A DNA stretch of 55,137 bases from Desulfobacterales bacterium (lineage in GTDB: Bacteria > Desulfobacterota > Desulfobacteria > Desulfobacterales > JAHEIW01), in assembly GCA_050122475.1 (NCBI GenBank), contig JASFIV010000003.1, forward strand, positions 1 through 55,137, given 5' to 3'. This document shows positions 1 to 55,137 of the stretch, one piece after another. Each line of letters begins with the position of its first letter. Position 1 is the stretch's first letter. The notes below the pieces were generated by a model. It was not told where the DNA came from, ran no database searches, and saw only the letters and a list, made by a program, of their open reading frames with translations. The position numbers and the translations under genes were made by a program.

Positions 1-70
1 CAGCCGTGTGGTTATTGAATTTAAATGAACTTGCTGCCGTTCGGTTAATGGACAAACCGAAAAGAAAGTG

Positions 71-273
71 TTAGCTGACTTCAGCAACCAGCCGCTCCAC
101 CGGGCGCTCGCTGATCAACCAGTGCACGAAAGCCGCCATTAAACCCAGGGCAACCCCAAGCCACCAGACCGCATCGTAGCTGCCGCTGCGATCATACAGC
201 CAGCCACCCATCCAGACACCGATGAAACTACCGCGCTGGTGCCGGAATTGTCAGGCGCAATTGGTTTGTTCAT
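71..273 (-). pseudogene. Internally deleted MFS transporter remnant
   Basis: Manual minus-strand translation gives HQRGSFIGVWMGGWLYDRSGSYDAVWWLGVALGLMAAFVHWLISERPVERLVAEVS* (stop 71-73), resembling the last helices of an MFS transporter. An AAAGGA RBS plus ATG at 273 (MNKPIAPDNS) is out of frame with it. Confidence 0.7.
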
Positions 274-615
274 CGGATAAGCGTTTCCTTTATTAGCACT
301 AATCAAGTTACCATAACCATGGCCATAGGGTTTTCAAGCCGTTGGGAGGTTCCGTAGAAGCGCTGCAAATCATTATAATAACAATAGATACCCGAAAGCG
401 CGCCCAAAGTGAGGCTGATGGTTTTTTGACATCTTTAAAAAAAACCTTAAAATGATTGAGTAAACGCCGCGTGAATACTGGTGAGCAATATGGCCAGAGT
501 TCCGCGGTCGTTTTATTTGTGCGCTTCGCAATAGAACTGATATTGGCGCATGATAAAAACAAAACCATACGATGGCCTTTACCGAGTGCCTTTCAGATAA
601 ACGGAGAAGAATGCT

Positions 616-1545
616 ATGAAAACACAGAGTGAACATCAGACTTTTTACAAAACCGAAAAAGTGGATGGCCTGGATATCTTTTACCGCGAATCAGGCCTGA
701 AAGACGAGCAAACGATTTTGCTGCTCCATGGTTTTCCAACCTCATCGCATATGTTTCGCAACCTGATCCCGCTGCTGTCAGACCACTTTCACCTGATCGC
801 TCCGGATTATCCCGGTTTCGGCAACAGCTCCATGCCGGGTGTTGATGAATGGGACTACACTTTTGATAACATCGCCGAGGTGATCGACCATTTCACGGAG
901 CAACTGGGCCTCAATCGCTTTAGCCTTTATGTGATGGATTATGGCGCGCCGGTCGGCTTTCGCATTGCGGCCAGGCATCCGGAAAGGATAGAATCTTTGA
1001 TCATTCAAAACGGGAATGCCTATGAAGAAGGCCTGCGGGAATTCTGGGATCCGATCAAAGCTTACTGGAAGGATCGCACAAAAGAAAATGCGGCTGCACT
1101 CAGAGACAGCCTGCTGACCATCGATGCGACCAAATGGCAATATACCAACGGTGTGCGCAATGTGGGGACCATCGCACCGGATAACTGGTTCCACGATCAA
1201 TATTTGCTGGATAGACCCGGCAATAAGGATATCCAGCTGCAACTGTTCTATGATTACGGCTCCAATCCATCGCTGTATTCACAGTGGCAGGCCTACTTTC
1301 GTGCGTATCAGCCGCCGGCATTGGTTGTGTGGGGCAAAAACGATTATATCTTTCCGGAAGAAGGCGCCCATCCCTACAAACGGGATCTAAAAAATATCGA
1401 TTTTCATATTCTTGATACCGGCCATTTTGCGCTCGAAGAAGATGGCGACACCATCGCCGATCTGATTACCTGCTTCATGGCCAAACACACAGATCTGTTG
1501 AACAAACACCCGGATGCTTTGGGAAGGTGTAAAATCGCCGCCTAA
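616..1545 (+). CDS. Alpha/beta hydrolase (epoxide hydrolase/haloalkane dehalogenase-like)
   Basis: LLHGFP oxyanion motif, MDYGAP nucleophile Asp, TGHFALE catalytic His; GGAG RBS. Confidence 0.92.
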
Positions 1546-1617
1546 ATCCACAATAAAAAATGTTGAATATACTCAAACCAGAATAGGCTAAATCCAGGTA
1601 CTAACGCACCTGCGAAA

Positions 1618-1651
1618 AAGCCCCAATTTCCCGGCCGGGAAATTGGGGCTT
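1618..1651. terminator. Intrinsic terminator-like perfect palindrome
   Basis: AAGCCCCAATTTCCC-GGCC-GGGAAATTGGGGCTT after the hydrolase stop, with an A-run before and T-rich sequence after. Confidence 0.75.
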
Positions 1652-1682
1652 CAATTTTCTTTATCTTAAAAATTATTGGTAT

Positions 1683-1946
1683 AAAACTATTTCAAAAATA
1701 GTATATTACGCTTTACGGTTGGTCAGTTGAGCGCGTTGTTCCGTCTAGCCCGTCGTAAGCAGAAAATTGCTTAAATTTATCTTTTAACCGGCAAACGGGC
1801 TAACGGATAACGGGCTCAACCTGTAATATTCGAGTATTTTGAATCGGTTTTACGCACACCTTAATCTTCATAAAACTAGATGTGTGATCCCGATTTATCG
1901 GGGAAACGCAGCCCTCGGGCGTTAGATGCATTTTTAAGACAGGGTT
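1683..1946 (-). mobile_element. MITE-like element, degenerate inverted copy of 4300-4562
   Basis: Reverse complement aligns by eye along the whole of 4300-4562; ends AAAACTATTTCAAAAAT / ATTTTTAAGACAGGGTT. Confidence 0.85.
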
Positions 1947-2246
1947 TCAGCAGAATTCAACACCCACCCCATACGGATAATCAGAGCCGTCCTCATCACC
2001 GGTGTCTTTACACCACTTAACGATTCCACAATACTCATTGGGGCAGGATTTAAAAGGCGGGTTATCAAGTCTGAATCTAACCCGGGTTCCGGGTCGGAAG
2101 GCAAATTCAGTGACAAAAAACATGCCGTCACCACTCATATTGTTTATTTTACCGTAGGCAAAGGAGCCTTTGTGCTCGTCCTCCAGTAAGATGGTCGAAT
2201 TATGGTAAAACCGTTTGCATTTTCGGTAGTCAATCGCAGCTTCCAT
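1947..2246 (-). CDS. Single-domain PilZ protein
   Basis: RxxxR (RKCKR) and NxSxxG (NMSGDG) motifs; C-terminal GVGVEF; GGAGG RBS. Confidence 0.85.
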   Translation of the reverse strand: MEAAIDYRKCKRFYHNSTILLEDEHKGSFAYGKINNMSGDGMFFVTEFAFRPGTRVRFRLDNPPFKSCPNEYCGIVKWCKDTGDEDGSDYPYGVGVEFC

Positions 2247-2336
2247 GCTTCACCTCCATTTATCGGCTGTCATATTCGAGTTCATAGATCTTAATCGCAC
2301 TACCGCTCAGGGTCAGCGTACAATTAAACGGGATGA

Positions 2337-2538
2337 GTCAACGACCACCCGCACAGCGGGTGGCTTGGATTTTACTGCTATCGGCGGTAAAAGACAGGGG
2401 TACTAAATGCCCCAATCGTTGAAAACAACGCGGTTAAACCGGGTGCGAAGCATCCGGTTTGTTAAACCCAATCAGCTGTTTTGCTATCTGAAGGCACCTT
2501 CTGGGAAGCAGAATATACCACATCGTGGTATATGTCAA
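2337..2538 (-). mobile_element. Non-autonomous IS200/IS605-like element (no ORF)
   Basis: Minus strand ends CAAGCCACCCGC-TGT-GCGGGTGGTCGTTGAC (subterminal hairpin plus TTGAC). The other end is TTGAC followed by hairpin ATATACCAC-GAT-GTGGTATAT. Confidence 0.6.
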
Positions 2539-2595
2539 GATTAGAATTTAGTTCGCCAAAAGAGGGAAACCGCTTTGCAGGTATGACATTTGGCT

Positions 2596-3117
2596 TTAAT
2601 CACAACCGAAGGACTGGGTAATGTCACCGGATTCATGACCAAAATCTGCTTTGAAAAATCCAAACCGCTAGCCTTCAAACCAGTGATAATCATCTCCGCC
2701 CCAGTACATTTGATCATTCAATCGTGTTTCGGCGTAAAAATAGATAAAGCGGTTATGGGTGTCGACAATGTGTTGTTTTTGACCCGCATTCAGCGAGAAC
2801 CAACCACGGGTTGTCCAGTGTCCGGGCTCATTTTTAGCCGTCATAAAACACACGGCAACATAAATGCGGTGTTTACAATTGTTTTTAACAAAAACTTTTG
2901 AAAACAGGTCATCGGTGGCATCATTGCGGGCCAGCGCTTTTCGAATCTGGGCTAATATGGCATCGGCGGTTGCTTTGTCTTTTTTTATGATGTGATCTTC
3001 TTTGGCATCCACAACCACCTGGGTGGTGTTGGATGTCACTTGAACAATTTTGATGTTAATCTCCAGTTCAGGCGTCGATGCCAGAATAATCGTCTCATCT
3101 GTTATAAGACTTGAAGA
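2596..3117 (-). pseudogene. DUF1036-domain gene, 5' truncated, with in-frame TAG at 2668-2670
   Basis: NNCKHRIYVAV..WTTRGWF..IYFYAE..WGG resembles DUF1036. The frame continues past TAG as RFGFFKADFGHESGDITQSFGCD*. It is also open upstream of GTG 3039 to a TGA at 3118-3120 with no ATG. Confidence 0.6.
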
Positions 3118-3231
3118 TCAACGCCATTTATTGACGGTCGTAATCGGTTCATGCTACAGACAACATATCTCTACAGATGCGCAAACCGCAAGTCAGCCTT
3201 TGCTGGTTTGAAGATCGGCCTGGAGAAAAAA

Positions 3232-3795
3232 ATGGAATCCGTTACCATTTTCCAGATCGTCGCTTTTATCTTGGCATCCATTGCGATAACCGCTTTGTCC
3301 TGGCGCTCTCTGGGAAACCCCAGATGTCATGGGTTTTATCGATTTTTCGCTTTTGAAGCCATTCTCGTCATCTTGGTTCTCAATATCCCCTTTTGGATAA
3401 AGAAGCCTTTTTCTGCTGCTCAAATCGTATCCTGGCTCCTGCTTATTTTTTCAATTGTCTTTGTCGTCCAGGGGATTTATTGGCTTCGCAAAATTGGCGG
3501 CTCCGCTCAAAGAACGGACAGCCCGGAAACATTTGCTTTTGAAAATACGGCCAATCTGGTAAGCGAGGGTATTTATAAATATATTCGCCATCCCTTATAC
3601 AGCTCTTTGCTATTATTGGCCTGGGGTGCTTTGCTAAAGCACATCACCACTGCCGGTGGTATTGCCGCCATTGTGGCAACCGCTGCATTGATCGTCACAG
3701 CGAAGATGGATGAGCGCGAATGCCTTGATATCTTTGGGTCAGCGTATGCAGCCTATATGAAACAATCGAAAATGTTTATCCCCTATCTATTTTGA
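3232..3795 (+). CDS. Isoprenylcysteine carboxyl methyltransferase (ICMT/PEMT) family membrane protein
   Basis: LVSEGIYKYIRHPLYS motif and C-terminal FIPYLF; start set at ATG 3232 after GGAG. Confidence 0.88.
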   Translation: MESVTIFQIVAFILASIAITALSWRSLGNPRCHGFYRFFAFEAILVILVLNIPFWIKKPFSAAQIVSWLLLIFSIVFVVQGIYWLRKIGGSAQRTDSPETFAFENTANLVSEGIYKYIRHPLYSSLLLLAWGALLKHITTAGGIAAIVATAALIVTAKMDERECLDIFGSAYAAYMKQSKMFIPYLF

Positions 3796-3852
3796 CTAAC
3801 ATTGAGTTGCGTGTTTACGATAACAGTTTGCGGACGGAAAGGAGCAAATCGC

Positions 3853-4299
3853 ATGTACATCCAGCAGGTTGACCTCACCCAGGGGGTGGGCCAGGATTTC
3901 GTGGATGGGCTCACGGCTGCTTCGGTCAAAGAAGAACATGCGCAGGGCGATATTCTGTTTGAAAAAGGCGACCCCGCAGACCACGCTTATCTTCTGTTGA
4001 TCGGCCGTATCCACCTGAAAATGGGTGAGGCCGGGCATGTGGTCCATATCGTCAGCCGCCCCGGAGAGACTTTTGGATGGTCCAGTCTGGTGGGCCGTGC
4101 GGCTTACTCCACATCGGCCATTTGCACGGAGCAGACAACGGTGCGCAAACTTCACCGGCGCAAATTGAGAAAGCTTTTGGAAATCGACCCTGTCAATGGC
4201 CTCATCTTTTTTCAGCGCCTGGCCGGGATGCTCGGAAAGCGCCTGCTCGAAAGCTATGCCCGCTATGAGAAGTTGTATAAGGGTGATACATATGTATAA
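3853..4299 (+). CDS. Stand-alone cyclic nucleotide-binding (Crp/Fnr N-terminal) domain protein
   Basis: LFEKGDPADHAYLLLIG and PGETFGWSSL motifs; AAGGAG RBS; no HTH. Confidence 0.85.
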   Translation: MYIQQVDLTQGVGQDFVDGLTAASVKEEHAQGDILFEKGDPADHAYLLLIGRIHLKMGEAGHVVHIVSRPGETFGWSSLVGRAAYSTSAICTEQTTVRKLHRRKLRKLLEIDPVNGLIFFQRLAGMLGKRLLESYARYEKLYKGDTYV

Positions 4300-4562
4300 G
4301 AACCTATCTCAAAAATGCATCTAACACTCAAGGGCTGTGTTTCCCCGATAAATCGGGATCACTCATCTATTTTATGAAGATTAAGGAGTGCGTCAAACCG
4401 ATTCAAAATGCTCGAATATTACAGGTTGAGCCCGTTTCCAGTTGGCCCGTTTGCCGGTTAAAAGATAAATTTAAGCAGTTTTCTGCTTACGACGGGCTAG
4501 ACGGAACAACGCGCTCAACTGGCCAACCGTAAAGCGTAATCTACTATTTTTGAGATAGGTTC
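4300..4562 (+). mobile_element. 263-bp MITE with perfect 17-bp terminal inverted repeats
   Basis: GAACCTATCTCAAAAAT (4300-4316) and ATTTTTGAGATAGGTTC (4546-4562); second copy at 1683-1946. Confidence 0.88.
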
Positions 4563-4622
4563 AATTTAGTCATAAGGTATCAGGAAACCTGATTGCTGAT
4601 GAAACGTTACACCTGAACTTGT

Positions 4623-5306
4623 ATGTTCGATGGGAAAACGATGAATCTCTTATTTGATTTGGATGGCACCCTGACAGACCCTTTTGCCGGCATTACAAAA
4701 TGCATTTTATATGCCTGTGATAAGCTGGGCAGGAAATGCCCGTCCATGGAGAGTTTGCGCTGGTGTATCGGCCCTCCCTTGCGAGACAGTTTTGCCAAAC
4801 TGCTGGCTTCGGATGACGCCGCTCTGATTGAAAAGGCCGTCGCATTTTACCGTGAGCGCTTCGGCACCGTCGGATTATATGAGAATGAAGTCTATGAGGG
4901 CATTCCGAAAATGCTGACAGCCCTCCAGAAAGAAGGCCATACCCTCTATGTGGCCACATCGAAGCCCACTGTTTTTGCGCGCAAAATTATCGACCATTTT
5001 GGTCTGCAGCGCTTTTTTAAGGGTATCTATGGAAGTGAGCTCGATGGAACCCGGGGGGATAAGACGAGTCTGATAGCCCATATCCTGCAAACAGAATTGT
5101 TTTTAGCGTCTGATACAGCGATGATTGGAGATCGCGAACATGATATAATCGGTGCAAAAAATAACGGATTGGCGGGTTTTGGCGTTCTGTGGGGCTACGG
5201 AACCATGGATGAATTGCAAAATTCAGGTGCTCGCGCCTTTTTCAAAATTCCACATGAGTTGGTTGCTGCCTTTAACGGGCAGTCGAACCTTTCTTTGCAA
5301 CAGTGA
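4623..5306 (+). CDS. HAD-superfamily hydrolase (phosphoglycolate phosphatase/5'-nucleotidase-like)
   Basis: FDLDGTL motif I, ATSK motif II, IGDREHD motif IV. Confidence 0.92.
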   Translation: MFDGKTMNLLFDLDGTLTDPFAGITKCILYACDKLGRKCPSMESLRWCIGPPLRDSFAKLLASDDAALIEKAVAFYRERFGTVGLYENEVYEGIPKMLTALQKEGHTLYVATSKPTVFARKIIDHFGLQRFFKGIYGSELDGTRGDKTSLIAHILQTELFLASDTAMIGDREHDIIGAKNNGLAGFGVLWGYGTMDELQNSGARAFFKIPHELVAAFNGQSNLSLQQ

Positions 5307-5385
5307 TCAATCAGATTGCCCGCAACCGCTTAGCGATCCTTGTCACTGGACCCGATCGCTTAATGGTCCCCGGAATCGTAAAACG

Positions 5386-5817
5386 CTATGATGCAGCCAC
5401 TTTGTTGGCTTTATCGGCAACCTTTTGATTGAATTTGGCGGCATCGATGATAAACCGTTCGTGGGTGCCTTTGGATATGGTATCGATACCGTCGTCGGCT
5501 GCAATCGAAAAGACCAGTCTCCTTCCGTCCACCTCTTGCAGTTTAACCTCGACGTTGACCGTCAGGCCCGGTGGCGTGGCCGCCAGATGATTCAGGTTTA
5601 ACCCGATGCCCACGGTTTGCTCCTTGGGCCAGTCGATATGGGGATTGATCGCCTGGATGCAGGTCCACTCAAACAGGCCCACCATAAATCCGGTGGCCAG
5701 AACCTTAGGCATTTTCTGCAGTTCCACTGCTTCAGGATAGAGAAAAGGGACGGTTTTGTCCTCAGGAACCATGTATTGAAAGGTAAACGTCAGGCCGGGT
5801 TTCAAGGAATCCTTCAT
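5386..5817 (-). CDS. Hotdog thioesterase, fluoroacetyl-CoA thioesterase (FlK)-like
   Basis: VLATGFMVGLFE, TVG..HLAATPPG and GTHERFII motifs. Confidence 0.88.
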   Translation of the reverse strand: MKDSLKPGLTFTFQYMVPEDKTVPFLYPEAVELQKMPKVLATGFMVGLFEWTCIQAINPHIDWPKEQTVGIGLNLNHLAATPPGLTVNVEVKLQEVDGRRLVFSIAADDGIDTISKGTHERFIIDAAKFNQKVADKANKVAAS

Positions 5818-5856
5818 AATGATCTCCGTTCGGCAGATAAGTGGGTAAATAAATGA

Positions 5857-6165
5857 TCATTGATTACATGTCATGCTGTCGGGAAAATCAGCCAGACGAT
5901 CAAATGCCGCGTCTGTATAATTTCTCAAAAAACGTGTTTTGCGAAAACTGTTTTCGATCAACGAGCGATTTTTTTGCCGGGTATACAGTTCAAAACGATC
6001 GGTTATATCGCCCGCTAATTGTGCATTGATGTCGACGATCTGAACCGGTGTCCGGCAGGCAAAGTCCAGGCGGGTAACATCGATGGTGCGCATGTTGGGA
6101 TTGGCCCGGGTTTGAAAAAAGATTTTCATGTTGACATTGTCATAAAGGTTTTCATGGCCTTTCAT
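5857..6165 (-). pseudogene. Probable C-terminal fragment of a linear amide C-N hydrolase (choloylglycine hydrolase/penicillin V acylase family)
   Basis: YD..NMKIFFQT..NPNMRTIDV..LDFAC.TPV..VDIN..LAGDIT resembles the family C-terminus from recall; the catalytic N-terminal Cys region is absent. Confidence 0.5.
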
Positions 6166-6527
6166 CCCGCTAAAATTTTTGTCTTCTCATTCGACTATCA
6201 GCTTATGAGAAGAACTGCAACCCGATGCCGGTATGTCAGTGAGCTCTTTTACCTGCGATGAACCTACAGCCAGACAAAGACCTACCGAAAGCGCCATTTT
6301 GTGAATACAGCTGGCGTTCATTTGCGCTACGAGTGTCGGCTTGAGCCTGAGTCAGGTTATTGATTTTGCTTGATTTCAGACAAAATCAAGGTTAAACATT
6401 TGAATCGTCATCATCGGATCTCGTCAGTTATTGCATTCTCGCTGTATCATCACTTCTTTAAATTTCTTCGGCTGCTGACATGCTTTCCAGTTATGGGGTT
6501 ACTCGCTAAAAGGAAAAAGGTGTTCAA

Positions 6528-7466
6528 TTGGACTTTTCGATATGTGAGCGCATCATAGAGAACATTTCTAAGGTGATTGTGGGCAAACAGCAAACCCTTG
6601 AACTTTTGCTGGTCGCCTTTATCGCTGACGGGCATGCCCTCATCGAAGATGTTCCCGGACTGGGGAAGACCTTGATGGCAAAATCCCTGGCCAGGACGAT
6701 TGGCGGAACATTTAAGCGGGTGCAATTCACTCCGGATCTGCTGCCGGCTGATATCACCGGATTTAACGTCTATGATCAGCAAGCCGGGCAATTTACGTAT
6801 CAACCAGGGCCGGTGATGACCCATATTCTGCTGGCCGATGAAATTAACCGTACGATTCCCCGCACGCAATCCAGCCTGCTGGAGAGCATGGAAGAACGCC
6901 AGGTCACCGTGGATGGCCAGACGCATGTTCTACCGCGCCCGTTCCTGGTAATGGCCACCCAGAACCCAATCGAGCTGGAGGGAACCTTTACCTTGCCTGA
7001 GGCACAACTGGACCGATTTCTGCTCAAACTACGCCTCGGGTACCCCGAAAAGGATGAGGAGATCTCGGTTATGGAACGTTTCCGCGAGCAAGATCCTCTG
7101 GAAAGCCTCAAGCCCGCTGCGCAACCCGAGCAGATCACGGAGCTGCAAAGCGCACGCAAAAAAATCCGCGTCTCCCATCCGGTAAAAGAATACATTGCGG
7201 ATATTGTCAGAGCCACCCGCAATAACAGAGCCTTGCGTTACGGGGCAAGTCCGAGGGGTTCACTCGGTTTGATGCGCAGCGCTCAGGCGCTGGCGGCTTT
7301 GCGGGGAAGAGACTTTGTGTTACCGGATGATATCAAGTATCTGGTCGTGCCTGTCCTCGCCCACCGGCTGATTCTGACGGATGAGGAGCGACTGCGCGGC
7401 GGAGCACCCGAACCACTGCTTGAAGAGATTCTGGAGCAAATACCCGTTCCCGCACCCACCGAATAA
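6528..7466 (+). CDS. moxR: MoxR family AAA+ ATPase
   Basis: EDVPGLGKT, RVQFTPDLLPADITG, LADEINR, ATQNPIE and LPEAQLDRF motifs; TTG start. Confidence 0.95.
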   Translation: MDFSICERIIENISKVIVGKQQTLELLLVAFIADGHALIEDVPGLGKTLMAKSLARTIGGTFKRVQFTPDLLPADITGFNVYDQQAGQFTYQPGPVMTHILLADEINRTIPRTQSSLLESMEERQVTVDGQTHVLPRPFLVMATQNPIELEGTFTLPEAQLDRFLLKLRLGYPEKDEEISVMERFREQDPLESLKPAAQPEQITELQSARKKIRVSHPVKEYIADIVRATRNNRALRYGASPRGSLGLMRSAQALAALRGRDFVLPDDIKYLVVPVLAHRLILTDEERLRGGAPEPLLEEILEQIPVPAPTE

Positions 7467-7470
7467 AAGG

Positions 7471-8670
7471 ATGGCCATGTCAACCCAGGAAGATCGACTG
7501 CCCTCTGTCTTTATTATCCCGCTGATGCAGTTCTTTGTTTGTGTCCTTCTTTTTATCGCGTTGCTGTATGACCTGCGTGATCTCACCCTGCTGGCGCTCC
7601 TCATTTTAGGGATTACAATCGGCGCACGTCTGTGGAGCAGGTTCAGCCTGAAAAGGATTCGATACACCTCAAGCGTCGATAAACAAAAGGTCTTTCCCGG
7701 CGAATCGCTGGCTCTGCAAGTACGCGCCGAAAACGCCAAGTTACTGCCCGTGTGGATGCAGATGAGTGTGCCCCTGGTGGACGCGCTTGAGCTCGCCACT
7801 GAGACGACTCACTTTGCCAAAGATTGTTGGCTGCTCTCATACCAGCAGGCACGCTTCAACTGGAAAATCGTGGCGCGGCGCAGAGGTGTATATCGCCTTG
7901 GGTCCGCCCATATGCAGGTGGGCGATCTTTTTGGCTTCTTCCCCCGGGAAAAACAGGCAGCGGGTAACATGGATGTGATTGTGTATCCCAGGCTGGTGCC
8001 ATTAAAACCGATTTCGTTGCCAAGACGGGATATTTTCGGTGTACCGGGCGCCAAAAGCCCGGTCCAGGATCCGATCTACATTCTCGGCACGCGAGATTAC
8101 CAGCAATGGCGACCCGCACGCCACATTCACTGGAAAGCCAGCGCACGCCACAATCGACTCCAGGAAAAAATCTTTGAACCATCGGAGCAGGAAAAAGTAT
8201 TACTGGCCGTCGAGGTAAGCCAATTCGAGAAAAACCATGCAACAGAAAGTTTCGAACATTCCCTTGAAATCGCGGGGTCCTTGGCTGTTCAATCCCATCA
8301 GAGGGGCTATGCATTGGGCTTCATCACCAACGGTCTGGTAGCGGGAGGCCCGTCCATTTTGCCAATGGGTAGAAGCCCGCAACAGCTTTCCGCCATCCTT
8401 GAAATTCTCGCCCGGCTTAAGATGAGGGCCACAGAGAACCTTACGGATGCGCTGCATCAAGTGCCGCAGTTATCATGGGGGGTGAGCTGTATTCACTTCT
8501 CTTACAAACAGGACGAAGGCTCACGGGCGACTGCCCAATATTTTTCGCATAAAGGCATACCCATGATATTCATTGTCTCCGGCACCGGGGCCCGCTGGAA
8601 ACAGGATGCACAAAAGCCCGGGGGCAAGACGGTTGGTATGGATGAGCTTGTGATCGAGGAGACCATATAA
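7471..8670 (+). CDS. DUF58 domain protein
   Basis: RDYQ..RHIHWKASAR motif, N-terminal TM helices, directly after moxR. Confidence 0.9.
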   Translation: MAMSTQEDRLPSVFIIPLMQFFVCVLLFIALLYDLRDLTLLALLILGITIGARLWSRFSLKRIRYTSSVDKQKVFPGESLALQVRAENAKLLPVWMQMSVPLVDALELATETTHFAKDCWLLSYQQARFNWKIVARRRGVYRLGSAHMQVGDLFGFFPREKQAAGNMDVIVYPRLVPLKPISLPRRDIFGVPGAKSPVQDPIYILGTRDYQQWRPARHIHWKASARHNRLQEKIFEPSEQEKVLLAVEVSQFEKNHATESFEHSLEIAGSLAVQSHQRGYALGFITNGLVAGGPSILPMGRSPQQLSAILEILARLKMRATENLTDALHQVPQLSWGVSCIHFSYKQDEGSRATAQYFSHKGIPMIFIVSGTGARWKQDAQKPGGKTVGMDELVIEETI

Positions 8671-8672
8671 CA

Positions 8673-10073
8673 ATGCGAAAGGATCGGGATATCCTTTTAT
8701 TTTTGGCCCACGGCGGGATGGAGCTGACCTGGCTGTACGCATGGGCGACTTTTCTGACGACTGCCATCATGCATCGACCCTTCCCTTTACCCGAGGCCAG
8801 CGGTACATTTGTTCTGGCGGTCGTGTTAAGCCTGGTAGCTCGCAGAAGGGGGTTACGCGTCATCTCGGCATTGGGCCTGCAGATCATCGGGTTTTTCCTG
8901 GCCGCCTCCCGGCTCGTGTATGCTCTCAACTATCAAGCATATGCCTTTTTCGACAAAGGGTGGCTGCTGGATTTCTTCGGCCAAACGAAAGCGCCACAGG
9001 AGTGGTTGATACTTGTCGTCATTTTGATCCTCGCGTTGTTTTTTTGGGTGGCAGGCGTGACCTTGACCCGAAGATCAGCGACGTACCTTACCATCGGCGT
9101 GCGCTTTGATTATGGCGTGGGTGCATTTTTCGGCCTTTTTATCTTAAAATCAGTGTTGCTTGTAAAAGGAGGCGTCGACGTAAAGGATCCCGCACCGATA
9201 CTGCTGCTGTTTCCATTTTTGATCTTCAGCCTTTTGGCCTTAGGCCTGGCCAGAAACAGCGATACTGCCCGGCGGCACTTTCTGGCGGGCTACAGGGGCG
9301 TGGGGATGCTGACAAGCTTCACCGTGGTGGTTCTGGCTTTTGGTTCAGGCCTGGTATTGCTCTGTATGCCCTACATGCGAGCTGCTGCCGAGGTCGGCTC
9401 CGACGTATTGAAGTCCGTCGCCGGTCCGTTGCTTCCGACCATAGAACGACTGCTGAGATTTATCTTTAGCGCGCGATATTGGCGTCAATGGTCCAGTCCT
9501 TCCACCGAAGAGGAGGATACATCACTTATCTCTACCGCAGAAGGCAGCTGGTGGGATGAGCTGGTGATGGGGGGCCTGGGCGGTGGGCTTATCGGCCTGA
9601 TGCTGTTGGCGGGGCTCATTCTGTCCGCCCTGGGTTCGTGGTATCTGCTGCGGTGGTTGTTCTCTAAGACATCTGAAGAAAAGAAACCGATTCACTGGCA
9701 AGGGGTGTTGTGGTGGGCGCAAAGGCTTTGGAGGGTCATGGGCAGGTTTTTGAAAGAGACCGCGCAAAAGTTAACCGGGTACCGGAATGCCGTTCAACTC
9801 TATCGGACCTTTCTGCGGTGGGGCCGCCGTAGCGGCCTGCCCCATCTTTTGTGGGAGACCCCTGCCGAGTACGGTTCTCGCCTGAGAAAACAATTCCCGT
9901 CTCTCAACCAAGAAATCGGCGGGATCGTCGATGCCTATAATTTTACGGTATATGGTGAAAAAGCCCCTGAAGAGGACCAGATGACCCGGGCGAGGCATTC
10001 GTGGAAAAAGCTGCGCAGCCCCCGGTATTGGCCTACTCGTCTGAGGTCCTGGTTTTTCAATGGAAAAAGGTGA
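8673..10073 (+). CDS. Multi-pass membrane protein with C-terminal DUF4129
   Basis: Many TM segments; C-terminal GLP..WETPAEY..RL..YNFTVYG; operon with moxR and DUF58. Confidence 0.8.
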   Translation: MRKDRDILLFLAHGGMELTWLYAWATFLTTAIMHRPFPLPEASGTFVLAVVLSLVARRRGLRVISALGLQIIGFFLAASRLVYALNYQAYAFFDKGWLLDFFGQTKAPQEWLILVVILILALFFWVAGVTLTRRSATYLTIGVRFDYGVGAFFGLFILKSVLLVKGGVDVKDPAPILLLFPFLIFSLLALGLARNSDTARRHFLAGYRGVGMLTSFTVVVLAFGSGLVLLCMPYMRAAAEVGSDVLKSVAGPLLPTIERLLRFIFSARYWRQWSSPSTEEEDTSLISTAEGSWWDELVMGGLGGGLIGLMLLAGLILSALGSWYLLRWLFSKTSEEKKPIHWQGVLWWAQRLWRVMGRFLKETAQKLTGYRNAVQLYRTFLRWGRRSGLPHLLWETPAEYGSRLRKQFPSLNQEIGGIVDAYNFTVYGEKAPEEDQMTRARHSWKKLRSPRYWPTRLRSWFFNGKR

Positions 10074-10148
10074 TGCCGGCCGGTGAAGTTCAGTTTAAAC
10101 GAGGGAATACCATGCGGTTTTAAGTAAGAAGGGTCCGTTGCCTGTAGC

Positions 10149-11120
10149 CTAAAATTCGACTCCGATCATGACTCCACTGAGAAATGTTTGCGCATTCAAA
10201 AAGCCGATATTGGAGTCCCGGTAGCGGTATCCGGCCATCACCGTGGCGAAAAGATAGTCGATCCCGAAAAGATCGGAGCGGGTCAACATCCCGAATACCG
10301 AATAATTCGTATCGTTGCGGGTTTTGCTGAAAATCGGGTGCTTTTCGTCATAATCATCCCAGCCGACGGCCGCCTTTAACATGAGCTGGTATGATGTTGA
10401 AAACCGGCGCAAACCCAGCCCGAACTGATAACCGGTGTAAGCATTGGCATCGCCGTCGATGTCACCCATGGACAGCTCGAAGCCCGGTGTCAGTGACATG
10501 TTCTGCCCCAACCTCAGGTCATATTCAACTTCAGCTTTGTGAACGGTGCCGTCACGCTCCAGGTCGTCGAAGCGCTCACCGATATCATCCACATTCACAT
10601 CCACCCGGGAAAAGGCATAGGAGAGTTTCAATCCGGTCCCCAGGATCTCCTCGTAGGCCAGCTTGGCACCGTAATTATATTCACGGGTTTCTTTGCGGCT
10701 GGTGTTGGTCAGGTAAGGATCCCGCCAGACTTCTGAAAAGAGCCGGGTAAAAACAGATAGGTCCAGCCGGCTGCCGTCTGAGAAGGGTTGCACAAAACCC
10801 AGCGAGAGCCCCGGCGGGCCGCTCAGTTCCGTCGGGGTTCCAAAATAGACCTGGCGGCCGGATTCGGCAAAGGTATAGCGCAGGTTAAAGAGAGCCAGCG
10901 GCAGAAATTTATCGTACCAGTCCGCATCGCCACTCAGCGAATCGATGCGCTTATTCTCATCGGTTGTCTTAAGCTGATCGGTGCTGGTCATGTAGCCGGC
11001 GCCCGCTGAAATCCGGCCGCTGAAGCCCTCGGATTTTTCCGCCGGGCCGGCAGCTAAAGCGCTTGCCCACGAAATCAGAAATACGCCCAACAACGTCGTC
11101 ATTAAAGTTGATTTTGGCAT
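10149..11120 (-). CDS. Outer membrane beta-barrel protein, DUF2860-like
   Basis: Signal peptide; EVWRDPY, HPIFSKTR and YRDSNIGF motifs; C-terminal Phe. Confidence 0.75.
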   Translation of the reverse strand: MPKSTLMTTLLGVFLISWASALAAGPAEKSEGFSGRISAGAGYMTSTDQLKTTDENKRIDSLSGDADWYDKFLPLALFNLRYTFAESGRQVYFGTPTELSGPPGLSLGFVQPFSDGSRLDLSVFTRLFSEVWRDPYLTNTSRKETREYNYGAKLAYEEILGTGLKLSYAFSRVDVNVDDIGERFDDLERDGTVHKAEVEYDLRLGQNMSLTPGFELSMGDIDGDANAYTGYQFGLGLRRFSTSYQLMLKAAVGWDDYDEKHPIFSKTRNDTNYSVFGMLTRSDLFGIDYLFATVMAGYRYRDSNIGFLNAQTFLSGVMIGVEF

Positions 11121-11355
11121 CCACAATCCTTTCACTGAAAAAACCAGAATTCATTTTAGCGACAGACTGAAAACAACCGATATCCGATTTCACCCGGGGC
11201 CCAAAAGTGTCATCCTGCCGAGAGGCTTTTAATACATTTAAATCTACATTTCAATCCGATTGGACGAATTCCTTTACTTCGAGCGTTTCAATCTTTATAA
11301 TGAGCTCAATCGCAAAGATTGCCATTTAGGCATTAAGGCTTAAATTATTGTAATT

Positions 11356-12570
11356 ATGGACGAACAAATCATAACGGCAGACGAGACGACCCGAACCGGT
11401 CGGTCCCGCAGCCGGCGGCGCCTGTTATTGAATATCGGGCTATCGCTGGCGGTGATTGTGGCCGCTATCATCGGTGCCGCCTATATCACCAAGACCGCAC
11501 CCAAAGCGCGTCGGCGGCCGCCTGCCAAAATAGCGCCACTGGTTGAAGTGGCCCAGATACAGCCCGGCATTCACAATGTTGCCGTTCAGGCAATGGGTAC
11601 TGTCGTACCGGCTAAAGAGATCGTTCTTGAATCGCGCGTATCCGGCGAAATCGTTGCGCTTCACCCCCAATTTACGGTCGGCGGTTTTTTAGAAAAAGGA
11701 TCAGAGGTTTTACGCATCGATCCGCTCGATTATGAATTGGCCGTCACGCTGGCTCAGGCCAGAGTAAAGGACTCGGAAAGTATTTTAAAAGTTGCTGAAG
11801 AAGAGGCTGCAGCAGCTATTGAGGAGTGGCGGCTGCTGTATAAAAACAACCCACAAAACGCTAAAATTCCGGCATTGGTCGCCAAAGAGCCACAGCTGGA
11901 AGCCGCTCGCGCCAAACTGGCTGCCGAGAAGGCTGACCTGCAAAAAGCCAAACTCGATCTGGCCAGGACCCGAATCAAGGCCCCCTTTAATGCCATCGTC
12001 CGCAACAAATTTGTTGATATCGGCTCTCAGGTATCCGGCCAGGAGCAGCTGGCCGAGTTGATCGGCACGGATGTATACTGGATCCAAGCTTCGATTCCCG
12101 TGGATCGTCTCAACTGGATCACCATTCCGCGTCAATTCACCGAAACCGGCTCCAGCGTTCGTATCTTCCACCGCAACGCACATGAACATAGCGGTACAGT
12201 CATTAAGTTGCTCGGAGATCTGGAACAGGAGGGCCGCATGGCGCGGGTCCTCATTGAGGTCAGAGACCCTTTGGGATTGCGCCGGAAGGGAAAAAAACAG
12301 CTACCGCTGTTGATTGGAGAGTATGTGCGCCTTGAAATCTCCGGACGACAGTTAGACAATGTATACCGTATCCCCCGCAATGCGCTGCGCGACAGCAACC
12401 GTATCTGGGTGGCCTCGAGCGAAGACACGCTTAAAATTCGCGAGGTTGACATCCTGTGGCGTGACAGCGAGACGGTTTTGTTCAGAGACGGCCTCCAGCC
12501 GGGCGACCGTCTGATCGTATCAGAGCTGCCCACCCCGGTTGACGGAATGGCCGTGCAGATTGCCCGATAA
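11356..12570 (+). CDS. RND efflux periplasmic adaptor (MFP)
   Basis: N-terminal TM, SRVSGEI lipoyl half, coiled coil, LARTRIKAPF. Confidence 0.93.
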   Translation: MDEQIITADETTRTGRSRSRRRLLLNIGLSLAVIVAAIIGAAYITKTAPKARRRPPAKIAPLVEVAQIQPGIHNVAVQAMGTVVPAKEIVLESRVSGEIVALHPQFTVGGFLEKGSEVLRIDPLDYELAVTLAQARVKDSESILKVAEEEAAAAIEEWRLLYKNNPQNAKIPALVAKEPQLEAARAKLAAEKADLQKAKLDLARTRIKAPFNAIVRNKFVDIGSQVSGQEQLAELIGTDVYWIQASIPVDRLNWITIPRQFTETGSSVRIFHRNAHEHSGTVIKLLGDLEQEGRMARVLIEVRDPLGLRRKGKKQLPLLIGEYVRLEISGRQLDNVYRIPRNALRDSNRIWVASSEDTLKIREVDILWRDSETVLFRDGLQPGDRLIVSELPTPVDGMAVQIAR

Positions 12571-12608
12571 GCTCCGCGACTTTCTCAAACCGCCAGGCAA
12601 AGCTATTT

Positions 12609-15600
12609 ATGCAAATGAAAACAAACCCGGAAAAAAATATATACCGCGGCCCCCTTGCCTGGATGGCCGGTCATTCGGTGGCCGCCAACCTGTTGATGGC
12701 CGTATTTCTAATTGGCGGGCTCTTCTGGGCAATGCAGATCAAAAAGGAAGTGTTTCCTGACTTTGAACTCGACATCGTCAGGATTACCGTACCGTATCCG
12801 GGTGCCAGTCCTGAGGAGGTTGAACGCGGCATCGTCCTGGCCATAGAAGAGGCTGTAAATGGACTCGAGGGTGTAGAGGAGATTACCGCCACTGCCGGCG
12901 AAGGCCTGGGCAGGGTCAATGTGGAGATTATAGAAGGCGAAAACATCGAACGTCTGGCCCAGGACATCAAAAACGAAGTAGACCGCATCACCTCATTTCC
13001 GGAAGAAGCCGAGGAGCCCCGGGTGGTGATCGCAGAACGCAGACGTTCCGTGGTTTCGCTGGCTCTGTATGGTAATCAAAGCGAATGGATCCTACGTGAA
13101 GTGGCCGAAGATATCCGCGACCGGCTGTTGCAGGATCCGGACATTACCCAGGTGGAGATGGAGGGGGTGCGCAATTACGAAATTAGCATTGAAATATCCC
13201 AGGCAACCCTGAGGGCCTACAACCTGACCCTCGAAGAGGTTGCCGACCGAATCCGCCGGGCATCGGTGGAATTGCCTGCCGGCGCCATTAAAACCGAAAG
13301 CGGTGATATTCTGGTGCGTATGGTGGAACGGCGGGATTACGGAAAAGAATTCGGCAAAATTCCGATCATCACCGCCAATGATGGCACCCAGGTGCTGCTG
13401 GAAGATGTCGCCACGATCAAAGACGGCTTTGAAGAAACCGACAATTTTGCCACCTATAACGGCCAGCCGGCAGTTAAGATCCAGGTTTTTCGTGTCGGAG
13501 ATCAGACCCCGATTTCGGTCTCCGACGCCGTCCGCCGGCAAATGGAAACCATTAATCAAATTCTACCCCCCGGGCTTGCGCTGGAGGCCCGCAATGACCG
13601 ATCCGAAATTTACCGCCAGCGCATGAACCTGATGCTGCGCAACGGTTACCTGGGGCTCGGCCTGGTGTTTATTTTGCTGGCCATCTTTTTAGAGGCCCGT
13701 CTGGCTTTTTGGGTCAGCCTCGGCATACCCATTTCGATTCTGGGATCTTTTCTGTTTTTGACAATAATCGGATCATCCATCAACATCATCTCCATGTTCG
13801 CTTTTATTGTTACGCTGGGAATCGTGGTTGATGATGCCATTGTGGTCGGCGAAAACATCTATCACCATCGTCAGCGCGGGTTGCCCTGGTTTGAAGCAGC
13901 CTTGCGCGGAACCCGCGAAATTGCGATGCCCATCACGTTCAGCGTGTTGACCAACATGGTGGCCTTTTCCCCCATGTTTTTTGTTTCCGGTTTTATGGGC
14001 AAAATTTTCATTCATATACCCTTTGTGGTGATCAGTGTCTTTGCCGTGTCGCTGATTGAAAGTCTTTTCATTTTGCCCGCACATATCGGCCATCGCCGGC
14101 GATCCAATCCGGGCGGACCCATCGGCTGGCTGATGATCCAGCAGGCGCGCTTCAGCGAATTTTTCGGCCGCTTCATTCGCACCCGTTACGGGCCGTTTCT
14201 TGAACTGGCCCTGCGCAACCGCTATCTGACACTGTCCATCGGGGTGGCGCTGCTTATCATCACCGTGGCGTATGTCAAAAGCGGCCGGATGGGGTTTGAA
14301 CTGTTTCCCAAAGTGGAATCCGACTACTCGCTGGCAACGGCCAAACTGCCATTTGGCACTGCGGTTCAAAAAACCGATCGCATACAGCGGCATCTGCTGG
14401 AGACCGCCCGGCAGGTGGCCCAGGAAAACGGCGGTGACCAACTGGTGCGCGGCATTTTTTCGGTTGTCAACGGCAACCTTGCGACTGTGCGCGTGTACCT
14501 GACGCCGCCGGATGACCGGCCGATCTCAACCGCCCGGCTGACCGAGTTGTGGCGGGAACGCGTCGGTAAACTTTCCGGTCTTGAATTTCTCAAATTCGAA
14601 TCCGATGCCGGCGGGCCGGGCCGCGGTGCGGCCATTTCGGTGGAATTGAGTCATCGGCGCATCGAGGTCCTGGAAAAGGCCAGCGCAGATCTGGCAGCTG
14701 CTCTGGGATTTTTCCCCAGCGTCACGGACATTGACGATGGATTTTCACCGGGCAAGCAACAGATTGATTTTCAGATCAAACCGGAGGGCCGCAGTCTGGG
14801 GCTGCGCTCCCGGGAGGTCGCCCGCCAGGTTCGCCACGCCTTTTATGGTGCCGAAGCACTGCGCCAGCAACGGGGGCGCAACGAAGTCAAGGTCATGGTG
14901 CGGCTGCCCAAAGAGGAGCGTGTCTCTGAATACAATCTTGAGCAAATGATTCTGAGGACGTCCGCCGGCACAGAGGTGCCTCTGAATGAGACCGTAACCA
15001 TAAAGCGCGGCCGGGCCTACACCACCATCGACCGCCGCAACGGACGCCGCATCGTGACCGTGGCAGCGGACGTCAGACCCCGTAGCAAAACCGATCAAGT
15101 GCTGCAATCGATGATGGGCGATACCCTACCGGCACTGCAAAAAAAATATTCAGGCCTGACATATAGTTTTGAAGGCAGGCAGGCCGACAGACGCGAGAGT
15201 ATGAGCAGCCTGATGATCGGTCTGATGATGGCCTTAGTCGTCATCTATGCCATGCTGTCGCTGCCGTTCAACAGCTTTATCCAGCCAATTATCATCATGC
15301 TGTGCATTCCCTTTGGCATTGTGGGCGCCGTGATCGGGCATTTGATCATGGGTTACAGCCTAAGCGTGATGAGTATGTTTGGTGTCGTGGCCCTTTCCGG
15401 CGTTGTGATCAACGACTCGCTGGTGCTTATCAATTTTTCCAATCACAACCGCAAAGCGGGGATGACCGGGCCAGAAGCCGTCCTCGGCGCCGCTATTCAA
15501 CGTTTTCGGCCGATTATGTTGACCACTCTGACCACGTTCGGCGGCTTGGCGCCCATGATTTTCGAAACATCCCGCCAGGCCCGCTTTCTCATTCCGATGG

Positions 15601-15767
15601 CCGTTTCCCTGGGATTTGGAATTGTCTTCGCTACGGTCATTACCCTGGTTCTGGTGCCCTGTTTTTATACAGTGGTTGAAGATTTGCGTCAGGTAGCCGG
15701 CAAACGCGATCATCGCCTTGCCGACCAGAGCCGACACCCGGACAGGTTGATTTCCCGTCGACCCTGA
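12609..15767 (+). CDS. RND efflux permease (AcrB/AcrD/AcrF family)
   Basis: 1052 aa; YPGASPEEVE, GIVVDDAIVVGEN and RFRPIMLTTLTT motifs. Confidence 0.96.
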   Translation: MQMKTNPEKNIYRGPLAWMAGHSVAANLLMAVFLIGGLFWAMQIKKEVFPDFELDIVRITVPYPGASPEEVERGIVLAIEEAVNGLEGVEEITATAGEGLGRVNVEIIEGENIERLAQDIKNEVDRITSFPEEAEEPRVVIAERRRSVVSLALYGNQSEWILREVAEDIRDRLLQDPDITQVEMEGVRNYEISIEISQATLRAYNLTLEEVADRIRRASVELPAGAIKTESGDILVRMVERRDYGKEFGKIPIITANDGTQVLLEDVATIKDGFEETDNFATYNGQPAVKIQVFRVGDQTPISVSDAVRRQMETINQILPPGLALEARNDRSEIYRQRMNLMLRNGYLGLGLVFILLAIFLEARLAFWVSLGIPISILGSFLFLTIIGSSINIISMFAFIVTLGIVVDDAIVVGENIYHHRQRGLPWFEAALRGTREIAMPITFSVLTNMVAFSPMFFVSGFMGKIFIHIPFVVISVFAVSLIESLFILPAHIGHRRRSNPGGPIGWLMIQQARFSEFFGRFIRTRYGPFLELALRNRYLTLSIGVALLIITVAYVKSGRMGFELFPKVESDYSLATAKLPFGTAVQKTDRIQRHLLETARQVAQENGGDQLVRGIFSVVNGNLATVRVYLTPPDDRPISTARLTELWRERVGKLSGLEFLKFESDAGGPGRGAAISVELSHRRIEVLEKASADLAAALGFFPSVTDIDDGFSPGKQQIDFQIKPEGRSLGLRSREVARQVRHAFYGAEALRQQRGRNEVKVMVRLPKEERVSEYNLEQMILRTSAGTEVPLNETVTIKRGRAYTTIDRRNGRRIVTVAADVRPRSKTDQVLQSMMGDTLPALQKKYSGLTYSFEGRQADRRESMSSLMIGLMMALVVIYAMLSLPFNSFIQPIIIMLCIPFGIVGAVIGHLIMGYSLSVMSMFGVVALSGVVINDSLVLINFSNHNRKAGMTGPEAVLGAAIQRFRPIMLTTLTTFGGLAPMIFETSRQARFLIPMAVSLGFGIVFATVITLVLVPCFYTVVEDLRQVAGKRDHRLADQSRHPDRLISRRP

Positions 15768-15821
15768 GAAAATAAAAACCAATTGATTTGACAACCGATT
15801 TGCCGGTCTTATTTTAATATT

Positions 15822-15905
15822 AACAGAGCAGGTGACGCTTCTGCAGCCTACAGACCTTCATCTGTTCTCCTCCTTAACGGGCGACTCTAACGAGCCGCCC
15901 TTTTG
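15822..15905 (+). ncRNA. Candidate small RNA with anti-SD motif and intrinsic terminator
   Basis: TTGACA (15788) and TATTTT (15810) upstream; hairpin 15825-15868; CTCCTCCTT at 15867-15875; GC hairpin 15879-15900 followed by a T-run. Confidence 0.4.
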
Positions 15906-16206
15906 ATTTTTTTCGGACTGAATTTAAAGCTACCAACTGGCGTTTGAAGTTGGTTTCACATGAATATATGCACCAATTGCCTCTTTTAGTCCGGTAAAGC
16001 CCCACCAAAAACAACCCATTCTTTTGCCAACACGACAATTTGATGTGCCGCACCCCAAAAAAATAATCCTTCATTTTTTATTAGGGTTTTGACTTCTAGT
16101 CGGACTTTCTGTATGCTGGGTTGAACTCCAATGAATCATAAAACCAAAAAACGTCAGCGACGCTTGGAATAGCTTAAACGTAACCGCTAAAAAAGGACCT
16201 GGAGCC

Positions 16207-16437
16207 ATGAAAGAATTGATCAGCGAAATTGCGCGCGCACTTGTTGACAACCCGGAACAGGTAACGGTCACTGAAGTCGAAGGTGGACAGGCGTTGATAT
16301 TGGAGCTTAAAGTCGCGAAAGAAGATATGGGCAAGATCATCGGTAAGCATGGCCGCACAGCCCAGGCGATTCGCACGGTACTGAATGCTGCTTCCGGTAA
16401 GGCCAAAAAACGCGTTATTCTCGAAATTCTGGAATGA
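16207..16437 (+). CDS. khpA: KH-domain RNA-binding protein KhpA (UPF0109)
   Basis: [29 protein letters not shown] with GxxG loop; 76 aa. Confidence 0.9.
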
Positions 16438-16885
16438 TCATCTCTGAGCCATTTGTATACAGTGCCGGGGATCATATCGATTTACCTGAATAGTAAACCG
16501 GTTCGGTCTAGATTCGTCAAAGAAGAGATCCGTTTGACAAAATAGTAAAGGCATTCCTCTGTTTTAAGGTGGGATGCTTTTTTTGTCTCCAGCAACCGAT
16601 TCGGCCCTTTATCAGCCGCTGATCGGCAAAAATGCGAGCAATCATTCCAAAAAAATAAATAAAAATTATAATATGACTTGCATTTAAATTCTTTCTCTTA
16701 TAAGAATTTTTTTCAGAAAACTGCACCAACCTATCGGGAAATGGGTTCGAGGCGTTTTATGGGTAGATGTGCCCCGCATCTTTATTCCCGACCCACCCGT
16801 AACAGGCGGATGTTAAATTCAGAGAACCACGTTCGAAGGAAGCCGGTCGGTTGAACCAGGCGAACATGAGACCGGCGGAAAGGTT

Positions 16886-17662
16886 ATGAATAGAATGGCG
16901 ACACCCGCACTCAAGGTCGAAGACATCCACAAAAGCTTCGGCACCATCAAAGTACTGAGGGGCATATCCATAGAGGCCTACGAGCAAGACGTCATATCCA
17001 TTTTGGGCAGCAGCGGTTCCGGTAAAAGCACCCTGCTGCGCTGCATTAATCTTCTGGAAACACCCACTGCTGGAAAAGTCTACGTCAAGGGCGAGCTCAT
17101 TAAAATGCAGGAGTTGCGCTCGGGGGAGCGCAAGGCTGCCGACCGCAAACAGGTAGAACGCATCCGCTCCAAGCTGGCGATGGTCTTCCAGCAGTTCAAT
17201 TTATGGGCCCATATGACGGTCATCCAGAATGTGATGGAAGCACCCGTCAATGTATTAAAAGTTTCCAAAGCCGAAGCACAAGAAAGGGCTGAAAAATTAT
17301 TGCAGCGGGTCGGCCTGTATGAACATCGCAACTATTACCCGGCCCATCTATCGGGCGGTCAGATGCAACGCGCGGCCATTGCGCGGGCCCTGGCCATGGA
17401 GCCGGATATGCTGCTCTTTGATGAGCCGACGTCCGCCCTGGATCCGGAGCTGGTGGGCGAAGTGCTGAAAGTCATGCAGGATTTAGCAGAAGAAGGACGC
17501 ACCATGCTGGTGGTCACGCATGAAATGGGATTTGCGCGTAATGTTTCCAGCCGGGTCATCTTTTTAGACGAGGGCCTGGTTGTGGAAAATGGACCCCCGA
17601 AGCAGGTTTTCGAACATCCCAAGTCCGATCGCTTCCGGGAATTTTTAGTCGGCGCTTTTTAA
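16886..17662 (+). CDS. Polar amino acid ABC transporter ATP-binding protein (HisP/AotP-like)
   Basis: [17 protein letters not shown] and [18 protein letters not shown] motifs. Confidence 0.95.
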
Positions 17663-17707
17663 TGGTCCGTTTAGTTTAGCGATTTTAAAAACCAATTCTC
17701 TGGCAAA

Positions 17708-18595
17708 ATGGCACCTGCACCAACAAAACGATATCACAATACCAATGCCATCAGGCTGGGCGCTCTCTTGATGGCTGTGGTGATCTGGATCGCATTCATG
17801 GCTCCGGCTTCCGCCGCTGATTGGAAAAAAATTAAAATTGGCACCGAAGGCGCCTACCCCCCATGGAATTATTTTGATGAATCCGGCAAACTGGTCGGAT
17901 TTGAAATCGAGCTGATCAAAGATCTGTGCGGGCGCATGGATGCCGAGTGCGAAATCGTTACCCAAAAATGGCGCGGTATCATCGAGGGACTGAATAAGGG
18001 CAAATATGACGCCATTATAGCGGCCATGTCCATCACCGAATCGCGCAAAGAAAAGGTCACATTCTCACGCAGTTATGCCGATACGCCCAATATATTTGTG
18101 GTGCGCAAGGACAATCCCCTGGCCAATTTCCAATCCGAGCTCGAGCATTTGACGCTGGACGATATCAGTCCCGTGGAACAGAAAGCGCTGGATGCCCTTC
18201 TCAATGCCTTTACAGGTAAAGTCATCGGTGTGCAGGTCGCGACGATCTTCCAAAAATTTGCCGATGCCTATCTGGGAGAGCATTCAGAAATTCGCATCTA
18301 TGATTTCCAGCACACCGTTGACCTGGAGCTATACCAGGGGCGCCTGGACGCATTGGTCGGGGGTATGGCCTACTGGGCGCCGGTGCTTAAATCCGAACAG
18401 GGTAAGGAGTATCAGATCATCGGCCCCCAGATGACCGGCGGTCCTTTTGGCAGCGGCATTGGCGTGGCCGTCCGCAAAACGGATCAGGAGCTGGCCGACA
18501 TGTTTTCAAAGGCCATTAACGCAGCGCTGCGTGACGGAACCATTAAAAAACTGGCCATCGAGTGGTTTACATTCGACACTTCAGCACCGCAATAG
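17708..18595 (+). CDS. Polar amino acid ABC substrate-binding protein (family 3)
   Basis: Signal peptide, GTEGAYPPWN and MSITESRK motifs. Confidence 0.92.
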   Translation: MAPAPTKRYHNTNAIRLGALLMAVVIWIAFMAPASAADWKKIKIGTEGAYPPWNYFDESGKLVGFEIELIKDLCGRMDAECEIVTQKWRGIIEGLNKGKYDAIIAAMSITESRKEKVTFSRSYADTPNIFVVRKDNPLANFQSELEHLTLDDISPVEQKALDALLNAFTGKVIGVQVATIFQKFADAYLGEHSEIRIYDFQHTVDLELYQGRLDALVGGMAYWAPVLKSEQGKEYQIIGPQMTGGPFGSGIGVAVRKTDQELADMFSKAINAALRDGTIKKLAIEWFTFDTSAPQ

Positions 18596-18656
18596 CGGTT
18601 TTGATGATAGAACCCTAACCGAATTCGCTTATTCATCTTAATTACAGGAAAGCTGT

Positions 18657-19343
18657 ATGTCTCAGGTCGTTGCCTATTTTCCGCTGATCCTCAAAGGATT
18701 TCTGCTGACCGTGGAAGTCGCACTATTATCCCTGCTGATTGCTGTTTTGCTGGGATTGATCGGGGCAGTGGCCAAGCTTTCCAAATCCCGCATTGCCAAA
18801 GCGATTGCCGGCACCTATACCACCATCATCCGGGGCATACCCGATCTGGTCCTGATGACCCTTATCTTTTTCGGCGGCCAGATTCTGGTCAACAATATCG
18901 GTGAAAAACTGGGCTGGGATTATATCGATGTGGACCCCTTTATCGCCGGTACCCTCACCATCGGTTTTATTTTCGGGGCCTATTTCGCGGAGTCCTTTCG
19001 GGGCGGGATATTGGCCGTAGCACGCGGAGAAATCGAGGCCGGATACGCCTTTGGCATGACACCGTTTCAGGTTTTTTTCCGGATAACCCTGCCGGCCATG
19101 GTGCGGCATGCGCTGCCGGGAATCGGCAATAACTGGCTGGTGATGGTCAAGACCACCGCACTGGTTTCGGTGATCGGCCTGCAGGATATGGTTTACAACG
19201 CCGGCCTGGCCAGCGGCTCCACCCGCAAACCGTTTACATTTTATTGCGTGGTGGCCTTTTTGTTTCTGGTCATTACGGGCTTTTCCGATGTCGGTATGCG
19301 ATGGCTCGATAGAAAGTACAGTGTTGGGGTGCGCAAAGCTTGA
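18657..19343 (+). CDS. Amino acid ABC permease (HisQ/AotQ-like)
   Basis: YTTIIRGIPDLV, EAA loop GEIEAGYAFG, VKTTALVS. Confidence 0.93.
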   Translation: MSQVVAYFPLILKGFLLTVEVALLSLLIAVLLGLIGAVAKLSKSRIAKAIAGTYTTIIRGIPDLVLMTLIFFGGQILVNNIGEKLGWDYIDVDPFIAGTLTIGFIFGAYFAESFRGGILAVARGEIEAGYAFGMTPFQVFFRITLPAMVRHALPGIGNNWLVMVKTTALVSVIGLQDMVYNAGLASGSTRKPFTFYCVVAFLFLVITGFSDVGMRWLDRKYSVGVRKA

Positions 19344-19595
19344 CCCGTATTTTTCATGAATATTTTTTCTTTTAATAGAAAGCCATGATATCTGCGGGTT
19401 GTACAAAATTATGGTAGTAAATTACCGATAGTAGCGGTACCTGAAATTTTAAAACCAAGGGCCCAAAAATATTCACCCTCCGGGCGAGCCGGAGGCTTCC
19501 ATCTACTGCGTTATTAAGGCCGAGGCATAGTTCACTATTGCCTCGCCCTTAAGTGCCTTGCATATGAAAGCCTCCGACTCGTGAAAAATGCAGGC
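19343..19595. repeat. Palindromic MITE-like insertion between the two permeases
   Basis: Imperfect end repeats ACCCGTATTTTTCAT / GTGAAAAATGCAGGC; nested stems GAGCCGGAGGCTT..AAGCCTCCGACTC and CGAGGCA-TAG..CTATTGCCTCG. Confidence 0.55.
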
Positions 19596-19604
19596 AAACG
19601 TTTT

Positions 19605-20297
19605 ATGGATGTTCAGGTCATCATAGATAATTTGCCGTTATATCTTCAGGGGCTACGAACCACTGTCGTTTTGGTTTTCTCCTCGCTTTTGTTGGGGTTG
19701 CTCCTGGCGATACCGATTGCCCTGCTGGCGACATCAAAACGCAAATGGATCAGCGCATTGCCCAAGGCCTATATCTATTTTTTCCGGGGCACCCCGCTGC
19801 TGGTCCAGATGTTTATGATCTACCACGGCATGGGGCAGTTTGAGGCGGTGCGCGAGAGTTTTTTGTGGGTCGTCTTCCAGCAGGCCTGGGCCTGCGCCCT
19901 GGTGGCCTTTGCGCTGAATACCGCCGGCTATACGGGCGAAATCCTGCGGGGCACCATCGAGCAGACCCCGTACGGCGAAATCGAAGCCGCCAGGTCGGTG
20001 GGCATGTCCAATGCCCTGATTTACCGCCGTATTATACTGCCCAGCACCTTCAGACGGGCCCTGCCCGCCTACGGTAACGAAGTCATCTTCATGCTTCACG
20101 GCAGCTCACTGGCAGGATTGATCACCATTGTCGACCTGTTCGGTGCGGCCAGAATCGTCAACGCCCGCAATTTTGTGCCGTTTGAATCCTTTATCGCCGC
20201 CGGAATTTTCTATCTGGCCATCACGTTTATGATCGTCTGGGGATTTAAAAAAGCCGAACATTACTGGCACGCCTATCTGCGCCCGCGCGAATCTTAA
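19605..20297 (+). CDS. Amino acid ABC permease (HisM/AotM-like)
   Basis: YFFRGTPLLVQ, GEIEAARSVG and RRALPAYGNEVIFMLH motifs. Confidence 0.93.
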   Translation: MDVQVIIDNLPLYLQGLRTTVVLVFSSLLLGLLLAIPIALLATSKRKWISALPKAYIYFFRGTPLLVQMFMIYHGMGQFEAVRESFLWVVFQQAWACALVAFALNTAGYTGEILRGTIEQTPYGEIEAARSVGMSNALIYRRIILPSTFRRALPAYGNEVIFMLHGSSLAGLITIVDLFGAARIVNARNFVPFESFIAAGIFYLAITFMIVWGFKKAEHYWHAYLRPRES

Positions 20298-20618
20298 ACT
20301 TCCCCGCCGCAATACCTCACCAGTTCGACTTCAATATCTGATAAGTACGAACCTTTTTATGTCCAGCGAACGGAATGAATTATCAGTTTGCCTCAGGCGG
20401 ATGCACTGTTTGAATGCATTAGGGAGCGTTGCGAAAGAACAACAGATCGCCTCAGAACTTTTTAGCGCCATGATACTGAATTTAAAGTCAGCGCTTATAT
20501 TAAAAACGGGCTTTGTTCTTTCGGTACGCCCCCTTATGTATGAGTTTGCATCGCGCCCTGGGCGGGTCTGATAATTTATGTAGCGACCGCATCTGCAAAT
20601 TGCATACGACATACACGA

Positions 20619-20706
20619 CAGTATCCGAGAATTTTGATTCGGTTTTTAATCTTCTATGAATATTGGCGGACCATAGAGCATTAGATGCATTTTTTAGATA
20701 TGTTCT
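20619..20706 (-). repeat. Partial third copy of the 263-bp MITE family
   Basis: TTAGATGCATTTTTTAGATATGTTC matches the MITE end; GAGAATTTTGATTCGGTTTTTAATCTTC matches the internal module. Confidence 0.6.
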
Positions 20707-20710
20707 AAAA

Positions 20711-20739
20711 GTAAAGGGGGAGTTGGCCTCCCCCTTTAC
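20711..20739 (-). terminator. Terminator hairpin after the substrate-binding protein gene
   Basis: GTAAAGGGGGAG-TTGGC-CTCCCCCTTTAC; T-run follows on the minus strand. Confidence 0.75.
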
Positions 20740-20766
20740 GAACAAATTATAATTTTCTGGATATAC

Positions 20767-21546
20767 CTATTGGCCGTACACGTCGAACGTAAAGTATTTA
20801 TCCTGGATTTTCTTATACGTCCCATCCGCCCGGATCTGCTCGATGGCTTTGTTAAGGATTTCCACCAGATCCTTGTCTTGCTTGCGGCATGCTATCCCGA
20901 TGCCTTCGCCAAACCATTTTTGGTCAATCAGATCCGGCCCGACGAACTCATAATTCTGTCCCTCGGGTTTTTTGAGAAAACCCTCGCTTATCACAACACT
21001 GTCGGCCAGCAAAAAATCGACGCGTCCAGCCGCCAGGTCCATATAAGCCTCGTCCTGGGTGGCATACCGTTTGATTTTCACATCTTTTCCGTAATTATCG
21101 GTAATGTAATTGTCATGGATGGTGGCGCGCTGCACACCGACAGTCTTACCTTTGAGTGTTTCCGGCGAAAATTCTTTGACCGTGCCCTTTTTGGTAACAA
21201 ATTTGGCGGGTGTCTGATAATATTTGTTGGTGAAAGCGACTTTTTTCTTGCGCTCCTCTGTAATGGACATGGAGGCAACAATGGCATCGTATTTGCGAGC
21301 CAGCAATGCCGGAATGATCCCGTCCCAGTCCTGGGCCACCAGTTTGCACTCAGCGCCCATGGCGTTACACAGCGCCATGGCGATGTCGATGTCAAAGCCC
21401 TCCAGTTTGCCGTCGGCCGTTGTATAACTGAACGGCGGGTAAGCCCCTTCCACGCCGACACGCATCTTTTTCCAGTCTTTGGCCTGGATGGTTCCGGCCG
21501 CAAATACCAATGCAATCATGGTAAATAACACTATAAGCTTTTTCAT
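20767..21546 (-). CDS. Lys/Arg/Orn/His ABC substrate-binding protein (ArgT/AotJ-like)
   Basis: EGAYPPFS, QDWDGIIPAL and SMSITEERKK motifs; AAGGAGG RBS. Confidence 0.93.
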   Translation of the reverse strand: MKKLIVLFTMIALVFAAGTIQAKDWKKMRVGVEGAYPPFSYTTADGKLEGFDIDIAMALCNAMGAECKLVAQDWDGIIPALLARKYDAIVASMSITEERKKKVAFTNKYYQTPAKFVTKKGTVKEFSPETLKGKTVGVQRATIHDNYITDNYGKDVKIKRYATQDEAYMDLAAGRVDFLLADSVVISEGFLKKPEGQNYEFVGPDLIDQKWFGEGIGIACRKQDKDLVEILNKAIEQIRADGTYKKIQDKYFTFDVYGQ

Positions 21547-21941
21547 ATTTCCTCCTTTTTGATGTGGGCCAAACTACCTGCGGTTTTGGTTGAATTCGGG
21601 TGATGGTGTCCCGATTTTCGTGCGGCAGTTCAACCGCCATTGAACCGTTAATAATTAAAGAACAACGTCCAATTCATGATTTAACGAAAATAAAAAAAAA
21701 GCATGGTTCTGTCAAACGAAAAAGAAGATCTGCACCCCCAGACAGGTATGTGGCTATTTGTAGCTCACATTCACCGGGTAAAGATCCAGCAGCACGGTTA
21801 CGATGTGCGAGGCCTTCTTCAACTACATGGGGTTCATTTAAATGGTTTCAGCGACGTCTATTTCAGACTTCCCTTTTTGGACATTTCTGCAAAGATGATT
21901 AGATTGAGGTATTTAATATTTGTGAAATGGGGGGCAGCTCA

Positions 21942-22346
21942 ATGAATTTGGCTCGAAAGATCAGTCTGGTATTTGCAGCGGGAGTATTAGGCGGTTTACT
22001 CAATAGTCTGGCGGTTTGGGCTTTCGGAGAGTTCGGCATTACAGCGGCAGCAGGGGTAAAAATAGCGCCCAAGCTTTCGGCTGGGTGGCTGTATCCACGA
22101 CTGGTATGGGGTGGCATCTGGGGAGCCCTTTTTTTGCTGCCGATGATGCAAACACGCATCTGGTCCCGCGGCTTTATTTACAGCCTGGGCCCAACCCTGG
22201 TTCAGCTTTTTGTGGTATTTCCGATGAAAGCCCAAAAAGGCGCGATGGGTCTCGAGCTGGGCATGCTCACACCCATTTTTGTGGTAGTGTTTAATGCCAT
22301 CTGGGGTTGGACTGCCGCCATATGGCTGCGCTGGACGGGCAAATAG
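21942..22346 (+). CDS. Small four-helix membrane protein of unknown function
   Basis: Hydrophobic ORF with WLYPRLVWGGIWG motif. Confidence 0.75.
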   Translation: MNLARKISLVFAAGVLGGLLNSLAVWAFGEFGITAAAGVKIAPKLSAGWLYPRLVWGGIWGALFLLPMMQTRIWSRGFIYSLGPTLVQLFVVFPMKAQKGAMGLELGMLTPIFVVVFNAIWGWTAAIWLRWTGK

Positions 22347-22570
22347 CCAATCGTTTACCATTAGAAGACAGATCAGACCGCTAGCCGTATGACAAACGAA
22401 TTATGCACACCGTTTGAAAAACCGCTTTTTTTAAAAATGTTGTCTTATCCCACACTCACGGCATCGCTTGATCTAAAATAGCCGGTAATTATCTGGCGTA
22501 TTTTCCCGCATATTCTATCTTGACAAAACCCGCTTTAGAGCACCGATCATAAGAATGATCAGAAAAAAGC

Positions 22571-22599
22571 TTGACAAAACAAGACGACCGGTCTATTTT
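22571..22599 (+). promoter_or_regulatory. Sigma70 promoter of the TetR gene with operator in the spacer
   Basis: TTGACA (22571)-17 bp-TATTTT (22594); CAAGACGACCGGTCTA at 22580-22595. Confidence 0.75.
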
Positions 22600-22635
22600 T
22601 ATCGGGAACTTAGCTTTTAATCGGGAGACCATTCA

Positions 22636-23217
22636 ATGCCATTAAATACCAGAGACCGGATCATAGAGACCGGTGCTGCCATTATCCATCGTAAAGGATT
22701 TAACCACACCGGTATTCAGGAAATACTGACCGCCGCCGGAGTGCCCAAGGGATCTTTTTATAATTATTTCAATAGCAAAAACGATTTCGGGCTTGCAATT
22801 GTAGATTATTTTTCAGGCCACTTCAGGCAAATTGCCAGCCAAACGCTGGATGATACCGCCATCTCGCCGCTGAACCGGATTTATCAATTTTTAACAGCTT
22901 TTATGCAACATTTTGAATCCCAAAATTATACCGGCGGCTGCCCGATTGGCAATTTAGCCCAGGAAATGGGGGATTTAAACCCGGAATTTCGAGCAAAACT
23001 CAAAGAATCCATCGATAGGATGATCGATGCGTATTCACAGGTTCTGGCAGCAGCGCAGCAGGACGGTAAGATACCGAAAAGTTTAGATATAAAAGACACC
23101 GCCAGCTTTATTGTCGCTGGCTGGCATGGTGCCATTATCCAGATGAAGCTAACCAAAAGCCTGACACCCCTGAAAAACCATCGAAATTTTATCTTTGATC
23201 ATGTTTTGAAGAAATGA
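22636..23217 (+). CDS. TetR family regulator, NemR/AcuR-like
   Basis: HTH GVPKGSFYNYF; conserved GCxxGN cysteine (GGCPIGNLAQE). Confidence 0.9.
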   Translation: MPLNTRDRIIETGAAIIHRKGFNHTGIQEILTAAGVPKGSFYNYFNSKNDFGLAIVDYFSGHFRQIASQTLDDTAISPLNRIYQFLTAFMQHFESQNYTGGCPIGNLAQEMGDLNPEFRAKLKESIDRMIDAYSQVLAAAQQDGKIPKSLDIKDTASFIVAGWHGAIIQMKLTKSLTPLKNHRNFIFDHVLKK

Positions 23218-23274
23218 GCATTTAATTTAAACCGATAGGCCGTAGTGTTTTAAGCCTGCAAGTGGATTATTAAT

Positions 23275-23290
23275 TAGACCGGTCGTCTTG
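23275..23290. promoter_or_regulatory. Second TetR operator
   Basis: TAGACCGGTCGTCTTG is the exact reverse complement of 22580-22595. Confidence 0.75.
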
Positions 23291-23473
23291 AAATATGATT
23301 TGTTGAGATTGAAAAAGTGCCTATCCATATCCATATGACATTGCAGGCTGGAAATATGCGTCCAGAATGATTTATACCGCATAGCATCATAATAAACCGC
23401 AGGAAGCGGCCATCTCCATCATCACCTGCGACGATATGGTGCCGTGGCTGCCGGGTCTGGAGGTTATAGCAAG

Positions 23474-23869
23474 ATGAAGTCCGATGACACGTCACAAAAA
23501 GAGAACAGGATAAAAACGTTAAAACCCGGGCGGCATACCGCAAAGATCAAAAACCTGGTGGATCGCGTGCTCGATGGTCCCGGGCAATTTGATCCCCAAA
23601 TGCGTCGGTCAGTGGCTCAGAAAGTTGCCGCGCACGCCGGCGCTCTGTCAAAAGACGACGTCCAACTGCCGCCGGAAATCAACAGCTATGTCGACAAGAT
23701 TGCCCTGCATGCTTACCGGGTGACCGATGCGGACATCGAGGCCCTGCGCGCTGCCGGATACTCGGAGGATGTCATTTTCGAGATGACCGTCAGCGCGGCC
23801 CTGGGCGCCGGCATGGCCCGGCTGAAGAGCGGCCTGACGGCTTTGAGGGGAGGTGAAGATGCGGCTTAA
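23474..23869 (+). CDS. Cys-less AhpD/carboxymuconolactone decarboxylase-like protein
   Basis: YVDKIALHAYRVTDADIEALRAAGYSEDVIFEMTV resembles an AhpD C-terminal half; GGAGG RBS; overlaps the start of the next gene. Confidence 0.75.
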   Translation: MKSDDTSQKENRIKTLKPGRHTAKIKNLVDRVLDGPGQFDPQMRRSVAQKVAAHAGALSKDDVQLPPEINSYVDKIALHAYRVTDADIEALRAAGYSEDVIFEMTVSAALGAGMARLKSGLTALRGGEDAA

Positions 23870-24437
23870 AAAAATCGAAAACGGCCAAACGATCTCCAAA
23901 AAACTGATCCTGGCCCTTATTGGCCTTAAGCTCGGCGAACGCGCTCCGGACGTGCTTCGAACGGTATGGTATCGTCCGGATTTTTTCGGCAAACACTACG
24001 GCCGCTACCTGAATGCCGTCATGCGTGGCCCCTCTGAATGGTCTGTGGGTGAGCGCGAGCTGTTCGCCGCCTTTGTATCCCGCTTAAACGAATGTGCTTT
24101 TTGAACCGGTGCCCATGGCGCGGTCGCGTCGAAGGCATTGGGCGATGAGACCCGTCAGGCAGTTCTGACTGACTGGCGCACCGCTCCGATTAGCGCAAAG
24201 CTACGGGCGGCCCTGGAACTGATAGAAAAACTGACCCTCAGGCCGGGTGAGGTGAATTCCGATGATATGGATGCCCTGCGGGCCGTAGGCCTCAGTGAAG
24301 CTGCCATCGAAGATGCCATTCATGTGACGGCCCTGTTTAACATTATCGACCGCATTGCCGACGCCCTGGGCTTTGACATTCCCAGCGATAGCGGCTTTGC
24401 TAATATGGCGGAAGTATTACTAAAAAGAGGCTATTAA
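23859..24437 (+). CDS. AhpD/CMD-family selenoprotein (CxxU), 192 aa, UGA at 24102-24104 read as Sec
   Basis: ERELFAAFVSRLNE-C-A-F-[TGA]-TGAHGAVASKALGDE continues in frame into ORF 24138-24437; UGA occupies the second Cys of the AhpD NxCxxCxxxH motif. Confidence 0.88.
24105..24143 (+). promoter_or_regulatory. Bacterial SECIS-like hairpin
   Basis: GGCGC-GGUC-GCGUC apical stem-loop (24117-24130) starting with G, 17 nt after UGA; lower stem GCCCA (24111-24115)/UGGGC (24139-24143). Confidence 0.72.
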
Positions 24438-24464
24438 AAGAGATATTTGTATGAATGATTAATC

Positions 24465-24689
24465 CTCACGCAGACCCGCCCGCCTTGCCTTTTTCGCATG
24501 GCGGGCGTGGGCCGCAAAGTCGCCAAGAAAAACATCCAATGATTTTTTTAGTCTATTTGTGACCTTCGCGGGCTTCGTGTTCTTTGTGGTGAAAACAAAA
24601 AATTTATATAACCACGAAGGCCACGAAGAACACAAAGAATTAATGCTTTAAACAAAAAAAGTCTTTGCGCCTTAGCGTCTTTGCGTGAG
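24465..24689. repeat. Composite palindromic repeat of 9-mer units
   Basis: Ends CTCACGCA / TGCGTGAG; internal CTTCGTGTTCTTTGTGGT / ACCACGAAGGCCACGAAG; first ~41 bp shared with 31383. Confidence 0.7.
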
Positions 24690-24838
24690 TAACACTAGAA
24701 TTAGATTTATTCCGCTATTCATCCTTAGTGTTTTGGTCCACATGTAATTTTCTTCGCCTTCTTTTTTGATGCTTGACGCTTTTAGATGCCGGTCATAATT
24801 TTAGTGCACTTATTGCTTGTAAATTGAAGGATAGAAAA

Positions 24839-26446
24839 ATGACGCCCTACAAAAACAAAACCAAAGACGAACTCATCAATGAATTAAAGGCCATTAAAAA
24901 GCAAATCAAAGAGCAGGCGAATTCTTATGAAAAAGAATGCAAACTACACGACCATGCAGAAGAAGAACTCCGTCTGGCCAAGGTGATCATCGATAACAGC
25001 CCTGTGGTTCTGTTTCGCCGGATGGCCGGCGATAAACCCCGGTTGGTGTATGTTTCCGACAACATTCGTCAGATGGGATATACCCCAGAGGATTTTATAG
25101 AAGAAAAAATTCTTTTCCGCGAAATCGTCCACCCCGATGACATGGATCGCCTTGCAGAGGAAATCCAGCATTACGCCGAAGAAGATGCCGAAGAATACAC
25201 CCAGCTTTACCGGATTATGACCAAGGACGGCCAGGTCCGCTGGGTGGAGGACCAGACCTCGGTGGTGCGGGATGCAGACGGCAACAAAATATTTAACCAA
25301 GGCCTGCTGGTGGATATTACCAGCCGCAAGCTGGCAGAAGAAGAAGTGCGCAAAAGTGAAGAAAAGTTTCGCCGCATTGTCGAAACCGCCGGCGAAGGCT
25401 TTATTCTAATGGACGAAGACCTGACCATTATCGATGTTAACGAGGCTTACTGCCGGTTGCTCGGTTATTCCCGGGAAGAAATTCTGGGTAAAACCCCGAT
25501 TGACCTGGCCACTGAAGAGTACAGGCAATTCATGCTGGCCAACCGGGAGGAAATTCTGGCCAAAGAATATCGGCAATTCGAAGGAACCATGGTGGCCAAA
25601 GACGGCCGTCATGTGCCGATTTTAGTGCACGGCAGCACCCTTCGCGGTGATCAGGGAGAAATCATCGGCAACATGGCGTTTGTCACCGATATGACCGAGC
25701 ACAAAAAAGCCCTGGCACTGGCCGGTGAAGTTCAAAAAAGCCTGCTGCCCCAGAGCAAGCCGGATGTGCACGGTCTGGATGTGGCCGGCCGCAATGTATC
25801 CTGTGATGAAATCGGCGGGGATTATTTTGATTTTCTGTGGCGACGCGAAAATCCGGATGGCCCTTTCAGTGTCGTGGTGGGCGACATCACCGGTCACGGG
25901 GTGGATTCTGCTCTGTTGATGACGTCGGCCCGAGCATTTTTGCGTATGCGTGCCTCTCAGCCCGGCACCATATCTGATATCGTCAGCGCCATGAACAGCC
26001 ACCTGACGCAGGATGTACTTGAAACCGGGCGCTTTATGACTCTTTTTTATTTAACCGTAGATCCGCAAAAAGACCGCATCGACTGGGTGCGCGCCGGCCA
26101 TGATCCCGCCCTTTTATACGACCCCCAACAGGACGAGTTTGAGGAATTAAAGGGCACCGGTATGGCGCTGGGCGTCAATGACGCCTTTAAGTATCCTGAA
26201 AACCGCCACGAGGGTCTTACAAACGGACAGATCATTGCCATCGGCACCGACGGCATCTGGGAAGCCTTTAATAAGCAGGGTGCCATGTTTGGTAAAAACC
26301 GTTTTAAAGAAATCATTCGCCAGAACGCGGCGGCGGGCGCAGATGATATCCTCAATGCCGTATACAAGGAAATCAATCAATTCATCGAAGGTCAAAAAAC
26401 AGAAGACGATATTACGCTGGTCATCATAAAGGTGAAAAAACCGTAA
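24839..26446 (+). CDS. PAS-PAS-SpoIIE (PP2C/RsbU-like) phosphatase
   Basis: Two PAS/PAC domains; GGDYFD, GDITGHG, TDGIWE and EDDITLV motifs. Confidence 0.93.
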   Translation: MTPYKNKTKDELINELKAIKKQIKEQANSYEKECKLHDHAEEELRLAKVIIDNSPVVLFRRMAGDKPRLVYVSDNIRQMGYTPEDFIEEKILFREIVHPDDMDRLAEEIQHYAEEDAEEYTQLYRIMTKDGQVRWVEDQTSVVRDADGNKIFNQGLLVDITSRKLAEEEVRKSEEKFRRIVETAGEGFILMDEDLTIIDVNEAYCRLLGYSREEILGKTPIDLATEEYRQFMLANREEILAKEYRQFEGTMVAKDGRHVPILVHGSTLRGDQGEIIGNMAFVTDMTEHKKALALAGEVQKSLLPQSKPDVHGLDVAGRNVSCDEIGGDYFDFLWRRENPDGPFSVVVGDITGHGVDSALLMTSARAFLRMRASQPGTISDIVSAMNSHLTQDVLETGRFMTLFYLTVDPQKDRIDWVRAGHDPALLYDPQQDEFEELKGTGMALGVNDAFKYPENRHEGLTNGQIIAIGTDGIWEAFNKQGAMFGKNRFKEIIRQNAAAGADDILNAVYKEINQFIEGQKTEDDITLVIIKVKKP

Positions 26447-26516
26447 CAGAATCACGATCCCCTTCCATCGGCAGGATATTTACATGCCTGCCGGGCTAAA
26501 GCGTTAAGGAGGAATA

Positions 26517-26759
26517 ATGGCCCTTGAAATCATTCGCAGTATGCTGGCATGGTGCACGGTCATCAACTGGGGCTTGCTGCTAATATGGCTTGTATTTTTC
26601 ATCGGCGCCCACGATTGGATGTACCGCATCCACAGCAAATGGTTTAAAATCCCCGTTGAAAAGTTCGATGCCATTCATTATGGCGGCATGGCGTTTTTCA
26701 AAACAGCGGTCATCCTATTCAATTTGGTGCCCTATCTGGCCCTGCGCATTGTGGGGTGA
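26517..26759 (+). CDS. Small membrane protein (DUF6868-like)
   Basis: WCTVINWGLL..HSKWF..FDAIHY..FNLVPYLAL; AAGGAGG RBS. Confidence 0.75.
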   Translation: MALEIIRSMLAWCTVINWGLLLIWLVFFIGAHDWMYRIHSKWFKIPVEKFDAIHYGGMAFFKTAVILFNLVPYLALRIVG

Positions 26760-26863
26760 TTTAAATGCATTCATTCGAATTGTTCTGTGTACCTTCCAGA
26801 AGGCTATGAAACTTGAAAGATTTGAGCCAGCGTGCCGGTTTTGAAGAACCCATCAGCACCAGG

Positions 26864-27060
26864 TCATGCATCCGTCCAGCTTACCCGGGCTGTTCCAATG
26901 GCCAGCCATAGAATATATGCGGTCCCATCACGCGCAAAATCGATTCGACAGAAGGTACAATATTGAGCAGCGTACTGGAGATGGTTGCACACAGGAGCAT
27001 GATGAAAAAAAAGCCGACCATTATGCCGCTTAGAAACTTAAGCGTATCCCTGTAACCGTG
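26864..27060 (-). pseudogene. LysE/EamB-family translocator remnant
   Basis: Manual translation HGYRDTLKFLSGIMVGFFFIMLLCATISSTLLNIVPSVESILRVMG / 1-nt frameshift near 26922 / AYILWLAIGTAR; no start, early stop. Confidence 0.65.
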
Positions 27061-27078
27061 GGACCATTGTATAAAAAA

Positions 27079-28002
27079 TCAATTCTCGATTTTGATGACC
27101 ACCAGGGTAACGTCATCTTCTAATTCTGCTTGTTGTTGAAATCGTTTCAGCTCGTTTAAAACAGTGTTTAAAATCTGCTTCGCTTCGGCATCTTTATTTT
27201 GACGGACGATCTTGGCAATGCCGTCCTTTCCAAACATCCTGCCTTGCGGATTGCGCGCCTCCAAAATGCCGTCGGTTGCCAGCACAATAATCTGGCCTTT
27301 TTTAATATTCGACTTTATATTTTCCCGATACATCAAACTGGCATCCACACCCAGAGCCACACCGGGACCGTTTAATTCTTCAACCGTATCTGTTTGAGGG
27401 TCATAAATCAGAGCTGGGGCATGACCGGCCCTAACCCATTTAATGATTCCCTTCGGTTGATCGACGACCAGATAAAATAAACCCATAAACTGGCCGGATT
27501 CTTCGACATCAGAGACCAGCTGGCGGTTCACATCCGAGATAATGTCTTTGAGGCTTCCCTTCAAAGCGATGCGCTGACGCAGGGCGGCACGGACGGTGGC
27601 CATCAACAGGGCAGCCGCAATGCCGTGGCCGGAGACATCGCCGATCGCCACACCCAATTTTTCATGATTCCCCTCACTGAAAACGTGGTAATCGAAATAA
27701 TCTCCACCGGTTTCATCGCAATAGATACTTTGACCGGCAATATCAAGGCCTTTAAAATCGGGGCGGCTTTTCGGAAGGAGGTTCTGTTGAACCTCTTTGG
27801 CCAGATTCAAAGATTGGCGCATGCGGCGGTGTTCTTTTATACGCCGATCGACTTTGTCATATCCTTCTGATGCAATATAGCAATCCGCATCTTGATGGTA
27901 TTGATATTTGGAAACGGTAGCATTGGAAGGATGACTGCATCGGCATGCCGCCTGCGAATGGCGGGTTGATTCCTCTGCCACGCTTAACGTCGTGTTTGCC
28001 AT
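27079..28002 (-). CDS. SpoIIE/PP2C phosphatase with short Cys-containing N-terminus
   Basis: GGDYFD, GDVSGHG, TDGILE and EDDVTLV motifs; start overlaps upstream CMD gene by 19 bp. Confidence 0.9.
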   Translation of the reverse strand: MANTTLSVAEESTRHSQAACRCSHPSNATVSKYQYHQDADCYIASEGYDKVDRRIKEHRRMRQSLNLAKEVQQNLLPKSRPDFKGLDIAGQSIYCDETGGDYFDYHVFSEGNHEKLGVAIGDVSGHGIAAALLMATVRAALRQRIALKGSLKDIISDVNRQLVSDVEESGQFMGLFYLVVDQPKGIIKWVRAGHAPALIYDPQTDTVEELNGPGVALGVDASLMYRENIKSNIKKGQIIVLATDGILEARNPQGRMFGKDGIAKIVRQNKDAEAKQILNTVLNELKRFQQQAELEDDVTLVVIKIEN

Positions 28003-28364
28003 GGTCTACCTTTGCGTATGGGTGATGAACAACTACACCCGGTTGCCTTGATGGGGGCATCGCTTTCGACTCTGGCTGCAGCCGGTTTCTGATTTGATTC
28101 CATCGGGCATTCGACTTGATTTGGTGCCGCCTGCAGATGGGTTCCCAGAAGCGCATCCGCTCTGGCCTTCATATGACCGGCCGGCTGGTCCTTGACAAAC
28201 TGACCGATGATGGCCGCCGCGCGCATTTTTTTCGCATCGATTCTTTCAGACCGCGCCATCGCGCTAATACTCTCCAAACAGGGGATGCAGCCCGAAGCCA
28301 CAGCCGAGCCTAAAGCCACGAGTAATTGGGTTTCGGTGTCGAGGCCTTTGGTAAAGGGTTTCAT
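27984..28364 (-). CDS. Carboxymuconolactone decarboxylase/AhpD-like protein (CxxC) with Cys-rich tail
   Basis: LVALGSAVASGCIPCLE; tail TGCSCS; AGGAGG RBS. Confidence 0.78.
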   Translation of the reverse strand: MKPFTKGLDTETQLLVALGSAVASGCIPCLESISAMARSERIDAKKMRAAAIIGQFVKDQPAGHMKARADALLGTHLQAAPNQVECPMESNQKPAAARVESDAPIKATGCSCSSPIRKGRPWQTRR

Positions 28365-28382
28365 TTTCTAATACCTCCTTCC

Positions 28383-28526
28383 AAACGGGTTCCAGATTTC
28401 TTATCTTTTGTCCCATGGCTGCGTTACAATCCGCTTCAAAATGCTCACGTACTATCGTGTCCGCTCCACTTTTGAACCGAATGGCGCCTTGCCCTGAAAC
28501 AAAATCTAAGTTTCTGAAACCCGTTT
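28383..28526. repeat. 144-bp palindromic element within the ars operon
   Basis: AAACGGGTTCCAGA / TCTGAAACCCGTTT ends; internal TTCAAAA..TTTTGAA; TTCAAAATGCTC shared with the MITE. Confidence 0.65.
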
Positions 28527-28618
28527 AAGCTGTTCATCATAAATAAAGGATTAGTTTTGTCACGTTATAATACATAACGCATAAAAGAGGTTATGATCCA
28601 ATTTATCCAGAACTCCAT

Positions 28619-29152
28619 TTAAAAGCTATTCGCCCTGAACAGTTCACCTTTTTGGTGGAGCGCTTTGATAAACAGGGCAATCTCTTCAGCGCCGTCAGCA
28701 ACGCGGGTATAGCAGCGTTCGTGCTCCTTGGACGCATGAAATGCCAGCGCCGCGTTTAGATCGGTAAAGTCCACACCGGTTAACTCTTTACAGGAATGGC
28801 TACCGATCCTGGCATTCAGCCTGCCGATGAGTTCCTGCCCGGGGATGGCAATCGGAAAAACCCCGTCCAGGCCTTCTTCGATGTTTTGGCGACCGATTAA
28901 AAGCCCCAGGACCATCATGCCGGCCACATGAACGCCGCAGGTATAAGAGGACAGCATGCCGCCTAAAAAGGCAGTGGCAGATCGCGTCACCAGGGGCTCG
29001 TGCAGGCCCCATTCCTGCATAAATGCATCCACAATCACCTGGGTACAGCCGTCATAGCGTTTCATGTTTTCAAAGGCTTTTTCTCTGATGCGTGCAATCC
29101 ACTCATCTCCATCCGGCAAGACAATCTCCGGGGACACTATTTTGGTATTCAA
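28619..29152 (-). CDS. C-GCAxxG-C-C family putative redox protein
   Basis: GCTQ..FLGGM..TCGVHVAG..GSHSCKELTG..CY pattern; TTG start after GGAGG. Confidence 0.82.
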   Translation of the reverse strand: MNTKIVSPEIVLPDGDEWIARIREKAFENMKRYDGCTQVIVDAFMQEWGLHEPLVTRSATAFLGGMLSSYTCGVHVAGMMVLGLLIGRQNIEEGLDGVFPIAIPGQELIGRLNARIGSHSCKELTGVDFTDLNAALAFHASKEHERCYTRVADGAEEIALFIKALHQKGELFRANSF

Positions 29153-29186
29153 TTTCTACCCTCCCTAATCTTTTTATTTAGCTTTT

Positions 29187-29213
29187 CTTTGCGGCTTTGC
29201 GGCTTTGCGTGAG
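29187..29213. repeat. Half copy of the 9-mer repeat (CTTTGCGG x2, CTTTGCGTGAG)
   Basis: Same end as 24663-24689. Confidence 0.55.
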
Positions 29214-29215
29214 AC

Positions 29216-30019
29216 CTAAATCGGTTTCCTCGCTTCGATCGTAGCCGAGGTCACATAGTCCTCCAGGTTCCGACCCGGAAACCACTCCCGGATACTGTCA
29301 CGGCTCTCAACCTTGGGCTGAATCTTGATATCTTCAAAGCCGGCTTCGGCGAGCATCGATTCAATAACGTCAATTTCTTCGGTGCCCCCGACACAGCCGG
29401 ATATCAGCGATAGATCGTTTTTAATGTCAGCCGGCAGGGTCTGCAGGGCGACTACATCCAGAATCGCCAGGCGGCCACCGGGTCTGAGCACCCGCATGGC
29501 TTCGCGGAAAACGTTCATTTTTTCAGGGGAAAGATTGATCACGCAGTTGGAGATAATCACATCCACGCTGGCATCGGGCACCGGCAGGTGCTCGATCTCT
29601 CCCAACCGGAACTCCACATTTTCGGTGCCCAGCTTTACGGCATTTTGGCGGGCCTTGCTGACCATGTCGGCCGTCATATCCACACCAATAATGCGGCCGG
29701 ATTCCCCCACTGATTTAGCCGCCAGAAAGCAATCAAAACCGCCGCCGCTGCCCAGATCTAGAACCGTCTCGCCGGGTTTCAAGGAAGCAATGGCCTGGGG
29801 ATTGCCGCAGCCCAGCCCCATGTTGGCACCTTCGGGGGCGCTTTCCAGCTGCTCTTTGGTATATCCGAAGGCCTGTGACATTTTTTCAATGGATACCGGG
29901 TTCGCTCCGCAGCAGTCTGAAAGGGCATCGCAGCCGCAGTCGGAAGTTTTTTGACTGGCAATTTCACCGTATCGGCTTCTGACCGCTTGGCGAATTTCAT
30001 CTGAATTTTTCGTTTTCAT
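29216..30019 (-). CDS. arsM: Arsenite S-adenosylmethyltransferase
   Basis: N-terminal CC, GLGCGNP, VLDLGSGGGFDC, ISNCVINLS and GCVGG motifs; downstream of arsR. Confidence 0.92.
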   Translation of the reverse strand: MKTKNSDEIRQAVRSRYGEIASQKTSDCGCDALSDCCGANPVSIEKMSQAFGYTKEQLESAPEGANMGLGCGNPQAIASLKPGETVLDLGSGGGFDCFLAAKSVGESGRIIGVDMTADMVSKARQNAVKLGTENVEFRLGEIEHLPVPDASVDVIISNCVINLSPEKMNVFREAMRVLRPGGRLAILDVVALQTLPADIKNDLSLISGCVGGTEEIDVIESMLAEAGFEDIKIQPKVESRDSIREWFPGRNLEDYVTSATIEARKPI

Positions 30020-30044
30020 TTATTGTATCCTTTCTTTTTAATAT

Positions 30045-30064
30045 TTCGACAACTATCGAATTAT
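30045..30064. promoter_or_regulatory. Putative ArsR operator upstream of arsM
   Basis: TTCGACAACTATCGAATTAT, near-identical to 30396-30415; TTCGA-N6-TCGAA palindrome. Confidence 0.7.
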
Positions 30065-30088
30065 TTATCCAAAAAAATTTTAATCCTG

Positions 30089-30403
30089 TTAAAATGAAAA
30101 AAAATATTTCAATTCATCCAATATTTCCGGGTCCACCCAGCACTCGATGTTCTGCCCCCGGCGCTGGGTTTTAATCAACCCTACCTGTCGTAACTCTTTA
30201 ATATGATGAGAAACCGTGGACGGAACGATATCCAGATCCTTGCCGATATCGCCCACACAGGCAGTATTGTCGGGCTCAAATATACCAATAGTGCCCGGCT
30301 TACAGCAGGTGGCCAGACTGAAGAAAATTTTTAGCCGGTTAGGGTTGGACAGCGCCTTAAAGATAGAGGCGTAGCGATTAAATTTGTTTTCATTATTCGA
30401 CAT
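30089..30403 (-). CDS. arsR: ArsR/SmtB family repressor
   Basis: FKALSNPNRLKI, TCC, ACVGDI and STVSHHIKELRQVGLI motifs. Confidence 0.9.
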   Translation of the reverse strand: MSNNENKFNRYASIFKALSNPNRLKIFFSLATCCKPGTIGIFEPDNTACVGDIGKDLDIVPSTVSHHIKELRQVGLIKTQRRGQNIECWVDPEILDELKYFFSF

Positions 30404-30438
30404 ATATCGAATTATAAAACAAATAAATTTTTTGTCAA
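30396..30438 (-). promoter_or_regulatory. arsR sigma70 promoter with overlapping operator
   Basis: TTGACA (30438-30433)-16 bp-TATAAT (30416-30411), 7 nt before the ATG; palindrome TTCGACATATATCGAA at 30396-30411. Confidence 0.8.
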
Positions 30439-30456
30439 CAACTTTTTCAATTTTTT

Positions 30457-30690
30457 TTAGTTGCGCAGAATTTCTAACAGCTGCTGCTCTTTCCGTTTGC
30501 CGATAATATACTGGTATATGGACATGGGCAGGCAGGTGAAGGTAAATACAATTGAAAAAAGCAAGCCCCAGAATGAGGACAGGATGGCCTTGGCGATTTT
30601 GCTGCCCGGACCGACATAGGCCGGTTGAACAAAGATAAAGGCAATGATCAGTAATGTCAGACCGACACCCAAAAGTCTGTTCTTATTCAT
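30457..30690 (-). CDS. Short membrane ORF, possibly a truncated N-terminal fragment
   Basis: Signal-like N-terminus then GPGSKIAK..FWG and one TM; ends at the ars promoter. Confidence 0.4.
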   Translation of the reverse strand: MNKNRLLGVGLTLLIIAFIFVQPAYVGPGSKIAKAILSSFWGLLFSIVFTFTCLPMSIYQYIIGKRKEQQLLEILRN

Positions 30691-30871
30691 AATCCCCCCC
30701 GACTGCAAACTACTCCAATATGTGAGCAAAAATTATACCATCAACCATAAGGAATAATTTTATAATGTAATTACAAATAGATAGAACTTTGCTGGAAAAT
30801 GGGCGGGAGGGGATATGTCAAATATTGTCAGCGATCGCAGCAATAAATGTCAGCCACCATTTTGAGGGTGT

Positions 30872-31336
30872 TTATCGCAGGCTTTTTTCATGGTCCAGCA
30901 GCCACTGTTTGCGCCAGATGCCGCCGCCGAATCCGACCAGTTTACCGTCGCTGCCGATCACGCGGTGACAGGGAATAATCACGGGCACCGGGTTTTTATT
31001 GTTGGCGTTGCCTACTGCTCGAAAGGCCTTGGGGCGGCCAATGGCGCGGGCCACATCACCGTAGGAGGCGGTCTGACCAAAAGGAATTTTTTTTAGCTGC
31101 CGCCAGACGGCTTTTTGAAAATCGGTTCCTTCCAGAAGTAGCGTTACGGTGAATTTGCGGCGTCGGCCTTTAAAATATTCATCCAGCTGCTGGATGCAAT
31201 CTTTCATACAGGCTGGCAGGTTGCGATCCATTACGGATGGCGCTTTGTTAAAGGTAATCGTCAAAATGCCTTTCTGAGTCCCGACGATTTCAAAAGGCCC
31301 GATTTCAGACCGGTAGCACGTGGTGTATGTTTGCAC
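30872..31336 (-). CDS. ogt: Methylated-DNA-protein-cysteine methyltransferase
   Basis: GTDFQKAVW, RAVGNAN and IPCHRVIG motifs; GTG start after AAGGAG. Confidence 0.92.
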   Translation of the reverse strand: MQTYTTCYRSEIGPFEIVGTQKGILTITFNKAPSVMDRNLPACMKDCIQQLDEYFKGRRRKFTVTLLLEGTDFQKAVWRQLKKIPFGQTASYGDVARAIGRPKAFRAVGNANNKNPVPVIIPCHRVIGSDGKLVGFGGGIWRKQWLLDHEKSLR

Positions 31337-31382
31337 AAATTTCTCCTTTGCAATGCGGAATTGCTTGATGATTACGCAATGG

Positions 31383-31500
31383 CTCACGCAAACCCGCCCG
31401 CCTCGCCCTGCTCGCATGGCGGGTATGTTTGCGGGCTGGGGCCGCTAAGCCGCAAAGAATCCTGGGCTTAAAATTAAAAGCTCTTGGCGCCTTTGCGAGA
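31383..31500. repeat. Palindromic repeat related to 24465-24689
   Basis: CTCACGCAAACCCGCCCGCCTCGCC..TCGCATGGCGGG start; CTTTGCGAGA end. Confidence 0.68.
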
Positions 31501-31504
31501 AGAT

Positions 31505-32872
31505 TCAGACTTCCTCCCCTTCCTTGAGCGGGGTGTGACCGATTCCCGGCCAAATCCTCACCATTCCTAAGGCGGCCCGCAGGGTAATCCACAATGCGGT
31601 AATCAGCCAGATCCAGGTCAGGGCGCCGGATGCCGTTTCATCGAGCAGATAAATCGCGGCCGCACCGAAGGTCGTTGCCGCTATCATGACGTTGCGCAAG
31701 AAACGGAAATCGCCGGTTCCCCAGTGGATTCCATCGGTGGCAAATGCCAGGGCGTTGATGGGTTGACTAATAACCGCCACCAGCCAGGCGGAAAAAAAAA
31801 TTTTTGTCGCCGACGGCGGCAGCAACAGCCGCATAATCCAACTCTGCCCTAGCAACATGCCTGCACTCAAAAAAATACCGGTGGCCAGGCTCCAAACACA
31901 TACCAGCCGGGCCACACGCCGCGCCTGCTCCAGGCGGCCGGGGCCCAAAAAATAACCAATCAGGCTTTGCCCGGTGATGGCAAAGGCATCCAGAAAAAGC
32001 GCGGTAAACGCCCACACCTGCCGGATCGCCTGGTGGGCAGCCCCGGCATCTGCTCCGATGCGGGTGGCCGCCCGGGTGGTAAAAATAAAAAAAGCGGTCA
32101 GCAGACCGGTGCGCACAAACAGGTCACGCCCGATTTGAAACAGTTTTAGAATATCCCCCATCCGGAAACGATTTGGAGCTCCCAGACGGCGCAAGACCAC
32201 CACCGTGACCCAGAGGGCGCCCACCCACTGGCTGATGACACTGGCCAGTCCTGCACCGAAAACGCCCAGACGCGGAAACGGTCCGTAACCAAAAATGAGC
32301 AGCGGATCTAAAATGATGTTTAAAAGGTTAATGCTGACAGCCACCCAGAAAGGGGTGCGCATATCCTGTAATCCCCTGAGAATACCGAAGACCGCCAGGC
32401 TGACCAGGACCGCCGGAGCCCCGAACAGGCGTACCTGTATATATTGGGAAGCAAATTCATGGACAGCACCCGTGGCGCCCATTACAGAAGATATGTGAGG
32501 TACCAGCGGCAGACCGCCGAGCATCATGAGAGCGCCGATGACCACGCTTAATGCAATGGCAAGACCTCCGATTTCAGCAGCCCGTTTTGATTCCTCCCGT
32601 CCATAAGACTGGGCCACTTCGGTCTGGGTCCCGATGCCTAAAAAATTAAAAACCCAGAAAATACTTGAAAGCGCGACTGTTCCGGCACCCAGTGCAGCCA
32701 GGGACTCTGCGCCCAGGCGCGCGACAAAAGCGGTATCCACCAGACCCGTAAATGGCTCTGCAACCAGTGACAAAAGCACCGGCAAAGACATGCCCAGCAA
32801 GGTCTTATGTGGTGACTTAACAAAAGGATGATCATTTTTTAGGTTGTTTTCGATCTTCACGCTGCGATCCAC
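31505..32872 (-). CDS. MATE family efflux transporter (DinF-like)
   Basis: EPFTGLVDTAFVARLG, GILRGLQDMRTP and NIILDPLLIFG motifs. Confidence 0.92.
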   Translation of the reverse strand: MDRSVKIENNLKNDHPFVKSPHKTLLGMSLPVLLSLVAEPFTGLVDTAFVARLGAESLAALGAGTVALSSIFWVFNFLGIGTQTEVAQSYGREESKRAAEIGGLAIALSVVIGALMMLGGLPLVPHISSVMGATGAVHEFASQYIQVRLFGAPAVLVSLAVFGILRGLQDMRTPFWVAVSINLLNIILDPLLIFGYGPFPRLGVFGAGLASVISQWVGALWVTVVVLRRLGAPNRFRMGDILKLFQIGRDLFVRTGLLTAFFIFTTRAATRIGADAGAAHQAIRQVWAFTALFLDAFAITGQSLIGYFLGPGRLEQARRVARLVCVWSLATGIFLSAGMLLGQSWIMRLLLPPSATKIFFSAWLVAVISQPINALAFATDGIHWGTGDFRFLRNVMIAATTFGAAAIYLLDETASGALTWIWLITALWITLRAALGMVRIWPGIGHTPLKEGEEV

Positions 32873-33144
32873 CAGATACCTTTGAAGGGGTTACAATCAC
32901 ATTAATATTCTGTGTTCCTTGCTTTTGATTCGTTACAAGTTTTCAGTGATAAATAAAATCGCCTGTGGGAGCAATAAAATAAATTCATTTGGCCGTTAAA
33001 ATAATGAAACCTGGGGTTGTAAAGCCCGGACCGGGTCTGTTATTGTGTACTGCAAAATGACGATAAACGGATTTAAATATAACCTATTTTACTTCCAATT
33101 GAGTGTCGTAGCAGGTTAACTTAACGGGCGGAAAGGGCAAGCCA

Positions 33145-34227
33145 ATGGACGAGCCAAAAGAAGTCACGATCCAGAATTACAAAGGATGGGAAGACTTTTA
33201 TAAGATCGAAAAAAGCGCAAAACTGGATTTTTTCATGCGCGACGGGCGCATGCTGGATATTTTATTTTCCCAGCAGTTTGACCGGAAGTTTCTGGATAAT
33301 ATGTGCCAGCTGGCTACCCAGATCCGGCGCATGGCCCTGACCAAAGTGGGCGCCCGCAAATTGAGCGGCCTGCTGTCTCACAAGCGCGCCATGCTGTATT
33401 TCGTGCAGCCCTCCACGCGCACCTTTATATCCTTTTTAAATGCCTGCCATATCCTTGGGATGAAGATATCAGAAATCCGTGGCACCACCACCAGCTCGGA
33501 AGTCAAAGGCGAATCACAGGAGGACACCATTCGCACCTTTGCCAGCTACGTCAATTTGATCATCATCCGGCATCCCGAAGCCGGATTTGCCGAAAAAACC
33601 GCCTGGCTGCTGAATCAAAACAACCTGCCGGTGGCCATTATCAATGGGGGCTCCGGGCCCGATCAGCACCCCACCCAGGCCCTGCTGGATATCTACACCC
33701 TGGAGCGCTCGTTTCGCAATATCGGCGGGACGGACGGTAAAAAAATTGCCATGGTCGGAGACTTGAAACGCGGCCGCACCGTGCGCTCGCTCAGCTATCT
33801 GATGCGAAATTATAAAGATGTCACTCTGTATTTTGTGGCCCCGGAAGTCTTTCGCATGAAAGATGATATTAAAAGCTTTCTCAACAAGCATCATATCGAA
33901 TTCCACGAAACCGATGATTTTGCCAGTGTCATGCCGCATGTGGATGCCATCTACATGACCCGCATTCAAAAAGAATATGCCGAAGCGCCTGCAGAAGAAA
34001 GCGATGTTTACCCGGAGTTTCATTTCACCAGAGAGCATCTCTCTGTGATCCAATCCCATTGCATCATCATGCACCCGCTGCCGCGCCGCTATGAAATCGA
34101 GATCGAAGTCGATAAAGACCCGCGCGCCGTTTACTGGAAACAGGAGCGCAACGGTATGTGGATGCGGGCCGCACTCATTTCGTACCTTTTCGGCGTGGAT
34201 GATGAAATTGCGGCCGAATACCGCTAA
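33145..34227 (+). CDS. pyrB: Aspartate carbamoyltransferase catalytic subunit
   Basis: PSTRT, KGES, HPTQALLD, GDLKRGRTVRS, YMTRIQKE and HPLPR motifs. Confidence 0.93.
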   Translation: MDEPKEVTIQNYKGWEDFYKIEKSAKLDFFMRDGRMLDILFSQQFDRKFLDNMCQLATQIRRMALTKVGARKLSGLLSHKRAMLYFVQPSTRTFISFLNACHILGMKISEIRGTTTSSEVKGESQEDTIRTFASYVNLIIIRHPEAGFAEKTAWLLNQNNLPVAIINGGSGPDQHPTQALLDIYTLERSFRNIGGTDGKKIAMVGDLKRGRTVRSLSYLMRNYKDVTLYFVAPEVFRMKDDIKSFLNKHHIEFHETDDFASVMPHVDAIYMTRIQKEYAEAPAEESDVYPEFHFTREHLSVIQSHCIIMHPLPRRYEIEIEVDKDPRAVYWKQERNGMWMRAALISYLFGVDDEIAAEYR

Positions 34228-34367
34228 TAACATCTATCGAGCTGTTCTATTCGGTAAAATGGACGCCCTCCAAAAAATTGTGATAATTGATGGAGATATC
34301 CACTGGTTTATGATTTAGCTTTACTCTCAAATTTTATGAAATTTTTATCATCCGGGGAGACAAGGCT

Positions 34368-34742
34368 ATGCTCGACCAAGTGCTACTTTACGCAGGTTCG
34401 TCATTTATTGCATTTTGGGGAACTGCCCATCTGTTTCCAACCAAGTCGGTTGTCGCAGGTTTTGGGGATATATCCGTTGATAACAGGCGCATCATAACAA
34501 TGGAATGGATCGTTGAGGGTGTCGCTCTTATTTTTATGGGAGCGATGAATGCGATCGTGACTGCTATCGATCACACCAGCTCAATTTCTCTGGCAATATA
34601 TTTTAGTTCAGCTGTTGCGCTGATTTCTTTGGCTGTGGTTTCATTTTTCACGGGATTTAAGATCAATTTTCTGCCATACAAACTCTGCCCGGTGATTTTC
34701 ACTACATCTGCTGTGCTGATAATGCTTGGCGCGCTGCTATAG
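34368..34742 (+). CDS. Hypothetical membrane protein
   Basis: Four hydrophobic segments; GGAG RBS. Confidence 0.75.
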   Translation: MLDQVLLYAGSSFIAFWGTAHLFPTKSVVAGFGDISVDNRRIITMEWIVEGVALIFMGAMNAIVTAIDHTSSISLAIYFSSAVALISLAVVSFFTGFKINFLPYKLCPVIFTTSAVLIMLGALL

Positions 34743-34902
34743 GCGTTATTGGGAAGATCGTTACCATTTCAAAATATGGCAATGGCGAATACGGTGGACT
34801 TGCTTTGCAGCCGGTATATTGAACGAGAAGATCAGATGATCACCGGAATACAAACAGCATGCCGGTGACCTGGACGACTTTTTTCACCCGAAGTAATCCG
34901 CA

Positions 34903-35136
34903 TTAAATCTTATAGACTCTCTTCGGGCCGGTCGTCTCTTCGCGGGGCAAACGGGAAGCATGTTGCGCACTTGAACGATCACCTTTTTTTGCTTTTAACC
35001 GGGGCAGAATCCGTAGCAAAAGAAAAATGATCACAAATCCGATTAAGCTGAAGCCGATGAAGATCAAATTGTTCAAAGCGTCAACCCTTCTGAAAGTATA
35101 TGAATTTGCGATGACCTGTAAAAAAGGGGGCACCAC
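34903..35136 (-). CDS. Small hypothetical protein, one TM
   Basis: Hydrophobic stretch followed by a basic tail; start uncertain. Confidence 0.4.
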   Translation of the reverse strand: MVPPFLQVIANSYTFRRVDALNNLIFIGFSLIGFVIIFLLLRILPRLKAKKGDRSSAQHASRLPREETTGPKRVYKI

Positions 35137-35371
35137 TATGAACTGCCCCCCTTTTTAAGGATGTACGTCTCATCAAGACTCTCACAAACTACCCAATATT
35201 ATAACATAAATAAGCAACTAAATAAAGTCTCTTACCTGATTCTTTCACTGATCACCACCAGGTAAAAAACAGCGCATGCGCATTTTCACACCTAGCGCTG
35301 CTGTTCGGTCTCTTTTTTCAATTCTAAAGTATTTCTTGCAGATGCCAATAAGTTACTTAAGGGTTCTTAAA

Positions 35372-35656
35372 ATGAAACTATTTTTACTCATACTGGGCAT
35401 CGTGGTGCTGGCCTTAAACGTATTTTTGTGGTACTGGAAAAAACGCAGCGGCGCTGCAGACAATCGTAAGTCACCGAATAATCAAAAGAAATCGAATGCT
35501 TCAAAGACCGATTCGGCCGATTTTTTAAACACACCGGCCGCCGATGAATTAAAACAGGCTGCGGCCGCCGAACTGGGGATACCGGTTGAAAAACTGAATC
35601 GTATGTCTGTTGAGGAGATCGCCCATTTAGCAGCTGAAAAAGGATTGATCAATTAA
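35372..35656 (+). CDS. Hypothetical protein with N-terminal TM anchor
   Basis: MKLFLLILGIVVLALNVFLWYWKK followed by a helical C-terminus. Confidence 0.6.
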   Translation: MKLFLLILGIVVLALNVFLWYWKKRSGAADNRKSPNNQKKSNASKTDSADFLNTPAADELKQAAAAELGIPVEKLNRMSVEEIAHLAAEKGLIN

Positions 35657-35698
35657 GCAAAAATCCGATTAACATAGCTGGATCTTTACTGAAAAATG

Positions 35699-35750
35699 AA
35701 AAAGGGCCTTGTTTGACATTTAGATGGGTGTCACGCAGGGCCTTTTTTTT
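35699..35750. terminator. Hairpin with flanking A/T runs
   Basis: AAAAAGGGCCTTG..TGACA..TGTCA..CAGGGCCTTTTTTTT. Confidence 0.55.
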
Positions 35751-35852
35751 ATCAGTAGATTGTAAGATTAACTTGACTAAATCATTCCTCATGATGATAT
35801 TTCCTTATCACTTACTTACCCATCTACCTCTGTATTCAAAAAAGCGAATGCC

Positions 35853-36335
35853 ATGAAAACATTAATAAATCGTAAAGGCAAATTCCGGCAGGCTATCGGT
35901 TTTTCTTTGGTGATTCTTGTTGTTCTTATGGGTTGCGCGGCTCAAAATTACGGCCGGCTGAACTCAGATAAAGAAGTTACAAAAGCTTTTCAAAACCACA
36001 CGGTCCTACCGGATCACACGTATTACTATAGAGGTTCCCAGAGTCGACCTTTTGTCATCGCCGGCATATACAAAGATTTTGTGCTGGATTCACCGCTCTG
36101 GGTTGAAATTGATCCGAATTCAAAAGATTTCCGCACCCTGATAGATCGCGTATCACTTCAGGGTATGGGCAGCAACGTTCAGCCCTGGGGATTCACGATC
36201 ATAGACAGCGCAGGCCGTGAAATAGGCGTCTGGTATTCAGCCATTCGGGCCGCGGCGGTGGATGTGGATGAAAATGGTCGAATCCTTAATTTATCGCCGC
36301 TAAGAACCGTAACGAGAGGGGATCAAGGCAGATAG
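35853..36335 (+). CDS. Hypothetical lipoprotein
   Basis: Lipobox LMGC after a hydrophobic helix; YYYRGS and IGVWYS motifs. Confidence 0.78.
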   Translation: MKTLINRKGKFRQAIGFSLVILVVLMGCAAQNYGRLNSDKEVTKAFQNHTVLPDHTYYYRGSQSRPFVIAGIYKDFVLDSPLWVEIDPNSKDFRTLIDRVSLQGMGSNVQPWGFTIIDSAGREIGVWYSAIRAAAVDVDENGRILNLSPLRTVTRGDQGR

Positions 36336-36447
36336 ATCTGAATTATCTTAAAAGAATTGTAAATATGAGAAGATCTCTCGTCACATTCAAGAACACCTTT
36401 CAAACAGACCTCACAACTCTAATAAATCAAGCTTGGGCCGGGACAGT

Positions 36448-36828
36448 TTATTCCATTACTTTCGTATAAATGTGCTCATTCCAATGGGGATGGGTATTTT
36501 GATATGCGATCGTGCAGTCTTCATGGTGATCATATACATAAATGTAAATTTTTTGTCCGCATTGGGTAAGGGTCCAAGGATTTATAGGTTCAAAAAAACC
36601 AGCTAAATCATCGGGTGTGATCCGGGTCCTATCGGGTATTGAAAAATAATCGGCAATCGTCGCTGCGATGTTATTGGCATCGGATTCGGCCCATGCACAG
36701 AATTGTTTGGGCCTGTATCGAATATAGCCCGGGATGTACATGGACGCTAAAAAAAATAGCCCAAATGCGATAAGCCCGATTCTGATTATGGTACCGACAT
36801 TTGACTTTGGCTTTTCTTTTTCTTCCAT
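36448..36828 (-). CDS. Hypothetical membrane-anchored, pilin-like protein
   Basis: TM-IPGYIRYR-helix AESDANNIAATIADYF; lacks a prepilin G/FxxxE site. Confidence 0.55.
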   Translation of the reverse strand: MEEKEKPKSNVGTIIRIGLIAFGLFFLASMYIPGYIRYRPKQFCAWAESDANNIAATIADYFSIPDRTRITPDDLAGFFEPINPWTLTQCGQKIYIYVYDHHEDCTIAYQNTHPHWNEHIYTKVME

Positions 36829-37095
36829 AACATTTACTTTCCTGGGGCCGGCTCTTAGGGCAAAATCCGATTATCCCATTATCTTGATCTCTGAAGACTA
36901 GTGCTCATAGATGTTATCGGTTTAATAGAAGAAATTCTTTATAACTTACAAAACCAAAAAGAGATATGGATGCCATATTGATGGTCGCATCTGAGATTTG
37001 GCAGCTTTTTGTTTTTAAAAATATAGTGGCTGTGATATTCTTCGCCCTCACGCTGCTGCACAACAATTTACTTCTTTCAAAGTAAAGGGGACCCA

Positions 37096-37785
37096 ATGAG
37101 CAACAAGCAGCTGCCGAAGAGTAAATTGATCCTAATGATATTGATACGGACTCCTCTATTTTTTGTTATGATGATAGCGATGTTCTTCCTGCCGGCCGGA
37201 AGTTTTTCTTATTGGCATGCATGGGTATATCTGGCGATCATCTTTGTTTCCATGCTTGCTTTTTTAATCTATTTTCTCAAAAACGATCCCGAGCTGTTGG
37301 AACGACGAATGCGGTCGAAAGAAAAGGAAACGGAGCAACGGTTGATCATCGCGATCATGACGGTATGTTTTTTTTTCACCTTTCTGGTTCCGGGCTTTGA
37401 CCAGCGCTTTGGGTGGTCGCGTGTGCCTGTAATAATGGTCATCATTGCTGATATTGTTGTCCTGCTGGGCTATGGTTTTGTCTTTCTGGTCTTAAGAGAA
37501 AATAGCTACGCATCGCGCGTCATTGAGGTGGAAAAGGACCAAGAGGTCATCAGCAGCGGTCCGTACGCAATCGTTCGACACCCCATGTATCTGGGCGTAG
37601 CACTGATGTTCCTCTTTACCCCGCTGGCACTGGGATCCTTTTGGGCCTTAATCCCTGCGGTGCTGATGATCTTTGTTTTAGTGCCCAGAATATTCAACGA
37701 AGAAAAAGTACTGCAAAGGGATTTAGATGGCTACCGGGAATATATGCAAGAAGTGAAGTATCGCCTAATTCCCGGCATCTGGTAG
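37096..37785 (+). CDS. ICMT/PEMT family membrane protein
   Basis: VISSGPYAIVRHPMYLG, RIFNEE and YRLIPGIW motifs. Confidence 0.9.
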   Translation: MSNKQLPKSKLILMILIRTPLFFVMMIAMFFLPAGSFSYWHAWVYLAIIFVSMLAFLIYFLKNDPELLERRMRSKEKETEQRLIIAIMTVCFFFTFLVPGFDQRFGWSRVPVIMVIIADIVVLLGYGFVFLVLRENSYASRVIEVEKDQEVISSGPYAIVRHPMYLGVALMFLFTPLALGSFWALIPAVLMIFVLVPRIFNEEKVLQRDLDGYREYMQEVKYRLIPGIW

Positions 37786-38769
37786 GATTTCGGCAGCCAA
37801 CCCTTTGACGGCTTCAAAAACCTGAATAACTGCTTTTGCCATCAATTCGTAATTCAATCTGTCGGCTGTATCATTGGGCGTATGGTATTCCAGGTTTCTG
37901 TAAAAGGCTGTGTCTGTAATCATCGCCGCATCATAGCCATACCGCCAGTAGCTTCTGTGATCGGAATAATCAATGCCGGTAACCATTAAAGGCGCATTGA
38001 CGGAATAGACCGGCAGATCAGCGCTCCCTTTCATGAGTCGCTTAATCTTTCTGACTATTTTTCTTTGATCCAGGCGTCCGACAATGGCGATGGCATTTCC
38101 TTTATTTGGATAGAATAACTTAAGCACCGGAATGGGATACAACTGACTGCCGGGTTCACTGCTAAAATACCCGATCATTTCCAGCGCAATCATGCATTTT
38201 ACTTTAACCTTTTGATCGTGTAGCAATCTGGCATGACGGGCGCTGCCCATGTCTTCGGTGGCGAAAAACGGAGGCTCTTCCAACGAATAAGCGACCAGTT
38301 CAATTCCTGCTTTTATTTTTTCTTTACCGAGCAAATAGGCGAGTTCAATCAGGCCCGATACACCACTGGCGTTATCGTCGGCCCCCGGCGTATTAATGAA
38401 GGCGTCATAATGCGCTCCGACGACGATGCGCTCTCCACCTTTATTTCCAAAATAGCCGATCACATTTTGATACGTTTTCCCCCGGACCGTAAATTCCTGT
38501 ATGGAAGTATTGGCACCGGCCTTTTGGAAATGGATCCGAATGTATTCAGCACAGCGGTCAAGATTTTCGATATTTTTATAACTCCTCGGAAAATATTCCT
38601 TTGATAATTTTACTACATGCGCTTTCAATCTATCACTATCTATCGTCAGATCAGAAGGCGCATTTTTTGTGATGGTGGGTTGAGCAATCAGAACCCAGGT
38701 GGCAAAAATAGGAAGGACAAGCAGAATGAAGATGATGAAGATGATTCTTTTGAAACGCGGTTTTTTCAT
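37765..38769 (-). CDS. M28 family metallopeptidase
   Basis: GAHYD, GADDNASG, LEEPP, LEMIGY, SDH and YHTPND motifs. Confidence 0.92.
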   Translation of the reverse strand: MKKPRFKRIIFIIFILLVLPIFATWVLIAQPTITKNAPSDLTIDSDRLKAHVVKLSKEYFPRSYKNIENLDRCAEYIRIHFQKAGANTSIQEFTVRGKTYQNVIGYFGNKGGERIVVGAHYDAFINTPGADDNASGVSGLIELAYLLGKEKIKAGIELVAYSLEEPPFFATEDMGSARHARLLHDQKVKVKCMIALEMIGYFSSEPGSQLYPIPVLKLFYPNKGNAIAIVGRLDQRKIVRKIKRLMKGSADLPVYSVNAPLMVTGIDYSDHRSYWRYGYDAAMITDTAFYRNLEYHTPNDTADRLNYELMAKAVIQVFEAVKGLAAEILPDAGN

Positions 38770-39238
38770 ATTTCTTTGCCGTTCCGTATGCTGCCCTTTA
38801 AAGGTTATATTGTCATGATCTCATATCTGCAGCCTGATCGCAAAAGATTATCACCGATAATACGCTTTACTACTTTTTAATGGGGGGACGCCCATTAAAT
38901 TATAAGTTTCTATGACGGTAAATGATCAAATCCGTTCCATTGTAATTTTCTTTTTCTGTGGAAAGAAATAAAACTTTATATCTTTATAAATGCCTCAAAT
39001 CATTGTAAATTATAATTGACAATAATTTTCTTTTATTCAGTTCTTGTGTTGCTGTTCAATTGCATCCTCATAATGCTTTAAGGGAAGCATCCAATCTGAA
39101 AGCGCAAGAAAGGAAGTCGCAATCAGGCTGTAGTCGGCAGACATTATTTTTTGAATAGCTTCTTTCTGATATGCGCTTTTCAGCTCGTTCTATCGGCAAA
39201 GAACAGTTTTCTTAAAAACCTTACTGTCATTTTTAAAA

Positions 39239-39645
39239 ATGAGACAGACAAAACTGAATAAATGCCCAAGATGTAATTTGCCTCAGGAAAGCGTATACAG
39301 CTGCCAATATTGTGGTTACGTTTTCGCTGAACATGAAAAAAAGTTTGCACGTGCATTACGAAACCGGTTGAAAGATATTTTTCCCACTTTTAAGAAAGAA
39401 ACCATAGCGCCAAGCAAAAGAACAAGTACCCTGAAAGATAAAGGCGGCACCCGCTCAGAAAAGACCGGCGTAAATACAGATTTAGAACTTATTATCCGGA
39501 AAACAGATCGGGCAGGGATCGTAGAAAAGGGATTGACCGCAGACGCAAAGTAGCAAGAAAAAGATGGGTAGAACGCAGATTTAGTCTAAATCATGAAATT
39601 CCATATCCCCGAAAAAAACAAAATGCATTCAATTACCAACTTTAA
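39239..39645 (+). pseudogene. Zinc-ribbon plus RSGxDRR-repeat protein split by a -1 frameshift near 39460
   Basis: CPRC..CQYC N-terminus; the -1 frame from 39460 reads KDRRKYRFRTYYPENRSGRDRRKGIDRRRKVARKRWVERR to TAA 39645. Confidence 0.6.
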
Positions 39646-39676
39646 ATCCTTCATTTATGGATTTTTTAAGTCCCCT

Positions 39677-40900
39677 CTAATTTTCCAGCATGGATTCTAA
39701 TGCGAAAAACTGATGCGTTGCTTGTTTGATGACAATATCAAAACTGCTGGGTGATAAATCCAGACTCTCCCAGGCTTCAGTATCTAAAGGAGGAACGAAA
39801 CGCTCTCCACTGGTTCCAATTCCAAGACCGTTAGTAATGATATCGGCCAGATGCACCAGTGTTGCCGGAACCGGTCTCAACGCTTTGGAGGGATTGTGAT
39901 GATAAAATATATTGTTTTCTAGCGAAAGTGGCAGTTTCCATTGTTGTATCAAATGCCGTGCTATAAAAGAATGATCACAGCCGAAATAATTCCTCTCTAT
40001 TTCATATATCAATTTGTTCGTAGTTTGCGAAATATTTAAAATTTGGCGACCGTCCTCTGGAAAATTACAGAATACAATTAAACGACCGATGTCATGCAAA
40101 AGTCCCGATACGAAGAATTGCTCCGTTTGGGAAACACCCTTATGACTTGCTAACATCCTGGATATAATGCCACATGCAACACTATGCTTTAAAAATGCAT
40201 ACATATCTAATAACTTTTGAGGGATTTTATCAAAAGCGGAAAAGATACTGAGCCCAAGTGCTAAAGCGGAAATCTCTCTCCTACCAATTAAGGTTATTGC
40301 CAAAGATATTTTGTCTATCTTAGATGGGAAACCGTAAAATGGAGAATTCACTATTTTCAGCAAAATTGCGGTCATACTCGGACTTTTTTGTACAACCTGG
40401 GCGATGTCAACAGATGATGAAAGTGGATCGGAAACAACCGCATTGAATTCAGATACGATCGCAGGCACTTCAGGTAATTTTATATTTGTAATATCAAGTT
40501 TTCTTTCAAAATTGGTTTCATTTAAATTTTCAGTTGGATCGTCTTCAGTCAGTTGGACATTAAAATATTTATTGAATAATTTATATTTGTCCCTAAACCA
40601 AATAGACAGCCGAAAGATCTCTTGTATGGCAGGGTGCTCCAAATCGTTGTAGCGAAACACTTCCTGAGTCATTTCTCTTATTTCTTCATACTGTTCTGGA
40701 TCAAAATCAGGTCTGGTTTCTTTTTTATCATCATTTTTACTAAGCACGTTGACTTCAGTAACACCCCAAATTTTAAATACCCTAAAATGGTTCGGTTGGA
40801 TTGTTTTACCTCTTCCTAATAAGAGTCTGCCGTGAAAGTCTCTGACCGCATCGGCTACTACCATGCCCGGTTTGAGCTTATTGATATGAATTATGCTCAT
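39677..40900 (-). CDS. HDOD domain protein
   Basis: LPEVP, LKIVNSPFYG, GLLHDIG and QWKLP..YHHNP motifs. Confidence 0.92.
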   Translation of the reverse strand: MSIIHINKLKPGMVVADAVRDFHGRLLLGRGKTIQPNHFRVFKIWGVTEVNVLSKNDDKKETRPDFDPEQYEEIREMTQEVFRYNDLEHPAIQEIFRLSIWFRDKYKLFNKYFNVQLTEDDPTENLNETNFERKLDITNIKLPEVPAIVSEFNAVVSDPLSSSVDIAQVVQKSPSMTAILLKIVNSPFYGFPSKIDKISLAITLIGRREISALALGLSIFSAFDKIPQKLLDMYAFLKHSVACGIISRMLASHKGVSQTEQFFVSGLLHDIGRLIVFCNFPEDGRQILNISQTTNKLIYEIERNYFGCDHSFIARHLIQQWKLPLSLENNIFYHHNPSKALRPVPATLVHLADIITNGLGIGTSGERFVPPLDTEAWESLDLSPSSFDIVIKQATHQFFALESMLEN

Positions 40901-40962
40901 CTAAGAAAGATCCTTACCATTTTCGATCAAGAGATAAAATTTCCAAAAAGGACGTTGAAATC

Positions 40963-41514
40963 TTAGCCTCGGCTTATTAAATCGGCCGTCGATACGACTG
41001 GCTTGGAATTATGTTGTGGTTTCGGGTTGCGCCATCGAATAAATAGATTACTTTTTCGACGGTTGTACACTTTTACCAATTTGCTAATAAAATTAATTAC
41101 TTGCTTATCATTACCGACAAATTCAATCCCTGATAGGTAGGTTCCAGCAGGTGATTGTTTTGAATGCATCAACCGGCCTTTAATCTCGATAAGATTGTTC
41201 TCAAGATCCACAGCCATTAATGAAATTGAATCTGATACGATGGGATGTAGCGTTTCAATTAATATTCCGCCTTTACTGATATCGATTGCTTTTCCTATGC
41301 CTTGAGAGTCCAATTTACCGAGTTCATCGAATGAAAAATGGGAAATCAGATTCTGTGTTTTGATTCTTTGATGTTTTCTTCGATCAGCCACTTTTCGTCG
41401 ATATGCTTTAAAGACTGTCTGACATTTTGAGCACCTTACCCGTGAGCCAGAGGGTTTTATAAGGCTGCTGTCCAAACGATACATAGAGTGACATGATTTG
41501 CAGAGTATTAGCAT
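40963..41514 (-). CDS. Zinc-ribbon (MJ0042-type) plus PilZ protein
   Basis: CKSC..VRCSKC; RKHQR and DISKGG motifs. Confidence 0.88.
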   Translation of the reverse strand: MLILCKSCHSMYRLDSSLIKPSGSRVRCSKCQTVFKAYRRKVADRRKHQRIKTQNLISHFSFDELGKLDSQGIGKAIDISKGGILIETLHPIVSDSISLMAVDLENNLIEIKGRLMHSKQSPAGTYLSGIEFVGNDKQVINFISKLVKVYNRRKSNLFIRWRNPKPQHNSKPVVSTADLISRG

Positions 41515-41890
41515 TAGACTACATTTCCGGTCTTGGTTTTAGAAATAAATAATTCAGATAATTAAAGGCTGCTTAATACATTATCGGAACTTTAAATTTA
41601 ATACTTAACGTGTAATTATTCGTTTTTTTAACTGGCTTTGCGGAAAAAATATGGAATTTGTAAAGTTAATGGTGGCCCTGGCGACCATTGTAATGCTGAT
41701 CCTCTCTTGAGCAAGCTTGACATTTACTGCCTGAGAAAAATAGCGCTCGCCAGGTTTGCGCCTGTTATCCATTATTCGCTGAAGTTGTTGACTTTACTCT
41801 AAATCTTGTTATTTTGTCCTTAAGGGCGATTGCCCGGAGATTAGAATAAATTATTTTTACTTTGCACTTTGCCCCATGAGCTGACGCTTT

Positions 41891-42739
41891 ATGATCGTAT
41901 CTTTTCACCCATTATTTGAAGCTGATAAAAGCATTATCTGTGCCGGGCGCGAACCGGGTGCAGATGATCTGGCCGCTATCAAGGCAGCAGAAGCGGTTAT
42001 ATTACCCCAGGGATGCCGCCAATCCCTCTACGAAATGGCCATCGATAACTGCTCGCATGTTTTTCCCAATTATGATGTCCGCTTTGATTATCCAGGTAAA
42101 ATCGGTCAGATACAGCTGTTTCAAAAAAACGGCACAGCCCATCCGCACGCTGAAACTTACCCTTCGCTGGACGTTTTCAGGCAACAATACGGTGAGACCC
42201 CCAAAAATATTGCTTTTGAGCTGCCATGCGTATTTAAATTTGACTGGGGGGGTGAAGGTGAAACCGTTTACTTGATAAATACCCCGGAAGATCTTAAGAG
42301 GGTTTTGCAAAAAGCCGCTGATTTTGAACGCTCAGGCCAAAAAGGCTTTTTACTGCAGGAATACGTGCCCACACAGGGCACAACCCTGCGGGTGGTCATC
42401 ATCGGCCAGAGCCTGATTTCATACTGGCGGATTCAGCAAAACAGCGAAGATTTTATGTCCAGTGTATCCCATGGCGCGCGTATCGACGACGCAATGGAAC
42501 CTGAGCGGCAAAAGGTTGCGAAAGTATTTGTCAAAAACCTATGCAACAAAACCGGCATCAACCTGGCCGGCTTTGATGTCATTTTTGCGCCGGTCAAAGA
42601 ACACATCAAACCGCTGATGCTTGAAATAAACTATTTTTTCGGCCGCCGGGGCTTAGGGGGCTCTGAAGCCTATTATGAAGTTTTAAAGCAGGAAATTAAA
42701 GATTGGCTAGGGAATACATTAGATAAACAGGATGCGTAA
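41891..42739 (+). CDS. RimK-like ATP-grasp protein
   Basis: GGEGETVYL, LLQEYVP, LRVVIIG, AGFDVI and LEINY motifs. Confidence 0.85.
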   Translation: MIVSFHPLFEADKSIICAGREPGADDLAAIKAAEAVILPQGCRQSLYEMAIDNCSHVFPNYDVRFDYPGKIGQIQLFQKNGTAHPHAETYPSLDVFRQQYGETPKNIAFELPCVFKFDWGGEGETVYLINTPEDLKRVLQKAADFERSGQKGFLLQEYVPTQGTTLRVVIIGQSLISYWRIQQNSEDFMSSVSHGARIDDAMEPERQKVAKVFVKNLCNKTGINLAGFDVIFAPVKEHIKPLMLEINYFFGRRGLGGSEAYYEVLKQEIKDWLGNTLDKQDA

Positions 42740-42763
42740 AATATCATTAGGTGAATTCATCAG

Positions 42764-42842
42764 GTGTTTCGTGTTTGGTATTTAGTTTGACATTAAAGAC
42801 GGGCATTCGCTTTTGGACCTCTAAACACCAAACACTAAACAC
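42764..42842. repeat. Inverted heptamer-repeat element
   Basis: GTGTTTCGTGTTTGGTATTTAG pairs with CTAAACACCAAACACTAAACAC (2 mismatches). Confidence 0.7.
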
Positions 42843-42859
42843 ACTTTTCAATACTAGAC

Positions 42860-43189
42860 ATGAAAAAAAGAAAATCCATCCAACCCTTTGCCTATGATCT
42901 GGAAGAATCGGATCTGAAACGCGAACGCCGCAAGGCCCGTGAGCTGCGTGAATCCCAATGGTGGAAGCGCCGGGTGGCCAAAGGCCAATGCTATTACTGC
43001 AAAAGCGAAATGCCACCCAGGGAGCTGACCATGGATCATATCGTGCCCATTGCGCGTGGCGGTAAAAGTACCCGCGGCAATGTGGTCCCTTGCTGTAAAA
43101 GCTGCAACACCGCCAAAAAACAACTCTTGCCGATGGAGTGGGAAAAATATTTAGAAGATGCCCGTAAAAAGCCGAATAACCTAAAATGA
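42860..43189 (+). CDS. Small HNH endonuclease family protein
   Basis: CYYC..TMDHIVP..GG..NVVPCCKSCN motif. Confidence 0.9.
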   Translation: MKKRKSIQPFAYDLEESDLKRERRKARELRESQWWKRRVAKGQCYYCKSEMPPRELTMDHIVPIARGGKSTRGNVVPCCKSCNTAKKQLLPMEWEKYLEDARKKPNNLK

Positions 43190-43200
43190 AAGCTAAAACG

Positions 43201-43683
43201 TTATTTATAACCAATTTCAGGACTCAATTTGATGCGGCTGCGTGTAAAATTGCCACTGCCGCGCGCAATCTCATTGCCCTCGTGATCAAATAACTTGGAT
43301 TCAGCAACAAAAAAGTTCCGGGTGGACGTAACAGCCTCTCCCTTGCATACCAATTTCCCTTCGCTAACCGGGCGTTCAAAATATAGATTAAAACTCAATG
43401 TCAATAAGAAGACATCTTCCACCAACGAATTCGCGGCGAAAAAGGCAGTATCATCCAAAATTTTGAAATAGCATGAACCGTGCACCGCGCCGGCGGCATG
43501 GTAAAATTCGGGACGAATCTGCATCTCTAACTCCGCCCAGCCATAACCGATTGTGGCACGCGGTTGAAAAAATTGGTTAATCGGCACTTTCTGATACATC
43601 CGTTCGAGTCTGCGGTAGTGTTCTTCATTGATTTTCAAATTATTCACCCTTTTCACCGATAGTTTATCAAATCCTCTTATCAT
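43201..43683 (-). CDS. PaaI family thioesterase
   Basis: HAAGAVHGSCYFKILDD motif; true start may be downstream. Confidence 0.85.
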   Translation of the reverse strand: MIRGFDKLSVKRVNNLKINEEHYRRLERMYQKVPINQFFQPRATIGYGWAELEMQIRPEFYHAAGAVHGSCYFKILDDTAFFAANSLVEDVFLLTLSFNLYFERPVSEGKLVCKGEAVTSTRNFFVAESKLFDHEGNEIARGSGNFTRSRIKLSPEIGYK

Positions 43684-43934
43684 TATCTGCGACAGTTAAT
43701 GATGTCATCCATCTAACATTGCGTAGTTCGATCCTCCGAATAGAGATAACGCGCATGATGCGTCATCCATTCCCGATTTTTGGACATTGTATATATCCAT
43801 TTCAGGAAGCGCAACGGGATAAAAAGGCATTTACCGATCAATCCGTTCCAGTTTGCCAGAATCTGGCTGTCAAAAAATTTGCGAAGATTGCATTTATATG
43901 AGATAATTTTATCAGTTGCCTTAAACAATTATCT

Positions 43935-44029
43935 ATTGCCCGTTGGCCCGTTAGCCGGTAAACCGCTAACCCTAACAAACAAAAACCTTCTTACCAACCA
44001 ACGGGCAATCGGATCTGCCGGCTAACGGG
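43935..44029. repeat. Inverted CCCGTT(A/G)G 9-mer repeat element
   Basis: ATTGCCCGTTGG/CCAACGGGCAAT and CCCGTTAGCCGG/CCGGCTAACGGG; same units occur inside the MITE. Confidence 0.65.
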
Positions 44030-44112
44030 TTACCTTTACGCCCTGCTAAATTCAGCAACACAAATTTTCCGAATACCCGAAGTACCCAAGCCCATACATC
44101 AGGAAGTCAACC

Positions 44113-47100
44113 ATGCATATCACCTGTTCGAAATGCAAAAAAGTTTATACCGTAGACGCGAGCAAGATTCCACCCAATGTCAGCAAAACGCCTTGCAAGA
44201 CCTGCGGGGCTGCCATCTCGCTGCGGCCGACCGAACAGCGCAAAAAGGCACCTGACGCTTCTGGAGCACTGCCCAAAGCGCCATCCGATATTATACAGAT
44301 TACCTGTCAGTACTGCAGCCAACAGTTTAAGATCAAAGCCCAGGCTATCCCCCAGGGCGTCACCAGCACACGTTGCAAATCCTGCGGTCACAAAATTTCC
44401 TTAAAAACCGAAGACACCGCGGCTAAGCCGGCCGAAAAAGTGAAAACCCCCGGAGAGCAAACCGCAGGAATCTTAAATATCGCCTGTTTGTATTGCGGCA
44501 AAAAATACAGCATCAATGCCGCCAAGATTCCACCGGGTGTCAAAACCACCAAATGCAAAGCCTGCGGTCGTCCGATGTCTCTTGTGGCACCTTCGCCCGG
44601 TGCTGCACCACTGAAAACCGATGGTGAAAAACCGGTGCCCCACACGCAGCCCCAAAAGAACCAAAAAGCCTCGGATAGCGATCTGGATGCTCCCGTTATT
44701 GCTGATGCCAGCCAACGCGTGAATCCCATCTGGCAAAAGCGGCGACCGCTGGTGGCTGTGGCCGCAATCCTTCTATTAGTGCTGGCCGGGTATTTCGCAA
44801 TAACCCAATGGTCCAGGTTGAGTGACAGCGGTCTCGGTTTGGGTAACATCAGCGCTAAAAAGCCGGCCGTTCGAAAGCAAACATCTTATGACGAAAGCAA
44901 AATTGCTGCCGGCAGCAGGGTCGCTGCCGAACCGTTTTTCGCTGCCAGACTCAACGTGCCGTTGTTGCTGGCAGCCGTCGATCAAAACACGGCGGAGGAT
45001 AAAAAAAATATCCGCTACAAGATGACCACCACGCTGATCAAATCGCTTGGCCTGACAGATGTTGAGCTATATTTCTATCCGCATCCGCAACACGGCGTTT
45101 TGCCGGTTATTTTCGCCAGCGGTGAAGACGGCAACAGCCTTAAAACACTGCTGACCTCCCAGATTAACTATGTGCAGGTACTGGAGCCGCACGCGGATGG
45201 ATTCTATCGCATCAAAAAAGACGCCATTCCAGCTGACAAACAAAATAACTTCCCAATCGATCTGTACCGGGTTCAGTTTATCGATAATCGCGCCATTTTT
45301 GCACCGGCAGGTTTAATCAACAGATTTGCCGAGGGACCGGAGCCGCTGCACAAAACCCAGGTGGCGCAGATGATTGCTGCCATTGCGCAACCCCGGGATC
45401 TGGCGGCTTTGTCGATCCGAATACCTGAAAATTTGGACACGGACTGGCAGAAAAAAATTCAAAGCAACCCTGCCGTTAAACAAAACCCCCAGGCCGCCAT
45501 GATGATCGCAATGGGCGGCGGTATGGTAAACCAGTTATCCGAATCCCTGAAAGACGTCGATTCCCTGGCAATCGGTTTTCGCCTGGACGAGGCCAACGGT
45601 CGCGTGCTCAGTTATACCCAGCAATTTCGCGAGGGGGTCGATGGAAAGCAAATATACCGGCAGTTAAAGGCCGGAAATCCGGATGATCTGGACGTCGACG
45701 GTACGGTTTTAAAACTAATCGAGCTCTTTAACGATCCGCGCTACAAGCACACTCTGGCGCACAAAAACAACCGCCTGATGATCGGCCTCAACTGGGAACA
45801 AACACAAGACGAAGCCATCTTAAGCGCGCTGTCGGAAGCGACCATCGGCCAGATGTTGGCCCAGGGCATGGACTTGTCCCCCTCAGAGGGGCCGGTTGCT
45901 GCCCAATATGTCGATACGCCGCGCATCGTGCCGGATGTCAACATCGAAGCCCTGAAAAAAACCATCCCCGCAGCCGTCGAGAATAATCTGTTTCCAGGTA
46001 ATTACTGGAGTTTTGGTGACGAACCCCGCATGACACTGGATTTTGACACGCTTGCGATCCCCAATGCATCGCTGGCCCAGTTGAAATATGAGGTCAGCGA
46101 AGTCCTATCAACAGATGGTGCTGACATCCGTCGGGTGGAGGAAAACACATTCCAGCACGTCATTAACCCGGGCAGTGCTTCGCCCGGCTTTATCGAAATC
46201 AACGTCAAAAAGGACACGCCGGCAGAAACGCTGGGGACGGCAAAAATTCAGTTTAAGATCGCATTGCCGGTCCGTCTGAAAATATTTGAATTTGCCTCCA
46301 CAGACGATGCACCCGGCACGATTCGTAAATCAGACGGCATTTCGGTGAAGCTGCGCCGGCTGGAAAAGGACGTGGCCAAAATCAGTTTTCGAGGTGGAAC
46401 CTCAGCACGGCTTTTTGCATTCGACAATACCGGTCGATCACTGGCTTCAAGAGAATCTATGAGCGCGGCTTCATCAGCTGCCAGCCGGTTTCAGGGCGAA
46501 ATCTATCGGCTGCAGGTTGTTGTGGTAGAAGAAATTTTTGAGCACACCTTTGATGTGGTGGCCAATCTCAACCGCGGCAAAGAACTGGTTTTGTCCCATA
46601 AGCCGGAGACGCCGGCCAGGCTGCGCTATGATCATCGACCGATGCAAAACTTTGCCAGTTACACTGAAAACGAACTCAACGACCTGGACGTCAAGTGGAA
46701 AGAAGCCGGCGGCATGATGTGGACCGACAGCTTGCAGGTCAACCTGCCGCGGGGACCTTTTAGCGGCGATATTCGCTGGGAGGTCCATTTTTTTGGCGAG
46801 CGCGAACCGGTCTATTTATCCGGTAACGCTTTCCAAAGCCCTGCCGGTTTTAGTTACGGGCTTTCAAATGGTGAACTCAAAAACGCCCATGCGGCATTTG
46901 GTAAAGTGAAGATGGAACTGGCATCTGTCATTGAGCGAATCACCTTTAAAAAACAGGCTGACGGTAAAGGCAGCTTTCAAAAACTGCCTTCAGGACAACC
47001 GATCAAGGTTGTTTTCAACCAGAATGAAATCACCCTGGATGCCGGCAATGCGGATGTCATCCAATCGGTTGCATTCGATGCCCAGGGATTGCAGTTGCGA

Positions 47101-47766
47101 AAGGATGGGTATACCGGTATCAATGGTAACCGCAAAAAAATGTATTTCTGGGGGGTGCCGACCCGCTTTGTCATCGATGTCGCCACTGCTAAAATCAATA
47201 AAACCATTGACTTCGATGTTCGCCAGCGCACGGTGGATGAAACCCGCTATTCAAAATTTAAGCAGGATATCGCAAACCACCGGGACATTGTCAAAACCCT
47301 CAAACAGCTTGCCAGTGCCCGTCGCAAGGATCGGACCAAATATGGCGATGATATTGCCGGATTGTTTTATCTGTACGGCCGCAAACAGAAAAAGCCCATG
47401 GCCCTTATCGACAAAAAGGTGGCCCATTCCGATCCAGCCGGGCAGAAACGTTTCGGATACACGCTAAAGCCTTATAAAGGATATTATTTCACCGTGTTAT
47501 CCGGAGTTGAGTCCGGCGGTACGCAGAATGACTACATGCGGTTGCCCAAGCAGCGGTCTTATACCTGGAAGAAGGGCTCTTTTAAAACCACACCGTTTCT
47601 GCAACCGCCGGATCTGGTGGCCATCCCAAAAGATGGAACCCAACCGACCTTTTTCATGCAATTTGATCAGATCTTCATGAAACAGCTCAACGGCGACAAG
47701 CTGACCTATTTGCCGGAAGACTATTACAGCACCGGTTGGGTGGAAGCTAAGTTTGTCGAGGGATGA
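44113..47766 (+). CDS. 1217-aa protein: three zinc ribbons, one TM, large extracytoplasmic region
   Basis: Three CxxC-x17-CxxC repeats; TM near residues 213-232; rest not recognised. Confidence 0.85.
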   Translation: MHITCSKCKKVYTVDASKIPPNVSKTPCKTCGAAISLRPTEQRKKAPDASGALPKAPSDIIQITCQYCSQQFKIKAQAIPQGVTSTRCKSCGHKISLKTEDTAAKPAEKVKTPGEQTAGILNIACLYCGKKYSINAAKIPPGVKTTKCKACGRPMSLVAPSPGAAPLKTDGEKPVPHTQPQKNQKASDSDLDAPVIADASQRVNPIWQKRRPLVAVAAILLLVLAGYFAITQWSRLSDSGLGLGNISAKKPAVRKQTSYDESKIAAGSRVAAEPFFAARLNVPLLLAAVDQNTAEDKKNIRYKMTTTLIKSLGLTDVELYFYPHPQHGVLPVIFASGEDGNSLKTLLTSQINYVQVLEPHADGFYRIKKDAIPADKQNNFPIDLYRVQFIDNRAIFAPAGLINRFAEGPEPLHKTQVAQMIAAIAQPRDLAALSIRIPENLDTDWQKKIQSNPAVKQNPQAAMMIAMGGGMVNQLSESLKDVDSLAIGFRLDEANGRVLSYTQQFREGVDGKQIYRQLKAGNPDDLDVDGTVLKLIELFNDPRYKHTLAHKNNRLMIGLNWEQTQDEAILSALSEATIGQMLAQGMDLSPSEGPVAAQYVDTPRIVPDVNIEALKKTIPAAVENNLFPGNYWSFGDEPRMTLDFDTLAIPNASLAQLKYEVSEVLSTDGADIRRVEENTFQHVINPGSASPGFIEINVKKDTPAETLGTAKIQFKIALPVRLKIFEFASTDDAPGTIRKSDGISVKLRRLEKDVAKISFRGGTSARLFAFDNTGRSLASRESMSAASSAASRFQGEIYRLQVVVVEEIFEHTFDVVANLNRGKELVLSHKPETPARLRYDHRPMQNFASYTENELNDLDVKWKEAGGMMWTDSLQVNLPRGPFSGDIRWEVHFFGEREPVYLSGNAFQSPAGFSYGLSNGELKNAHAAFGKVKMELASVIERITFKKQADGKGSFQKLPSGQPIKVVFNQNEITLDAGNADVIQSVAFDAQGLQLRKDGYTGINGNRKKMYFWGVPTRFVIDVATAKINKTIDFDVRQRTVDETRYSKFKQDIANHRDIVKTLKQLASARRKDRTKYGDDIAGLFYLYGRKQKKPMALIDKKVAHSDPAGQKRFGYTLKPYKGYYFTVLSGVESGGTQNDYMRLPKQRSYTWKKGSFKTTPFLQPPDLVAIPKDGTQPTFFMQFDQIFMKQLNGDKLTYLPEDYYSTGWVEAKFVEG

Positions 47767-48146
47767 TTGCTCAATCCACTTCTATCTGACCTGCGGCTGC
47801 TACGGCAAAATAAACAGGCAGCGTCAGCCAGCCGTTCGTTTTGGGTGCTGAACACTCAATTTCAAGCATTTTATACGCTTTTTGTCGGCCCCCATTATCC
47901 GTTTTTCAAGTTACTCCCCACCGCTATCACCTTGTCAATAAATTTATAAAGAATTACGCTGACCGACCGATACTAACAATAGATTTATGATAATTTTATC
48001 AGACCGTTGTCATACACTACACGAATTGTTCATCCGGAGGTATTGAACATCATTTTTGAGGATATTATCAGGTCCCGGGCGACAGCTCATGAGACCCGGT
48101 ATCGAACCAACCGTTTATAATTTCAAAGCAAAATCGGAAAGCCGGA

Positions 48147-50297
48147 ATGATTCTAAAATGGATGCAAAAATTGGGGGCGGTCAAAACCGCTCTGATCATC
48201 ACCCTGATCTCGATTCTGGGATCAGTGGCGCTTGAATTGATTTTTTCTCTGGTTTCAGGTCATTTTCATCGTGAAGCGCTCATCAAATGCATCCTATTTC
48301 CAGGTATTATCGCCCCTTTTGTATCCTATGCGGTGGTGCGGGTAGTGCTCAAAATGATCGATTCCGAAACCGCTCTCAATGAAAGCAAAGAAAAATACCG
48401 CTCCATTCTGGATAGCATCGAGGACGGATACTACGAAGTCGACCTTAAGGGGAGCTTTACCTTTTTCAATGATTCCATGAGTCGCTTATTGGGATATTCC
48501 CCTGCAGCCATGGCGGGCATGAATTATCGGCAATATATGAGTTCCGAAAATTCACAAAAAGTATACCAAACGTTTAATCAGGTATACAAAACCGGTGAAT
48601 CCGCCAAAGGATTTGACTGGGAAATCTTCAGAGTCGATGGCTCCAAGAGCCACATGGATGCCTCCGTGACACTGATGAAAGACGCCAAGGGAAACCCAAT
48701 CGGATTCCGGGGTATCGTTCGCGATATCACCCAGCGCAAACAATCTGAAACCGCTCTGCGCGAAAGTGAGGCCAGATACCGACAGCTGTTGAATCATGCA
48801 CCCAGCGGCATTTACGAAATAGATGTAACAAATGGAAAATTTGTCAGCGTCAATGACGTTATGTGTGAGTATACCGGCTACACCCGGCATGAGCTGCTGT
48901 CCATGAACGCGCTTGATATTCTAACCGAAGAGGGCCAGAAAAAAACACTCGAGCGATTCGAAAAGGTGCAAAAAGGTGAGAAAGTACCGGCGTCGGTTGA
49001 ATATCAGATAAAAACGAAAAACGGCCGTGAACTATGGGGCCTGCTGAATACGAAATTTTTACACGATGCACAAGGAAGACCCACACGCGTTTTGGTTGTG
49101 GCGCATGACATTACCGAGCAAAAGCAGTCCCAGGAAGAAAAGAAAAATCTGGAGTATCAGCTACAGCAGGCACAGAAAATGGAAGCCATCGGAACATTGG
49201 CCGGCGGGATCGCGCATGATTTTAACAATATTCTTTCGGTGATCATCGGTTACACCGAACTGATCCTCATGAACGCCCACGTGGATTCAGAAGTCCGCCA
49301 AAATTTAAAAGAAATTTTCAGCGCCAGCAAGCACGCCCGGGACATGGTCAAGCAGATTCTGGCTTTCAGTCGCCAAAACAAACAGGAGCGCAAGCCCATT
49401 CAGGTGGCCCATATTGTAAAAGAAGCTCTGAAGATGCTACGCGCCTCTTTGCCGGCTACCATCTCAATCCAGCAAAAATTAGAAAAAAATACCGGCATTA
49501 TCGAAGCGGATCCAACTCAAATCCATCAAGTGCTGATGAACCTGTGCACCAATGCCGCCCATGCCATCGATGAAAAAGACGGCGAGCTTGAAATCAGCCT
49601 GGCCAATATCGATCTGGATATACATGCCGCTGCTGAAATTCCGGATCTCTATCCCGGTTCATTTCTCAAGCTCAGTGTCAGAGATACCGGTGACGGCATT
49701 GCGCCTGAAGCACTCCCACAAATTTTTAACCCCTATTTTACCACCAAAGAAAAAGGAGAAGGAACGGGTCTTGGGTTGGCGGTGGTGCAGGGTATCATCA
49801 AATCTTTGAACGGCGCTATTACCGTTGACAGTGAAGTCGGTAAAGGCTCAACCTTTCATGTGTATCTGCCGACTATCAAGCGCGAATTGGCGAAAGAAGA
49901 AGAGATGCCAAAACCGCTGCCGATGGGGTATGAACGCATTCTGTTTGTGGATGACGAGCAACCTCTGGTGGAAATCGGCAAGCAGATGCTTGAACGGTTG
50001 GGCTACAAAGTTGATACCCGAACGAGCAGCATCGAAGCCCTAAATCTTTTCAAAGCGGATCCCAATCGATTCGACCTGGTGATCACCGATATCGTGATGC
50101 CCAACATGACCGGTGACAAGCTGGCCGACGAAATGATGGGGATCCGGCCCGACATTCCCATTGTTCTGTGCACCGGATACAGTGAAAAATTTACCCGCCA
50201 ACAGGCCTCTGAAATGGGTATAAATACCTTTCTGATGAAACCGCTGGTGATGCAGGATCTGGCGGGTACTGTGCGGCAGGCGCTCACCGCTAATTAG
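48147..50297 (+). CDS. Hybrid sensor histidine kinase (2TM-PAS-PAS-HisKA-HATPase-REC)
   Basis: GGIAHDFNN, NLCTNA, GTGLGL and FVDDE..ITDIVMP motifs. Confidence 0.95.
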   Translation: MILKWMQKLGAVKTALIITLISILGSVALELIFSLVSGHFHREALIKCILFPGIIAPFVSYAVVRVVLKMIDSETALNESKEKYRSILDSIEDGYYEVDLKGSFTFFNDSMSRLLGYSPAAMAGMNYRQYMSSENSQKVYQTFNQVYKTGESAKGFDWEIFRVDGSKSHMDASVTLMKDAKGNPIGFRGIVRDITQRKQSETALRESEARYRQLLNHAPSGIYEIDVTNGKFVSVNDVMCEYTGYTRHELLSMNALDILTEEGQKKTLERFEKVQKGEKVPASVEYQIKTKNGRELWGLLNTKFLHDAQGRPTRVLVVAHDITEQKQSQEEKKNLEYQLQQAQKMEAIGTLAGGIAHDFNNILSVIIGYTELILMNAHVDSEVRQNLKEIFSASKHARDMVKQILAFSRQNKQERKPIQVAHIVKEALKMLRASLPATISIQQKLEKNTGIIEADPTQIHQVLMNLCTNAAHAIDEKDGELEISLANIDLDIHAAAEIPDLYPGSFLKLSVRDTGDGIAPEALPQIFNPYFTTKEKGEGTGLGLAVVQGIIKSLNGAITVDSEVGKGSTFHVYLPTIKRELAKEEEMPKPLPMGYERILFVDDEQPLVEIGKQMLERLGYKVDTRTSSIEALNLFKADPNRFDLVITDIVMPNMTGDKLADEMMGIRPDIPIVLCTGYSEKFTRQQASEMGINTFLMKPLVMQDLAGTVRQALTAN

Positions 50298-50352
50298 TTT
50301 TCAGCCGATCCCTCTCACACGCATCTTGGAATGAATTTCCCTCCGTGAAAAA

Positions 50353-50444
50353 GCATAGGGCATGGCGCATAGAGCAGAGCGTTTTGTTCGAAGAAGCGGA
50401 AATTAAAATTTTCAACGCTTTGCGCTAGGCACGATGCCCTTTGC
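50353..50444. repeat. Inverted heptamer-repeat element between convergent genes
   Basis: GCATAGG-GCATGGC-GCATAGA-GCAGAGC arm and its imperfect complement at 50414-50444. Confidence 0.68.
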
Positions 50445-50503
50445 CAATTAGCGCTTCTCGGATATAGCCGGTTTGCAATTATTTAAATCGGTCTTGGTTT
50501 TAC

Positions 50504-52063
50504 CTACAGATTGATTTCATAGCGGGCAATCTTGTTGAGCAGCCCCTGGCGGGTTAAACCCAGCTCCCGTGCAGCCTGGGATCGATTGCCACCTGATTTG
50601 CGAAGCGCATCCAGAACCATCTGGCGTTCCACCTGCGCGGTAGCCTCCTTTAACGTTGGTGCCCTTGCATCACGCGCACCACTGATATCAGAGGCTGTCG
50701 TGATCCGTTCTGAGAGATATTCTGGGGTAATGTCAGTATTATTGCCGGCCAGTGTTAAAGCGCGCTCAATTTCATTTTCAAGCTCACGCACATTTCCCGG
50801 CCAATCAAATTGCATCAATGTTTCCAGAGCGTCGGGCCTTAGGCGCGCAGGTGGCTGATTCAGCCGGGCAGCGTGTTCTTCTAAGAAATGGACTGCCAGC
50901 AACGGGATATCTTCTTTACGCTCTCTTAACGGCGGAATCACGATCGGAAAAACCTGAATCCGGTAAAAAAGATCTTCTCTGAAATTTCCCTCTTTTACCT
51001 GTTCCAATAGATCCCGGTTTGTAGAAGAAATCAGCCGGAAAGCCACCTGGCGATATCGGCTGCCGCCCACCGGCCGAATCTGGTTTTCCTGTAGCACCCG
51101 CAGCAGTTTGGTTTGCATTGAAAAGGGCATATCGGAAATTTCATCCAGAAAGACGGTGCCCCCGTTTGCCAGCTCAAACAGTCCCTTCTTGTCGGCAATC
51201 GCGCCGGTAAAGGCGCCTTTGACATGGCCGAAAATTTCACTTTCCAGCAGATTTTCAGACAGCGCGCCGCAGTTCTCAGCAACAAAGGGCTTATCCTTTA
51301 AATGTCCGTTATAATGAATGACCTTTGCCAGCAACTCCTTACCGGTTCCGGTCTCACCCTGGATCAGAACGGCTGTATCGGTGTCAATAACTTTATCCAG
51401 CAGCGCAAAAACGCGTTGCATGGCGGCGCTGGAACCAATGATTCCCTTGACATTAAAACGGGCCTGGCATTCGGTTTTCAGTCGATAATTTTCCTTTTCA
51501 AGGGAGGTGGCGTATTGCTGAACTTCACCGTAGAATCGTGCATTTTCAATGGAAACCGCAATGATGACTGACAAAATTTCCAAAAGGTGCAAATCCTTCT
51601 GATTAAATTCCGTTTCATGCTTGTTGATGGCGTATAACACACCGATTACCCGTTTACGGGTTTTTAAGGGCACACAAATCATGGAGCGGGTATCGAGACT
51701 TTGCTGGAGATCGAGCTTTTTGGTGAACCGGCTGTCCTTGGAGACATCAGGAATTAAAACCGATTGCTGTTCTTTCAACACCCATCCGGCCACACCGTAA
51801 TCATCCGGAAACCGCATTTCAGACATATTCTGCGGGTCACCGCCGGTAAGCTCTTCGATAGTCCGTATAAAATACAATTCTTTCCGTTGACGATCATGCA
51901 TCGCAATTGAAGCCCCATCGATGTCAAATACGTCCTTGACCTTGGCCAGAACATTTCGCAGCATCTCATCCAGATCATGGATGGACTGAATGGCGGTTGA
52001 AACTTCATACAGCAGATTGAGATCTGCTGGATTCAGGAAAACGTCAGGGTTGCGCTCAACCAT
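50504..52063 (-). CDS. Sigma54 enhancer-binding protein (GAF-AAA-Fis HTH)
   Basis: GETGTGKE, GAFTGA, FLDEI and WPGNVRELEN motifs; start set at ATG 52063. Confidence 0.94.
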   Translation of the reverse strand: MVERNPDVFLNPADLNLLYEVSTAIQSIHDLDEMLRNVLAKVKDVFDIDGASIAMHDRQRKELYFIRTIEELTGGDPQNMSEMRFPDDYGVAGWVLKEQQSVLIPDVSKDSRFTKKLDLQQSLDTRSMICVPLKTRKRVIGVLYAINKHETEFNQKDLHLLEILSVIIAVSIENARFYGEVQQYATSLEKENYRLKTECQARFNVKGIIGSSAAMQRVFALLDKVIDTDTAVLIQGETGTGKELLAKVIHYNGHLKDKPFVAENCGALSENLLESEIFGHVKGAFTGAIADKKGLFELANGGTVFLDEISDMPFSMQTKLLRVLQENQIRPVGGSRYRQVAFRLISSTNRDLLEQVKEGNFREDLFYRIQVFPIVIPPLRERKEDIPLLAVHFLEEHAARLNQPPARLRPDALETLMQFDWPGNVRELENEIERALTLAGNNTDITPEYLSERITTASDISGARDARAPTLKEATAQVERQMVLDALRKSGGNRSQAARELGLTRQGLLNKIARYEINL

Positions 52064-52125
52064 GGCTTTGTTTCCGTATATATTATCAAGGGTTTGAAAA
52101 CGATCTGTAATCAAAAGCCAAAAAG

Positions 52126-52174
52126 TGTCAATCAACTTTACATCTAAAGTTATAAAATATCAACTTACTTTACA
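52126..52174. promoter_or_regulatory. Tandem putative bEBP enhancer sites
   Basis: TGTCAATCAACTTTACA (52126-52142) and TATCAACTTACTTTACA (52158-52174), 32 bp apart. Confidence 0.62.
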
Positions 52175-52291
52175 GTTAAAATTCAAGATCTAATTCTGCC
52201 TGAGCGGTTCAAATCAGATTATTGAATTAATTTTCAGTAAATTAAGTAAGATAAGCGATTCATCCCCAAATAGGGTGTTCATAAAAGAAAA

Positions 52292-52307
52292 TGGCATTAA
52301 ACCTGCA
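52292..52307 (+). promoter_or_regulatory. Sigma54 -24/-12 promoter
   Basis: TGGCATTAAACCTGCA with exact GG-N10-GC spacing, divergent from the bEBP. Confidence 0.72.
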
Positions 52308-52372
52308 GTTAGAGTTTACAGTTACCGCACGCTCAAAACCGCTAACCACCAACCATGAGAGAGGAGGGCCTT

Positions 52373-52720
52373 ATGAAACTAAAAGCACACACGATGTTAT
52401 CGGCAATGGTCATCGCCGGGCTGATGGTGACGGGGCCGGCCGCAGGTGGTGGAACCGACCGCGCAGAGTTGGAAGCGATTGTGGATAACTATATTTCCGC
52501 CTGTGAAGCCAAATCCGCAATGTTGAACTCCCGTAGCACAAACATCCGGCGGGCCGCCATGCTTTCCTGTCTGCGAGCAGCTTTATGCCGCACGTCAAAA
52601 GCCGAGCTTGTCGATGAACTGGTGGCCAAAAAAATCGAGGCCAAGCCATATAAAGTGCACCATTTTCTGAATGCCCACTTTAAATCAGAAGGCGTATCTA
52701 ATCAATTGGCGTCAAAATGA
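52373..52720 (+). CDS. Small secreted hypothetical protein
   Basis: GAGGAGG RBS, signal peptide, three Cys in the mature part. Confidence 0.75.
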   Translation: MKLKAHTMLSAMVIAGLMVTGPAAGGGTDRAELEAIVDNYISACEAKSAMLNSRSTNIRRAAMLSCLRAALCRTSKAELVDELVAKKIEAKPYKVHHFLNAHFKSEGVSNQLASK

Positions 52721-52738
52721 TGAACATACATCTGTAAT

Positions 52739-52842
52739 GTGGGTTTGGTCCGCAACCGGACCCGTTGAGTCCCGTCGGCGAACTCAACATAACCGGGAGT
52801 GAAGTTTCAATCAGGGGGGGACTTCACTCAGGCCAAACCCAC
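52739..52842 (+). ncRNA. Candidate multibranch structured RNA (3' UTR or sRNA)
   Basis: Closing stem GTGGGTTTGG/CCAAACCCAC enclosing GTTGAGT/ACTCAAC and GAGTGAAGT/ACTTCACTC hairpins. Confidence 0.4.
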
Positions 52843-53084
52843 TCACAATCCCCCCGGCTTTTGCGCGCATCTCACAACGATTTAACTGCCGGTCGTTGCG
52901 TCTTCCCGCCCCATGATATCCACCCGATGGTACCGCATCCCACGCATAAATAAATCTAAAATTGCCATTCTGAAATTAAATTTTGGCATCCGGCCATTTT
53001 AAGTGTATAATTAATTATTTGAAGTTCCCGCGATTTCGTAAAAATACACCCAACTGATTATTTCCCAACTCATGGATCGACACG

Positions 53085-55137
53085 ATGACCGCTTTATTCA
53101 GCCGGGATGAGGCCGAACTTCCCGAAGCCATTGAAGCGAATTACCAGAAATATCTGGTTAAGATCTGCATGCTTATCGGCACCCCTGTCCTGAGTTGTTT
53201 TATCATCTATGATTTCATTATCGGGCGCTATCTGGTTGCTCTGGTGCTGGCATTTATGCTTTTGCTGCTTCTGAGTCTTTTTGTGATCACCAAAAAGACG
53301 GATAATGAAGTCAAAATAAAGCAATTCTACAAATTATTTATCAGTGGCTTTTTTCTTCTGTTCGGCCTGTTTCTGGTCTACACAATCGGTGTTGAAGGCC
53401 ATATCAGCCGCATGCCCTGGGCATTTCTTTATGCAATCGTGATCTTCTTTGCTATGGGCGCAACCAGGGGCCTTATCTGGACCGCTGCCTTATACGGTGT
53501 TCTTTTCCTGTTTTCGCTTTATTCTACCCCTGAAGACCTGTCCGCCCAGGGACTGAAAATACGCTTTTTTATTGCTTTTCTGCTCGTGATCGTGGCCGCC
53601 TTCTTTTTCGAGCGCCTGAATAAAAAATATCAGCTGCAGCTTATCGATCAGCAAAAATCATTACAGGAATCCGAGAATCGATATCGCGAAGCATACCAAC
53701 AGCTTAACCAGGAAATAAACGTGCGCCGGCAGGCGGAAAAAGAGTTTCGTCAGATTGAAAAGCGTTTCCGCGAAATGGCGGATAACATCCGTGAGGTTTT
53801 CTGGCTGTTTGATTGGATTGAACAAAAAGTGATTTACGTCAGCCCGGCCTATGAGACGATCTGGGGGCGATCGGTCAAGGATCTTTACAATCGATATGAA
53901 GAATGGGCCGAGAGCATCTACCCGGATGATTTGGAAAATGCCAGTGAAAGTTTCCAGACCATTGCCCAAACCGGTGGTGGTGAAATCAGAGAGTACCGTA
54001 TCGTACGGTCGGATGGCTCTGTGCGCTGGATTTCAGACAGAGGATTTGCCATCAAGGATGACAGCGGAAAGGTCGTTCGCATTGCCGGAATCGCAGAAGA
54101 CATTAGCAACCGCAAGCGGGCGGAAATGGCGCTGCGTGAAAGCGAGGAACGCTTCAGGGAGCTGGCCGAGCTGATGCCGGAAACCATTTTTGAAATGGAT
54201 TTAGACGGCAATCTGACCTATGTGAATCGCAACGCCTTTAACTATTTCGGATATACCCGGTCTGATTTTAAAAATGGCTTAAAAAACCTGGACATGTTGA
54301 TCCCCAAAGATCGCGAACGGTCCGCAGAAAATATAGCAAAAATACTGAAAGGGGAAGAAACCGGCATCAATGAATATACCGCCCTGCGGAAAGATGGTTC
54401 TACCTTCCCGGTAATGGCCCATTCGGCGCCTATTTTCAAGGAAGGCAAACCATCGGGCTTAAGGGGTTTTCTCATCGATATTACCGACCGCAAAAAAGCC
54501 GAAGAAGAGCGCCGCAAACTGGAGGTACAGTTTCAGCAAGCTCAGCGCTTTGAAGCCCTGGGCACTCTTGCCGGCGGTATCGCCCACGATTTTAACAATC
54601 TATTGATGAATATTCAGGGAAACACATCCTTGATGCTCTGCGAAATCAAGAAATCCCATCCGTATTTCAATATGCTCAAAAATATTGAAAAGCAGGTCAA
54701 AAGCGGTGCCCAGATGACCCGCCAAATGCTCGGATACGCCCGAAAGGGGAAATTCAATGTCAAAGCCATTGAATTAAACCAGGTTCTGAATGAAACCACC
54801 GAGACCTTCGGAAGGACCCGCAAAGAAATTACGATTCAGCGCGATTTTGCAGACGACCTCTTTGCCATTGAAGCCGATCGGGGGCAAATTGAACAGGTGC
54901 TGCTAAATCTGTATGTGAATGCTGCCGACGCCATGCCCGGCGGCGGCCTTCTCCAGCTAAAAACCAAAAATGTGAGCCATCTGAATATCAAAAGCAACCA
55001 GTATACGCCTCAGCCGGGCAAGTATGTGCAACTGACCATCAGCGATAGCGGTATCGGGATGGATCAACATACATTGGAGCACATTTTTGATCCCTTTTTT
55101 ACCACCAAGGAAATGGGAAGCGGAACGGGTTTAGGAC
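53085..55137 (+). CDS. Membrane PAS sensor histidine kinase (runs off the window end)
   Basis: Absent from the ORF track because no stop is in the window. Manual reading shows N-terminal TMs, two PAS domains, GTLAGGIAHDFNN, NLYVNA and FFTTKEMGSGTGLG. Confidence 0.9.
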   Translation, partial: MTALFSRDEAELPEAIEANYQKYLVKICMLIGTPVLSCFIIYDFIIGRYLVALVLAFMLLLLLSLFVITKKTDNEVKIKQFYKLFISGFFLLFGLFLVYTIGVEGHISRMPWAFLYAIVIFFAMGATRGLIWTAALYGVLFLFSLYSTPEDLSAQGLKIRFFIAFLLVIVAAFFFERLNKKYQLQLIDQQKSLQESENRYREAYQQLNQEINVRRQAEKEFRQIEKRFREMADNIREVFWLFDWIEQKVIYVSPAYETIWGRSVKDLYNRYEEWAESIYPDDLENASESFQTIAQTGGGEIREYRIVRSDGSVRWISDRGFAIKDDSGKVVRIAGIAEDISNRKRAEMALRESEERFRELAELMPETIFEMDLDGNLTYVNRNAFNYFGYTRSDFKNGLKNLDMLIPKDRERSAENIAKILKGEETGINEYTALRKDGSTFPVMAHSAPIFKEGKPSGLRGFLIDITDRKKAEEERRKLEVQFQQAQRFEALGTLAGGIAHDFNNLLMNIQGNTSLMLCEIKKSHPYFNMLKNIEKQVKSGAQMTRQMLGYARKGKFNVKAIELNQVLNETTETFGRTRKEITIQRDFADDLFAIEADRGQIEQVLLNLYVNAADAMPGGGLLQLKTKNVSHLNIKSNQYTPQPGKYVQLTISDSGIGMDQHTLEHIFDPFFTTKEMGSGTGLG

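Follow-up and report, generated by a model that had tools for sequence, protein, structure and literature searches.

Among the described relatives of the enzymes considered here, AhpD of Mycobacterium tuberculosis is a single chain with two internal repeats that assembles into a homotrimer. TIGR04030 (Avi_7169 alkylhydroperoxidase domain) and TIGR04029 (Avi_7170 CMD domain) presumably represent paired genes that lie next to each other. The AhpD-like proteins with a CxxU motif are a listed selenoprotein family (PMC13188914, PMC1088965), with 299 sequences in the GOS survey, where it was the fourth most numerous (PMC2398784). In the available portions of three papers (PMC1088965, PMC2398784, PMC13188914), this family is described as a single protein of unknown function.

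On the regulatory side, the closest described systems are NemR and AltR. Escherichia coli NemR, encoded in the nemRA-gloA unit, is a TetR repressor that senses bleach and electrophiles (PMC3739934, in the part accessible). Its switch bond is reportedly formed between Cys106 and Lys175 (PMC7464077), and Cys21 and Cys116 are associated with electrophile-responsive disulfides (PMC7464077, PMC3739934). AltR, from the alt thiosulfinate-tolerance cluster of Pantoea ananatis, is a NemR-related TetR protein for which induction by thiosulfinate has been experimentally shown (PMC13178969, from the excerpted text).

Here, we analyzed a 55,137-nt stretch of DNA (the window) from a Desulfobacterales bacterium (contig JASFIV010000003.1 of assembly GCA_050122475.1), in which a gene for a TetR repressor is followed by two further genes, ORF1 and ORF2 (Table 1). 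We consider it likely, with a probability of roughly 0.7, that this locus is a small stress module composed of a thiol-switch regulator and a two-subunit AhpD-like selenoenzyme. The TetR protein would belong to the NemR/AcuR clade and act as a thiol-switch repressor with one cysteine; its dimer would bind the candidate operator O1 in the spacer of its own promoter, resulting in autorepression, and the candidate operator O2 behind its own gene, keeping transcription from entering the operon that follows. The repressor would be released once a reactive electrophile or oxidant modifies Cys102. The operon product would be a two-subunit AhpD-like selenoenzyme in which ORF2, with its C-x-x-U motif, is the catalytic subunit and ORF1, a Cys-less paralogue of the same fold, is translationally coupled to ORF2 and joins it in a pseudo-dimer with one active site, to which ORF1 would make no catalytic contribution. 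We infer the DNA binding, the inducer, the physical ORF1-ORF2 complex and the substrate, probably a hydroperoxide or an oxidized or alkylated thiol, as well as the peroxidase activity and inducibility.

Table 1. Features of the TetR-ORF1-ORF2 locus, with positions numbered along the window
Feature	Position	Strand	Details
Sigma-70-like promoter of TetR gene	22571..22599	+	TTGACA 22571-22576, 17-nt spacer, TATTTT 22594-22599
Operator O1 (predicted)	22580..22595	+	core AGACGACCGGTCTA at 22582-22595; fills promoter spacer, overlaps -10
NemR/AcuR-type TetR repressor	22636..23217	+	193 aa, single Cys102, Lys171
Operator O2 (predicted)	23275..23290	-	same 16-mer as O1, inverted
Conserved leader box, downstream of O2	23307..23336	+	GATTG(A/T)AAAAGTGCC...CATATCCATAT
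Glyoxalase/VOC gene remnant, last 14 codons	23397..23438	+	PQEAAISIITCDDM
ORF1, proposed non-catalytic subunit	23474..23869	+	131 aa, no Cys, AhpD/CMD fold (predicted)
ORF2, AhpD-like selenoprotein (TIGR01926)	23859..24437	+	192 aa; UGA 24102-24104; reads CAFUTGAHG
SECIS-like hairpin	24106..24141	+	lower stem 24106-24113/24134-24141, apical stem 24116-24131, loop GGUC 24122-24125

The arrangement resembles nemR-nemA-gloA in that the repressor gene comes first and is followed by putative detoxification genes and in that the unit includes a glyoxalase-family gene, here in two congeners only. Unlike in E. coli, the locus belongs to a Desulfobacterales MAG of wetland or marine origin, and an AhpD-like selenoenzyme pair takes the place of the OYE reductase as cargo; no nemA-type OYE gene is present in the locus.

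ORF2 matches TIGR01926 at 108.6 bits when U is read as C (cut-off 81.8), and the same model matches the DNA at 100.9 bits, with one TGA inside the match. The catalytic signature of ORF2, E67-x11-C79-x2-U82-x3-H86, in which E67, C79, U82 and H86 are invariant in 32/32 sequences, retains the E-x11-C-x2-C-x3-H spacing of M. tuberculosis AhpD. Unlike in M. tuberculosis AhpD, Sec replaces the second Cys, and two gene products appear to divide the fold between them. A joint function of neighboring AhpD/CMD-family genes is also the concept behind the Avi_7169/Avi_7170 pair, from which ORF1 and ORF2 differ because ORF2 reaches 53.6 bits against TIGR04030 (cut-off 233.15) and ORF1 has no match to TIGR04029 at E ≤ 0.1.

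ORF1 matches no Pfam family, including CMD (PF02627), at E ≤ 0.1, and its sole NCBIfam match is a sub-threshold one to the C-terminal third of TIGR01926 (19.9 bits); direct BLASTP aligns ORF1 with ORF2 only marginally, over 20 residues at E 0.009. The predicted structure of ORF1 (pLDDT 90.9) yielded Foldseek matches to 2oyo, 6k40 and 3c1l with a TMq of 0.62 and a probability of 1.00. In the VIA comparison, the best match was 3c1l (Z 12.0), and no structure at ranks 1-19, with Z from 12.0 to 7.1 before a drop to 5.0, falls outside the AhpD, CMD and sestrin folds; M. tuberculosis AhpD (1knc, 1gu9), which is likewise all-helical, scores Z 7.8-8.3. The model thus assigns to ORF1 an AhpD-type all-helical fold devoid of the CxxC active site, and no conserved Cys is found in 40 members of its family. 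By sequence search, ORF1 is a representative of a large unnamed family, a new point of this analysis, with 1,286 representative clusters at E ≤ 0.001, the members of which are called "hypothetical protein" or "alkylhydroperoxidase family enzyme" where a name is given. The TAA of ORF1 (23867-23869) overlaps the start of ORF2 by 11 nt (ATG at 23859) or 17 nt (GTG at 23853). The first AhpD-like gene is indeed Cys-less and runs into the selenoprotein gene, as the preliminary description had it. The possibility that ORF1 is the tail of a second selenoprotein was rejected because TAA TAA closes its frame upstream.

Across at least seven phyla, ORF2 lies directly downstream of ORF1, namely, in 75/80 genome loci and 65/80 metagenome loci. 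Of 76 loci, 58 show a stop/start overlap of 1-20 nt, and in eight more, the two genes are 0-6 nt apart. No third partner conserved across phyla was detected among the 68 scanned of 137 chosen flanking ORFs, and the neighbors vary by lineage, with trehalase and FG-GAP genes in Gemmatimonadales and luciferase-like oxidoreductases in two Chloroflexota loci.

The two proteins also occur as natural ORF2-linker-ORF1 fusions with a conserved linker, which account for five of ten long matches. A search with one such fusion (P0095) gave 267 matches, and among the matches listed, 52-100% of the fusion query was covered. A full-length fusion (P0240) comprises 333 aa; its AlphaFold model (mean pLDDT 66.1, pTM 0.66) is uninformative on domain packing, with pLDDT below 50 for residues 1-65 and for the linker (190-222), as the fragments in the alignment begin downstream of the UGA. 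A metagenome DNA scan with P0110 recovered no fused gene but loci with ORF1 followed by a separate ORF2, or with ORF1 by itself, so the DNA obtained shows neither the UGA nor the upstream half of a fused gene. Taken together, the cross-phylum synteny, the stop/start overlap and the natural fusions lend indirect support, from comparative genomics, to the heteromer with a non-catalytic partner suggested beforehand.

Alternatively, ORF1 might be an accessory factor, involved in substrate delivery, maturation or inhibition, or an independent operon-mate, and not a stoichiometric subunit, a reading that we regard as unlikely. It would fit the loci in which ORF1 lacks an adjacent ORF2 (15/80 in metagenomes, in two of which, when read downstream, the next gene is convergent and unrelated, and 3/80 in genomes, each with 3 kb of downstream sequence), the faster divergence of ORF1 among congeners (52-76% identity vs 78-88% for ORF2) and the three Actinomycetota loci (L090, L092 and L093) in which one ORF1 is followed by two ORF2 copies. 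However, the fusions with a conserved linker join ORF1 and ORF2 1:1 in one polypeptide, the stop codon usually overlaps the start codon, and ORF1 is predicted to share the fold of the ORF2 family. The solved members of that family are oligomers, which also counts against an accessory role.

The regulator of the proposed stress module consists of a TetR_N domain (PF00440, 41.6 bits) and a TetR_C_13 domain (PF16925, 82.5 bits), the architecture of NemR, to which it is 29% identical over 178 aa (E 3e-29). It is closer to AcuR, as the nearest solved structures are 3bru (AcuR, 1.6e-29) and 4yze (NemR, 2.4e-22); against the AcuR equivalog NF051457, it scores 162.3 bits, below the cut-off of 247. Cys102 and Lys171 align with Cys106 and Lys175 of NemR, and these positions are invariant in 9/9 aligned proteins (eight congener proteins and NemR). 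The positions aligned with Cys21 and Cys116 of NemR are not Cys, Cys102 being the single Cys of the protein. The label of NemR-like repressor given to the protein beforehand is thus supported by the domains, the overall identity and the retained Cys106/Lys175 equivalents but does not extend to Cys21 and Cys116. As in AltR, in which Cys100 is the key residue, there would be one key Cys (PMC13178969, in the excerpted text).

The 16-mer CAAGACGACCGGTCTA occurs in two inverted copies flanking the TetR gene (O1 and O2), O2 being located 58 nt past the TetR stop codon and 184 nt ahead of ORF1. At up to three mismatches, these are the only matches in the window (shuffled sequences gave a mean of 0.20 and at least two matches in 1/100), and the assembly as a whole (4.73 Mb, 86% complete) contains no further exact copy. 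Likewise, the 13-mer core AGACGACCGGTCT has two copies genome-wide. A wider regulon was considered and rejected, given that the sole additional match to the 16-mer in the assembly has two mismatches, which break the GGTCTA half; the reversed control pattern gave six matches. The looser pattern (A/T)AGAC-N5-GTCT(A/T) hits six other genome sites, all without the core, which we take as chance occurrences.

In the congeners, the O1 core is unchanged in 8/8 loci amid diverged flanks, and the layout of the -35 hexamer, 5 nt and the 14-nt operator core is retained in all eight; the promoter hexamers in the window match the consensus at 10/12 positions. O2 is found in seven of the eight loci, as ATTAGACCGGTCGTCT in five and as the 16-bp TAGACCGACCGGTCTA in two (L010 and L012), and is absent from L009. 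This phylogenetic footprinting supports the twin sites as predicted operators.

The NemR box given in the preliminary description, TAGACC-N4-GGTCTA, is really present in the E. coli nemR promoter, as TAGACCGACTGGTCTA. The O2 sites of L010 and L012 are 15/16 identical to it, and this 16-bp form occurs nowhere else among the congener sites. The window sites are 15-bp variants, (A/T)AGAC-N5-GTCTA, one base shorter than the E. coli box, with which they agree at 11/16 positions in an ungapped comparison, the GGTCTA half alone being identical; the strict 16-bp NemR pattern has zero copies in the genome that carries the window. Thus, as in E. coli nemR, a putative palindromic operator with a GGTCTA half-site is located in the repressor's own promoter, whereas the second operator behind the gene and the half-site spacing, one base shorter in most sites, differ from nemR. 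A NemR-type operator appears, from these alignments, to be conserved between Gammaproteobacteria and Desulfobacterota. The predicted autoregulation through an inverted repeat overlapping the -10 element is shared with AltR, and a second related box is present elsewhere in the alt cluster, but the AltR operator is CAATCTAC-N6-GTAGATTG and its cluster comprises ten genes (PMC13178969, as far as the excerpt goes). Of what had been said of these sites beforehand, the inverted 16-mer on both sides of the TetR gene was confirmed, and its predicted role as twin operators gained support from the footprinting.

Between O2 and ORF1, the promoter scan called no promoter around O2 in the window, where a weak candidate, TTAATT-N18-TATGAT, can be read by eye. 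The leader box downstream of O2 is recognizable in the window and in L005, L006, L007 and L011. Further downstream, the remnant of a VOC gene is identical to L016 in 11/14 residues and shows 90% DNA identity over 40 nt. In two congeners (L006/L016 and L007), an intact PF00903 (VOC/glyoxalase-family) gene occupies the same slot between O2 and ORF1 and is first in the operon. From this comparison, we propose that a glyoxalase-family gene headed the operon in the ancestor of the genus and was deleted here except for its last 14 codons.

Both sites might serve only the control of the repressor itself, O1 through autorepression and O2 as an auxiliary, looping or roadblock site, with ORF1 and ORF2 transcribed independently, outside the regulon. 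We find this quite improbable, even though the scan called nothing clear around O2 and the conserved 30-nt box downstream of it could be a real, separate promoter. In L011 and L012 (2/8 congeners), the tetR gene and both sites persist despite the decay of ORF1 and ORF2, so the regulator does not depend on this cargo. Nevertheless, O2 is always on the side of the cargo genes, the VOC gene lies in the same slot in two congeners, no further sites exist in the genome, and in L011, O2 sits within TCGACA-N17-TAAAAT, as read by eye. Furthermore, in L009, which lacks O2, the gap between tetR and ORF1 is 110 nt, which suggests a single transcript from the O1 promoter. The linkage of TetR to the ORF1-ORF2 pair is confined to one Desulfobacterales genus; with regard to the synteny of the three genes, which had been proposed as a check, conservation over at least seven phyla was found for the pair but not for its link to TetR, and, judged by gene order, the pair is far more widespread than that link.

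With regard to the selenocysteine of ORF2, a TGA occupies the Sec codon in 77/77 and 62/63 homologues across phyla, and a SECIS-like hairpin follows. Of 75 distinct sequences of this hairpin, 62 have GU and 9 have CG at pair 17-28, and pair 16-29 is GC in 67, AU in 3 and UA in 1. The CxxU motif and a bacterial SECIS immediately behind the UGA are shared with the AhpD-like selenoprotein family (COG2128/TIGR01926; PMC1088965, PMC2398784, PMC13188914). The assembly encodes SelB (376.7 bits), has selD twice and carries selA split over two contig ends. At the sequence level, Sec-decoding signals at ORF2 are demonstrated. ARAGORN found no tRNA-Sec in the whole assembly (86% complete), and none was found near selB; the best Rfam tRNA-Sec candidate proved to be a tRNA-Ser. 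RNA-library contigs 100% identical to the window cross the ORF1/ORF2 junction and the UGA, which is weak evidence because DNA carry-over is possible.

Gene callers cut the AhpD-like selenoprotein at its UGA.

That this TGA is a true stop, in a decaying AhpD-like gene broken into two fragments with ORF1 as another remnant, is highly improbable: the missing tRNA-Sec and the modest z-score of the hairpin folded alone (-1.58) would agree with it, but the TGA is at the same codon in 139/140 homologues, the protein is strongly conserved on both sides of it, the apical-stem changes are compensatory and at synonymous sites, selA, selB and selD are present, the latter with its own in-frame TGA, and the family figures among the selenoprotein families listed in PMC13188914 and PMC1088965.

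The combination of a TetR repressor, a Cys-less AhpD-like protein and a selenoprotein had been taken as undescribed. This does not hold for the Sec-containing AhpD family, which is already known (CxxU, TIGR01926/COG2128), but the available portions of PMC1088965, PMC2398784 and PMC13188914 contain no mention of the Cys-less partner, of the fusions or of the near-obligate use of Sec in the partnered subfamily. Tentatively, and with considerable doubt, the partnered AhpD-like proteins might form a distinct class of obligately heteromeric selenoenzymes, pseudo-dimers of one catalytic C-x-x-U subunit and one Cys-less paralogue, with Sec being nearly irreplaceable (TGA in 139/140 partner genes). 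The hydroperoxides of the family name would then not be their real substrates. These would instead arise from electrophile stress, for example thiols and selenols in alkylated or oxidized form, adducts of quinones or aldehydes, or halogenated compounds like those of the CMD-fold debrominase Bmp8.

If this reading of a heteromeric class is true, the recruitment of the pair under a NemR-type sensor, with a glyoxalase-family gene as neighbor in this genus, would give the first physiological hint at what one of the most abundant bacterial selenoprotein families does. In metagenomes from ocean and soil, few bacterial selenoproteins are as common as the AhpD-like CxxU proteins (PMC2398784). If a coupled, sometimes fused Cys-less paralogue is present in a large subfamily, the selenoprotein should be expressed and assayed with its partner, and the large ORF1 family deserves a name. 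The NemR-type control and the glyoxalase-family neighbor provide a testable setting for these proteins, namely, electrophile or oxidant stress in an anaerobe.

As the preliminary description had stated, ORF1, the first gene of the pair located behind the TetR gene, encodes a protein without cysteine and overlaps the start of ORF2, an AhpD-like selenoprotein gene; the overlap with the ATG measures 11 nt (see the table). The ORF2 product reads ...NECAFUTGAHG... around the in-frame TGA. ORF1 itself was ruled out as the tail of a selenoprotein because its frame is closed upstream by TAA TAA.

Positions of features in the window and of related genes elsewhere
Feature	Position	Details
TTGACA hexamer	22571	
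O1, 16-mer copy	22580-22595 (+)	putative operator in the TetR promoter
TATTTT hexamer	22594	
TetR ORF	22636-23217	193 aa
O2, 16-mer copy	23275-23290 (-)	putative operator behind the TetR gene
Conserved 30-nt box	23307-23336	GATTGAAAAAGTGCCTATCCATATCCATAT
Glyoxalase/VOC gene remnant	23397-23438	last 14 codons
ORF1	23474-23869	131 aa; no cysteine
ORF2	23859 (ATG) to 24437	
Read-through TGA of ORF2	24102-24104	
Apical loop of hairpin, GGUC	24122-24125	
Inverted-repeat element	24560-24641	between ORF2 and next gene
PAS-PAS-SpoIIE (PP2C phosphatase) gene	24773-26446	downstream of the pair
Intact glyoxalase/VOC-family gene	L016:2564-2959	operon head, congener locus
Intact glyoxalase/VOC-family gene	L007:1057-1449	operon head, congener locus
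selD, with in-frame TGA	G000:C147:9752-10675	same assembly
selD, with in-frame TGA	G000:C5:16145-17068	same assembly

The selenoprotein is of a known kind. ORF2 scores 108.6 bits against TIGR01926 (cut-off 81.8), and E67, C79, U82 and H86, spaced as in the AhpD signature, are invariant across 32 homologues. The ORF1 family led to 80 genome loci, in which every one of the 77 ORF2 copies spanning the Sec site carries TGA; among 80 metagenome loci, 62 of 63 copies do, and the remaining one has TGT. A hairpin begins 4 nt past the UGA; over 75 distinct sequences, synonymous positions of its apical stem vary in a compensatory manner (pair 17-28, GU in 62 sequences and CG in 9; pair 16-29, GC in 67, AU in 3 and UA in 1). 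The assembly encodes selB, two selD genes and selA, the latter split over two contig ends (G000:C177 end and C157 start); tRNA-Sec was not found in this 86% complete assembly. An 'AhpD-like protein, COG2128, CxxU' is listed from the Sargasso Sea (PMC1088965), AhpD-like proteins rank fourth by number among the selenoprotein families of GOS (PMC2398784), and a 2026 review places the family under TIGR01926 (PMC13188914).

ORF1 has no match in Pfam, and its only NCBIfam match, a weak one of 19.9 bits, covers the C-terminal third of TIGR01926. Its structural model (pLDDT 90.9) has a predicted AhpD fold: the top Foldseek matches are TIGR01926-type 'peroxidase-related' structures (TMq 0.62), and VIA gave Z 12.0 to 3c1l, with ranks 1-19 all AhpD, CMD or sestrin, followed by Z 5.0. 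The nearest clusters in the ESM Atlas are labelled 'hypothetical protein' and share no common Pfam family. Close relatives fall into 72 clusters, and the family comprises 1,286 representatives at E <= 0.001 (456 at <= 1e-10) in a 50%-clustered library, typically about 110-120 aa long. R44, D87 and E103 are common to forty members, among which no Cys is conserved.

An ORF2 homologue directly follows ORF1 in 75 of the 80 genome loci, which by record title span Desulfobacterales, Chloroflexota, Gemmatimonadota, Acidobacteriota, Actinomycetota, Myxococcota, Verrucomicrobiota and others. Among the five unpaired loci, L024 is decayed, L071 ends at a contig edge, and L029, L030 and L033 contain no ORF2 within 3 kb. 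Across 76 junctions, stop and start share one base in 31, overlap by 4 nt in 12 and by 10-20 nt in 15, and lie 0-6 nt apart in 8 and 66 nt apart in one; the other nine were unreadable because the alignment fell short of the ORF2 start. ORF1 is followed by ORF2 at 65 of the 80 metagenome loci and stands alone at 15; in the two of these with downstream sequence read (L137 and L184), a convergent unrelated gene comes next. Natural fusions were also found: in five of ten long representatives, the portion of ORF2 beyond the UGA is joined to the ORF1 domain by a linker beginning GY-x-(L/M)-x-SG. A search with one fusion returned 267 matches, and the 120 listed cover 52-100% of the query, mostly >85%. 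The full-length fusion P0240 (333 aa) has S-x-x-C in place of C-x-x-U, with the first Cys gone and Cys at the Sec position, and an unfused metagenome homologue with TGT reads C-R-Y-C. The predicted fusion model was too poor to reveal domain packing. Gene fusion, coupled translation and synteny argue that ORF1 and ORF2 would act as one unit.

Several loci depart from this layout. Three Actinomycetota loci (L090, L092 and L093) carry a single ORF1 with two Sec-containing ORF2 copies in tandem behind it, and in L069 a second Sec copy lies at a distance of 2 kb. At L184:1489-1815, in a lineage with a lone ORF1 beside a convergent GcvT-like gene, ORF1 contains an in-frame TGA (DEDIEA*RKAGY), which may reflect a pseudogene or a sequencing error.

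The regulator, too, is of a known kind, and its proposed likeness to NemR was supported. The protein contains TetR_N and TetR_C_13 domains and is 29% identical to E. coli K-12 NemR (E 3e-29); its closest solved structures are 3bru (1.6e-29), 3knw and E. coli NemR 4yze (2.4e-22). The top NCBIfam model is AcuR, but we rejected an AcuR equivalog because the score of 162 bits is below the cut-off of 247. In the alignment, its sole cysteine, C102, stands opposite C106 of NemR, and K171 opposite K175, both positions being invariant in eight genus proteins and NemR. A review describes Cys106 and Lys175 as the bleach-sensing switch of NemR, and Cys21 and Cys116 as electrophile-responsive (PMC7464077); unlike E. 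coli NemR, the TetR protein here lacks equivalents of Cys21 and Cys116.

The 16-mer CAAGACGACCGGTCTA indeed occurs inverted on both sides of the TetR gene, and allowing up to 3 mismatches added no further match in the window; shuffled controls gave a mean of 0.20 matches, and two were reached in 1/100. A scan of the 4.73-Mb assembly recovered only these two exact copies, and likewise two copies of the 13-base core. The O1 copy occupies the spacer between the TTGACA and TATTTT hexamers. In the E. coli nemR promoter, TAGACCGACTGGTCTA, the NemR box cited by the preliminary description, lies 15 nt upstream of the start codon. The window sites, (A/T)AGAC-GACCG-GTCTA, have the TAGAC/GTCTA arms of the E. 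coli box with an inner gap one base shorter and match it at 11/16 positions ungapped; the strict pattern TAGACC-N4-GGTCTA has no occurrence in the whole assembly. NemR is reported to bind an inverted repeat in its own promoter (PMC13178969).

Across eight genus loci (the window, L005-L007 and L009-L012), the O1 core AGACGACCGGTCTA is present in all, with variable flanks, always 5 nt past a TTGAC(A/T) hexamer and extending into the -10. O2 is found in seven: five have the standard form, inverted, and the other two, L010 and L012, have TAGACCGACCGGTCTA, with 15/16 identity to the E. coli box. O2 is absent from L009, where the repressor gene-to-ORF1 distance is only 110 nt. This conservation is a phylogenetic footprint of putative operators, short of proving binding. 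About 20 nt downstream of O2, the 30-nt box is kept in 5/8 congener loci, one of them with a VOC gene next, and may be the actual promoter, a leader or the site of a second regulator.

O2 and ORF1 are separated by a 131-aa gene of the glyoxalase/VOC family (PF00903, 2e-16) in L006/L016 and L007, so that the order of repressor, glyoxalase-family gene and cargo there is similar to that of nemRA-gloA (PMC3739934). The window retains just the final 14 codons of this gene (11/14 residues identical; DNA 90% identical over 40 nt), which accounts for the 184 nt that part its O2 from ORF1; a tblastn search of the assembly (E <= 1e-3) turned up no second copy. Beyond ORF2, the inverted-repeat element looks REP- or MITE-like and is one member of a repeat scattered through the assembly, with 36 copies of one 24-nt arm and 7 of the other (<=3 mismatches). 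The PAS-PAS-SpoIIE gene holds the same position in the congener loci L017, L019 and L024, even beside a decayed cassette.

Four metatranscriptome runs yielded short contigs that match the window at 100% identity, covering tetR, ORF1 from 11 nt upstream of its ATG, the ORF1/ORF2 junction (23810-23960) and the UGA (24085-24235). With a depth of 2-4 and possible DNA carry-over, they give only a weak hint of expression.

Every element of the preliminary observation was confirmed, and its interpretation stands for the most part. Synteny of the pair extends across the genome loci, whereas that of the TetR gene is limited to this genus, a homologue preceding the pair in its 4 loci alone among the 80. 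A limited literature search found no relevant report on an AhpD selenocysteine heterodimer; within that literature, a Cys-less AhpD-fold partner that is coupled, sometimes fused, and nearly always with the Sec form appears undescribed, as does the putative NemR-type control of the pair in this genus. ORF1 is present in 9/22 genomes of the genus (including this one) and absent from all 39 genomes sampled in the rest of the family and order, and an even phylum-wide sample of 401 genomes gave a strong match only in the genome studied here. Flanking genes differ elsewhere (68/137 picked flanking ORFs scanned). In L011 and L012 (genomes G014 and G008), the repressor and both sites are intact, and only fragments of ORF1 and ORF2 are present. 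The genus-restricted repressor and the varied flanks elsewhere suggest that a widespread two-gene cassette, probably laterally acquired, came under a predicted NemR-type repressor in this genus.
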